A stretch of DNA of 44,566 nucleotides from Candidatus Hadarchaeales archaeon (lineage in GTDB: Archaea > Hadarchaeota > Hadarchaeia > Hadarchaeales > Hadarchaeaceae): assembly GCA_038851075.1 (NCBI GenBank), contig JAWCLG010000008.1, positions 1-44,566 on the forward strand, in the 5' to 3' direction. The notes beneath the pieces were generated by a model, which worked only from the letters and a program-made list of their open reading frames with translations, was not told the DNA's origin and did not search any database. Of this stretch, positions 1 to 44,566 are shown in pieces (positions within the stretch are counted from its first letter, which is position 1; each line of letters starts with the position of its first letter). The translations under genes were made by a program, and so were the position numbers.

Positions 1-2348
1 ATGTTGTGCGGTATGTTTATTGGAGCGCCTTCCAGCCTGTTTATGGCCTCCTCGATGCTGCTCGCGTGGAGGGTGGAGTAAGAGGTGTGGCCGGTCGACA
101 TGGCCTGGAAAAGCGTGAGTCCCTCTTTTCCCCTGACCTCACCAACGACTATGCACTCCGGCCTCTGTCTCATGGCCTGCAGCAGGAGGTCGTAAAGCGT
201 AATTCCTCCGCCACCTTCTCCTATCGTCCCCCTGGTCACGCTCGGGATCCAGTTCGGCTGGTAGAGCGTGAGCTCTCTTGTCTCCTCCAGCGAGACGATC
301 TTGGCGTCCGGGGGTATGAAGAGGGCCATTGCGTTCAGCGTCGATGTTTTTCCAGAGGCGGTCTCTCCTATTATCAGTATGTTATTTTTGTTCTCGACGG
401 CCAGCCACAGGTACGCCAGCATCTCCGCGGAGTAGGTCTTGTTCTTCAGCAGGTGGATCGGTGTGAACGGCTCCTTTGCGAACTTCCTTATCGTAAAGGT
501 GCTTCCTCTTGTTGTTATCTCCCTCCCCAGTGTCGCCTGCAGCCTGGATCCGTCCGGGAGCGTGGCATCGACGGTCGGCTTTCCGAATGAGATCATCTTG
601 CCGCTTCGCTCCACAAGATTTATCACGATGGAGTTCAGGACCTCTTCATCGCGGAAGACTATGTTTGTGGGAGTGCTGTAATACTTCCGGTGATATATGT
701 ACACCGGCACGTCAAGCCCGTTGCATGATATGTCCTCTATGTTTGGGTCCTTCATCAGGGCGTCGATGCCTTTGAGCCCGAAGCACTCCCTCCTGATTTC
801 GTAGTAGAGCTTGTAGGCAGTGAGCGGGGATATCTTGATCTTGCTTTTTGTGATGAACTCATAAATCTTGGTGGATAGCACTTTCTCCCTGCTGCCCATC
901 AGCTCCTCCAGGGAGAGCCTTGCCTTGAGGTGTTCCACTATCTGCTCGGCGAGTTTCTTCTCGTTCTCGTCAAGCTTCGGCTCGACCAGACAGTACAGTC
1001 TTTCCCTGGTCTTCGGGTTCTGCATGATCTGCACGTAGGCGAACGGCTCATCGACCCAGTACTCCTCTACGCTCTGAAAGCCTTCAATGGGTTCCGGCTT
1101 GGTTATCGGCCCGTGGATCTTCGGGTCGTAAGGCGGAAATCCCTCAAGCTTCAGCTCTGCGGGTTTGGCCTCCTCGATCTTGATCTTCTTCTTTGTCACA
1201 ATCTCCTTGATCGCCCTGTCGAGTTCAGCTCCTTTTTTTGGCAGTGGTTCTACCTCTTTCACCGGGATCTTTTCATAGACGATTTTCCCGGCTCCGGGCT
1301 TCGCGCCGCCGCTTATCACGGTGACGCCCGGTGCCCTCTCTCCGGAAACCGGCCTCTCGACAACGACTTCTCTCTCCTCCGGAAGTTCAGGTTCTTCCTC
1401 CGGAGCGACCTCTTCCTCGGCCTCAGCTGAGGTTTCCTCCGCAGTCTCGATTTCCGCCGCCCTAGCAGTTTTTTCCGCGACCGCCCCGGTTACCACGTGT
1501 TCCCTCAAAACTGATCTGGGCTTCACGCCTGCAGCCTTCTTCATGGCGGCTTCGGGTTCCTCCTCTATCTGTCCCTCTATGGCTCTGGCAAGCGCCCTCT
1601 TGCTCATCTCCTCGCGCGCCGGCTTAACCGGTAAGGCGGGCTCGATCGGTGTTTCCACCTTCTCTGGTCTTTTGCCCGGGATTTTCACCGGTGGCTCCTC
1701 GATTCCGTGCTCAATTGCGCGCGCGAGTTCCTTCTTCCTCTCGAGTTCAACCGCGGGCTTTGGTTTTTCGGTTTTCACGGTTCTTTTGCTTGGAATCTTG
1801 ACCGGGGGCTCCTCCTCTACCCCCCGTTCGATCGCGCGTGCTAGTTCCTTCTTGGTGAGTTCATGAGGCGGTTTCTCCTTTACCGGTTTCACTTTCTCAG
1901 GAACCTTTTCCTTGATCTTCAGCGGCTCTTCCTCGAGTGCCCTCTCGATGTCCACGGCCAGCGCGCTCTTGTCGGGCCTGGGCACGGGCGTTTCTTTCAC
2001 GGTCTCGAACTCAATGCCCTCCTCCTCCACGGCTCCGGCGAGCGCCCTTGCCAGCGCCTCCTTCTCGAACGTGACTTTTTCCGGTGCCACGGTCTTTTTC
2101 CCGAGGCTTCTGGCCAGATCCATTGCTGCGCCGTCCCTTGCGATTCTCTCCAGCGCAGCCCTGGAAAACGTCATTCCCCTGAAGCGTACCGTTTTTCCGG
2201 ATCTGCTCCTTCTGAGAGCCCTGAGAAGCTCCTCCTCGAAATCGTACGGTCTGATATGGATTATGCGTCTGCGGGTTTTTCTCCTCCTTTTGACTCTTCT
2301 GATTCTATGAAAAGAGCGCGATTTCCCCTTCAGGCGTCTTTTTGTCAT
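1..2348 (-). CDS. Type II/IV secretion (VirB11/ArlI/PilB family) pilus assembly ATPase, 3'-truncated by window edge, long N-terminal extension
   Basis: Not in the ORF track because there is no stop in the window. Manual translation from ATG at 2348 stays open to position 1. Contains DPNIEDISCNG, DATLPDGSR, FTIRKF, Walker A GETASGKT, LEETRE, RQRPECIVVGEVRG and His-box TGHTSYSTLHA. Confidence 0.93.
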   Translation of the reverse strand, partial: MTKRRLKGKSRSFHRIRRVKRRRKTRRRIIHIRPYDFEEELLRALRRSRSGKTVRFRGMTFSRAALERIARDGAAMDLARSLGKKTVAPEKVTFEKEALARALAGAVEEEGIEFETVKETPVPRPDKSALAVDIERALEEEPLKIKEKVPEKVKPVKEKPPHELTKKELARAIERGVEEEPPVKIPSKRTVKTEKPKPAVELERKKELARAIEHGIEEPPVKIPGKRPEKVETPIEPALPVKPAREEMSKRALARAIEGQIEEEPEAAMKKAAGVKPRSVLREHVVTGAVAEKTARAAEIETAEETSAEAEEEVAPEEEPELPEEREVVVERPVSGERAPGVTVISGGAKPGAGKIVYEKIPVKEVEPLPKKGAELDRAIKEIVTKKKIKIEEAKPAELKLEGFPPYDPKIHGPITKPEPIEGFQSVEEYWVDEPFAYVQIMQNPKTRERLYCLVEPKLDENEKKLAEQIVEHLKARLSLEELMGSREKVLSTKIYEFITKSKIKISPLTAYKLYYEIRRECFGLKGIDALMKDPNIEDISCNGLDVPVYIYHRKYYSTPTNIVFRDEEVLNSIVINLVERSGKMISFGKPTVDATLPDGSRLQATLGREITTRGSTFTIRKFAKEPFTPIHLLKNKTYSAEMLAYLWLAVENKNNILIIGETASGKTSTLNAMALFIPPDAKIVSLEETRELTLYQPNWIPSVTRGTIGEGGGGITLYDLLLQAMRQRPECIVVGEVRGKEGLTLFQAMSTGHTSYSTLHASSIEEAINRLEGAPINIPHN

Positions 2349-2448
2349 CCCAACCGCCAGAAATAAATTATGTAGTTGCGGCTTAATAATCTGACTGGAC
2401 CGGATGAGTTTCGATTCACGTTTTTGCATATGATAAAACAGCAAAAAA

Positions 2449-2479
2449 GCTGCCGGGGTCTTGCTTTTTGGCCGGCAGC
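2449..2479 (-). terminator. Hairpin/terminator downstream of pilin gene
   Basis: GCTGCCGG (2449-2456) pairs with CCGGCAGC (2472-2479). On the minus strand it is followed by T6 (2448-2443), just after the pilin stop at 2494. Confidence 0.55.
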
Positions 2480-2493
2480 GGTTTTTATGGATT

Positions 2494-2943
2494 TTACGCT
2501 ACAGTTTCCTGCGTAAGGATTTGGTTGGCTGGTTTGTAGACGATAGTTATGACATCTCCGGAACTAAGTGCTTGTGTCCCAATGAATGCTGCTTTTAATA
2601 TATCGCCCGCTTTGAACTGGGTGACGTTAATAGAGCCACCGTTTAGAGTGTAAGCGGGAGTAGATGTAACCGTGCTTGAAGATATCCTAACTTCAAGTAC
2701 ACTAGTGTTGAGAGTACTACCTGAGAAAGCATTGGATATCGTGTCCCCTCCCATGTGTTTTATAATAATTCCTCTGGAGGTGTTGACAGCATTTTCAATT
2801 GTTATGTTCGCGGTTATGGTTCCTGATGTCAGAGTCCCGCCCAGTCCGCTCACGAAAATCGCTATGCTTCCGATAGCGACTACCGTTATTGCGATGAGCA
2901 GAATCGTTGCGACGACTGCAGAAACTCCTTTAAAATCCTTCAT
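2494..2943 (-). CDS. Archaeal type IV pilin (DUF1628-like N-terminus), probable major pilin, 149 aa
   Basis: ATG at 2943 with GAGGTGA SD. Class III signal peptide MKDFKG|VSAVVATILLIAITV, HMGGD motif and four N-x-S/T sequons. Confidence 0.9.
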   Translation of the reverse strand: MKDFKGVSAVVATILLIAITVVAIGSIAIFVSGLGGTLTSGTITANITIENAVNTSRGIIIKHMGGDTISNAFSGSTLNTSVLEVRISSSTVTSTPAYTLNGGSINVTQFKAGDILKAAFIGTQALSSGDVITIVYKPANQILTQETVA

Positions 2944-2979
2944 TTTATTTTCACCTCTTTTACACATATGTCCTGACGA

Positions 2980-2996
2980 TTTAAAAACGCTTTCGG
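2980..2996 (-). promoter_or_regulatory. BRE/TATA-like promoter of the pilin gene
   Basis: Minus strand reads CCGAAAGCG-TTTTTAAA, ending about 37 nt upstream of the ATG at 2943. Confidence 0.5.
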
Positions 2997-3064
2997 TCCC
3001 GGTATAAAAGCGCAATTCCCGCATATCTGCAAATTACGGGATTCACTGAAAAAGGGGATATTTT

Positions 3065-3110
3065 TGCGGCCCGGGGCCACCCGATCAGGAGCCCGCGACC
3101 CCGGGCCGCA
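3065..3110. terminator. 12-bp perfect GC-rich inverted repeat between the GLUG-pilin and the major pilin
   Basis: TGCGGCCCGGGG (3065-3076) and CCCCGGGCCGCA (3099-3110), 22-nt loop, immediately after the stop at 3129. Confidence 0.5.
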
Positions 3111-3128
3111 GGGGAAGCCATCGAGTTA

Positions 3129-4439
3129 TCAGGGGACCGTGTATTGCACCAGCAGCTGGTTCGCGGGACGATATATGATTGTTATAACATCTCCCGGTCT
3201 CAGCCCAAGCCTGGCAACAAAGCCAGGGTTCATGAGCGCAGGATATCCGCTGTTCACCCCGGGTATGATCGTCCATATGTCTCTTGTTCCGGTGTCTACA
3301 GGTGGATTACCCACAAAGTCCCACGGAGTGGTCAGTCCTGGGCTCTGACTCGGATTGGTGAACGTGGAGACATCTTTCATCTGCGCCGTTGTTTTCCCGG
3401 TACCACCCGCGCTGGTAGTTTTCCCGGACGTTTCCATGTCCCAGAAGGAGTTCTTTACTGTTCCATCCTGGCTTTTTCCGACAAGGCCTCCTCCGTTGCC
3501 ATCCACTGTGCCCGCGGAGTAACAGTTCTCGATACTGCCAGCGTTCCACCCCACGAGTCCGCCGGTGTGGGTATTACCTGTGACTTTGCAGAGCGAGTAG
3601 GATTCGGATATCTTTCCGGTGCCGGAATTAGTTCCTACCAGACCCCCAACGCTTGAAGTTCCTTCCACAACTCCCGTTGCGTAGCACCGCGTCACCGTGC
3701 CATAGTTGGCTCCTACCAGCGCTCCCGCACTTTGCCCCCCGATTACGCGCACGTTCTCCAGCCCTATATCCTTGATAATACCAGCTGTCCCGATTCCGCC
3801 GATAAATCCTCCGCTGGAGCTTGTACCCCGTATCACCAGGTTTTTTATCACGTGCCCCCTACCGTCGAAACTGCCGGTGAACTCCTCACCGCTGCCCGGT
3901 TTTGATATGGAATCTATCGTGAAGCCATTCGCGTCGATATCGCATCCAAGCGCGAAGTGTTTTTTGAGGAAATCCGAACCGAACAAGCTTTCCATCGTGT
4001 CAGGGCTTTTGATGTGTTCCACGCTTTTGATTATGTACGGGTCATCCGGAGTTCCGCTTCCGCTGGGCGTCCCACCGTCCTCCTGCCCGACCATACTGTA
4101 GTTTATCACGTCGTTCGCTTCGAGCCTCAGATCTCCTGTAACCTTGGCTCCATTGAATCTTATGTTTTCCATGCCGATAGGAACTCCGTTGATTCGCACC
4201 TCAAGGTCGCCCCAGCTGGCGCCACTTATCGCGTTTTGAATCGTCTCGCCCCCCTCGTGAATTATGCTGAATTCGGTCGACCCGGCAGCGGCCCCGGATA
4301 ACCGTATTTCAGAGTTAACTGGGGGACTCATCTGTAAAAACTGACCGAGTAAACAGGTGATTGATCCGGCAGCGATTACTGTAATTGAAGTAAGGAGCAC
4401 AACGGCTACAACTGGTGAGACACCCCTCCGGCCCTCCAC
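3129..4439 (-). CDS. Type IV pilin-like protein with inserted GLUG-repeat adhesin domain
   Basis: Signal RRG|VSPVVAVVLL and HEGGE motif. GLUG-family hallmarks GSGTPDDPYII, FTGSFDGRGHVIKNL, GGLVGxN repeats and SFWDMETSG..SAGGTGKTTAQM. Pilin-type C-terminus GDVITIIYRPANQ. Confidence 0.85.
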   Translation of the reverse strand: MEGRRGVSPVVAVVLLTSITVIAAGSITCLLGQFLQMSPPVNSEIRLSGAAAGSTEFSIIHEGGETIQNAISGASWGDLEVRINGVPIGMENIRFNGAKVTGDLRLEANDVINYSMVGQEDGGTPSGSGTPDDPYIIKSVEHIKSPDTMESLFGSDFLKKHFALGCDIDANGFTIDSISKPGSGEEFTGSFDGRGHVIKNLVIRGTSSSGGFIGGIGTAGIIKDIGLENVRVIGGQSAGALVGANYGTVTRCYATGVVEGTSSVGGLVGTNSGTGKISESYSLCKVTGNTHTGGLVGWNAGSIENCYSAGTVDGNGGGLVGKSQDGTVKNSFWDMETSGKTTSAGGTGKTTAQMKDVSTFTNPSQSPGLTTPWDFVGNPPVDTGTRDIWTIIPGVNSGYPALMNPGFVARLGLRPGDVITIIYRPANQLLVQYTVP

Positions 4440-4570
4440 GGCTCCCCCTAATCATATCTATATCTACTTTTGGGCAATTAAGTTTTTCCCGCTTTTTAAA
4501 CCCCCGAAAACCGCCGGGACTCGGAGGCAGATGTATTTTTAAATATCTTAGATTATCTTTTATTGGTTGC

Positions 4571-5329
4571 ATGGCAAGGGTAATCGCAATGGCTTCGGGG
4601 AAGGGCGGCTCCGGAAAGAGCATGGTGACCGCCAACTTTGGAATCGCGCTTGCAAAGTTTGGAAAGCGTACGCTTATAATTGACGCAGATATATCAATGC
4701 CCAATCTGCATATTTTTACTGGACAGAGGAATATTCCTCCGGTAACCCTTTACGAGGTCCTTGCGAAATTAAATCCTCCGCAACAGGCAGTACAAAAAAT
4801 CTACGGTGGCGCCGACCTGATGCCGTGCGGGACATCTCTTGATGGTTTTTTGAAGGCGGATGTGAGGAGGCTGAAGGATGTAGTTGATATAATGGCGCCG
4901 AGCTATGACTATGTACTCCTTGATACGTCTCCCGGGTTGAACAAGTACAACCTGACAGCTATCAGGGCTGCGGGTGAGGCAATATGGGTTGTCACTCCGG
5001 ACGAGCCGTCACTGTCGAGCACGTACAGGTTGAAAACTGCCGCCGATGTTTTCGACGTTAAGACGGTAGGAATTATTGTGAACAAGCTTCCATCGTTTTC
5101 TTGGGGTGAGCGCAAAAAGGTCCCACCGCTGAGGCGGGCAGACATAGAGTCGAGATTTGGGTCTAAAATAATTGGGACAATACCCGAAAAGAAGGAAGTT
5201 TATATAGCAACCCTGCTGAAAAAGTCGGTGATCGAATACAGTCCGAAAGGCCCGGTCACAATAGCTTTCAGAGATATGGTAAGGAGCTTCCTCGTGGCCT
5301 CAGGCCAGGATTTGGCGATGCCAAGGTAA
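4571..5329 (+). CDS. minD: MinD/ParA-family ATPase
   Basis: ATG at 4571. Deviant Walker A SGKGGSGKS, IDADISMPNL, YDYVLLDTSPG, VVTPD and GIIVNK motifs. Confidence 0.85.
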   Translation: MARVIAMASGKGGSGKSMVTANFGIALAKFGKRTLIIDADISMPNLHIFTGQRNIPPVTLYEVLAKLNPPQQAVQKIYGGADLMPCGTSLDGFLKADVRRLKDVVDIMAPSYDYVLLDTSPGLNKYNLTAIRAAGEAIWVVTPDEPSLSSTYRLKTAADVFDVKTVGIIVNKLPSFSWGERKKVPPLRRADIESRFGSKIIGTIPEKKEVYIATLLKKSVIEYSPKGPVTIAFRDMVRSFLVASGQDLAMPR

Positions 5330-5476
5330 TTTTTAGGACAGTATATCTACACTTTTTAATAAGAATAAAAATTTAATCGATTACGTCCAATTATTACATG
5401 GGGTGCTGAGATAGCTGGAGAGTTCGTATCGGGCGCTGTTTTTATCTCGGGCGACGGTGAGATCGGGACATCAACA

Positions 5477-7474
5477 GTGGTTTCAATAATGCTGCTCTTT
5501 ATTTTAACTGTTGTGTCTGTTGGGGTTTTTGCGCTATGGCTCTCAGGCTTGGGCCCGGGTCCTCCACCTCTGGCTGCGGACGTGGCGCTGCTGGCGACAG
5601 GTGGAACACAGAACAGTATAAGCGTGACTTTCGAGCACAGGGGTGGAGAGTCGGTAAGGCTGGATGATCTCGCCGTCCAGATCGCCTGGAAGGACATGTC
5701 TGGAATTGTCAGGACATACCGCACCGACTCGGGAGGCGGAGGAGTAACCGTTACGATGACCACCGAGCCGGTCAGCAAGACCCGCTTTGAGCTCGGGGAC
5801 AATCTTAGAGTCACATTCAATCTTTCCGGGTACACATATAATCCGGCAGAGTATGCGTCGGTCTGGTTGATATACAGGCCCGCGAACCAGGTGTTGATAG
5901 CAGGGAGATATATACCGGGCGCAGGAGTGGAGGAGCTGGTTTACGACGATTTCGAGGACGGCAGTCTAGGAACCAACACGGGGGGAATCGCCGGTTCGAT
6001 GGCACCTCCCATAGAGGTAGGGCAGATTCCTGGCTACAAGGACGCGTTCTTCAGTAGGATGTGGCTGGTCAATATTATCTTTGACAATGAAAACCGGGCA
6101 ATGAAAGAGACAGTGGACATAGACAACATCGAGTTCATAAAGGCGGGCACTCCGGAGTTGATGTTTTGCTCGTTTGAGATACCGGGATCCACGGACACCG
6201 GAGGGTCCAGAGGATGTTATAATAATTTCTATCCTTCCACACCATACGTTCGTGAAACGGATATAGTTGGAGACAGGGTGCCTGGCGAGAAACAGTTGAA
6301 ATTGGAGTATAATCGTGGGAACAGTTATTGCGGGTACTTTATGAAGTCAAGCGGCGGGTCAGAACTCGATATAAGTGCTTATAATACTCTGAAACTATAC
6401 GCGAAGGGATCCGCAAATATAACGAACGTGAAGCTGGAGATGAAGAGCGCCACTGGAAATGGTGAAAGACGGATAAACCTTCCCACATCTTGGACCGAGA
6501 TAACGATCTCTTTCTCGCAGTTCTCCGGTTTCAATCCTGCGAGGTTCACCGAAATGGTTATAACTTTTGATACAAGCACCAGCCCACAGTCAGCAACCGC
6601 CTATTTTGACGATATAAAGTTTACAGTAGCTTCAGGAGGTGCGGATGATGTGACAAAATACGATGATTTTGACGATGGGGAACATGACACTAATCTCGGT
6701 GGTAGTGCCGGAGTTGCATCATATGACGGGTCTCATGATCCTGTTGCCACATTTGTTGGGTCAGGCAACAGTTATTTTCTGCGTTTGAGCGTGGATCTTG
6801 ACAAGGAGTGGTGTGGATACTACATGTACGCCACAGATACAAATCCGGCCAGTCCCCCGAGGGAGAACGTGAATGCGAAGGATAACGATAACATCTCCGT
6901 GATGGTGAGGGGAAGCAAAGGTGGAGAGAACTTTAAGATAGAGATAAAGGATGCGTACGAAAACGCTGTGTCCATATATGCCACTCAGACACCTGGTTTT
7001 GGGCAGATAACAACCAGCTGGAAGAAGCTGAGCATTCCTCTCACAAAATTCAGGCATTTTGATAACCCGAGGCTGAGCATAGTTGAAGACTCCGGAAGCC
7101 GCTGGCTGAGGGTAGATTACAGCTATTATAACGTTTCTGGCAACTGGTGCGGTTATTACAGCTCTTTTAGGTCTGACTGGAGCGGCTACGATGTCAGCGG
7201 TTACGCACACCTGAAATTCAGGCTCAGGGGTGGCAGTGGAGGCGAGAACTTCAAGATAGAGATAAAGGACACATCAGGTGGTATGTGGTCGAGATATTTA
7301 ACCCAGTTCATCGGTTTCAGCGGAGGGCTCCCCACGAGTCCGCAGGAACTTGATATATCTTTGAGCACGGTCACCGGAGTCAACCTCAGTAGTCTGAAGG
7401 AGATAGATATAACTTTCGATACCAGTCCAAGGCAGGGGACTGTTTACATCGACAAGATATGGTTCACCAAGTGA
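5477..7474 (+). CDS. Type IV pilin-like protein with C-terminal CBM11/CIA30-like carbohydrate-binding modules (true start probably upstream)
   Basis: Hydrophobic pilin helix, HRGGE and IYRPANQ motifs, followed by repeated DDFxDG, W/YCGY, GGENFKIEIKD and YIDxIxF motifs. The frame is open from 5369 but has no ATG/GTG/TTG before 5477. Confidence 0.8.
   Translation: MVSIMLLFILTVVSVGVFALWLSGLGPGPPPLAADVALLATGGTQNSISVTFEHRGGESVRLDDLAVQIAWKDMSGIVRTYRTDSGGGGVTVTMTTEPVSKTRFELGDNLRVTFNLSGYTYNPAEYASVWLIYRPANQVLIAGRYIPGAGVEELVYDDFEDGSLGTNTGGIAGSMAPPIEVGQIPGYKDAFFSRMWLVNIIFDNENRAMKETVDIDNIEFIKAGTPELMFCSFEIPGSTDTGGSRGCYNNFYPSTPYVRETDIVGDRVPGEKQLKLEYNRGNSYCGYFMKSSGGSELDISAYNTLKLYAKGSANITNVKLEMKSATGNGERRINLPTSWTEITISFSQFSGFNPARFTEMVITFDTSTSPQSATAYFDDIKFTVASGGADDVTKYDDFDDGEHDTNLGGSAGVASYDGSHDPVATFVGSGNSYFLRLSVDLDKEWCGYYMYATDTNPASPPRENVNAKDNDNISVMVRGSKGGENFKIEIKDAYENAVSIYATQTPGFGQITTSWKKLSIPLTKFRHFDNPRLSIVEDSGSRWLRVDYSYYNVSGNWCGYYSSFRSDWSGYDVSGYAHLKFRLRGGSGGENFKIEIKDTSGGMWSRYLTQFIGFSGGLPTSPQELDISLSTVTGVNLSSLKEIDITFDTSPRQGTVYIDKIWFTK
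6923..7269 (+). repeat. Intragenic direct repeat encoding GENFKIEIKD
   Basis: GGAGAGAACTTTAAGATAGAGATAAAGGA (6923-6951) vs GGCGAGAACTTCAAGATAGAGATAAAGGA (7241-7269), 2 mismatches. Confidence 0.8.
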
Positions 7475-7531
7475 CCGCCTCAGACCGAAAGCAATATGAA
7501 AGCGGTTTTTCAATAATAGGGTGGAGGTCAA

Positions 7532-8371
7532 ATGCGGAGATTTCCCGGCAGGCTTGGCAGCGGTGATTCCGGCATCACACCGGTTCTCGCTGTGGTCCTC
7601 CTGATCGGCGTCTTTGTCACGTTTTTCGCCGCCATGTTCGGAGCTGTGGTTCCGGTCATGCGCAGAGATCAGGAGCGGGCCCACATGACATCAGTTTTAA
7701 ACAGTTTTTTGGAGTTGAAACGTTCGATAGAGGAGGAACTCACCCTTTATATCATAGAGAACGCGGCTAAGGAGGCGGGGCGGAACCCTATGATCACCTC
7801 ATACACTCACACAGTGGATGTGAAGTTGAGCTGTGATCCGCTTCCGATTCTGGGGTGGTTAACCACCGGCAGTTTAAGGTTGAATGGCGGAAAGATAAAG
7901 TTCTCGTCACCAAACCCGCATTATGTTCCTCAGGAATGGATATACGAGAATGGAGCAGTAATACTTGTGCAGGAAGGTACAAGCATAATGCGCTCACCCC
8001 CCCCAATGATAACCGTGAGACAGGCGGCCGGGGATAATCTGGAGGTCTGGGTAACCACGTTTTACATCGACGGCACTGACAATGTGGCAGGCTCCGGGAC
8101 CGCCACGGTGACGGTTGCACTGGACAGCGTCACGGTCGAAAACACGCCGAGAGCATCATTGACCGTAACGGTCTCCGGGAATGTTACAGCATGGAGGAAA
8201 TACTTCGAATCGGTGAGCGCAAAGATAAACAGCGATTTCGGCTCCAATGTTTCTCAGGTCCAGTCAACTGCCTCTTCGGTCAGTCTGAGCATCAATGGAA
8301 AACGATCAGATGCGACAAACGATATCTTCGAAATCCAGAGGAGGGTCAGGATAAAGGCAAGTCTGTTCTGA
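7532..8371 (+). CDS. Class III signal-peptide (pilin-like) protein, probable minor pilin
   Basis: GGAGGT SD. DSG|ITPVLAVVLLIGVFV followed by ERAHMTSVLNSFLELK and YENGAVILVQ, a pattern typical of archaeal minor pilin-like proteins. Confidence 0.7.
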   Translation: MRRFPGRLGSGDSGITPVLAVVLLIGVFVTFFAAMFGAVVPVMRRDQERAHMTSVLNSFLELKRSIEEELTLYIIENAAKEAGRNPMITSYTHTVDVKLSCDPLPILGWLTTGSLRLNGGKIKFSSPNPHYVPQEWIYENGAVILVQEGTSIMRSPPPMITVRQAAGDNLEVWVTTFYIDGTDNVAGSGTATVTVALDSVTVENTPRASLTVTVSGNVTAWRKYFESVSAKINSDFGSNVSQVQSTASSVSLSINGKRSDATNDIFEIQRRVRIKASLF

Positions 8372-8445
8372 CAAGAGTCTTCAGTTCATCGGGCGGCGCA
8401 TCCGCAAAAGTTAATTGCGGGTCGCGATGAGGTTCTTTGGTTGTC

Positions 8446-9069
8446 ATGAAGGTAGAGCTGATATCCATCACTCCCGATGCAGAGAGGCTCATCGAGGCAG
8501 CAGGCAGAACTTGCTACCTCTCGTTCGGGAAGCAGGGAAAGGGCACCGAGAAGTCGTTCATAAGGATGCTCATCAAAAGGGGGCATCTCTCGGTTCTGGA
8601 GCACGCCCACGCCACCTTCAGGATCTCCGGGGCTTCCAGGTCTTTCACCCATCAGCTGGTAAGGCACAGGCTCTGCTCGTATTCCCAGCAGTCCCAGAGG
8701 TACGTGGACGAGAAGAACTTCAGGTTCATCGAGCCGGAGTCGATAAAAAACAACGAAAAGGCTCACTCAATCTTCATGAGGTTCATGGAGGAGGCGAGAA
8801 ACACGTATGCTGAGCTCCAGAGGCTGGGAATAAAAAATGAGGATGCGAGGTTCGTGCTGCCGAACGCCGTGGAGAGCCAGATAGTGGTGACCGCCAACTT
8901 CAGGGAATGGAGGCACATAGTGGAGCTCAGGGGAGACCCAGGCGCCCAGTGGGAGATCAGACAGGTCGCAATAGAGATCCTCCGCATTCTCAAAAAGCAC
9001 GCGCCTGAGGTCTTCGCTGACTTCGAGATAGACGATGAGAAAAAGTGCATCAGAAAGGTCCAGATCTAG
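8446..9069 (+). CDS. thyX: FAD-dependent thymidylate synthase ThyX
   Basis: GHLSVLEH, ThyX motif RHRLCSYSQQSQRY, EDARFVLP and AQWEIR. Confidence 0.96.
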   Translation: MKVELISITPDAERLIEAAGRTCYLSFGKQGKGTEKSFIRMLIKRGHLSVLEHAHATFRISGASRSFTHQLVRHRLCSYSQQSQRYVDEKNFRFIEPESIKNNEKAHSIFMRFMEEARNTYAELQRLGIKNEDARFVLPNAVESQIVVTANFREWRHIVELRGDPGAQWEIRQVAIEILRILKKHAPEVFADFEIDDEKKCIRKVQI

Positions 9070-9470
9070 CGCTTTATGGACCTCTGTGCCAGCTGCGTCA
9101 TTCTTTTTTCGATGCGGTCCCGTATCTCTTCAGGGTCACCTTCTCCCCTGGCCAGGCTTGTGTAATCAAGCAGGTCGTCAATCATGAACTCCGCGGTTTC
9201 CAGGTCGATTATCCCCGCGTAAATCGCGAGCTCTATTGTGTAAAAGGAGCGCATCAGCACCTCTCTGCCCCTTTTCCACTGTTTCCATGCACCCGGCTGG
9301 CCAATCCTGAGTCTTCTTGAGATGTCCTGGAATGTCGCATCCTCGCTCCATGAGTGAAGCAGGAGGGCCTTGAGCGTTTTTTCCTTGAAGTGTGAGCGCT
9401 CCAGAAGCACGCGTGCGAGCAGGTTTTCTTTGAGCCACCTCTCAGCTTTTTCTATGTCCTCTCTGCTCAT
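9066..9470 (-). CDS. Hypothetical protein with putative HTH (sigma-70 region 4/Tfx-like)
   Basis: Helical 134-aa ORF with GGGGAG SD. TFQDISRRLRIGQPGAWKQWKRG resembles a helix-turn-helix. Confidence 0.55.
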   Translation of the reverse strand: MSREDIEKAERWLKENLLARVLLERSHFKEKTLKALLLHSWSEDATFQDISRRLRIGQPGAWKQWKRGREVLMRSFYTIELAIYAGIIDLETAEFMIDDLLDYTSLARGEGDPEEIRDRIEKRMTQLAQRSIKR

Positions 9471-9554
9471 TCCGGGTTTCTCCCCTTACTTCCATTTTTT
9501 GGAAGTAAAAATAAATCTTTCTCCTGAGTCTTGCAGGCCGCCTGTCCTGGAACT

Positions 9555-10427
9555 TCAGATGTCAGGTTTCCTCCTGAAGAAAGATATTCGATTCCCCTTT
9601 TTGACAGCGTTTTCGTCTATCGATCCGCCTTTCTCAGCAGCGTACCTGAGAGCCATGCTGGCAATCTTCAGAGCCTTTCTTGGTATTCCTCCGCTGAGCC
9701 TGTAAATCGTTTCAAATCCCTTTTCCGTAAGTAAAACAGACCCGTTTTCGCATCCTGCGTTTTTAATCCTCAGATCAAGTATCGCCCTCATCTTTTCCCT
9801 GTTCAGCGGATTTATCTCGACCCTGACCTGTACCCTGTCCCTGAGGGCTGGCACCTCCTCAAGAAACCTTGCCATTTTTCTGGGCTCTCCGTTGATCAGC
9901 ACGGTTATATTGGGAATATCTACCAGGACCCTCAGAAATTCGCCTATATCTCTGGGATTTATCCTGCTCTCGTGTATGTCGTCAACCACTATAGCCAGCC
10001 TTTCAGCATGCTCCTTGGGCCACCTGCGGAGAATCTCGAACATGCTCGCCCTGTCCCTGTTGGGGTCCATCTCGAGCCCGAGCATAATTGCCCTGAGTAT
10101 CTCGTCCATAGATTTGTAAGCCGCACCGTGGATGAAGACCGCAATCACGTTTTTTGAGGGTTCCTGTGACAGTAGGCTCTCTTCGCGCAGGGCGGTGACG
10201 AGAAAGCTGCACAGCGTGGTCTTCCCGGTTCCGAGCCCTCCGGTGATGACGCCCAGTTTTCCGCCCGTCAGCACCCATTTCAGTTTCTTCAGGTCATCTT
10301 CCTGAACCGGAACAAACATATCTATTGAGGAGAGCTCGAGCTTGAAGGGATCCTCTTTGAGCCCCCATCTCATCAGGTAGTCCTCGAAAACCTGATCCTT
10401 GCCTATTTTATCCTCGAAAAGAGTCAT
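9555..10427 (-). CDS. ExeA/GspA-like (AAA_22, TnsC-related) AAA+ ATPase
   Basis: N-terminal YLMRWGLKEDPF (ExeA-like YxxxFGLxxxPF), Walker A GGLGTGKT, Walker B IVVDDIH, Arg-finger ALRDRV and sensor SGGIPR. No C-terminal TM segment. Confidence 0.82.
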   Translation of the reverse strand: MTLFEDKIGKDQVFEDYLMRWGLKEDPFKLELSSIDMFVPVQEDDLKKLKWVLTGGKLGVITGGLGTGKTTLCSFLVTALREESLLSQEPSKNVIAVFIHGAAYKSMDEILRAIMLGLEMDPNRDRASMFEILRRWPKEHAERLAIVVDDIHESRINPRDIGEFLRVLVDIPNITVLINGEPRKMARFLEEVPALRDRVQVRVEINPLNREKMRAILDLRIKNAGCENGSVLLTEKGFETIYRLSGGIPRKALKIASMALRYAAEKGGSIDENAVKKGNRISFFRRKPDI

Positions 10428-11128
10428 GCAATCACCTGAACCGCAAGCTCATAGGTTCCGTTTTTCTCAACAAGATATCCCTTCTGCACCATTCTTTCGC
10501 AGAAAACACGGGAGAGCTGTGTAGGGCACCTGCTCCTGGCGGCGATTTCTTCAACGGTGAACCTTCCGAGTGAGATGGCAGCAGATATCATATCTCCGAA
10601 TGCAGTTCTCTGAAGAAGCCCTGATGGGGAGAGTTCTTCCAGTAAATGCATTCTGGAAACCTCTTTTTTTGTCAGGGTGTCTTTTAATTCATTTTTTTCA
10701 TTTTTTAATTCAATTTTTTCATTTTCTTCATTCTCCGGAAAGCCCGCGCATGATTTACACAGTGTTTTTATCTCTTCAGGGGCCCCCGTACAGTCCCGAG
10801 GATGAACTGTGAGATTTTTGGTTGCCCCGCATCTTGTGCATCTGTGCCCGTCTCTTATCATGACGGCCTTCTTAACGAGTGATACATCGTCTTTGCAGTT
10901 GGTGAAAACGAATTCCAGAAAGCTTTTCATGAGATCTGGGCTACTGGACTCGTTTTCAATAGTGCGTGGAGCTCCGAGAATGCGGTTAATCTCACTTTCA
11001 GGAACCCTTCTTTTCCCTCCCTGAGGCCTCACAATCCTTATTTTACCCTCGCGATCCCATCTCCTGAGAGTGTTTGGGTGTATTCCGAGCCTTTCACATG
11101 CCTCTCCAACACTCACAAGTTTCTCCAT
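10424..11128 (-). CDS. MerR/Xis-like (IS607-type) HTH + degenerate HNH Zn-finger + C-terminal winged-HTH protein
   Basis: EACERLGIHPNTLRRWDREGKI..RPQGGKRR, then RDGHRCTRCG..LTVH..TLCKSC, then FTVEEIAARSRC...MVQKGYLVEKNGTY. ATGA overlap with the ATPase gene. Confidence 0.75.
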   Translation of the reverse strand: MEKLVSVGEACERLGIHPNTLRRWDREGKIRIVRPQGGKRRVPESEINRILGAPRTIENESSSPDLMKSFLEFVFTNCKDDVSLVKKAVMIRDGHRCTRCGATKNLTVHPRDCTGAPEEIKTLCKSCAGFPENEENEKIELKNEKNELKDTLTKKEVSRMHLLEELSPSGLLQRTAFGDMISAAISLGRFTVEEIAARSRCPTQLSRVFCERMVQKGYLVEKNGTYELAVQVIA

Positions 11129-11134
11129 CCTATC

Positions 11135-11256
11135 AAAAATTAACTAAATCTAACAATATATAAATCTAACTAAATCTAACAATATCTAACAAAAATTAAC
11201 AATTTATAACTAAATAGTTAAAATTTGTTAGAAATGGTTAGGTTTGGTTAACATAT
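11135..11256. repeat. AT-rich array of 10-bp units ending in TAAC (7 direct + 4 inverted)
   Basis: TAAC ends at 11144, 11154, 11170, 11180, 11190, 11200 and 11210. GTTA starts at 11217, 11227, 11237 and 11247. TAAATCTAAC occurs three times exactly. Confidence 0.92.
11156..11163 (-). promoter_or_regulatory. TATA box of the HTH-HNH/AAA+ cassette
   Basis: Minus strand TTTATATA at 11163-11156, about 30 nt upstream of the ATG at 11128, formed by the 6-bp interruption of the array. Confidence 0.65.
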
Positions 11257-12261
11257 TCTCGGAGCTGGATCACCGGATGGGTACTCCATTATGCGCCTTC
11301 CGCCCATGGCTGTTTCGACGATAACCTGACCCGGATATTTATCCGTGGCTTCGCCTATGACTGCCGCCCTTCTACCGTACTTGGTTTTCCTTATCACTTC
11401 CAGAACTCTGTCCGCATATTCTCTTTTCACGCTCATCACGACCTTTCCCTCATTGGTTATCTGAAGAGGGTCTATCCCGAGGAGTTCGCCAGCCGCTCTC
11501 ACGGGCTCGGCCACCGGTATGTTCTCCTCTCTTATGAGTATGCCAGTGCCGCTCTTTGATGACATATCGTTGAGCGCGGCAGCGAGCCCTCCTCTGGTCG
11601 GATCCTTCATCGCTGTTACACCACCTACTTTCAGGGCGGCGTCCACGGTTTCCCATACCGGAGCCACGTCTGAGACAAGGTCGAGGTCAAGGTTTATCCC
11701 CTCCCTCTTTGCCAGTATTGTCATTCCGTGGTCCCCAATTGTTCCGCTCACTATTATAATGTCGCCCGGACAGACGCCCCTGTCAGTGATTATCCCTTCG
11801 GATATCCCTAGTCCTGTGGTTGTCAGCACCATGCCGTCCAGCTCCCCCCTCCCCATCACCTTCATGTCACCGGTCACCAGCGGGCATCCTGCCTCTTTGA
11901 GCGCCGAGTTCATGGATGCTGTGATCTTCTCAAGATCGCTTATTGGGAGCCCTTCCTCCGCGACCATCGCGCATGACATCGCCAAGGGTCTGGCGCCCAT
12001 CACGGCAAGGTCATTCACGGTGCCAGAAACCGCCAGCCTGCCGATGTCCCCTCCGGGAAAGAACAGGGGCTTCACTGTGTGAGAGTCCGTGGTCAGGACA
12101 AGCGTTCTGCCTTCCAGCTCCACCGTGGCACCGTCGTCGAGTTCGTCGAGGCCCACCCTCCCGGCTCTTCTCAGTTCGATGCCTTTCAGGAACACCTCTG
12201 AGATTAGCTCCATCATGGCCTTTCCGCCGGCTCCGTGTATCAGCATGACCTTCTCAGGCAC
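11248..12261 (-). CDS. hypE: Hydrogenase maturation protein HypE
   Basis: HGAGG, TTDSHTVKPLFFPGGDIG, GTVNDLA, KDPTRGG, NEGK and C-terminal PRIC. Confidence 0.97.
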   Translation of the reverse strand: MPEKVMLIHGAGGKAMMELISEVFLKGIELRRAGRVGLDELDDGATVELEGRTLVLTTDSHTVKPLFFPGGDIGRLAVSGTVNDLAVMGARPLAMSCAMVAEEGLPISDLEKITASMNSALKEAGCPLVTGDMKVMGRGELDGMVLTTTGLGISEGIITDRGVCPGDIIIVSGTIGDHGMTILAKREGINLDLDLVSDVAPVWETVDAALKVGGVTAMKDPTRGGLAAALNDMSSKSGTGILIREENIPVAEPVRAAGELLGIDPLQITNEGKVVMSVKREYADRVLEVIRKTKYGRRAAVIGEATDKYPGQVIVETAMGGRRIMEYPSGDPAPRIC

Positions 12262-12469
12262 CGCCGACCTCCTCCCAGGCCTTTATTGTCTCCTCCGCCG
12301 CCCTTTCGTCCAGCACCTGTATGGCAAATCCGGCGTGTACCAGAACGTATTCCCCCTCCCTGGCTCCGGGAACCAGGTCCATCCTGACGTCCCTCCTCAC
12401 CCCTCCGAAGTCAATTTTTGCCACGTTACCCTCGATTTTCAGGATTTTTCCGGGCACGGCAAGGCACAT
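12254..12469 (-). CDS. hypC: Hydrogenase chaperone HypC/HybG
   Basis: MCLAVPG N-terminus and YVLVHAGFA. Confidence 0.97.
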   Translation of the reverse strand: MCLAVPGKILKIEGNVAKIDFGGVRRDVRMDLVPGAREGEYVLVHAGFAIQVLDERAAEETIKAWEEVGGA

Positions 12470-12529
12470 GTTATCCCAATATGGCGATACGTTATATGCG
12501 TATTAGCGTATCTCTTGAGGAGGAGCGGA

Positions 12530-13219
12530 ATGATAAAGTTCGACTTTCACACCCACACCAGGCACTCTGACGGAAATGCGAGCGTTATCGAGATGGTGGA
12601 GGCAGCTGAGTCAAGAGGGATGGCGGCCGTGGCGATAACGGATCACGGTCCCGACACCTCGGTCGGAGTGCCGCCCTGGGAGATGGAATCCCTTCTTGGC
12701 GAGATAGAGGATGCGAGAAGGGACGCCGGAATAAGGGTGCTCTCCGGGATCGAGGCAAATGTTGTGGACGGTGCTGGAAACGTGGATGTTGACAGGAGAA
12801 TGATCGAGAGGCTGGATTTCGTGATTTTCAGCATCCACAGGATCGACGACCTGATCGATCCCTCAGAGGCGGCCAGGGAGTACATCTCGAGGATGACAAG
12901 AGCTGTGAGAAGAGGGGGAGCCAGCGTTATCGGCCATCCATTTCACTACCATCAGAGCCTGCTTCCATACCTTGAGAGGGAGGAGGTCGAGGAATTCGTC
13001 AGAACGCTTTCTGAGTGCGGAGTGGCAGTGGAGCTCAACATGAGGTACAGGGCTCCGGACGATGGTTTTCTGAGGCTGTGCCTGAGGGAGGGAGTGAAGT
13101 TCAGCATAGGGTCAGATGCCCATTCAGCTGAAAACGTTGGGAGGATAGACTGGGCGCTCTCAGCCCTGGAGAAGGTGGGCGCCAGAAGGGAGGACATGAT
13201 ACTTGACGGTTTCCTTTGA
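12530..13219 (+). CDS. PHP-domain phosphoesterase (YcdX/HisK-like)
   Basis: ATG at 12530 after GAGGAG. DFHTHT..SDG, ITDH, GIEAN, GHP and GSDAH metal-binding motifs. Confidence 0.9.
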   Translation: MIKFDFHTHTRHSDGNASVIEMVEAAESRGMAAVAITDHGPDTSVGVPPWEMESLLGEIEDARRDAGIRVLSGIEANVVDGAGNVDVDRRMIERLDFVIFSIHRIDDLIDPSEAAREYISRMTRAVRRGGASVIGHPFHYHQSLLPYLEREEVEEFVRTLSECGVAVELNMRYRAPDDGFLRLCLREGVKFSIGSDAHSAENVGRIDWALSALEKVGARREDMILDGFL

Positions 13220-13697
13220 CAAGAGCATAAGAGACCTTGCCGAGTTCGTGCGGGGAGCATCCCGCCTGGCGATAGTGGGCGTTGGCAGCGATATTCGCGG
13301 TGACGATGGGGCCGGTGTCGCTGTTTTAAGAGAGCTGAGGAAAAAACTCGGTTCTGGCAGAGCACTGCTCGTTGAGGGAGGCGTTTCACCGGAGAGCGTT
13401 ACCGGAAAGCTGAGGAAGTTCAGTCCTTCCCACGTGGTGCTCATCGATGCGGCGGATTTCGGGGGGGTGGCCGGGGAGATCAGGGTCATTGAGCCGGATG
13501 CCATCTCAGGAGTTTCGGTTTCCACGCACGCAATGTCGCTCTCCATCCTTTCGGAGTACATAGTCAGAGAGCTCGGGTCAAAGGTTATTTTGATAGGGAT
13601 TCAGCCCTCTCACGCTGGATTCAAAAGGAGAATGAGCGCAGAGGTCAGTCGATCTGTTTCTGAGCTCGCCACCGCGGTGAGCAGGATTATCACTTAG
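13203..13697 (+). CDS. hycI: Hydrogenase maturation endopeptidase (HycI type)
   Basis: GVGSDIRGDDGAG, LIDAAD, STH and IGIQP. Confidence 0.92.
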   Translation: MTVSFDKSIRDLAEFVRGASRLAIVGVGSDIRGDDGAGVAVLRELRKKLGSGRALLVEGGVSPESVTGKLRKFSPSHVVLIDAADFGGVAGEIRVIEPDAISGVSVSTHAMSLSILSEYIVRELGSKVILIGIQPSHAGFKRRMSAEVSRSVSELATAVSRIIT

Positions 13698-14001
13698 CAT
13701 ACTGGTCGAGAAATTCAAAGTCCTTGGTCATTCTGATAGCTCTGGTGGGACAGGCCTCGGCGCACTCTCCGCAGTAAGTGCACCTGCCGAGCCAGATCAT
13801 CGGAGTCTTGGTTTCTTTGTTTATGCTTATCGCCCTGTCCGGACATGCTCTTATGCACATCCAGCATCTTATGCATTTTCCGCTGTTTATGGTCGGCTTC
13901 CCCCGGTACCCATCGGGTGGCTCGGTCTTTTTCTTGGGGTACTTCACGGTGAATGGTCTTTTTAACAGATTTTTGAGAACACCCGGAAGGATTCTCGGCA
14001 T
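13690..14001 (-). CDS. mbhN: Mbh subunit N, 2x[4Fe-4S] (NuoI-like)
   Basis: PFTVKYP, YRGKP, CIRCWMCIRACP and CTYCGECAEACP. Confidence 0.88.
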   Translation of the reverse strand: MPRILPGVLKNLLKRPFTVKYPKKKTEPPDGYRGKPTINSGKCIRCWMCIRACPDRAISINKETKTPMIWLGRCTYCGECAEACPTRAIRMTKDFEFLDQYAK

Positions 14002-14963
14002 CAGGGCACCACCATCACCAGGGCCAGGCTCAGCGCCGCCAGCACAGTTGGAACGGTCCAGTAGAACTTCAGCGTCTGGTCGATGCGCAGCCTTGCCATG
14101 ATGTTTCTTGCCAGGGTTGTTAACATCACGATCAAAAAGGTTTTCACTAGGAAATCGACGAGCGGAGGAAATGTTATGCTCCCCAGAGAGTACGCTACAG
14201 GTCCTCCGAGCAGGACCGAGACAACCAGACCGACGACTGCAATCATCTCAACCCCGTAGGATAGCCTCCAGATGGCGAGCTTCGGACCTGAGTACTCGGT
14301 AAGCGGCCCGCTCACTATCTCGGTCTCGGCCTCAGGTATGTCGAACGGGACCCGCAGGAGCTTTCCCTGAACAGCCACAAGCATCGCAATTGCGGCTGGA
14401 ATCATCCTCCAGTCCAGTATCAGCCATCCGTGCTCCGCCTGATATCCCACTATTCCCGCGAGTCCCAGCGTACCGGCTCTTGCAGCCACGGCGGCAATGG
14501 TGAGTATAAAGACGAGCTCGTATCCCATCAGCTGGACAATGTGGCGCGTGGACCCCAGGGTGCCGAACGGGCCTCCGGATGAGTATCCGCCGAGCATCAG
14601 AAATATGGCCGGGAGGTTCATGAGATAGAGGAGAATCAGCAGATCCGCTGAGGTTGTCAGCACGGGACGTCCGGAGTTCACCGGTATGAGGAGAAGAGCT
14701 GCGACGGATGCCCCGAGCGCCAGCAGCGGTGCAGCGGTGAACAGGTGCCTGTGTGCCGATGCAGGTGTTATATCCTCCTTGCACATCAGCTTTCCGAAGT
14801 CTATGAACTCCTGCCAGACTGGAGGTCCGATTCTGTTCTGCAGCCTTCCAGTGACCTTCCTGTCGATACCTAGATACAGCAGCCCGATGAATGACGCGAA
14901 GAGAAGCCCAGGGAATACGAGAGTCCCGAAAATGAAATCGATTATCTCGATCACACGCTCCAC
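14001..14963 (-). CDS. mbhM: Mbh subunit M (NuoH-like membrane anchor)
   Basis: DRKVTGRLQNRIGPP, PFDIPEAETEIVSGPLTEYSG and ARLRIDQ. Confidence 0.92.
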   Translation of the reverse strand: MERVIEIIDFIFGTLVFPGLLFASFIGLLYLGIDRKVTGRLQNRIGPPVWQEFIDFGKLMCKEDITPASAHRHLFTAAPLLALGASVAALLLIPVNSGRPVLTTSADLLILLYLMNLPAIFLMLGGYSSGGPFGTLGSTRHIVQLMGYELVFILTIAAVAARAGTLGLAGIVGYQAEHGWLILDWRMIPAAIAMLVAVQGKLLRVPFDIPEAETEIVSGPLTEYSGPKLAIWRLSYGVEMIAVVGLVVSVLLGGPVAYSLGSITFPPLVDFLVKTFLIVMLTTLARNIMARLRIDQTLKFYWTVPTVLAALSLALVMVVP

Positions 14964-16102
14964 CTCTTCAGTTCATCAAGCGCCACTGTTTTCGTTTCAC
15001 ATTTTTCCGCGTCAACTATTGTTATCCTGTCGTTGCATCCGAAGCAGGGGTCGATGCTCCAGAGCACCACCGGTATCTCTGCCACCGTTGCTCCCATGAA
15101 CATCGGTTTCAGACAGGCAAAGGTTCCGTAGGTTGGAGTTCTTATCCTCACCCTCTCTGGCGAGTCCGTGCCGTTGGAGCGGACGTAGTAGAGAAGCTCA
15201 CCTCTTGGCGCCTCGGTCCTCCCCACCGCCTCGTTTGGCTGGATTCTCAGATCAACCTCGCGCCTTACCGGTCCCGGCGGCATCTTCTCCAGCGCCTGTC
15301 GTATTATTTGAATGGACTCCATTGTCTCTCTGAGCCTTACCATCCCCCTGGCCCACACGTCACCGGCTCGCTCGACAGGTACACTGAATGAAAATGAGCC
15401 GTATGCCCCGTAGCAATAGTCCCTTCTCAGGTCTGTGTCCATGCCAGAGGCCCTCGCAACCGGGCCGACCGCGGAAAACTTTACTGCATCGGAAGCGGTG
15501 AGCACCCCGACCCCGGAGCATCTGGCTAGAATTGTGCGGTCAGAGCTCCAGAGGTTGATGTATCCCTTAACGGACTTTTCAACTTTTTTCAATCTTTCGT
15601 TTATTTTGGCCAGATATTCAGGTTTTATGTCCCTCCTGACTCCCCCCACGATGTTGGTCGCCGAGTGAATCCTCCCGCCGGATATTATCTCCCGGATGTC
15701 CATGATGTGCTCGCGATCGCGCCATGCCAGCATGAACAGGGTGTCGAATCCCATTTCGTGTGCGGCAACTCCGAGCCAGAGCAGGTGGCTGTGGATCCTT
15801 TCAAGCTCCATTATCACTGCCCTTACGTACTTCGCCCTCTCAGGTGGTTCAAATCCGCCCAGCTCTTCAATTGTCTGGCAGTATGTGGTTGAGTGGACCA
15901 CGTTGCATATCCCGCATATCCTCTCCGCGAGATAGACTCCGTGCCTGTAACTTCTTCTTGCCAGCGCTTCCTCGATGCCCCTGTGCGCGTAGCCAAGCCT
16001 GATGTCCACATCTACGACCTCCTCTCCCCTGACTTCAAATTTGAAGAACTCAGGCTCCTTGAGCGCCGGATGCTGCGGACCAACCGGGATCATAAAGGTC
16101 AT
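14951..16102 (-). CDS. mbhL: Group 4 [NiFe]-hydrogenase large subunit (Mbh L)
   Basis: GPQHP..EPE, L1 motif ERICGICNVVH, L2 motif DPCFGCNDR plus a cleavable C-terminal extension. Start at 16102 (ATGA overlap) or 16120. Confidence 0.95.
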   Translation of the reverse strand: MTFMIPVGPQHPALKEPEFFKFEVRGEEVVDVDIRLGYAHRGIEEALARRSYRHGVYLAERICGICNVVHSTTYCQTIEELGGFEPPERAKYVRAVIMELERIHSHLLWLGVAAHEMGFDTLFMLAWRDREHIMDIREIISGGRIHSATNIVGGVRRDIKPEYLAKINERLKKVEKSVKGYINLWSSDRTILARCSGVGVLTASDAVKFSAVGPVARASGMDTDLRRDYCYGAYGSFSFSVPVERAGDVWARGMVRLRETMESIQIIRQALEKMPPGPVRREVDLRIQPNEAVGRTEAPRGELLYYVRSNGTDSPERVRIRTPTYGTFACLKPMFMGATVAEIPVVLWSIDPCFGCNDRITIVDAEKCETKTVALDELKRWSV

Positions 16103-16530
16103 GTTTTTTTCTCCCTCCATTCCTTCCTCAGCGGATATTCTCCCTCCGGCCAGTCATCCGGAATGAAGAGCCTTTTTGGATTAGGATGCCCTTCAACCCT
16201 GACGCCGAGCATTTCCATCAGATCGCGCTCGTAGAAGACCGCGCCCGGAAATATCTCGACGACTGTGGCCACTCTCGGATTGGACTTTGGGAGCGATATT
16301 TTGAGGTTCAGCACGGCCGGTCTGCAGTCAAAGTGGTATATCACATCTATGCTTTCCCCGACGTCAACGCCGGTGATCGCTGATATGTGAGTAACGCCAC
16401 CTGCGCGGAGCCGGCGGAGCGCATCGTGCAGGTTTCCGGGGTCGGTTCTCGCGAACAGACACCTATCGCTGACCGTCCTCACTTCCCGGGCTCCATCTCC
16501 GAGCAGCCTGGCTACTTCATCGGGATTCAT
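16099..16530 (-). CDS. mbhK: Mbh subunit K (NuoC-like)
   Basis: ISAITGVD, YERDLMEMLGV..EGHP and DDWPEGEYPLRK. Confidence 0.9.
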   Translation of the reverse strand: MNPDEVARLLGDGAREVRTVSDRCLFARTDPGNLHDALRRLRAGGVTHISAITGVDVGESIDVIYHFDCRPAVLNLKISLPKSNPRVATVVEIFPGAVFYERDLMEMLGVRVEGHPNPKRLFIPDDWPEGEYPLRKEWREKKT

Positions 16531-16532
16531 CC

Positions 16533-16946
16533 TCACACCTTCTCCAGCACCTTCAGCAGTCCGTGGATGATTGCCTCGGGCCTGGGTGGACATCCCGGCA
16601 CGTAGGCCGATACCGGGAGAAGTCTGTCAAGCGGCCCCACGACATTATAGCAGTCGTGGAACGCGCATCCCGAGGCAGGACAGGACCCTATGCCCACAAC
16701 CGTCTTCGGCTCAGGCATCTGCTCGTATATCCTCAGGAGCCTGTCCTTCGCCTGTCTTGTGACTGGGCCTGTGACCACGAGTATATCAGCATGTCTTGGG
16801 GAACCGCAGAGCCTCATGCCCATCCTCTCCACGTCGTAGCGCGGGGTGAGTGCCGCAAGTATTTCTATGTCGCATCCGTTGCATCCCCCGCTGTTGAAAT
16901 GAAGCAGCCAGGGAGATTTTTTAATCAGTAGGTTTTTCAGAGCCAT
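16533..16946 (-). CDS. mbhJ: Hydrogenase small subunit (Mbh J, NuoB-like)
   Basis: GGCNGCDIE, SPRHAD, GSCP and VPGCPPRP. Confidence 0.94.
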   Translation of the reverse strand: MALKNLLIKKSPWLLHFNSGGCNGCDIEILAALTPRYDVERMGMRLCGSPRHADILVVTGPVTRQAKDRLLRIYEQMPEPKTVVGIGSCPASGCAFHDCYNVVGPLDRLLPVSAYVPGCPPRPEAIIHGLLKVLEKV

Positions 16947-17278
16947 CCCAGCACCTCCATCAGGAGAAGAATGAAGAAAATCGCAAGCAACCCGCAAACT
17001 GCCCAGAGGATATATCTGCTCAGTTCACCAGTGTGTGCGCTTCCAACTCTATTATAGAACGGCCTTATCACCTTCTTGACAGGAGAGAAGAAGCCGGCGC
17101 TGTCGGGGTGCAGCTCGTCAGGTTTCAGCACCTCTCCACATGAGTACGTTCCCGTCTTTTCCGGGTTCGGTTTTGGCCTGGTAATCCTGCGCGCGGTTAC
17201 CAGAAGAACGTAACCGATGGCCGAACAGAGCAACATCGCCGATGTGACGATGAGAGGATCCCAGATGAACTCTATCAT
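16937..17278 (-). CDS. mbhI: Mbh subunit I
   Basis: ATG at 17278 (ATGA overlap). TM - KTGTYSCGE - HTGELSRY - TM pattern; position between mbhH and mbhJ. Confidence 0.8.
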   Translation of the reverse strand: MIEFIWDPLIVTSAMLLCSAIGYVLLVTARRITRPKPNPEKTGTYSCGEVLKPDELHPDSAGFFSPVKKVIRPFYNRVGSAHTGELSRYILWAVCGLLAIFFILLLMEVLGWL

Positions 17279-18813
17279 GACAGTGCCCCCAGCATCCCCA
17301 GGTAGTTCTCCCCCATCACATTTCTGATGTAGCTGACCGAGTTTTCGGCCGCGGCCTGCGCCGGGCCCACAACGTTGAACCCGATCACAGGAAGCAGGCC
17401 GACGATCACGCACAGAGCAGCCATGACTGCCATGGAGGCCAGCATCGGCTTCGGTGCCTCTTTAACTCCGTCCATTTTTTCGCGGAGCGGTCCCAGAAAA
17501 ACCGAGCTGAATGCCTTCATGAAACTGGCAAGGGTCAGCACGCTGACAAGAACAGAGATGGCCGTTATCCACCCATGGCCGATTTCGATTCCTGACAGGT
17601 AGATGCAGTACTTGCTCACGAACCCGTTCATCGGAGGAATTCCGGATATTGACAGCGCACCGATCAAAAATATCGCGGCGGTGAACGGCATCTTCTTGCT
17701 CAGACCTCCGAGCTCGTCGAACTTCTGGCTTCCAGCCTGAAGCAGAACGGATCCCGCGCACATGAAGAGGAGGCATTTGTATGTGGAGTGATTGAGAAGA
17801 TGAAAGAGTCCACCCTGCGCGCCGATAACGCTTCCAAGCGTGCCGAGCCCGATCCCCAGCACCATGTACCCCTTCTGACTTATGACGTGATAGGCAAGCA
17901 TTCTCTTGAAATCCTTCTGCACGAGCGCCATCAGAACTCCGACCACCATGCTCAGCAGTCCGAGGGCGATCAAAAGTACCCCCACCGGCATTCCAAACGG
18001 CAGGTATGGCAGCTTGGCCACCCAGTATATCCCGACCACCGCGGCCGGCCCGGCAAGCAGCGCGCTGATGACCGTCGGCGCACCAGTAAACGCGTCCGGC
18101 AGCCATGTGTGAAAGGGGACCATTGCCACTTTTACCATCACGCCGGTGACAAAGAGCGCAAATGCGAGCACGAGAGCCGGCGGGACATTCCCTGAGTACA
18201 GCATGAGCTTTGCCCCAATGTCTGCGATATTCAGGCTGCCGACCAGTCCGTAAAGCAGCGCCACGCTTATAAGAATGAATGTTGTGCCGATCGATCCGAT
18301 GAAGAGGTACTTTATTCCTCCCTCGACTCCTTCAGGGTTTCGCTTGAACGACACGAGCGCATAAGAGCCAACCGACATTATCTCAAGAAAAACGTAAAAG
18401 TTAAACATGTCCCCCGTTAGCACGATTCCCATCATCCCCGCGACCACTATGAGCATCAGGGCGTAGAAGTGATCAAGCCCGGTTTCGTTTTTCATGTAGG
18501 AAACTGAGTAGATAAAGACGAGCAGCCCCAGGCCCGCTATCATGAGAGCCATCTGCGCGCCCAGTCCGTCAACGGCAAGATTTATTCCAAACGGCGGGCT
18601 CCAGCCTCCGAGCTCGTACATAACGAACTGACCTCCCCACACGTCCGCGACCATGCTTGCCACTAGAACGCACGTCAGTGCCATAACAGAAAGTGCTAGA
18701 ACTGCAGGGGCCCTTTTCCAGCCGTATTTTTTGGCTAGCATGCCTGTAATGGGTGATAGGAATCCCCCGATCAGCGGAAGAAGGATGCTGAGTATAGGCG
18801 CGTGCGGGATCAT
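17275..18813 (-). CDS. mbhH: Mbh subunit H (MrpD/NuoM-like antiporter subunit)
   Basis: TGDMFNFYVFLEIM, PFHTWLPDA, KRMLAYH and SGIPPMNGFVSK; about 14 TMs. Confidence 0.93.
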   Translation of the reverse strand: MIPHAPILSILLPLIGGFLSPITGMLAKKYGWKRAPAVLALSVMALTCVLVASMVADVWGGQFVMYELGGWSPPFGINLAVDGLGAQMALMIAGLGLLVFIYSVSYMKNETGLDHFYALMLIVVAGMMGIVLTGDMFNFYVFLEIMSVGSYALVSFKRNPEGVEGGIKYLFIGSIGTTFILISVALLYGLVGSLNIADIGAKLMLYSGNVPPALVLAFALFVTGVMVKVAMVPFHTWLPDAFTGAPTVISALLAGPAAVVGIYWVAKLPYLPFGMPVGVLLIALGLLSMVVGVLMALVQKDFKRMLAYHVISQKGYMVLGIGLGTLGSVIGAQGGLFHLLNHSTYKCLLFMCAGSVLLQAGSQKFDELGGLSKKMPFTAAIFLIGALSISGIPPMNGFVSKYCIYLSGIEIGHGWITAISVLVSVLTLASFMKAFSSVFLGPLREKMDGVKEAPKPMLASMAVMAALCVIVGLLPVIGFNVVGPAQAAAENSVSYIRNVMGENYLGMLGALS

Positions 18814-19169
18814 TCTCGCAGCCTCCTAATCTCGGATGGATCAAGGGTCCCGTAGTTCCTGTACACGTGTATCGCCAGCGAGAGGGCAAGCGCGAGTATG
18901 CACACGTTTATTACTATAGACGTAAGGACCAGCGCCTGCGGGACGGGATCGACCGCGCTTGTGGCAAATTCCTGAATGTTATTGAGCAGGTTTCCGGTGA
19001 TTATGGGAGCAATCCCTCCGGCGCGGTATCCGAGGCTTATCAAAAACAGATGCACTCCGTCCGTAATGACCGACAGACCTATGATCATCTTTATGAGGTT
19101 TCTTTTCGTTAGCACGCAGTATAACCCGAGAGAAACAAGCAGCATGGCTACGGCGTAGTTCAGGCTCAT
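18810..19169 (-). CDS. mbhG: Mbh subunit G (MrpC-like)
   Basis: NLIKMIIGL and DPVPQALVLTSIVI. Confidence 0.92.
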   Translation of the reverse strand: MSLNYAVAMLLVSLGLYCVLTKRNLIKMIIGLSVITDGVHLFLISLGYRAGGIAPIITGNLLNNIQEFATSAVDPVPQALVLTSIVINVCILALALSLAIHVYRNYGTLDPSEIRRLRE

Positions 19170-19170
19170 C

Positions 19171-19599
19171 TCACTCCTCCCCCAACGCGAACAGCATTGA
19201 GTAAAATATCAGTAGAATGCCGGCGGTCACTTTTATGCCAACCCCCAGGTAGAGAAAAGGGATTATCCCGCCGCTGAATATGTCCCCGATCCATCCAAGC
19301 GGAAACACGTTCTGCAGAAATGACATGCTCAGGGATATCCCGAGAAGTCCGAGAACCACTATGCTGATCCCTCCAATGCTCTCCAGCGCCTCCGCCCTCA
19401 TCATCACGATTTCTTTTTTTGTTCCAGAGAGCCCGTACGCCAAGATAACAGCCACAAATGCGGATGCTATTATCACGCCTCCCGGGAATCCACCGCCGGG
19501 CGAAAGGTGTCCGTGCGCCACCATATAAGCTCCAAAAAGCGCGATGAACGGTAAAAGTAGCCTGGTAATCGTCTTTGTGATCAGGCTCATTCCGCTCAT
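19171..19599 (-). CDS. mbhF: Mbh subunit F (MrpB-like)
   Basis: HGHLSPGGGFPGG and GIKV. Confidence 0.92.
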   Translation of the reverse strand: MSGMSLITKTITRLLLPFIALFGAYMVAHGHLSPGGGFPGGVIIASAFVAVILAYGLSGTKKEIVMMRAEALESIGGISIVVLGLLGISLSMSFLQNVFPLGWIGDIFSGGIIPFLYLGVGIKVTAGILLIFYSMLFALGEE

Positions 19600-19901
19600 T
19601 TTCGCCTCCTCCTAGCGGCTCTGAATATCGCCACGACTCCGAGCACCGCCGTGAAAAGCACCGTTGCCTCACCGAGAGTGTCGTAGCCTCTGTACCCCCA
19701 CACAACATCGGTTACAGCATTACCGGAACCGGTTTGGGGCAGAGCATTTTCCAGGATATTCTGCCCAACGGCGTTCTCGCTGCGCGGACCTATGGTCCTT
19801 GACGGAAAGGAGCCGAATTCAGGGATGGAGGTGTACACTGCAAAAATCATCACCGCTCCCAGTATCACGACCAGCAGCACAGGTGCCTTAGAACCCTTCA
19901 T
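19596..19901 (-). CDS. mbhE: Mbh subunit E
   Basis: NAVTDVVWGYRGYDTLGEATVLF. Confidence 0.9.
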   Translation of the reverse strand: MKGSKAPVLLVVILGAVMIFAVYTSIPEFGSFPSRTIGPRSENAVGQNILENALPQTGSGNAVTDVVWGYRGYDTLGEATVLFTAVLGVVAIFRAARRRRK

Positions 19902-20140
19902 CTCTCCTCACTCCTTGTCCTGCTTATCGCTATCACGAAAAGCACGGTGGTCACCCCGGCGCCAACGGCAGCCTGAGTTATCGCTATGTCCGGCGCCTGG
20001 AGCGTGTAGAAAACCACGGCGAGCAGAATGCTTGCTCCCGCCAGAACTATCACCGAGTGCAGGATGTTTCTCGACTCAATGGCGATCACGTAAAGCACCA
20101 GCATGAAGATGAGCAGGATGGAGTTCAGCAGGTCAATCAT
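19898..20140 (-). CDS. mbhD: Mbh subunit D (DUF4040)
   Basis: LQAPDIAITQAAVGAG. Confidence 0.9.
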   Translation of the reverse strand: MIDLLNSILLIFMLVLYVIAIESRNILHSVIVLAGASILLAVVFYTLQAPDIAITQAAVGAGVTTVLFVIAISRTRSEER

Positions 20141-20463
20141 TTCTTAACCTCCTTCAGCCTGTCCGCCACGCTTTTCTCCCAGAGCTTTACGCCTGACCTG
20201 TGGGCGGCTCTCGCTATCGCATGCGAGGTAACCGGAGAAGTTATGAAAAGAAAGAGGGCTATCAGGGCAGCTTTGAGCGTGAATGAGCTGAGTCCGCCCA
20301 TGATTGATACCCCGAGTATCGAGGTGATCGCTCCGCCGACCACAACCACGGTGTTTGCGTGGATGCGGTTGTAGACGTCTGGAAATCTCAACAGCCCTAT
20401 GGATCCGGCGATCGAGCAGAACCCCCCGATCATCAGAAGCGCGTATCCGATCAGCTCTATCAT
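20137..20463 (-). CDS. mbhC: Mbh subunit C (MrpG-like)
   Basis: GLLRFPDVYNRIHA and SPVTSHAIARAA. Confidence 0.92.
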   Translation of the reverse strand: MIELIGYALLMIGGFCSIAGSIGLLRFPDVYNRIHANTVVVVGGAITSILGVSIMGGLSSFTLKAALIALFLFITSPVTSHAIARAAHRSGVKLWEKSVADRLKEVKK

Positions 20464-20720
20464 GATCCCAGCTCCCCGCTATCCAGATACTTCGCCACCG
20501 CCAGGCTCCCTATGAATGCCAGCATGGCGTACACGAGAGCCACGTCAAGGTAAATCTGCGCCCGATAATGAAAACCAAGCAACACGAGAACGCTTATTGA
20601 TATGGCGATCAGCGCGTCGATGCCCACAACCCTGTCCGGAGCGGTGGGGCCAAGCGCCGCCCTGAGCGCGCACATCACTCCTGCGGCGATCATCACATAT
20701 ATTACGATTAATTCGATCAT
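20460..20720 (-). CDS. mbhB: Mbh subunit B (MrpF-like)
   Basis: GPTAPDRVVGID and YLDVALVYAMLAF. Confidence 0.92.
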   Translation of the reverse strand: MIELIVIYVMIAAGVMCALRAALGPTAPDRVVGIDALIAISISVLVLLGFHYRAQIYLDVALVYAMLAFIGSLAVAKYLDSGELGS

Positions 20721-21220
20721 CCCGCGATCCTCCTCAAAAACCTTTCAAACTGTCCCGAGATTTCACTCGCGGCACGTGCTGGTTCTGTGGACTTTACGTC
20801 TATCCAGTGCACATACAATTTTCCACCGTTCTCGTCTGCGTCGACGCTCAGAGTGCCAGGCGTCATGGTTATCGAGTTGGCCAGCCATGTTGTCCCGACA
20901 TCGGTCCTCAGCGATGTCGGCACCTCGACTATCCCAGGCTTTATCGGTGTTCTCGGATGAAGCGCGAGATAGATCACTTTCAGGTGAGACTTTATCTCAG
21001 CCCACAGGTAAACGAAGATATAGGCGATGAGGTATGCCAGTCTTCCGGGATGGAGTATTCCAGCCACCCCTTTTCTGAAAAGAAACCTGTAGGAGAACGT
21101 GGAGATTATGAGAGAGGCGATGGCGCCGACCGCGACTTCATGGGGATCAAGCGATGCTGTCAGCAGGATCCACGTGCACCAGAGGCAGATGAACGTGCCC
21201 GGCAGTCTCGCGCCAATCAC
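20717..21220 (-). CDS. mbhA: Mbh subunit A (MrpE-like)
   Basis: IKPGIV, LANSITMTPGTL and LYVHWI. Confidence 0.92.
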   Translation of the reverse strand: MIGARLPGTFICLWCTWILLTASLDPHEVAVGAIASLIISTFSYRFLFRKGVAGILHPGRLAYLIAYIFVYLWAEIKSHLKVIYLALHPRTPIKPGIVEVPTSLRTDVGTTWLANSITMTPGTLSVDADENGGKLYVHWIDVKSTEPARAASEISGQFERFLRRIAG

Positions 21221-21322
21221 AGCAATGCCCGGTTGGTAATCTGCGGTGTTCTCTTTAATCTTTCCTTTTTAAAAAACCAGAAATAATAAAATTTTGAGCT
21301 GAATTAAACTGTCAGTAATACT

Positions 21323-22108
21323 TCATATCTTGTCCAGAGCTTTTGAGAATTCCTCGAACTTTGACTCCAGGACCTTTGCAGCCTTGACTATTATCTGGTC
21401 AGGCGGAATGCTGCCGGTTGACTCCACGCGGAATATGAACCCAGTGCTGTCTCCGGATACCTTTATAGAATTGCTCGGGCAGACCTCAGAGCAGCTCCTG
21501 CATAGCGTGCATTCGTAAATGTTTTTCACCCGCAGTTTTCCGTCAGATATCTCCAGTATGCGTTTCGGGCAGGCTTTGACGCAGTCGCCACATGCCGTGC
21601 AAGTCTTTTCGATTTCGATGACGGGCATGTATTTGTAGGCCACAGTGCCAGGCTGCCATTTGGCGTGGTTCTTCCCGAATCCTAGCCTTGCTATTGCAGT
21701 GAACTCGAGTTTCTGTTCCTTCTCCAGCTTCACTATCGGTATAGATGGGTTTACCGGAACGACCTCATCATCAGAGGATTTCAGGTCACCGCTCATCACC
21801 GTGCACGGCCCTTCCGCCTTCAACGTCAGCTCAACGCTGCATTCAGGACATCTCCCCTCCCTGCATCCGCACTTTCCAGGAATTTTGTATCCTTTGGCCG
21901 GAGTTCTGAGCGGAACGAGCGCCAGCCTGTGGGCGATCATCTCGTCGTAGAGCGCGGAGTCATTTGATATGAACTCGACCTCATCTATCGCCATGATCGG
22001 GATCTCGTATATCGCGGCTCTCCTCAGGGAATTGGCGAAGGCGGGGTTTGACTCCGAGAGCACAAATTCCATTTCCGCGTCTTCAAGTTTTTTTATTTCG
22101 ACTTTCAT
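21323..22108 (-). CDS. rpoD: DNA-directed RNA polymerase subunit D (Rpo3) with ferredoxin-like domain
   Basis: ANSLRR, NDSALYDEMIAHRLAL, HAKWQP and two CxxCxxCxxxCP motifs. Alternative start at 22126. Confidence 0.95.
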   Translation of the reverse strand: MKVEIKKLEDAEMEFVLSESNPAFANSLRRAAIYEIPIMAIDEVEFISNDSALYDEMIAHRLALVPLRTPAKGYKIPGKCGCREGRCPECSVELTLKAEGPCTVMSGDLKSSDDEVVPVNPSIPIVKLEKEQKLEFTAIARLGFGKNHAKWQPGTVAYKYMPVIEIEKTCTACGDCVKACPKRILEISDGKLRVKNIYECTLCRSCSEVCPSNSIKVSGDSTGFIFRVESTGSIPPDQIIVKAAKVLESKFEEFSKALDKI

Positions 22109-22156
22109 TTCTTCACATCCCGGCATCTCAAGGTCTTTAGTTCGGGGTATTCTTAT

Positions 22157-22546
22157 TTATACCCTGCGGCCCCTTCTTCCTCCCTTCTTTCTGCACCCGT
22201 CCGTTGGAGTCGGAGTTGCGTCCTCTATCCTCCCTATCTTCAGACCGGCGCGCGCGAGCGCCCGGATGGCGGCCTGTGCTCCCGGACCCGGGGTCTTTGA
22301 GCCGCTGCCGCCGGGTGCCCTTACCTTTATGTGCACTCCGACGAATCCCTTTTCTCTCGCCTCCTCTGCGGCTCTGGTCGAAGCTTGCATTGCGGCGTAT
22401 GGAGACGATTCCTCCCTGTCGGCCTTCACTATCATCCCTCCGGAGCACTTGGCGACTGTCTCAGCTCCAGTCAGGTCAGTTATGTGTATTATCGTGTTGT
22501 TGAAAGAGGAATAGATGTGTGCAACGCCCCATTTACCCTCGGCCAT
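22157..22546 (-). CDS. rps11: 30S ribosomal protein uS11
   Basis: [25 protein letters not shown] and GGRRGRRV. Confidence 0.97.
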
Positions 22547-23100
22547 CAGCTCACCTCTCCTTCACCAGCTCCCGTTTCAGGGGTGCTTTCCACGGCTTCT
22601 GTTTTTTCCGGATGCGGTTCCCCGCCGCCGGTTGGTGCGGCTCTCGTGCAGCTGATCATATTTTCTTCATCAACCGTTACGAGGTGGCTGGGCACATTCA
22701 CCCTCCTGTCTCCTATCTTAATGTGTCCGTGGACCACAAGCTGTCGAGCCTCCCTCTGAGTTCTCGCGAGTCCCTTGCGGTGGACTATGGTCTGAAGGCG
22801 CCTCTCAAGCAGCTTTTCAACATCAAGACCCAGCACGTCATCCAGGGTCGCGTTTTCACCAACAAGACCCAGCCTGCGAAGCCTCTCGAGCAGCTGTCTG
22901 GTTTCCAGCATCGCCTGAGGTCCGGAAGCGGCAAGCAGGTTTCTGGCCTGCCTGCGGAAGTTTCTGAGTATTGTCTGGGTTCTCCATATCTCCCTCTTGC
23001 GCCTCAGACCGAACTTGCGCAGAAGCTGGTCTTCCGCGTCCATTCTTTCCTTTTCCCACGGATGTGAGGGCCTCTGATATTTTTTCCTCTGCCTTTTCAC
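22546..23100 (-). CDS. rps4: 30S ribosomal protein uS4
   Basis: [21 protein letters not shown] and [10 protein letters not shown]. Confidence 0.96.
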
Positions 23101-23657
23101 TTGCCCGCCTCCTTGCTTCCTTCTTCCTTCTTCGGCTCCTTTGGCTGTTCGGCCTTCTGCTCTTTCTTTTCGGCCTTGCCCTCTTTCGCCGCCTGTTCCG
23201 TCTGGATTTTTACCTCCTTTCTCATAACTCCAACAGTGAGTCCCTTCCTGCCGGTCGTCTTTGTTCTCTGCCCACGTACGGGGAGTCCGAGTTCGTGTCT
23301 TATGCCCCTTCTGCTCCTCATTTTTTTCTCCCTTCCTATGTCGGCCTTGATGGTGAGGTCAACCTCCGATCCAATCATATGGTGTTCACCGCCCCTTTCG
23401 TAGTCTTTCCTGCGGTTAACAATGAAAACCGGAATCCCGTGCTCTGTTGGGTTTTTCATGATATTTTCGATGAGTTCAACCTGCTCTGGCTTGAGGTTGC
23501 CCAGCTTGGTGTTCGGGTCTATTCCGGATGCGTACATGACTGCCCTCGCGTACGCTAGCCCCACGCCCTTTATGCCGGTGAGGGCCATCAGCACCTTCTT
23601 TTCTCCGGGAAGGTCTTTCCCTGCTACCCGAACTATGTGCCGGAACTCCTCTGTCAT
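23097..23657 (-). CDS. rps13: 30S ribosomal protein uS13
   Basis: [17 protein letters not shown] and [15 protein letters not shown]. Confidence 0.96.
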
Positions 23658-23688
23658 GACATCAAGCCTTTTCTACATCTGCCATTGT

Positions 23689-23706
23689 ATTTATAAGTTA
23701 TTTCGG
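23689..23706 (-). promoter_or_regulatory. BRE/TATA of the rps13 operon
   Basis: Minus strand CCGAAATAAC-TTATAAAT, about 32 nt upstream of the rps13 ATG. Confidence 0.5.
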
Positions 23707-23709
23707 ATT

Positions 23710-23797
23710 TGGCGCCGGGGAGGGGATTTGAACCCCTGAGGCCCAGAGGGCCACACGCTCTCCAGGCGTGCGCATTACCTGGCTTTGCTACCCCGGC
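23710..23797 (-). tRNA. tRNA-Ser(GGA), CCA encoded
   Basis: Acceptor stem GCCGGGG/CCCCGGC-G-CCA, anticodon arm CACGC-CTGGAGA-GCGTG, long variable arm and TTCAAAT T-loop. Confidence 0.95.
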
Positions 23798-23837
23798 TCA
23801 AAATAAATCTGATGCGGGGCGGTATAACTGCATTCGT

Positions 23838-24830
23838 TCACTTCTTCCACATTCTTGGATAGGTGCCCGGGCTCATCACAACGCGCTCGGGTTTTGCAAC
23901 GATTCCGTGTTCGACCTCATATATCTCTCTCGAGTTCATCGTTGTTACGGCTATGCACACGAGCTCTCCCTTCTGAGTCATTACTGCGGCGAGCTCTCCG
24001 GCCTTGATCGGATCATCCACTGAGAGCACCCCGGGAGCTGCTAGGCCCGCCCCCCTGCAGAGCGCATCGACCGCTCCATCCCTTATCACTATTTTTGGCA
24101 GGTGTCCGACCGCGGCCTCTACGGGAAGAATCGTCTTTCTCAGCAGGCTTTCATCTCCGTTTTCTTTCCAGAACTCGTATGAGTCAACCACATCCTGGAG
24201 CTTCACCGCTTTATCCTCGCTGAATGGTCCGGTTCTCGTCCTCCTGAGGCAGCTCATGTGGGCGCCGGGCCCCATTGCGTCCCCCATGTCGCTGACAAGC
24301 TTTCTTATGTAAGTCCCGGCCTCGCATCCCACCCTGAAGAGCACGTCTCTTCCTTCCCTCTCCAGCAGTTCCATGTAGTATATCCTCCTCACGCGTAGCC
24401 TTCTCCTCACGGCTGCCCTGAGAGGCGGCTTCTGGTATATCTCTCCCGAGAATTCATTCATTGTACTTTTCAGGAGTTCGTCGGAAACGTCGCCGTGAAG
24501 GTGCATGACGCAGACGTACTCCTTGCCCGCGGGCAGCAGCGTCTGCACCATCTTTGTTGCGTCCTCGATCGCTACCGGAAGCACACCGCTTACCGCCGGG
24601 TCGAGCGTGCCTCCGTGCCCCGCGCGTTTCAGGTTTAGAACCTTTTTTAGCCAGGCGACCACCTCGTGCGATGTCGGGCCGGGGGGCTTGTCGAGGTTTA
24701 TAACGCCGAGCCTCATGTGCTCCCGGATCGAACGCTTTTCCGGCCTGGTCCCGTGTTCCGGGTCGGGGATTTCGTGCCCTTTTATCAGAGGTTTTCTCTC
24801 GATATCACAAGGTAGCCCGTTCAAATACAC
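23838..24830 (-). CDS. cbf5: H/ACA pseudouridine synthase Cbf5 (TruB family)
   Basis: DKPPGPTSHEV, GHGGTLDP, CEAGTYIR, PUA domain and YPRMW. Confidence 0.96.
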   Translation of the reverse strand: MYLNGLPCDIERKPLIKGHEIPDPEHGTRPEKRSIREHMRLGVINLDKPPGPTSHEVVAWLKKVLNLKRAGHGGTLDPAVSGVLPVAIEDATKMVQTLLPAGKEYVCVMHLHGDVSDELLKSTMNEFSGEIYQKPPLRAAVRRRLRVRRIYYMELLEREGRDVLFRVGCEAGTYIRKLVSDMGDAMGPGAHMSCLRRTRTGPFSEDKAVKLQDVVDSYEFWKENGDESLLRKTILPVEAAVGHLPKIVIRDGAVDALCRGAGLAAPGVLSVDDPIKAGELAAVMTQKGELVCIAVTTMNSREIYEVEHGIVAKPERVVMSPGTYPRMWKK

Positions 24831-24836
24831 ACCAGC

Positions 24837-25064
24837 TCAGCCCGCAGACTCGAGGGCCTTTTTCACGTCCTCGTCCCCGCATCCTCTCTGGATATCCAGC
24901 TTTTTTTCGGTCGGGTGCAGGTGCGATATGTTGCAACGCCTGCGTTTCACCCTCGGTCCGCTCACGATCACATAGTTTCTGTCGACGATATCGACCACCA
25001 CGCACTTTTCTCCTGCCTCGTGCCCGGCCAGCTTTATACATACCCTTCCGATTTCCATCACCAT
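24837..25064 (-). CDS. rpl14e: 50S ribosomal protein eL14
   Basis: EIGRVCIKLAGHEAG and VKRRRCNISHL. Confidence 0.93.
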   Translation of the reverse strand: MVMEIGRVCIKLAGHEAGEKCVVVDIVDRNYVIVSGPRVKRRRCNISHLHPTEKKLDIQRGCGDEDVKKALESAG

Positions 25065-25110
25065 TCTGTTCCCCCTCCCATTCATTAAGAATCCAGGCGT
25101 AAAAATTTGT

Positions 25111-25644
25111 TCAGTCGTCGCCGAGCAGCGCTTTGATTGCGGCCTCCAGGGTTTTTATCATCCTCTCGGCGGGTATCCTCTGCGTGTTCATCACTATGTC
25201 GAAGGGCGTGATGTCCTTAACATCGATCCTGTAAAGTTTTTTGAACCTTATCTCCTCGCTTTTTTCCCTTCTCACGGTTTCCTTCAGCACATCATCGTAT
25301 TTTCTTCGTTCCCTCCTGCATATCCTCCTCACCCTGGTCTCCAGCGGGGCCGTTAGGAGGATCCTGACGTCAGCGTTCTTTATCGTCCACCCCGACAACC
25401 TCCCATCTATTACCGCATTTCCCTTTCCCGCTTCTTCACCCGCCCGCTTTTCTATCGCAAGGTCAATCTCAGGATGAGACTCCGCGTACCTGGAGAACTC
25501 CCCGAGGCTCATCGACCTCTCCTCGGCCATTTTTCTGAAAATCTCTCCGGAGCAGACGTACCTGAGTCCCATTCTTCTGGCGAGCGCTGCGGCGGCCGTG
25601 CTTTTGCCGGTGCCGTGCAGGCCGCTTATCGTGATAACTGGCAA
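25111..25644 (-). CDS. cmk: Archaeal cytidylate kinase
   Basis: TTG start at 25644. ITISGLHGTGKST, GEIFRKMA and DGRLSGW; conserved position between rpl34e and rpl14e. Confidence 0.9.
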   Translation of the reverse strand: MPVITISGLHGTGKSTAAAALARRMGLRYVCSGEIFRKMAEERSMSLGEFSRYAESHPEIDLAIEKRAGEEAGKGNAVIDGRLSGWTIKNADVRILLTAPLETRVRRICRRERRKYDDVLKETVRREKSEEIRFKKLYRIDVKDITPFDIVMNTQRIPAERMIKTLEAAIKALLGDD

Positions 25645-25648
25645 ATTT

Positions 25649-25912
25649 TCACTCCCGGATCGCGGACAGTATTGCCCTTCTCGCGCACGATGGACAGAGA
25701 TTCCCGCCAAACGGTCTGTTCGGGCTCTTTGAGCTGGCGGGCATCTTTGAAAGTTCCCCGCTTCCACCCGTGGGAACCCCGCCGAGCGGTCTGCCGCACA
25801 TCGCGCATGATGCTTTTCCGGGTTTTTTCCTCACGTGGCTTATCCTGACCCCGGTCACGGTCCTTACTTTTCTTTTCGAGAATCCTCTTGTTCTGTATCT
25901 TCTTGCCGGCAT
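25649..25912 (-). CDS. rpl34e: 50S ribosomal protein eL34
   Basis: CAMCGRPL and PNRPFGGNLCPSC. Confidence 0.94.
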   Translation of the reverse strand: MPARRYRTRGFSKRKVRTVTGVRISHVRKKPGKASCAMCGRPLGGVPTGGSGELSKMPASSKSPNRPFGGNLCPSCARRAILSAIRE

Positions 25913-25913
25913 A

Positions 25914-26726
25914 TCAATCCCTTATCAGGATTTTTCTGAAGACCTGCGAGAATCCGAGGTAGGTTATGAAGTACCACCATCCAACTCCGAATGCGACAAC
26001 GGGTCCGAGAAATGGTATGTCTATCCTTCCGAATGGCAGCCATGCGACAACCCAGCCGCTGTAGGTACCCATGAGCAGTACCCACACCATCATCAGCGGG
26101 AGCATGTATATCAGGGTCGGTTTCATGGTCTGTTTCACAACATCCCCCTGAAGGCGCATGACCTCGGCCTGTTTCTGCTGGAGCTGGTGCATCAGCTTCA
26201 GGTTCTTCTTTCTGCTGGCCTCCTTGTACTGCTCCTGGAACTCTCTGAGCTTTGCCTTGGCCTCCCTTACGAGATTCCAGTTGACCATTTTGCGGTTGAG
26301 GAGCGTGACCAGGAGTGATATGATGATGGATATCGCGAGGATTATGAAAAGGGAGAGGCCGTGGGTTATTGGGAGGTACACCCCTATCTTCCCGGCTCCA
26401 CCAAGGACTGCAGACCTCAGGGCGAATATGTTTTCCTCGGTGGGGGACGCCGATAATGAGATGAAGTCGGTGCGTATTCTGTTGTCAAGCTCATTGTCCA
26501 CCCCGGCGACCCTGCTGCTGAACTTTTCGGAGTAAATGCCGGATGCTTCTGATATCAGGTTTACCGCGCCGCTGTTTTCGCCCTTTCTCAGCGAGACCAC
26601 GGCTGAGTCCATTCTGGCGATGAGCTCCTTGAGAGATGCAGAATTGTCCTCACCCTGGGCTGCGACCGCCCCGCATGTTGACAGCAGTACCATGGCGATG
26701 ATTGACAGGATGATGGCCCTTCTCAT
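25914..26726 (-). CDS. DUF106 / EMC3-TMCO1 (Oxa1 superfamily) membrane insertase with extra N-terminal secreted domain
   Basis: C-terminal half is TM - coiled coil - MKPTLIYMLP TM - WWYF, in the conserved position after secY. N-terminal signal peptide (AVAA|Q) plus about 95 aa of helical domain. Confidence 0.85.
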   Translation of the reverse strand: MRRAIILSIIAMVLLSTCGAVAAQGEDNSASLKELIARMDSAVVSLRKGENSGAVNLISEASGIYSEKFSSRVAGVDNELDNRIRTDFISLSASPTEENIFALRSAVLGGAGKIGVYLPITHGLSLFIILAISIIISLLVTLLNRKMVNWNLVREAKAKLREFQEQYKEASRKKNLKLMHQLQQKQAEVMRLQGDVVKQTMKPTLIYMLPLMMVWVLLMGTYSGWVVAWLPFGRIDIPFLGPVVAFGVGWWYFITYLGFSQVFRKILIRD

Positions 26727-26780
26727 CTGTATTACCCAGAACGATTTCTTCCGCACCTTATATTAGCGTTTGGTGGCGTT

Positions 26781-28112
26781 TCACTCCCCCAGCAGACCCC
26801 TTAGGGCAGGAAACATTTCCGATACCCTCTCCCTCGCGATCTCCTGGTAGAGCCCGTGAATGATTCCGACGGTCAGAAGAATTCCGGTCCCGCTTCCGAG
26901 GGCTCCGAGTATGTCCGCCCCGCCTGCGAGAAGCGCCACGAACAGACCCCCGACAACCGCAGCGCTCATTATGTATTTCCGCAGGACCCACTCCATCACC
27001 CTCACGTCGCGCCTGAACCCGGGTATGAGCATTCCGGATCGGTCGAGCTGCTGGGCCACCTCCCGTGGACCCATTCCGGTGAGGTTGACCCAGAGCCATG
27101 AGAAGCCCACCGAAAGCAGAGCAAGCAGTCCGATGTATATCCCGGCCCCGACCGGGTTATTCATTGTTGAGATAAGTCCGTTTGGAGGTGAGGTGTACTC
27201 CGACAGCCATGGAATGTTAAGAAGCACGGAGATTATCCTGAAATTGGCGAAAACCGTCATCGCAAGGATGACCGGAATGTTGGAGGTGTAGAGGAATCTT
27301 ATCGGATACCTCCCCCTCACCCCGCCGAATCTTCCGTACGCCACCGGTATCTCTATTCTCATGTTCTCAGCGTAGACCACCACAAGAAAGACCAGTATTG
27401 TGGCTACCACCCCCATCATGTTCGGGCCGGTCCTGAAGAACTGGTCCACCAGATTCTCTCCACCTAGGGCGGATCCTATAAAGTTCGGTATCGCCCCTGT
27501 GGTCGGGCTGAAGGCCTGCCACATCACGGTCATCGCGACCCCGCCGGCTATGAACAGGCTTATGCCGCTGCCGAATCCGTATTTGGACACGAGTTCGTCC
27601 AGATAAATAACGGCCAGAGTACCGAGCGTGAGCTGGACTACAATGAATATCCCTTGAGGTGACGTGATCCCCACTCCGTAGTGACCGGCTATGACAAGCA
27701 TGCTTCCCTGAAAAACTCCCATTATCACGGCCAGCAGCTTCTGAACTCCGGTGAAAAGCGCCCTGTCCTCGCCGCTTGAGAGGTCCAGCCCGATTATCTT
27801 GCTTCCCACCAGAAGCTGCATTATAATACCTGCCGTTACCACCGGACCTATTCCGAGCTCCATTATTGTCCCCACATGACTGGCGAGAACGAATCTGAGC
27901 TGCCCGAAGACCTCAGATATCTCGAGCTCTGGCGGTATTCCGTAGAGCGGAACCTGAGTCATAATGAAAAATAGAATGAGCACAATTCCGGTCCAGATGA
28001 ACTTTTCCCTGAAAGTTATGTGTCGCTTCGGTACGGTCACTTCAGGAATTTTTCGCACGATGGGTTCTAGGGAGTACAGAGCAGATCTCTTGGTCTGGGG
28101 AGCGGGTTCCAT
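26781..28112 (-). CDS. secY: Preprotein translocase SecY
   Basis: MELGIGPVVTAGIIMQLL, YGFGSGISLFIA, YTSNIPVIL and IPGFRRD. Confidence 0.97.
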   Translation of the reverse strand: MEPAPQTKRSALYSLEPIVRKIPEVTVPKRHITFREKFIWTGIVLILFFIMTQVPLYGIPPELEISEVFGQLRFVLASHVGTIMELGIGPVVTAGIIMQLLVGSKIIGLDLSSGEDRALFTGVQKLLAVIMGVFQGSMLVIAGHYGVGITSPQGIFIVVQLTLGTLAVIYLDELVSKYGFGSGISLFIAGGVAMTVMWQAFSPTTGAIPNFIGSALGGENLVDQFFRTGPNMMGVVATILVFLVVVYAENMRIEIPVAYGRFGGVRGRYPIRFLYTSNIPVILAMTVFANFRIISVLLNIPWLSEYTSPPNGLISTMNNPVGAGIYIGLLALLSVGFSWLWVNLTGMGPREVAQQLDRSGMLIPGFRRDVRVMEWVLRKYIMSAAVVGGLFVALLAGGADILGALGSGTGILLTVGIIHGLYQEIARERVSEMFPALRGLLGE

Positions 28113-28116
28113 CCTC

Positions 28117-28557
28117 TCAACCCGTGATGGCCTCCCCTCCGGCCTCTTTCAGTTTTTCAGCAGCAAGTTCCACAAATTTTTTGCATTTCACTGCAATAGG
28201 CTTGGTTACCCTGCCGCCCCCGAGAACCTTATCGTAGCCGAGCTTGGTGAGGTCCACCGTGTACTTGTTATTCTCCACCTGCGCAGCTCCGCTCTCCAGG
28301 AATTCATCCAGGCGCCTGTCGATCTCTCCGACGTTTATCGCGCGTTCACGCCTCCTGAGTTCCGAAGGACGCGTGAAACCGTGCTTGCCGAAGTAGTCAG
28401 GCATATACCTGAGCACGTAGGACCATTTCTGCTTGTGTCCGCCGCTCATCCCAGTTCCAGCCCTCTCACCGCTGCCCCTCCCCCTTTTGGCACATCCCCT
28501 GCCGTGCGTCCTGTTGCCCCTGAACTTTCTATGTTTTCTAGATCTTCTCACAACCAT
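28117..28557 (-). CDS. rpl15: 50S ribosomal protein uL15
   Basis: RGNRTHGRG, FGKHGF and KVLGGG. Confidence 0.95.
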   Translation of the reverse strand: MVVRRSRKHRKFRGNRTHGRGCAKRGRGSGERAGTGMSGGHKQKWSYVLRYMPDYFGKHGFTRPSELRRRERAINVGEIDRRLDEFLESGAAQVENNKYTVDLTKLGYDKVLGGGRVTKPIAVKCKKFVELAAEKLKEAGGEAITG

Positions 28558-28565
28558 GCTCGCAC

Positions 28566-29042
28566 CTAAGCCATCCTCTTTATCAGCTCGTTTATCGCAT
28601 CTCCCCTGTAGCCGAGATCTCCGAGGTCACGGTATGGCCTCTTCACGCTTCTGTAACCTTTTCGCGGGGGATGCAACCTGAAAACCTTTTTTATCTCTTT
28701 GATGTCATTGAGTTCAGCCTTTCCCTCACAAATCGCCGAGGCTAATTCTGCGATCGTCTGGAATCCGGTTGAGTTTTTCACAGTTTCATCCGTCAGAGGG
28801 CGGTTTCCGGAAGTTCTGCCCCTCTTTCTCAGGAGTATTTCAAGAGTTTCGGCGTTTATCTCACCCCACGTTAAATAATCCTTGGCTTTCTGGAGCATTC
28901 CTAGGATAGACTGGTTTTTGTCGAGAACGACGCAGTGATTGACCCTGTTAAGGCCGAGCAGTTTCATCGTCTCAACGGCACCCCGCTTCGCCTTTACACC
29001 GCCTCTTATCCGGACAACCGCGAGCTCAGGCACCCTCTTCAC
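28566..29042 (-). CDS. rpl30: 50S ribosomal protein uL30
   Basis: AVVRIRG, KDYLTWGE and FRLHPPRKG. Confidence 0.95.
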   Translation of the reverse strand: MKRVPELAVVRIRGGVKAKRGAVETMKLLGLNRVNHCVVLDKNQSILGMLQKAKDYLTWGEINAETLEILLRKRGRTSGNRPLTDETVKNSTGFQTIAELASAICEGKAELNDIKEIKKVFRLHPPRKGYRSVKRPYRDLGDLGYRGDAINELIKRMA

Positions 29043-29697
29043 CGACCATGCCGACTTTTATTTTTCCCCTGATGCTCTCGTTCACAGCCATCCTGGAAGT
29101 TTCCTTCAGGGCGTTGAGCGTGGCCATTGCGAAGTTGAGGGTACTCTTGGTCTGTCCCTCGGACCTCGTCCATGCATCCTTTATTCCGGCGAACCTGAGT
29201 ATTGTTCTTGGTATCTCCGCCGCCGCGCATCCGAGCCCTCTCGGGGCCGGTTTTATCGTTATCTTCACGCTGCCGCTTTTGCCGGTCACCGTGAACGGTA
29301 CCGAGTGCGGACGGCCGCAGCCGCACTCCCAGCTGCCGCAGCCCCTCGCAACCTCTATCACGTTCATCTTGGCGTTTTCTGTGGCTTTCCTGATGGACGA
29401 TGTTATCTCTCTGGCGCTCGCCTGTCCTATCCCCACCACTCCGTCCCTGTTTCCGAGCACCATCACGACCTTGTATTTCACCCGTCTCCCTGACTTGTGC
29501 ATCCTCTGGACCAGGTTGACGTTTATTATCTCCTCCTCAAGTCCCGGGACGAGCATGTCTGTTATTTCAGGTTCCCTGATTTTTTCGCCGGATGAAAGTA
29601 TCTGCGATATGCTTGTTATTCTGCCCTCCTTGACAGCCTTTCCGAGCTCCGTTTTTGGCTCCCACATCTCCCTGTTGAACTCCGGTTTTTGAGGCAT
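29026..29697 (-). CDS. rps5: 30S ribosomal protein uS5
   Basis: WEPKTELG, RGCGSWECGC and PAPRGLG. Confidence 0.96.
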   Translation of the reverse strand: MPQKPEFNREMWEPKTELGKAVKEGRITSISQILSSGEKIREPEITDMLVPGLEEEIINVNLVQRMHKSGRRVKYKVVMVLGNRDGVVGIGQASAREITSSIRKATENAKMNVIEVARGCGSWECGCGRPHSVPFTVTGKSGSVKITIKPAPRGLGCAAAEIPRTILRFAGIKDAWTRSEGQTKSTLNFAMATLNALKETSRMAVNESIRGKIKVGMVGEEGA

Positions 29698-29705
29698 ACG
29701 TTCAC

Positions 29706-30296
29706 CTACTGAAACTGCTTTACTATCTCCTGCTTTATCGCATTAAAATGCTCTGGAAGGTCCTCTGGGTTCAGCCCCCGTTTTATGTATTCCGAGAACC
29801 TTTTTTCGTATGATCCGGGATCTTTTTCCCTTAAGCCCCTCGCGTGTTCGGAGATGTGCTTTCCGGATATTCTGTCTTCGTCCGGAGTGATATCTCCGTG
29901 CGGAATCTCGAGCCCCGCGTCGAGTGCACCTTTGAGAACGGAGAATATCGTACTCCTGCCGGCAGGCCTCGTGACTCCTGAGTCAAGAACGCAGCTCCTC
30001 ACTCCGGCCTTCATCGCCCTGTATCCGCACAGAAGCCCAACTAGGTATGCGGATGGCATGTTTGAGCACCCACCCTTCCATCCCATCTTAACCAGCTGTT
30101 TGGAGTGTGCTGATGCAAGAATTTTGTCTCCTTTTTCAGTACTTTCGATAACTTGGGCGCTGACGTGCTTCAGGCTTATTCGCGGGACAAACCTGGGTTT
30201 TCCCGACATCAGGAGCCTCAGCCTCAGCCTGTAGTCAGTCCTTCCTTCTCTCTTTCTGCGGAACTGGACTCTGTAACGTGGACCGCTCTTTTTCAT
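29706..30296 (-). CDS. rpl18: 50S ribosomal protein uL18
   Basis: GPRYRVQFRRKREGRTDY and SAYLVGLL. Confidence 0.96.
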   Translation of the reverse strand: MKKSGPRYRVQFRRKREGRTDYRLRLRLLMSGKPRFVPRISLKHVSAQVIESTEKGDKILASAHSKQLVKMGWKGGCSNMPSAYLVGLLCGYRAMKAGVRSCVLDSGVTRPAGRSTIFSVLKGALDAGLEIPHGDITPDEDRISGKHISEHARGLREKDPGSYEKRFSEYIKRGLNPEDLPEHFNAIKQEIVKQFQ

Positions 30297-30739
30297 TTTA
30301 CCAGTCCCTTCTCACGGAGGTACATCTCAAGGTGGGCCCTGCTTCTGAATGTCCCTCCTTTTATCATCAGGTACAGTTTTCTGTATTCGCTGGAGCTTAT
30401 CGCGCCCTCCTTTTTGAGCTCGTTGACCCTGCGTCTTAGCGGGCGTACTGTCTGAACCCATGTCCGCTTGCGCGGTTTTCTTGCCCTTTTTGCCCCTTTC
30501 CTGCTACCGTGCCCCCCTCTTCGTCCCGCTTCTTTCTTGGCCCTCATATCCCTGATCCTTCCCCTGCTTGTGCCACCCTGAGGCTTTACTCTTATCGCTC
30601 CTCCTTTTATCAGACGCCTGATGTCGTCTCTGGTTATCGCAGACTCTATGTCTTCAGCGCGGGAGGGATCCATCCATATTCTGTCAGCGCCAACGCCCAG
30701 CATTCTAGCCGCCAGTCTTTTTTTCTCCCTCAGGTTCAA
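30293..30739 (-). CDS. rpl19e: 50S ribosomal protein eL19
   Basis: KRLAARMLGVG, ITRDDIR, GSRKG and YRKLY. Confidence 0.95.
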   Translation of the reverse strand: MNLREKKRLAARMLGVGADRIWMDPSRAEDIESAITRDDIRRLIKGGAIRVKPQGGTSRGRIRDMRAKKEAGRRGGHGSRKGAKRARKPRKRTWVQTVRPLRRRVNELKKEGAISSSEYRKLYLMIKGGTFRSRAHLEMYLREKGLVK

Positions 30740-31079
30740 CTTTCCTCACCCCCGGGTTTAACACCCTTATTCCGAGTTCAGATGCTGCTTTAATTATCTT
30801 CTCTCTCTTTCTCCATCCGGTGCTGGAGGCGATGCGTGCCGCCTGCCTTTTTGGATCGAGCGTTTTCACGTCATCAGGACTGCAGACCAGAACCTCCTCC
30901 AGCCCTGAAGGATGCAGACCCCTCTCAGACTTTCTGGTCCCGTATCCCGCTGACACCAGTGGAGGTTTGCCCTTCTTCCTCAGTCTCATCTTGCTGTCTT
31001 TCCCTTTCGGTTTGCGCCACTTTTCGCCAAGCCTTTTGTATCTGAACCACTCCTGTCTCCTGAACTTTGGCATTTTCAT
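30705..31079 (-). CDS. rpl32e: 50S ribosomal protein eL32
   Basis: PKFRRQEW, WRKPKG and RGLHPSG. Confidence 0.95.
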   Translation of the reverse strand: MKMPKFRRQEWFRYKRLGEKWRKPKGKDSKMRLRKKGKPPLVSAGYGTRKSERGLHPSGLEEVLVCSPDDVKTLDPKRQAARIASSTGWRKREKIIKAASELGIRVLNPGVRKVEPEGEKKTGG

Positions 31080-31606
31080 CTCCCCTCAACTATATAGCAT
31101 CCGTCCTGGAACACCCTCCTGTCCCTACCTGTAACTCTGGTCGCGTGTTCTATCCTCAGGGCGGTCTGCGCCACGTCTTCCTTGTTCGTACCGCTCACGA
31201 TTATCTCATCTCCTTTAACCTCGACCCTGCAGTCACCCAGTATCTCGGCCACCCTTGGAGATCTCTCTCCTATGAAGTTGTGTATCAGCACCTTTTTGCC
31301 CTCTGTTTTTACTGTTATTGGAAAGTGGGAATAGACGACCTTGAGCCTGTAGGTGAATCCCTCCATCACACCCTTTATCATGTTTTTTATGTGCGCCTTG
31401 ATCGTGCCAGTGGCCGCCTTCTCCCTTTTTCTTTCTCTGAGGCTTTTTATCACTATGAAATTTCCATCGGTCGCAAGTGTAACCCCCGTGAAGCCGAAGC
31501 TTCTCCTGAGAGTGCCTTTCGTTCCGCTTACTTCGACGGTCGCCCCGCTGACGGCCGCCTTCACTCCTTCAGGGATCTCTATCTTCTCTTCTATCATCCC
31601 GCTCAA
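31076..31606 (-). CDS. rpl6: 50S ribosomal protein uL6
   Basis: IPEGV, YSHFP, NFIGE and DRRVFQDGCYI. Confidence 0.96.
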   Translation of the reverse strand: MSGMIEEKIEIPEGVKAAVSGATVEVSGTKGTLRRSFGFTGVTLATDGNFIVIKSLRERKREKAATGTIKAHIKNMIKGVMEGFTYRLKVVYSHFPITVKTEGKKVLIHNFIGERSPRVAEILGDCRVEVKGDEIIVSGTNKEDVAQTALRIEHATRVTGRDRRVFQDGCYIVEGR

Positions 31607-31662
31607 CTCCGTCTACTTTTGGCATTTTCTCATAAAAAGGTGCAGTGCCCTATCAAGCCCCG

Positions 31663-32055
31663 CTAATAAACGTAGGCCAGCAGCTTTCCTCCGAGCCCCA
31701 TCTCCCTAGCTTTACGATGGTTCATGATGCCCCTGGAAGTGGAAACCACCAGCATGCCGATTCCCGAGGCCGGCAGGTACCTTTTCTCCCATTTTTCATA
31801 TTCATCATTTCTGACCGAGTATCTCGGCTTTATGGCGCCGCACCTGTTTATCCTCCCGTTCAGCTCTATCCTGAGCGCTTTGCCATGGGGCCCGTCCACA
31901 GTCTCGTAGTTGCTTATATAACCCTCCGTTTTCATGAGAACCAGTATCTCCAGCAGCAGCTTTTGTGACGTTGAAACCTCCAGCGTCCTCTTTCTCGCGA
32001 CCTCGGAGTTGAGGATTTTTGAGAGAGCATCTGCTATGGGATCCATCTTCAACAC
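31663..32055 (-). CDS. rps8: 30S ribosomal protein uS8
   Basis: DPIADAL, INRCGAIKPR and GGKLLAYVY. Alternative start ATG at 32046. Confidence 0.96.
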   Translation of the reverse strand: MLKMDPIADALSKILNSEVARKRTLEVSTSQKLLLEILVLMKTEGYISNYETVDGPHGKALRIELNGRINRCGAIKPRYSVRNDEYEKWEKRYLPASGIGMLVVSTSRGIMNHRKAREMGLGGKLLAYVY

Positions 32056-32202
32056 CTAGCGATATTTTTTGAACCCCATCCTCGGTGCAAGCTCTCTGAA
32101 GCACCTTCTGCATAGGTTCAGCCCGTATCTCTGGTAGATGTGCCCGTGCCTGCCGCAGTTGGAGCAGACGTGTGCACCTTTTCCGTATTTCGCCTTGGGC
32201 AT
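32056..32202 (-). CDS. rps14: 30S ribosomal protein uS14 (Zn-binding), 48 aa, not in ORF track
   Basis: Manual translation [48 protein letters not shown]. Confidence 0.95.
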
Positions 32203-32708
32203 CAGATCACCTGCACTCCAAATTTTTCTTTCATGAAATCTATCGCCTCTCCGGCGGTGACGGCCTGCTTCTTTGGGAGCGGGCGCGGTGTCTTTGCCCT
32301 GCGTTTTACTCTTCCTCCCTTTCTCTCAAGCCTGACGCATACGTCCATTCCGAATATGCCGAGCTCCGGGTCGTATGAAACTCCGGGTATGTCTATGTGC
32401 TCCTTTATTCCGAAAGAAAAGTTCCCGTTCCCGTCAAACGAATCGGCCTTTACCTTTTTCTCCACGGCTTCGAGCGCCCTTTCCAGCATTTCACGGGCCT
32501 TTTCACCGCGGAGCGTTACCATGCACCCTATCGGACTGCCCTTCTTAACCCCCCATTCCCTCACGCTCTTTCGTGCGAACGTTCTCGCCGGTTTTGACCC
32601 GGTTATTATCTCCAGCACCTTCTCAGCTTTGGCCAGCCTGTCTCCCCCCTCGCCAACCCCTATGTTTATCACGACCTTTTCTATTCCTATCTCTCTCATC
32701 GGATTCAT
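32202..32708 (-). CDS. rpl5: 50S ribosomal protein uL5
   Basis: [14 protein letters not shown] and [11 protein letters not shown]. Confidence 0.96.
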
Positions 32709-33433
32709 TCTTCATCACCATTCACTTTTATGCAAGTCGTGTCCTTTCCGATTATGAATACATAGTTTTCCGGGACCTGAATCTCCCCGCTTTTAGTCTT
32801 GAGGGTGATGAGGTTCGGGTGTCCACCGGGCGTTATCTTTACCTCAGATATCGTTCCGGTCATGCCAACGTTGGAACCACCAATAACAAGCGATGTGGCG
32901 CCAACCTTGAATGGAAGCGTTTCAATGATTTTTTGATCAGGCAGTCCAATTTTTAGAACGTCATTTGGTTTCGCTTCAGCGTTCCCGATGATTGTCCTGC
33001 CATCATGCAGTGAGAGCTGGGTCCTGTTTCCGCTTATAGTCCTCTTTCCAGTTACTTTGCACAGTTTGAATGAAGACTCGCTCTGGTCTATTCGAACCAG
33101 CGTAAGCGCCCCGCTTCTGTCTATGAGCATCCTGTAAGAGCATCCTGCGGCAGGTATCTGTACCACGTCCATCAAACCCACCGGGAATTTTGGCTCTCTC
33201 CTGGCAACACCGTCCACCAGCACGTTTCCGCCGTTTATTATCCTGTCCGTTTCTCTGGCGGTTTTACCAAGATGGAGTTTTTCGCTGATCAGGGTTCTCA
33301 GCGGGATTGAGACCTCTGTCGGGTGTGGTCCAGGGGCCGGCTTCGTGATCCAGGTGTGAGTTTTTCTCTCTATTTTCATGGCTTTGGGCGCCGCGTACCT
33401 GTGGCACTGTCGTTTTCCGCCTTTACTGGCCAA
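32705..33433 (-). CDS. rps4e: 30S ribosomal protein eS4
   Basis: PAPGPH, FPVGLMDV and HDGRT. Confidence 0.95.
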   Translation of the reverse strand: MASKGGKRQCHRYAAPKAMKIERKTHTWITKPAPGPHPTEVSIPLRTLISEKLHLGKTARETDRIINGGNVLVDGVARREPKFPVGLMDVVQIPAAGCSYRMLIDRSGALTLVRIDQSESSFKLCKVTGKRTISGNRTQLSLHDGRTIIGNAEAKPNDVLKIGLPDQKIIETLPFKVGATSLVIGGSNVGMTGTISEVKITPGGHPNLITLKTKSGEIQVPENYVFIIGKDTTCIKVNGDEE

Positions 33434-33791
33434 CCTTTGACCCCCTTTTCAATGTTTTTTCCCTTTTCCGATCTTCGACCATCTTTGTTATCATAACCTT
33501 TGATGGTTTTATGGGTCTCGGGACCTGTGTGCCGTCTGATTTTGTCGTCAGAACTCCCTCGACGTGGATGATGCCGAGTTTGCTGTTTACCTCGAGCACA
33601 TCCCCCTCCATTTTTTTAAAGTCCCCGGCCATGACGATAACGCGATCGCCTTTTCTTATCCTGGCGGAACGCTTCCCGTACTTTTCACTGAGCTCGGGGC
33701 TGAGCTGTGCATGCAGAAATCTCTTTCTCATGTGGAGCGGGCATGAGTATATCGCCAGCCTCTGTTTTCTCGGTTTGGTGCTGCCCATCAT
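33423..33791 (-). CDS. rpl24: 50S ribosomal protein uL24
   Basis: KPRKQR, LSPEL and RKGDRV KOW motif. Confidence 0.94.
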   Translation of the reverse strand: MMGSTKPRKQRLAIYSCPLHMRKRFLHAQLSPELSEKYGKRSARIRKGDRVIVMAGDFKKMEGDVLEVNSKLGIIHVEGVLTTKSDGTQVPRPIKPSKVMITKMVEDRKREKTLKRGSKVGQ

Positions 33792-34216
33792 CACACCACG
33801 ATCGATGCTATCCCGGCGACTTTTGGCCATCTCTCTGCGGCCTCTCTGGCCATCGGTCCCTTGACTTCAGAACCCTTAGGTGCGGCCTCTGGAGTTATTA
33901 TCACTGCGGCGTTGTCCTCGAACTTTATGCGCATTCCGTCCTTTCTCCTGTACTCCTTTCTCTGGCGTATTATCACCGCCTGCACCAGCTGTTTTCTGAG
34001 CTCGGCGGTCCCCTTTTTGACCGATGCGACAACGCGATCTCCAACTCCGGCTTTACCCATGCGTGCCCTTCTGCCCTTATATTTCATCACGCTGACTATC
34101 TGGAGTTCCTTTGCTCCGGTATTGTCCGCGCACTCCAGCCTTGCTCCGGTTGTGAGACACCTTGTAGGGGTCACGGCAGAAACTCCTATTGCTGTACCTG
34201 CTCCCTTTTTACCCAT
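33791..34216 (-). CDS. rpl14: 50S ribosomal protein uL14
   Basis: CADNTGA, FEDNAAV and [12 protein letters not shown]. Confidence 0.96.
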
Positions 34217-34221
34217 TCACA

Positions 34222-34515
34222 TCACCCGAGCTTTTTTATAACCGCAAAAGATTTTGTCCGGCTGAGCTTTCTGCACTCCATTACTGCGACCCTGTCCCCC
34301 GTTTTTGCAGATATGCAGGGCGGGTTGTGGGCCTTTATCCTTGAGGTTCTGCGCTCGTATCTCTCATATTTCGGTATATACTTCATTCGCTCCACCTCAA
34401 TGGTGACCGTTTTACTCATCTTGTCGCTCACCACGGTCCCCTCTATAACCTTCCCTCTAGTGGAGAGCCCGCCGTGTATCGGGCACTTTGCGTCCCCGCA
34501 TTTCGCCTCTTCCAT
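34222..34515 (-). CDS. rps17: 30S ribosomal protein uS17
   Basis: CGDAKCPIHG, KYERYE and ECRKLSRTK. ATG at 34515 has a GGGTGA SD (TTG at 34536 is the alternative). Confidence 0.95.
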   Translation of the reverse strand: MEEAKCGDAKCPIHGGLSTRGKVIEGTVVSDKMSKTVTIEVERMKYIPKYERYERRTSRIKAHNPPCISAKTGDRVAVMECRKLSRTKSFAVIKKLG

Positions 34516-34519
34516 TTTT

Positions 34520-34786
34520 TCACCCTGTTTTTCCAATTCTGTTCTCCAGCCTGCCTATCAACTTTTCCCCGCTTATCTTAACCCTTTCACCGTCGGGCAG
34601 CGTCACGAGGAGAATAGAAATTGATTTTGGGACTTTTTTAATTTTTCCCTCATGCTCGATGAACAGCATCTTCATTGTTTCATCAACCACCCTTCCGCGG
34701 GCGCCGATAAGGCCGGGGTCACGGGATTCCAGCACCTCCACGTGAAGACCGATGAGCCCGGACGCGCAGGGCGCTTTCTCTTTCAT
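34520..34786 (-). CDS. rnp1: RNase P protein component 1 (Rpp29/POP4)
   Basis: LIGLHVEV, GRVVDET and KVPK; conserved position before rps17. Confidence 0.9.
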   Translation of the reverse strand: MKEKAPCASGLIGLHVEVLESRDPGLIGARGRVVDETMKMLFIEHEGKIKKVPKSISILLVTLPDGERVKISGEKLIGRLENRIGKTG

Positions 34787-34790
34787 CTTG

Positions 34791-35105
34791 TTATCTTACC
34801 TCTATCATGTCCGGGGAGAATCCCATCTCTGTGAGCACCTCTTTTACCCTTGCTCTGTGGTTTCCCTGAAGCTCTATGTGGTTCTCCTTTGAGGTCCCGC
34901 CGCAGGCCAGCTTGGATTTGAGGTTTTTTGTGAGTTCTTTCAGGTTAACCTGTTTTTCGTCAACTCCCTCGATTATGGTCATTATTTTCCCGAACTTTCG
35001 TTTCACGACGTATACGCTTATCCGCTGCTGTTCTCTCGAGATCTCCTGGCAGACGCAGAGCTCCTTCGGGAGACCGCAGACCTTACATATCTCCTGCGAG
35101 TTCAT
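34791..35105 (-). CDS. yciH: Translation factor SUI1/aIF1 (YciH)
   Basis: [22 protein letters not shown] and IELQGNH. Confidence 0.94.
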
Positions 35106-35308
35106 CTACCCCCTTGTTTTTCACCTATCACCGTTAGTATCCTTGCTATCATCCTTTTAAGCTGTCTCACCTGGGATGGATTTTCCGTGCTTCCGCCCGC
35201 GGCCGCAGTTGCCCTCGCCTTTGCGAGCTCCGCCCTGAGCTCCCTGAGCTTTGCGAGCAGTTCCTCGACGCTCATGCCGCGCATTTCCTTAGCGCTGAGT
35301 TTCGCCAA
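35102..35308 (-). CDS. rpl29: 50S ribosomal protein uL29
   Basis: [10 protein letters not shown] and ENP..IARILT. Confidence 0.93.
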
Positions 35309-35942
35309 CTTCGCTTCCCCCTTCCCCTGTGGTTTTGGTCTCTTCCTCCTTCATGGAGATTTCGTCAGGCAACTTTGCATCGGGCGGCATTATGGCAACC
35401 TTCACTCCAACGATGCCGGGTTTCAGTTTTGCCGTGGCGATTCCGCGGCTGACAAGTCTCTCGGCTGGCTCTCCTGCCTTGCTCAGATAACCCTGATAAA
35501 ACCTCTCGCTTCTCTTCCTCTCACCGGCTATTTTTCCGGATATGATTATCTCGACCCCTCTGGCTCCGGCTTCCATGATCCTCCTGATCATGGCGTGGCC
35601 CACTCTTCTTACTCCTATTCCCCGCTCCAGCGCGAAGGCAATGCGTTTTGCCATGATGCCCCCGTGCAGCTCCGGGTTCTTTATCTCCGCCACCTCTATC
35701 TGCGGGTTTTCAAGTCCGTATTTCTTCTCCAGGTCATCGGTGAGCTGTTTTATGCTTTTTCCCTTCCTCCCGATGACCATCCCAGGCCGCTCCACATACA
35801 GCGTTACCTGCGTCCCGGTTGGAATCCGCCTTACCTCGACCCCGCCGTATCCGGCCTTCTCCAGCTCTTTCGCAAGGAAGTTCTCCAGCCCCACGCGTCT
35901 TGCGCCTCTTTTTATGAATGTTCGCTCAACCGGCATGTTCAT
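35289..35942 (-). CDS. rps3: 30S ribosomal protein uS3
   Basis: [15 protein letters not shown] (KH domain) and [12 protein letters not shown]. Confidence 0.96.
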
Positions 35943-36385
35943 GTCTCCTTCAGAACTATCTCGGCGTTGGTCAGAGGCTTGTTATACGGCGTGGCCCTTC
36001 CGAATGCTCTTGGCAGAAATCCAGGTATGGTTATTCCCCTGTAGGCGCTCGCGTGGACCACCTTAAGCTTCTCCGGGTCTAGTCCCCTGTAGACAGCGTT
36101 CGCCTCCGCGTTCTCTAGGAGCTTCAGTATCTCCGCTGCCGCCTTTGTTGGATAGGCTCCGCTTCCAACGCCTTTTCTGTGGGGCACCTTCTTTTTGTGA
36201 AGGGTGTATCTGACAGGTTTTTTCCTCCCTACAACCGCGCTCAGATATTCCTTGGCCTCCGTCAGCTTCATTCCCTTTATGCTTCTGCAGACCTCCACAG
36301 CATCCTTGGGAGATATCCTCATCTCTCTCCCAAACGCCCGGGCGCATGGGCCGTTAATTTTGCACGAGTAACCAAACTTTGGCAT
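35939..36385 (-). CDS. rpl22: 50S ribosomal protein uL22
   Basis: RISPK, YPTKAA and PRAFGRA. Confidence 0.95.
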
Positions 36386-36390
36386 TCAGA

Positions 36391-36786
36391 TCACTTTAGC
36401 GGGATGTACATGGAACTCCTGGTGGCGCCTATGCCTGGGGTTCCGTGCACCACCTTTTTTCTTGTCTGAGAGAATTCTCCCAGCCTGTGCCCGATCATCT
36501 CAGGAGTCACCTCGAACGTGACGAACTCCTTGCCGTTGTGCACCGAGAATTTCAGACCGACCATCTTCGGCAGTATTATCATGTCCCTGCAGTGAGTCTT
36601 TATCGGTCCCTCCCTCTTCCCTTCCACCGCCTTCAGAATTCGGTCCATGAGCTTTTTTTGTTTTAGGGTCAGCCCTCTTTTGAGCGATCGTCTCTGTTTC
36701 GATGGCAGGAGTCTGGAGAACTCGTCAATTGACATCTGCTGCAGTTCTTCCAGAGAATATCCCCTGTATGTAAACTTCTTGGGCAT
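36391..36786 (-). CDS. rps19: 30S ribosomal protein uS19
   Basis: [21 protein letters not shown] and GATRSS. Confidence 0.96.
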
Positions 36787-36792
36787 TCAGGT

Positions 36793-37497
36793 TCACCTCT
36801 CACCTGTCCTTCTGGCCGCGATGAGCCCCACCTTCTGGCCAGGCGGAGCCCCCCTGCTTATCGTCTTGGGCCTTCCCGCGTGTTTTCCGCGGCCGCCGCC
36901 GAATGGATGGTCAACAACGTTCATGGCCACCCCCCTCACGTGAGGATACATTTTCCCCTTTCCAAGCATATGGTGGTGTCTCTTCCCTGCTTTGACGAAA
37001 GGTCTTTCAGTTCTCCCGCCTCCCGCCACAGCACCTATGGTTGCTCTGCACCTGGGGTCAAAATTCTTGAGCTCTCCCGATGGCAACTGTACGGTAGCTC
37101 TTCCAACATCGTGTGCTATCAGAGTTGCGAATGTTCCGGAGGACCTGACAAACTGCCCTCCTCTCCCAGGTTTCGATTCTATGTTGTGAATTATAGTTCC
37201 TTCCGGTATCTCTGCCAAGGTTAGCGTATTTCCGGGCTTTATTGGACTTGACACGGATGCCATTATCTTGTCGCCCACCTTTATTCCGTCAGGTGCTAGA
37301 ATCAGCCTTTCTTGGCAATCAGCGTATCTTATTATCGCCACTGGTGCGCTTCTACCGGGGTCATGTATTATATCAACAACAACCGCCTCCCCGTCTCTCA
37401 GGGGCGGCAGCTCTATATCCCCAGATCTCCTCCAGGACTTTGCCCGGTATGTCGGTGAACCTTTTCCGAGTCTCTGAGCTCTTGTGATCTTGCCCAT
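36793..37497 (-). CDS. rpl2: 50S ribosomal protein uL2
   Basis: HDPGRSAP and RGVAMNVVDHPFGGG. Confidence 0.97.
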   Translation of the reverse strand: MGKITRAQRLGKGSPTYRAKSWRRSGDIELPPLRDGEAVVVDIIHDPGRSAPVAIIRYADCQERLILAPDGIKVGDKIMASVSSPIKPGNTLTLAEIPEGTIIHNIESKPGRGGQFVRSSGTFATLIAHDVGRATVQLPSGELKNFDPRCRATIGAVAGGGRTERPFVKAGKRHHHMLGKGKMYPHVRGVAMNVVDHPFGGGRGKHAGRPKTISRGAPPGQKVGLIAARRTGER

Positions 37498-37760
37498 TAT
37501 ATCATCCCCAGCTTCGCAGCAATTTCGTCGGCCATGTATCCCTTGGCCAGTCTGACGTACGCTCTTTTCTTGCCATCCGCCATGATCTCAACCTTCACGC
37601 TATCTACCTTGACCTCAAAAAGGGCTTCCACAGCATTTTTAACGTCTTTCCTGCTTGCGTCCTCGGCTACAATAAAGGCTATTTTATTCTCAGATTCTAT
37701 GAGCCTCACCACCTTTTCCGTGGCAAGCGGGTAAAGTATAACCTTCTGCGGGTCTTTCAA
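37497..37760 (-). CDS. rpl23: 50S ribosomal protein uL23
   Basis: YPLATEK and GKKRAYVRL. Confidence 0.94.
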   Translation of the reverse strand: MKDPQKVILYPLATEKVVRLIESENKIAFIVAEDASRKDVKNAVEALFEVKVDSVKVEIMADGKKRAYVRLAKGYMADEIAAKLGMI

Positions 37761-38539
37761 GCTTTCACATCCCCTGAGAGTTTTTCTATTGCGCCCTTTG
37801 TCCAGATTGTCAGGCGTCCTGGTCTCCCGCCCGGTGCAAGCATCTCCGTGCTCAGCCTTCGAACCCCAACAACATCTACTCCTGGAAGATTCCCTGCTCC
37901 CTTTGATATCCCGCGGTCCTGAGAAATCACTATAAGCGGACCTATTTTTGACCTGTATCTCCTGCCCCTCATTTTACCCCTGCCAGCCCTGACTTTCTTG
38001 CCCTCCTGCACCCTGGTTATATCTTTCCACGCGCCTATCTTCTCCAGCGTTTTTCTCACCTGTTCGGTCCTGTCAACGGTCTCGAGTTCATCCGTCACAA
38101 CGATGGGTAGTTGGGATATCCCTTCGATTGCGTGCCCTCTTGATGAGATAATGCGCCTCTGCGCGGTTGCCGATATGGCCGACATCATCGCGAGTTTCCT
38201 TTCCTTTTTGTTTATTTTCTCCTTCAGCACTTTCTCGGTCTTCGGCGGATGAGCCCTTCTCCCGCCGACTGTGTGGGGATTGAATGCGCCCATTCCAGAG
38301 GCAGGATATCGAGTTCCTTTGACCCGCCTTACTCTGGATACTCCGAACCCTTTGCCCCAAGTTTCGGCGCTGGTCCTTTTCCCTGCCATTTCGTCAGTTC
38401 CCCATGGCTGTATTCTGGCGCTCTGCGCGGAGAGTATGGCCCTTCTTATCAGGTCACCCCTCACCTCGGTCTCAAAAACCTGAGGCAGCTCGATTTCTTC
38501 CACCGGATTTCCGTCGAGAGAGAGAACTTTAACCTTCAT
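37757..38539 (-). CDS. rpl4: 50S ribosomal protein uL4
   Basis: TSAETWGKG, GGRRAHPP, RAGRGKMRGRRY and LAPGG. Confidence 0.96.
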   Translation of the reverse strand: MKVKVLSLDGNPVEEIELPQVFETEVRGDLIRRAILSAQSARIQPWGTDEMAGKRTSAETWGKGFGVSRVRRVKGTRYPASGMGAFNPHTVGGRRAHPPKTEKVLKEKINKKERKLAMMSAISATAQRRIISSRGHAIEGISQLPIVVTDELETVDRTEQVRKTLEKIGAWKDITRVQEGKKVRAGRGKMRGRRYRSKIGPLIVISQDRGISKGAGNLPGVDVVGVRRLSTEMLAPGGRPGRLTIWTKGAIEKLSGDVKA

Positions 38540-39550
38540 TCATATCCCCTGCGGAGAAGAAAGGTCGATGTGGGTTATGGTCGGCTGTGCTGTTGGGAAA
38601 GTTGATTTTGCCCTGATCGGCTTTCTTATCTGTATCAGCCTCTTTGTTGGTCCCGGTACGGATCCGCTCAGCACCAAGTATTCCGTTCTGACCGGACCAT
38701 ATCTGAGGAATCCTCCCTTAGGCGTTATTTCGCTGCCGTTTGACCCGATTTTCAGTATTCTCTTGTTGAACTCGGTTCTCTGGTGGTAGCCCATCTGGCC
38801 CGGAGCCGGCACCGACCACATTATGCGCGGAGGAGACCAGGGTCCGAGGGATCCAACCTGTCTCCTTCCTCCCTCGCTCTTTCTGGGGAGTATTTTTATC
38901 CCCCATCTCTTCACCGGACCCTGGAAGCCCTTCCCTTTGGTTATCGCCAGCACGTCCGCATATTCGCCCTCCTTAAATACTTCGGAGGCGCGGACCTGCT
39001 TCCCTAGCAGCTCTTTTGCATATTTCCATCTCTCATCAATCGAGCCGCCGCCGACCCTTATCTCAATAAGGTCGGGTTTCTTTCTGGAAAGAGTGGTCAG
39101 CCTAGGCCTGGTGCACGCGATGACCCTGACATCATAAATCTTGCCTGAAAGGACAGCTTTTTCAGCGTTTTCCAGTGACTTTTGATGGTCGTATCTTTTT
39201 GGGGTTTTTATTTTTCTGGAAATCTCTTCAGGAAGTTCGGTTGCCCAGAGTTCCGAGGCAGACTTTGGCCCTTTTCCTGAGGATGCGTAGAGCCTCACCG
39301 CGCATATTGTGAGCGGGGGGGTTTCGATTACGGTAACCGGGACGCATATTTCCTGTCCGGATGTCAGGCTTCCCTTTTTATCATCAATCATGAAGACTTG
39401 GAGCATACCTGCTTTGTAACCGGCGATCCCCTGAAGACCAAGCCTTCCGTCCCCTGGCCAGGACCTGACCCTTGCGACCGGTCCCGGCGCCCGCACCCTG
39501 GGCATGTATGCAAGCGAGCCCCTTCGTGGCCTGCTTTCTCGCTTTCCCAT
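38540..39550 (-). CDS. rpl3: 50S ribosomal protein uL3
   Basis: PRRGSL, GYKAGM, TKGKGFQGPVKRWG and GQMGYHQRTE. Confidence 0.97.
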   Translation of the reverse strand: MGKRESRPRRGSLAYMPRVRAPGPVARVRSWPGDGRLGLQGIAGYKAGMLQVFMIDDKKGSLTSGQEICVPVTVIETPPLTICAVRLYASSGKGPKSASELWATELPEEISRKIKTPKRYDHQKSLENAEKAVLSGKIYDVRVIACTRPRLTTLSRKKPDLIEIRVGGGSIDERWKYAKELLGKQVRASEVFKEGEYADVLAITKGKGFQGPVKRWGIKILPRKSEGGRRQVGSLGPWSPPRIMWSVPAPGQMGYHQRTEFNKRILKIGSNGSEITPKGGFLRYGPVRTEYLVLSGSVPGPTKRLIQIRKPIRAKSTFPTAQPTITHIDLSSPQGI

Positions 39551-39551
39551 C

Positions 39552-40394
39552 TCATTCACCTGTCAGCGCGTTTACTATACCAAGCGTGATTATTATAGCT
39601 TCTTCGGTCCTGACCGTCCGCGTCCCCTGTCCGGGAACCGCGTTTATCATGACGTCAAAGACCTCGGAGGCTTTTATTCCTTGCCTCCTGCATATCTCCT
39701 GCAGTCCGGCATATGGTCCTCCGAAAGCTATCGTCACGCTTTTTCTGCCTTCTTTTATACCCCTGATGCCCTCATATAAATTTCTGCCGTAGCGTGAGGT
39801 TCCGATGTTGACATCCCCATCCAGCTTTTCAAGGCCTTCCTTCAGTCCGTCCGCTGTTGTTACCTCATATCCCCAGTATTCTCCGGTTTCATCCGGTTTT
39901 ACGGGCACGACCTCTATCAAATCCCGACCTTTTGGTTTTCCGAGCCTCACAGTTACGCGCTCCCCCCGCTTTAAAACTCCAGAAAAAAAGCCTTTTTGCT
40001 GCAGTCCGATATCCAGAATACTTTTTCCGCCCGAGGTTTCAATAACCGCTCCTTCCCTGAAAGATCCCTCTGTATTTTTCTCGTCCTGTGAGGGGTGATG
40101 AGGGGTGCGGAGGGGCTGCAGCATCCCGGCGCATGCAAGTTCCTTCCTCTTGGGGAAAAGGAGCTTTCTCAAGTATTGCGGTGTTTCCATGTAACTCAGA
40201 AGAAGCTTGACAAGTTCTCTTTCCCTGACCTGGTTCCGCACATAAGGATCATCATCAAGGTATATGCACACGCGACTTACTCTGAAAATGGCTAGGGCTC
40301 GCCCGATAAGCCCTATCTTGAAAGTCATGTGTGCAAGATCTGGGGAGTCGGCGACAACAGATGCCGGGATGAGAACAGATTTCCGGAACTTCAT
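39552..40394 (-). CDS. SPOUT-family RNA methyltransferase (DUF171/COG2106)
   Basis: RALAIFRV, YMETPQYLRK, PLRTPHH, YWGY and QGTRTVRTEEA; typical position upstream of rpl3. Confidence 0.9.
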   Translation of the reverse strand: MKFRKSVLIPASVVADSPDLAHMTFKIGLIGRALAIFRVSRVCIYLDDDPYVRNQVRERELVKLLLSYMETPQYLRKLLFPKRKELACAGMLQPLRTPHHPSQDEKNTEGSFREGAVIETSGGKSILDIGLQQKGFFSGVLKRGERVTVRLGKPKGRDLIEVVPVKPDETGEYWGYEVTTADGLKEGLEKLDGDVNIGTSRYGRNLYEGIRGIKEGRKSVTIAFGGPYAGLQEICRRQGIKASEVFDVMINAVPGQGTRTVRTEEAIIITLGIVNALTGE

Positions 40395-40399
40395 GTCTA

Positions 40400-41851
40400 T
40401 TAACCCTTGGCAACGCCTATCGGTCTGAGCCTAGCCACAAGCCTTGCTATGCCCGCCCGGTGCGTGATATCGGCCACCTTGTCTATATCCTTGTAGGCGT
40501 CCGGCGCTTCCTCCGCAATCACAGAGAACTTGGCGGCCTGGACAATTATCCCCTGACCTTCAAGCTTTCTTTTGATCTCCTCTCCCCGGAACTGGTTCAG
40601 CGCGGCGGTCCTGCTGAGGTGGCGTCCTGCGCCGTGGGCGGTGGAGCCGAAGCTTTCCGCCTCTGCCTGTTTCGTTCCAGTCATGAGATAGGATGCAGTG
40701 CCCATGTCTCCCGGAAGCAGCACAGGCTGACCCACATCCCGGTAAACCTGTGGAACGTCAGGGTGTCCCGGTCCAAACGATCTGGTGGCCCCCTTCCTGT
40801 GGACCACGACCTTCTTCCTTCCGCCGTCCACCTCGTGCTCTTCGAGCTTTGCTATGTTGTGTGCGACGTCGTATATCACCTGGAGGCCGAGTGATTCCGC
40901 GTCCCTGCCGAATACCTGCTCGAAGCTCTGCCTCACCCAGTGCGAGATCATCTGCCTGTTTGCCCATGCATAGTTTGCAGCGCACTTCATCGCAGAGAAG
41001 TAGGACTGCCCCTCCGGTGAGGTGAACGGGACATTGACGAGTTCCCTGTCTGGCAGCTGTATGCGGTACTGGTGGATCGCGCGCTCCATTGTCCTCAGGT
41101 AGTCTGAGCAAACCTGATGTCCGAGTCCCCTCGAGCCCGTGTGAACCATAACTGTCACCTGCCCCTCCGCGTCAATGCCGAATTTTTTCGCGATTTCGGC
41201 GTCATATATCCTGTCAACTACTTGAACCTCAAGGAAGTGATTGCCGCTTCCGAGGCTGCCGAGCTGCGGGAATCCTCTCCTCTTTGCCTCTTGACTTACC
41301 TTTTTCGGATCAGCCCCCTTCATGCATCCTCCCTCCTCAAGCCTCTCCAGATCCTCCTTCCACCCAAAACCATTTTCAACTGCCCATTTCGCCCCGTTCT
41401 CCAGTACCTGATCGAGTTGGGCCGGTGTGAGTTTCATGTGTCCGGTGCTTCCGAGCCCGGAAGGGACGTTTCGGAAGAGGGTTTCAACGAGCTGGCGGAG
41501 CTTTGGTGTAACATCTAAAGCGTTCAGGCCGGTTCGTAACAAGCGCACTCCACAGTTGATATCGTATCCCACGCCACCCGGGCTTATCACTCCAGTGTTC
41601 GCATCTGTTGCAGCCACCCCTCCTATGGGGAACCCGTATCCTTGGTGCCCATCTGGGAGGGTTATGCTGTACTTGTAGATTCCTCGAAGGAAGGATACGT
41701 TCGCTGCCTGCTCGAGTGTCATGTCCTTGCCCATCTCGTTCAGCATCTCGGCATCGGCATAAATTCTAGCCGGTACCAGCATGCCGCTTTTGTACTCCTT
41801 GGGGATCTCCCATCGAACCTCATCGATTTGCCTCATCTTGTTTCCTATCAT
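40400..41851 (-). CDS. rtcB: RNA-splicing ligase RtcB
   Basis: PDGHQGYGFPIGG, GYDINCG, GSGNHFLE, HTGSRG, HRKGAT, HGAGR and EEAP.AYK. Confidence 0.97.
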   Translation of the reverse strand: MIGNKMRQIDEVRWEIPKEYKSGMLVPARIYADAEMLNEMGKDMTLEQAANVSFLRGIYKYSITLPDGHQGYGFPIGGVAATDANTGVISPGGVGYDINCGVRLLRTGLNALDVTPKLRQLVETLFRNVPSGLGSTGHMKLTPAQLDQVLENGAKWAVENGFGWKEDLERLEEGGCMKGADPKKVSQEAKRRGFPQLGSLGSGNHFLEVQVVDRIYDAEIAKKFGIDAEGQVTVMVHTGSRGLGHQVCSDYLRTMERAIHQYRIQLPDRELVNVPFTSPEGQSYFSAMKCAANYAWANRQMISHWVRQSFEQVFGRDAESLGLQVIYDVAHNIAKLEEHEVDGGRKKVVVHRKGATRSFGPGHPDVPQVYRDVGQPVLLPGDMGTASYLMTGTKQAEAESFGSTAHGAGRHLSRTAALNQFRGEEIKRKLEGQGIIVQAAKFSVIAEEAPDAYKDIDKVADITHRAGIARLVARLRPIGVAKG

Positions 41852-42009
41852 GGTTTTCCCACTAGAGTATAGGTACGGCGCGACGCTAATTACCTTTCGG
41901 TTTCGACGTGACAGTTTCGAAAGAATGTTGGAAAATGATGTTTTTCATCGCAGAATATTGACCGGGATAGGTTGGACGCGCATATTGCCGTGATCACCAG
42001 GTTTTGGCT

Positions 42010-42435
42010 CTAAATGTCCACCACGGCCTGAACATAAAGAGTCTCATTTTCACGTTTGATTTCCATCATGTGATATGTCATCGCCTTAACGGCGGTTCTC
42101 TGCTCGTGCTTCTCCGGGTTGAATCGCTCTCCCCATGCCCTACCTGCTAGGCTCAGCCTCTTTTTGCCCTTCGCGATGTTAACTTCAAATTTGGACATCA
42201 GCAGGTGCTCGGAGTCGTGGAGGTAGAGGAGCCTGTCGATCCAATCGTAGAAGAGGGCCCCCTCGTCCTCCGCCTCCAGCTCTATCCTCCTTTCCTCCTT
42301 TGGCTCAACCTTCGATGTGTCAGTCATTATCTCAAACAGCGCAATCCCAGCGTTTTCAAATGCCTCGGCAAGGCTCCGGCCGTACGCCCTGAAGCCTATG
42401 TCGGAGGGATGCTCAACCCACTCAAAGCGCTTCAT
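42010..42435 (-). CDS. Archease (RtcB activator)
   Basis: EHPSDIG, EAFENA, VKAMTYH and C-terminal VDI; adjacent to rtcB. Confidence 0.94.
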   Translation of the reverse strand: MKRFEWVEHPSDIGFRAYGRSLAEAFENAGIALFEIMTDTSKVEPKEERRIELEAEDEGALFYDWIDRLLYLHDSEHLLMSKFEVNIAKGKKRLSLAGRAWGERFNPEKHEQRTAVKAMTYHMMEIKRENETLYVQAVVDI

Positions 42436-42485
42436 GCTCTCAATTGAAGATGTCTGATATCGTGATTAAGACTTTGGTGCGGAGG

Positions 42486-42570
42486 CGCCGGGGGAGGGAT
42501 TTGAACCCTCGAGGCCCGAAGGGCCACACGCTCTCAAGGCGTGCGCATTACCTGGCTTTGCTACCCCGGC
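42486..42570 (-). tRNA. tRNA-Ser(TGA)
   Basis: Acceptor stem GCCGGGG/CCCCGGC-G, anticodon arm CACGC-CTTGAGA-GCGTG and long variable arm. The full CCA is not encoded. Confidence 0.95.
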
Positions 42571-42677
42571 ACCGAATACAATTTCTCCCCCGTGTAAATA
42601 TCCCTCAGCTTTACCCTCCAGAAGATTTATTTTCCATGACCATCTCCTTGATTTTGACCGTACTATCGCGTGGTTAT

Positions 42678-43208
42678 ATGTATACAAGGCTCCCCAGGGA
42701 CAGGATCGGAGTGGTTATCGGTCCAGATGGTAAGGTCAAGCGGGAGATAGAGGAGAGAACTGGAACGAAGATAAGGCTCAACAGCGAGACGGGTGAGGTT
42801 CAGATAGAGGCAGGCGAAAACCCGCTCGGCGCGATGATGGCCAGGGATGTCGTGAACGCGATAGCAAGGGGCTTCAGCTCGGAGAAGGCCTTCAGGCTTT
42901 TCAGCGAAGAGGCGCAGCTCCAGGTCGTGGACATAAGGGACTACGTCGGCGACTCCGAAAACGCCCTTGTGAGGATGAAGGGAAGGCTCATAGGCGAGGG
43001 AGGCAAGGTCAGAAAGCTGATAGAGGAGACCACCGGGGCATCGATTTCCATATACGGCAAAACGATCGCCCTCATCGGCAGCCCTGAACAGCTTTCGGTC
43101 GCCCGTGAGGCCGTTGACATGATACTCCGGGGTGCAAAGCATTCCTCGGTTTTCAGGTTTCTGGAGGAAAAGCGAAGGGAGATGAGGGAGAAGTTCAGGG
43201 GATTTTAG
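42678..43208 (+). CDS. KH-domain RNA-processing protein (Dim2/Pno1/Krr1-like)
   Basis: RIGVVIGPDG, AIARGFS, KGRLIGEGG, IYGKT and GAKHSSV. Confidence 0.92.
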   Translation: MYTRLPRDRIGVVIGPDGKVKREIEERTGTKIRLNSETGEVQIEAGENPLGAMMARDVVNAIARGFSSEKAFRLFSEEAQLQVVDIRDYVGDSENALVRMKGRLIGEGGKVRKLIEETTGASISIYGKTIALIGSPEQLSVAREAVDMILRGAKHSSVFRFLEEKRREMREKFRGF

Positions 43209-43211
43209 AGT

Positions 43212-43313
43212 TCACTCCTCCTCGGCCTCCATGTCGTCCTCATCCTGCCAGGCCTCCTCCTCATCCATCTCCTCCTGCTCCTCCTCTTCCTCCTCAATTT
43301 TCTTATTTCCCAA
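43212..43313 (-). CDS. Small acidic protein (33 aa), not in ORF track
   Basis: TTG start with GGAGGA SD; MGNKKIEEEEEEQEEMDEEEAWQDEDDMEAEEE. Alternative in-frame ATG at 43331. Confidence 0.55.
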   Translation of the reverse strand: MGNKKIEEEEEEQEEMDEEEAWQDEDDMEAEEE

Positions 43314-43370
43314 GACGATTCCTCCGCGCATGCTTCAGATTCTACACAATATAACTTCATAATAGGATGA

Positions 43371-43445
43371 TGGGGCCGCCGAGATTTGAACTCGGGTCAC
43401 CAGCACCCCAAGCTGGCAGGATGGACCAGTCTACCCCACGGCCCC
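43371..43445 (-). tRNA. tRNA-Pro(GGG)
   Basis: Acceptor stem GGGGCCG/CGGCCCC-A, anticodon arm CCAGC-TTGGGGT-GCTGG and TTCAAAT T-loop. Confidence 0.94.
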
Positions 43446-43483
43446 CGCTGAAAATCTGCAATTCAGGATAAAAACGGCTTTCT

Positions 43484-44422
43484 TCACTCCCTCACGATCT
43501 TCACTATCTCAGCGTGGGTTTCGAGCGGAGGCCTCACGGTGTTCACGAGAAAAACATCTGTTACCTTGAAAAGCTTTTCAAAAAATCTCATCCTCAGCCT
43601 GAGCTTTCTCTCGTCTCTGACGAGCTGGTGAGGGTTACAGAAGTCGTTTTTGAGGAGGTAGTCCATCGCCTCATCCGTGCTGAGCCTCCTCGATATGACA
43701 TTGTCCCCGCTCTCCCTCTTCAGCATGATGATCTTTCTGAGGGTAGTCATGGAGATGACCCCTCCTCCCCCTACCGCCCACCTCACGTTGACTATGGCCC
43801 TTCCGCTCCTGTCGAACATCGCCTTCTCCAGGATTCCCTCGTACTCCTTCCATATTCTTCCTATGTCGGCCTCCACGTAGCAGTTCTTCTCTGACCCGAA
43901 GGCCAGCGCACCCCGCTCGTGGAGGCGAACGAAGTACCAGTCATCTGTTATCAGCCTTGACTCCTTCAGCCTAAGCAGGCCCCAGGAGTGCGTGGTCTTT
44001 CCGGTCTTCGGCGGGGCTATGATAGAGACCCCCGTGCCGCCCACGTCTATCGCCGCGCCGTGAACCGAGTATATTCCGTGCTCGTCCTCGAGGACATCCC
44101 CTGCAACTGCCAGCGCGATGCTCTTGATCCACCCGTAGTAGTCAACGTTCATGAGGAAGGCCGTATTTGTGTAGGGGTCGTACTTCACCCACATCGGCTT
44201 CCCTTCCTCCCTGAGGACCACAAGCCTTCCGTGCGATCTGATGTTCTCATCAGCCGTGTAGAAGTTCTCCTCCCACAGATCCCTCACGTCCTCCAGATCC
44301 GTCAGGAGCTTTATGCAGCACCCGTATATGTTCGCCTTCTTCGTGTAAAGATAGCGATCCGAATATTCCTCAAACAGCCTTTCCTTTTCTGAAGGAGATA
44401 TGAGGTCAACCTGATAGGCCAT
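43484..44422 (-). CDS. HPr kinase/PEPCK-fold P-loop kinase-like protein
   Basis: VHGAAIDVGGTGVSIIAPPKTGKTT and LITDDW, the His / P-loop / DD signature of the HPrK-PEPCK superfamily. Alternative GTG start at 44431. Confidence 0.75.
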   Translation of the reverse strand: MAYQVDLISPSEKERLFEEYSDRYLYTKKANIYGCCIKLLTDLEDVRDLWEENFYTADENIRSHGRLVVLREEGKPMWVKYDPYTNTAFLMNVDYYGWIKSIALAVAGDVLEDEHGIYSVHGAAIDVGGTGVSIIAPPKTGKTTHSWGLLRLKESRLITDDWYFVRLHERGALAFGSEKNCYVEADIGRIWKEYEGILEKAMFDRSGRAIVNVRWAVGGGGVISMTTLRKIIMLKRESGDNVISRRLSTDEAMDYLLKNDFCNPHQLVRDERKLRLRMRFFEKLFKVTDVFLVNTVRPPLETHAEIVKIVRE

Positions 44423-44431
44423 CCTGCACAC

Positions 44432-44566
44432 CTACCTCGGCCTTTCCCTCCCCCACTTTTCCAGCGCTGCCCTCAGCTCCTTATGTTTTTCTGCGTACTC
44501 CCTGAGGCTTACTCCCGCCCTGCAAGCCTCGATTGCCTGGATCACTGCCCTCGCCCCCGCCTCTGC
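44432..44566 (-). CDS. rbcL: RuBisCO large subunit (form III-like), C-terminal fragment
   Basis: Manual translation AEAGARAVIQAIEACRAGVSLREYAEKHKELRAALEKWGRERPR* matches the archaeal form III C-terminus. Only 44 codons are visible. Confidence 0.78.
   Translation of the reverse strand, partial: AEAGARAVIQAIEACRAGVSLREYAEKHKELRAALEKWGRERPR

Follow-up and report, generated by a model that had tools for sequence, protein, structure and literature searches.

An eleven-unit, helically phased repeat array at the promoter of a conserved Hadarchaeota operon as probable operator of the adjoining helix-turn-helix protein

Why does the spacer between two genes of an archaeal chromosome carry eleven copies of a 10-bp unit, set in two orientations around a TATA-like box, and what would such a row of sites be for? 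The question is posed by a stretch of 44,566 nucleotides from a Candidatus Hadarchaeales archaeon (contig JAWCLG010000008.1), analysed here as a whole and called the window. The window is core chromosome and carries pilus genes, thyX, hyp genes, a membrane-bound hydrogenase and the genes for RNA polymerase subunit D and SecY. A first-pass annotation, made from the sequence alone, had described next to a helix-turn-helix (HTH) gene an array of eleven units with an exact 10-bp period and a switch of orientation, and the mapped cores agree with this description. On the plus strand TAAC cores start at 11141, 11151, 11167, 11177, 11187, 11197 and 11207, and GTTA cores at 11217, 11227, 11237 and 11247. 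The core is invariant over all eleven units and the unit spacing is exactly 10 bp, with the exception of two 6-bp breaks: two and five direct units lie around an insert (11155-11160), and a second break (11211-16) is followed by four inverted units. Along the gene (minus) strand, starting at the distal end, the order is four TAAC cores, five GTTA units, the TATA box and two GTTA units. The outermost TAAC core lies within a GTTAAC palindrome. The features of the locus are collected in Table 1.

Table 1. Position of the array, of its sub-elements and of the neighbouring genes in the window.
Feature	Coordinates	Strand	Description and basis
Array	11135..11256	.	Eleven 10-bp units; spans the spacer between hypE and the HTH gene
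TATA-like box TTTATATA of the HTH gene	11157..11164	-	Formed by the first break; GTTA-then-TATA layout common to orthologous loci
Imperfect palindrome	11167..11250	.	Made of direct and inverted units; arms 11167-11206 and 11211-11250
hypE	11248..12261	-	Upstream co-directional neighbour; stop codon inside the outermost array unit
HTH gene	10424..11128	-	234 aa; presumed array-binding protein; HTH_17/MerR domains
AAA+ ATPase gene	9555..10427	-	290 residues; AAA_22, ExeA-like according to the sources; fold search and Pfam
Third module gene	9066..9470	-	134-aa helical protein; sigma-70 region 4/Tfx-like HTH (lead only)

The promoter of the HTH gene is built into this pattern. A TATA box had been placed in the phase break about 30 nt before the ATG, and TTTATATA does lie there on the minus strand, 28 nt from the start codon (A at 11128), the interval being filled by two GTTA units. 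A further GTTA core stands immediately upstream of TTTATATA, at the would-be BRE position; the placing of TATA box and BRE follows the general archaeal promoter geometry. As only 28 nt separate the TATA box from the ATG, the sequence implies that the mRNA of the HTH gene would be leaderless or near-leaderless in the clade of the window; in other genera a GGTGA-type ribosome-binding site is found at the orthologous gene. At the distal end the last unit had been said to overlap the hypE stop codon, which is the case for its core (11247-11250). In relatives with hypE upstream this overlap is partly due to a Cys codon TGT followed by TAA or TAG, and it is absent in relative L111, where the sequence reads TGC TAA.

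The array is real and far beyond chance. The pattern TAAC-N6-TAAC-N6-TAAC matches five times in the window, where the expectation is 0.01 (0 of 100 shuffles), and when the 128-bp AT-rich stretch alone is shuffled, one shuffle in 5000 reaches the eight same-orientation 10-bp pairs that are observed, any 4-mer being allowed and the mean being 0.97. The genome-wide scan for other (N6-TAAC)n arrays that the first-pass annotation had proposed came back empty: in the 1,009,249 bases of the assembly, which is 88% complete, the array is the sole site of the three-core pattern. GTTA-N6-GTTA pairs occur 15 times in the genome, eight of them in the array; the seven outside are about as many as the pairs at other spacings, and the three of these that were inspected lie within long ORFs, in GC-rich sequence. 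The search for a regulon thus gave neither a second array nor an enrichment of GTTA-N6-GTTA pairs elsewhere in the genome. An assembly artefact, which had been named as a way in which the observation could fail, is contradicted by Logan contigs from two studies that carry the array unchanged, one (run X1) covering 11061-11700 gap-free and the other (X4) covering 11122-11280 with zero differences. Unit-number variants were not seen in the assembled contigs of four runs, although such contigs can hide rare variants. The sequencing runs with the array-bearing genome are labelled as hot-spring metagenomes, and none of those listed is an RNA run.

The protein encoded next to the array consists of an N-terminal MerR-like/HTH_17 winged helix (about residues 1-52), a middle HNH zinc-finger region followed by an E/K/N-rich linker, and a C-terminal generic winged helix of 80 residues (about 155-234). 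The HNH region is intact in other genera and degenerate in the clade of the window, where in the alignment the second His, the Asn and the last His are replaced; Pfam detects it in the orthologues P0006-P0008 and not in the protein of the window. The best sequence matches of the N-terminal domain among solved structures are the BldC-DNA complexes 6ama and 6amk (E 9e-5), and Foldseek aligns the domain to BldC with a TM score of 0.77 and an rmsd of 1.7 A over 51 residues at 33% identity. Its recognition helix reads HPNTLRRW and its wing GGKRR, and in our reading of the alignment the BldC contact residues K26, R30 and H46 correspond to N19, R23 and K39. No coiled coil follows the domain in the AlphaFold model (pLDDT 80.9), so that the domain has the build of the BldC family, a MerR-like winged helix without coiled coil or effector domain.

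Leaving aside the Hadarchaeota orthologues, this domain is closest in sequence to the N-terminal domains of archaeal IS607-like proteins, the identity being 57-71% in one comparison and 54-77% in another; these proteins carry a resolvase domain and are named in the sources as IS607-family transposases or putative resolvases. The HTH protein nevertheless belongs to neither the BldC nor the IS607 family, since it falls below both curated NCBIfam cut-offs (33.3 bits against 77 for HTH_BldC, NF033787; 36.5 bits against 110, and over residues 9-58 only, for IS607 TnpA, NF033518), carries no recombinase domain (no match to the serine-recombinase domain PF00239) and is multi-domain. IS607-type mobility would show as several copies or a variable place. 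The HTH gene has one match in its own genome, in which other IS607-like copies were not found, and it is single-copy; in 41 of 42 loci (33 distinct places) its neighbours are thyX on one side and either hypE or a PHP-domain gene on the other. PADLOC gave domain-level matches only (mad1 for the HTH protein, 1.3e-11; mad8 for the ATPase, 6.3e-5), to which no defence system could be assigned.

Both families are informative on the type of DNA that such a domain would contact. According to excerpts of the BldC study (PMC5859096), BldC binds 9-bp direct repeats of variable number head-to-tail as a filament, with K26 and R30 of the recognition helix in the major groove and the wing His in the AT-rich minor groove. 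The same excerpts describe the BldC family as spreading through eubacteria. For the IS607-family TnpA of IS1535, PMC6188088 reports that the N-terminal winged helix occupies, cooperatively, a set of four 9-bp direct repeats in helical phase at the left end, and that the protein then spreads. Because the domains of BldC and IS607 TnpA bind repeats of this kind, phased 10-bp units with a short core and AT-rich spacers are the target to be expected for the HTH protein. The likeness to Streptomyces BldC (whiI and smeA-sffA promoters; 6amk, 6ama) covers the MerR-like winged helix without coiled coil and the direct repeats, which are close to one helical turn in length, include an AT-rich element and vary in number. 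The differences are that BldC is a bacterial single-domain protein of 68 residues with a regulon, whereas the HTH protein is archaeal, is 234 residues long with an HNH region and a C-terminal winged helix in addition, and has a single target array in its genome; the BldC repeat is a 9-bp AATTXXXX(C) unit, against 10 bp with a GTTA core here. The IS607 TnpA proteins share with it the N-terminal winged helix, of which they are the closest sequence relatives, and the HPNT-type elements also share TAAC-N6 repeats around a TATA box just upstream of tnpA. Unlike TnpA, the HTH protein has no serine-recombinase domain, is single-copy with fixed synteny across the phylum and forms an operon with an AAA+ ATPase; unlike the HPNT-type elements, the array has its proximal cores in the opposite orientation.

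Comparison of the orthologous loci shows what is kept. All 23 loci of the 'long' type with an HPNT helix (the window and 22 species, which are relatives and not independent of each other) carry GTTA cores around a TATA box on the gene strand, with one core at the BRE place and one to three between TATA box and start codon. The unit consensus is roughly T-t-GTTA-r followed by A/T. Spacings between successive cores are exactly 10 in 35 of 120 cases and exactly 20 in 12 of 120, other spacings (22-23 or 33-35) straddle the TATA box, and several relatives have only 3-6 irregularly spaced cores. In L111, whose protein is 62% identical to the HTH protein of the window and has the same degenerate HNH, the layout begins with three inverted TAAC units and continues, after a gap of 17 nt, with three GTTA units and the TATA box, a single GTTA unit lying proximal to the latter, so that the blocks of four, five and two units in the window correspond to three, three and one. 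The cores, the TATA box and the proximal GTTAGATTTAGT block align between the two and the spacers differ. These data support a constraint on cores and layout while the unit number varies, in line with the selection on the core that had been proposed from the window alone.

The core moreover changes together with the recognition helix. In seven positional orthologues, here called 'short', the HNH region is missing while the same ATPase and third gene are present, and the recognition helix reads C/S-T/K-K-T-I-Q-R-W against H-P-N-T-L/I-R-R-W in the long type. The promoters of these seven loci carry GACA-N6 arrays in the layout of the long type, with 15 of 23 spacings equal to 10; GTTA occurs in them 0-1 times, and of the 23 long loci 22 contain no GACA. 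Since long and short loci agree in the C-terminal winged helix and in the HTH of the third gene, the N-terminal domain is the likely reader of the array core. The residue that changes, N19 to K, would be the counterpart of K26 of BldC. A distant Hadarchaeota lineage with the helix SPSTLRKW has five GATAA repeats at 9-10 bp, and in lineages whose N-terminal HTH is unrelated, GTAGG/CCTAC palindromes recur at intervals of about 21 bp.

The same pairing of helix and core is found outside the phylum. In other archaeal phyla, IS607-like loci whose helix is HPNT show GTTAAC, a TATA box and TAAC-N6-TAAC repeats in the sequence just before the gene. In a non-redundant set of 50 IS607-like loci, an exact 10-bp GTTA or TAAC pair is present upstream in 6 of the 12 with an HPNT helix and in 0 of the 38 with another helix (Fisher 5.8e-5, a value inflated by relatedness). 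Where the helix is T-T-R/K-T, the repeats read TAGAC, again at a distance of 10 bp, near the GACA core of the short type. The published end motifs of IS607/ISC1926 could bear on the pairing of HPNT helix and TAAC core. In a domain tree of 50 columns with many open forks, the domain of the window falls within the HPNT transposase clade (95/87) on a long branch (0.56), and in the same weak tree the short-type domains group with T-T-R-T transposase domains (80/78). This fits the idea, for which the tree is a hint, that domain and array were gained together from transposon ends, and the HTH domain with its array, resembling the left end of an IS607-family transposon, may derive from one.

The array is in our view probably the cognate multi-site operator of the adjoining HTH protein, bound cooperatively and serving autorepression. 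One N-terminal winged helix would be seated on each 10-bp unit, the HPNTLRRW helix reading the GTTA core in the major groove and the GGKRR wing lying in the minor groove of the AT-rich spacer. As the units are one helical turn apart, copies of the protein would form a head-to-tail row along a single face of the DNA, filling the array cooperatively; at the inverted distal units the result would be two rows diverging from a central junction. In archaeal repression, occupied sites at the BRE/TATA box and at the start site block TBP/TFB or RNA polymerase. A filled row would lie over the BRE/TATA box and the start site of the three-gene operon to which the HTH gene itself belongs, and should for this reason shut the promoter; occlusion of TBP by array occupancy, as the first-pass annotation had put it, is what we infer. 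The cooperative one-face operator with autoregulation that it had offered is thus the option favoured here, the core co-varying with the recognition helix and the domain class being one that binds phased repeats.

Several observations count against this operator. Of the 12 HPNT-type IS607-like loci, six show no exact 10-bp pair, and the orthologous cores are often not strictly periodic, as the spacings given above show. The operon encodes two further DNA-binding modules, the C-terminal winged helix and the 134-aa protein, for which the region could be a target as well. Simple autorepression would call for far fewer than eleven sites, and the hairpin formed by the inverted units, discussed below, may have a role of its own at the RNA level.

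The second gene of the operon adds a partner. Its start codon overlaps the stop codon of the HTH gene, and in 41 of the 42 loci compared (33 distinct places, nine loci having been included twice) it is found after the HTH gene. The ATPase is present in 58 of the 66 Hadarchaeota genomes searched and in 23 of the 26 of high quality. Its model (pLDDT 88.7) is closest in fold to ORC2 of Aeropyrum (E 5e-11, TM 0.69), MuB, Cdc6 and TnsC, without the C-terminal DNA-binding winged helix that Orc1/Cdc6, MuB and TnsC possess; the sequence search against solved structures gave weak TsaE matches only. When the ATPase was modelled together with residues 155-234 of the HTH protein, three runs gave an ipSAE, a confidence score of the model itself, of 0.73, while the best of three controls scored 0.00. 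Among solved complexes 58 of 80 attain this value, among mismatched pairs 2 of 110; as the alignments were our own, these counts hold roughly. The three runs share at least 88% of contacts, the pLDDT of the partner is at least 89, and the predicted interface includes the nearly invariant RTAFGD motif. The models thus suggest that the C-terminal domain docks the ATPase, and given this docking the array may be more than a repressor site: with the C-terminal winged helix holding the ATPase, the array would probably fix the latter at one place of the chromosome.

In a rival reading the array is mainly a loading or anchoring platform: the HTH protein, as a filament on the units, would tether and perhaps polymerise the ORC/MuB/TnsC-like ATPase at one chromosomal address, for a task such as segregation, organisation or replication control, and autoregulation would be a by-product. 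This reading overlaps the operator reading and differs from it in the primary role only, and as an account of that role we regard it as possible, though rather unlikely. Precedents exist for both parts. Small DNA-binding domains polymerise on tandem one-turn sites in lambda Xis on X1-X1.5-X2 and in ParR on R1 parC, and the R1 parC repeats flank the promoter of the genes for the binding protein and an NTPase, one site being operator and platform. The array has the same outline, tandem repeats of about one turn that flank the promoter of an operon encoding the presumed binding protein. A platform would also account for eleven sites at a place unique in the genome, for a multi-site array kept in every lineage whatever the DNA-binding domain, and for a nearly universal ATPase which has a fold closest to DNA-loading AAA+ proteins, whose start codon overlaps the stop codon of the HTH gene and which is predicted to dock on the product of the latter. 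The module moreover lies 29 kb from orc1 in genome G008 and 59 kb from an ORB pair in G025, close to the origin though not at it, a proximity which in two related genomes may be inherited synteny. Against it, domain and fold searches place the ATPase in none of the ParA, ParM and TubZ classes, that is, in no NTPase class of type I-III parC/ParR-like systems, but with the AAA_22 ATPases of Orc1/Cdc6/MuB-like fold; and in several relatives the cores number only 3-6 and are irregularly spaced. R1 ParR is a ribbon-helix-helix protein with the actin-like ParM, and Xis is part of a recombination system, whereas the present locus is chromosomal and has an ORC/MuB-like AAA+ ATPase for partner. Of the iteron- or centromere-like site suggested in the first-pass annotation there remains the weaker sense that the array may, judging from the predicted complex, tether an AAA+ ATPase.

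The other explanations fare less well than the operator. A replication origin or DNA-unwinding element, with the units as iterons for an initiator split between the HTH protein and the ORC-like ATPase, had been suggested on account of the AT content, and the array stretch is indeed of GC 0.19 over 128 bp, the sixth most AT-rich 150-bp window of the genome, beside an ATPase of Orc1/Cdc6-like fold. However, both full Orc1/Cdc6 genes are on contig C2, outside the window, and so are the only two exact ORB-core 12-mers of the genome, an inverted pair (C2:69360-69371 and 69581-69592) that flanks an AT-rich stretch between the two orc1/cdc6 genes and matches the Pyrococcus ORB/mini-ORB core printed in PMC1904270. 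Directly upstream of the main orc1 gene there is no AT-rich repeat region, the ORB pair being 12 kb away, and the exact 12-mer has no match in G008 or G010, where the distance between module and origin was judged from orc1. ORB or mini-ORB elements around an AT-rich stretch beside orc1/cdc6, by which an archaeal oriC is recognised, are not found at the array, and the GC skew of the window, proposed as a check, follows the gene strand and gives no origin signal. As the array is always at the promoter of one gene, goes down to three cores in some relatives and changes its core with the neighbouring DNA-binding domain, an origin is very improbable, a secondary one being a formal possibility. A decaying left-end relic of an IS607-like element, kept by chance and now functionless, would explain the close likeness to the region upstream of HPNT-type tnpA (GTTAAC, TATA box, TAAC-N6 repeats) and the nesting of the domain among IS607-like domains in the weak tree, yet it is improbable for a single-copy gene of conserved neighbourhood, whose product lacks the recombinase domain, whose genome has yielded no other IS607-like copies and whose cores are kept while spacers drift. 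We give as small a chance to the view that the inverted part acts mainly as an RNA hairpin that terminates or stabilises the hypE transcript at its 3' end, a role that could coexist with that of an operator. The arms of the palindrome, 40 nt each, are 83% complementary, its minus-strand RNA folds to -30.1 kcal/mol (z -4.76, equalled by 0 of 200 shuffles) with a T5 run after it on the gene strand, and in L111 the corresponding place is taken by an exact inverted repeat of 11 nt; a hairpin could thus form in the 3' region of hypE. Such folding is however the automatic result of inverted units with AT-rich spacers, the stem is AU-rich and would be weak at the hot-spring temperatures suggested by the habitat label, arrays persist where a divergent PHP-domain gene replaces hypE upstream, and no Rfam family matches (best hit a plant microRNA family, 19.1 bits against a gathering score of 94). 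Least credible is a slippage minisatellite or chance in AT-rich DNA, the former having been listed in the first-pass annotation as a reason to abandon its reading: the unit number does differ between relatives, and the contig of relative L030 starts within an 8-unit run, but the shuffle tests, the cores and fixed layout around the TATA box kept across genera and the co-variation of core and protein speak against it.

A wider reading, tentative and in our estimate unlikely to hold in full, would join these elements. The left end of an IS607-type element, array and DNA-binding domain together, would have been domesticated by the Hadarchaeota more than once with the specificities GTTA, GACA and GATAA, and the filament at its unique address would recruit an ORC/MuB/TnsC-like ATPase that has no winged helix; on this view the array would serve in cis a hitherto undescribed, phylum-wide DNA-transaction machine tens of kb from oriC and not merely a promoter switch.

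Binding of phased repeats by MerR-like winged helices has been worked out for BldC and the IS607 family, and the locus described here would be an archaeal, chromosomal and phylum-wide case. Full-text literature searches found no description of this module or of an archaeal BldC-like array, and they yielded neither a cultured representative nor a functional datum for the module. The three helix variants paired with three repeat cores amount to a natural experiment from which the recognition code of this domain class may be read. The locus ties the architecture of a transposon end to the control of host genes, and it brings into view an uncharacterised and nearly universal module of the Hadarchaeota, composed of a presumed DNA binder, an ORC/MuB-like ATPase and a sigma-r4-like protein.

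The arrays seem to break assemblies. Contigs of several relatives start inside or just upstream of the array at loci L030, L008/L044, L013/L037, L019, L020 and L036, and in the contigs which open at the array the gene start is found at positions 61-286. The contig of L030 opens within eight GTTA units (positions 1-97), which show a super-period of 20 bp. Since such breaks seem to occur at the arrays, counts of units taken from MAGs may be too low.

Inside the HTH gene (window 10424-11128) a short tandem repeat codes for an E/K/N-rich linker (NEENEKIELKNEKNELK), which is disordered in the model (residues 131-153). The preceding HNH motif, VHH..N..CH..H (residues ~95-130), is intact in most genera, degenerate in the clade of the window and absent from the GACA-type orthologues. 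Because of this degeneration and loss, nuclease activity, if any, appears to be dispensable for the module.

In the same genome, contig C2 carries an inverted pair of exact ORB cores, one of which is followed by a G-run, and the fifth AT-richest 150-bp segment of the genome is located between the two copies. The pair lies between the two orc1/cdc6 genes (C2:54861-55922 and 81585-82715), and the region is likely to be oriC. As to the position of the module in relatives, the main orc1/cdc6 gene of G008 is 29 kb from it (C1, ~803-833 kb) and an ORB pair of G025 is 59 kb from it (C2, ~266-327 kb). This proximity to the origin in the two genomes may be simply inherited synteny.

The AT-richest 150-bp segment of the genome is on contig C3 (89926-90130; GC 0.12), and a repeat of ~20 nt (GGTCAAAATTAGCCCAAAAT) comes after it in two copies. 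In the window itself, a type IV pilus-like cluster adjoins a ParA/MinD-type ATPase gene.

Coordinates of sequence features in the window and in the genomes compared
Feature	Location	Remark
T2SSE ATPase	window 3-2444	
Archaeal pilin genes, two	window 2494-3024, 3129-4439	
ParA/MinD-type ATPase gene	window 4415-5329	
Tandem repeat, 21-bp unit, 2.4 copies, 90% matches	window 10682-10733	inside HTH gene
ORB core TCCAGTGGAAAC, two exact copies, inverted	G000:C2:69360-69592	own genome, outside window
ORB-core copies with one mismatch	C2:69184, 78666, 83258	own genome
GATAA repeats	L196 (G028:C16), ~70 nt before position 1349 of the locus	

In other families of Hadarchaeota the gene preceding the ATPase gene encodes a different N-terminal HTH (IRPVSN..GVNSKTVYKYK; L190, L194 and L195 in genomes G025, G037 and G029, respectively, and L191 and L193 in G038 and G033, respectively). 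The promoters of these genes carry GTAGG-N6/7-CCTAC palindromes every ~21 bp, or GTAGAC/GTCAA variants. At locus L196 a gene for a 144-aa HTH_17 protein, with the helix SPSTLRKW, is found upstream of the ATPase gene, and five GATAA direct repeats, 9-10 bp apart, directly precede its ATG. Next to HPNT with GTTA and C/S-T/K-K-T with GACA, SPSTLRKW with GATAA is thus a third pairing of recognition helix and promoter repeat core.
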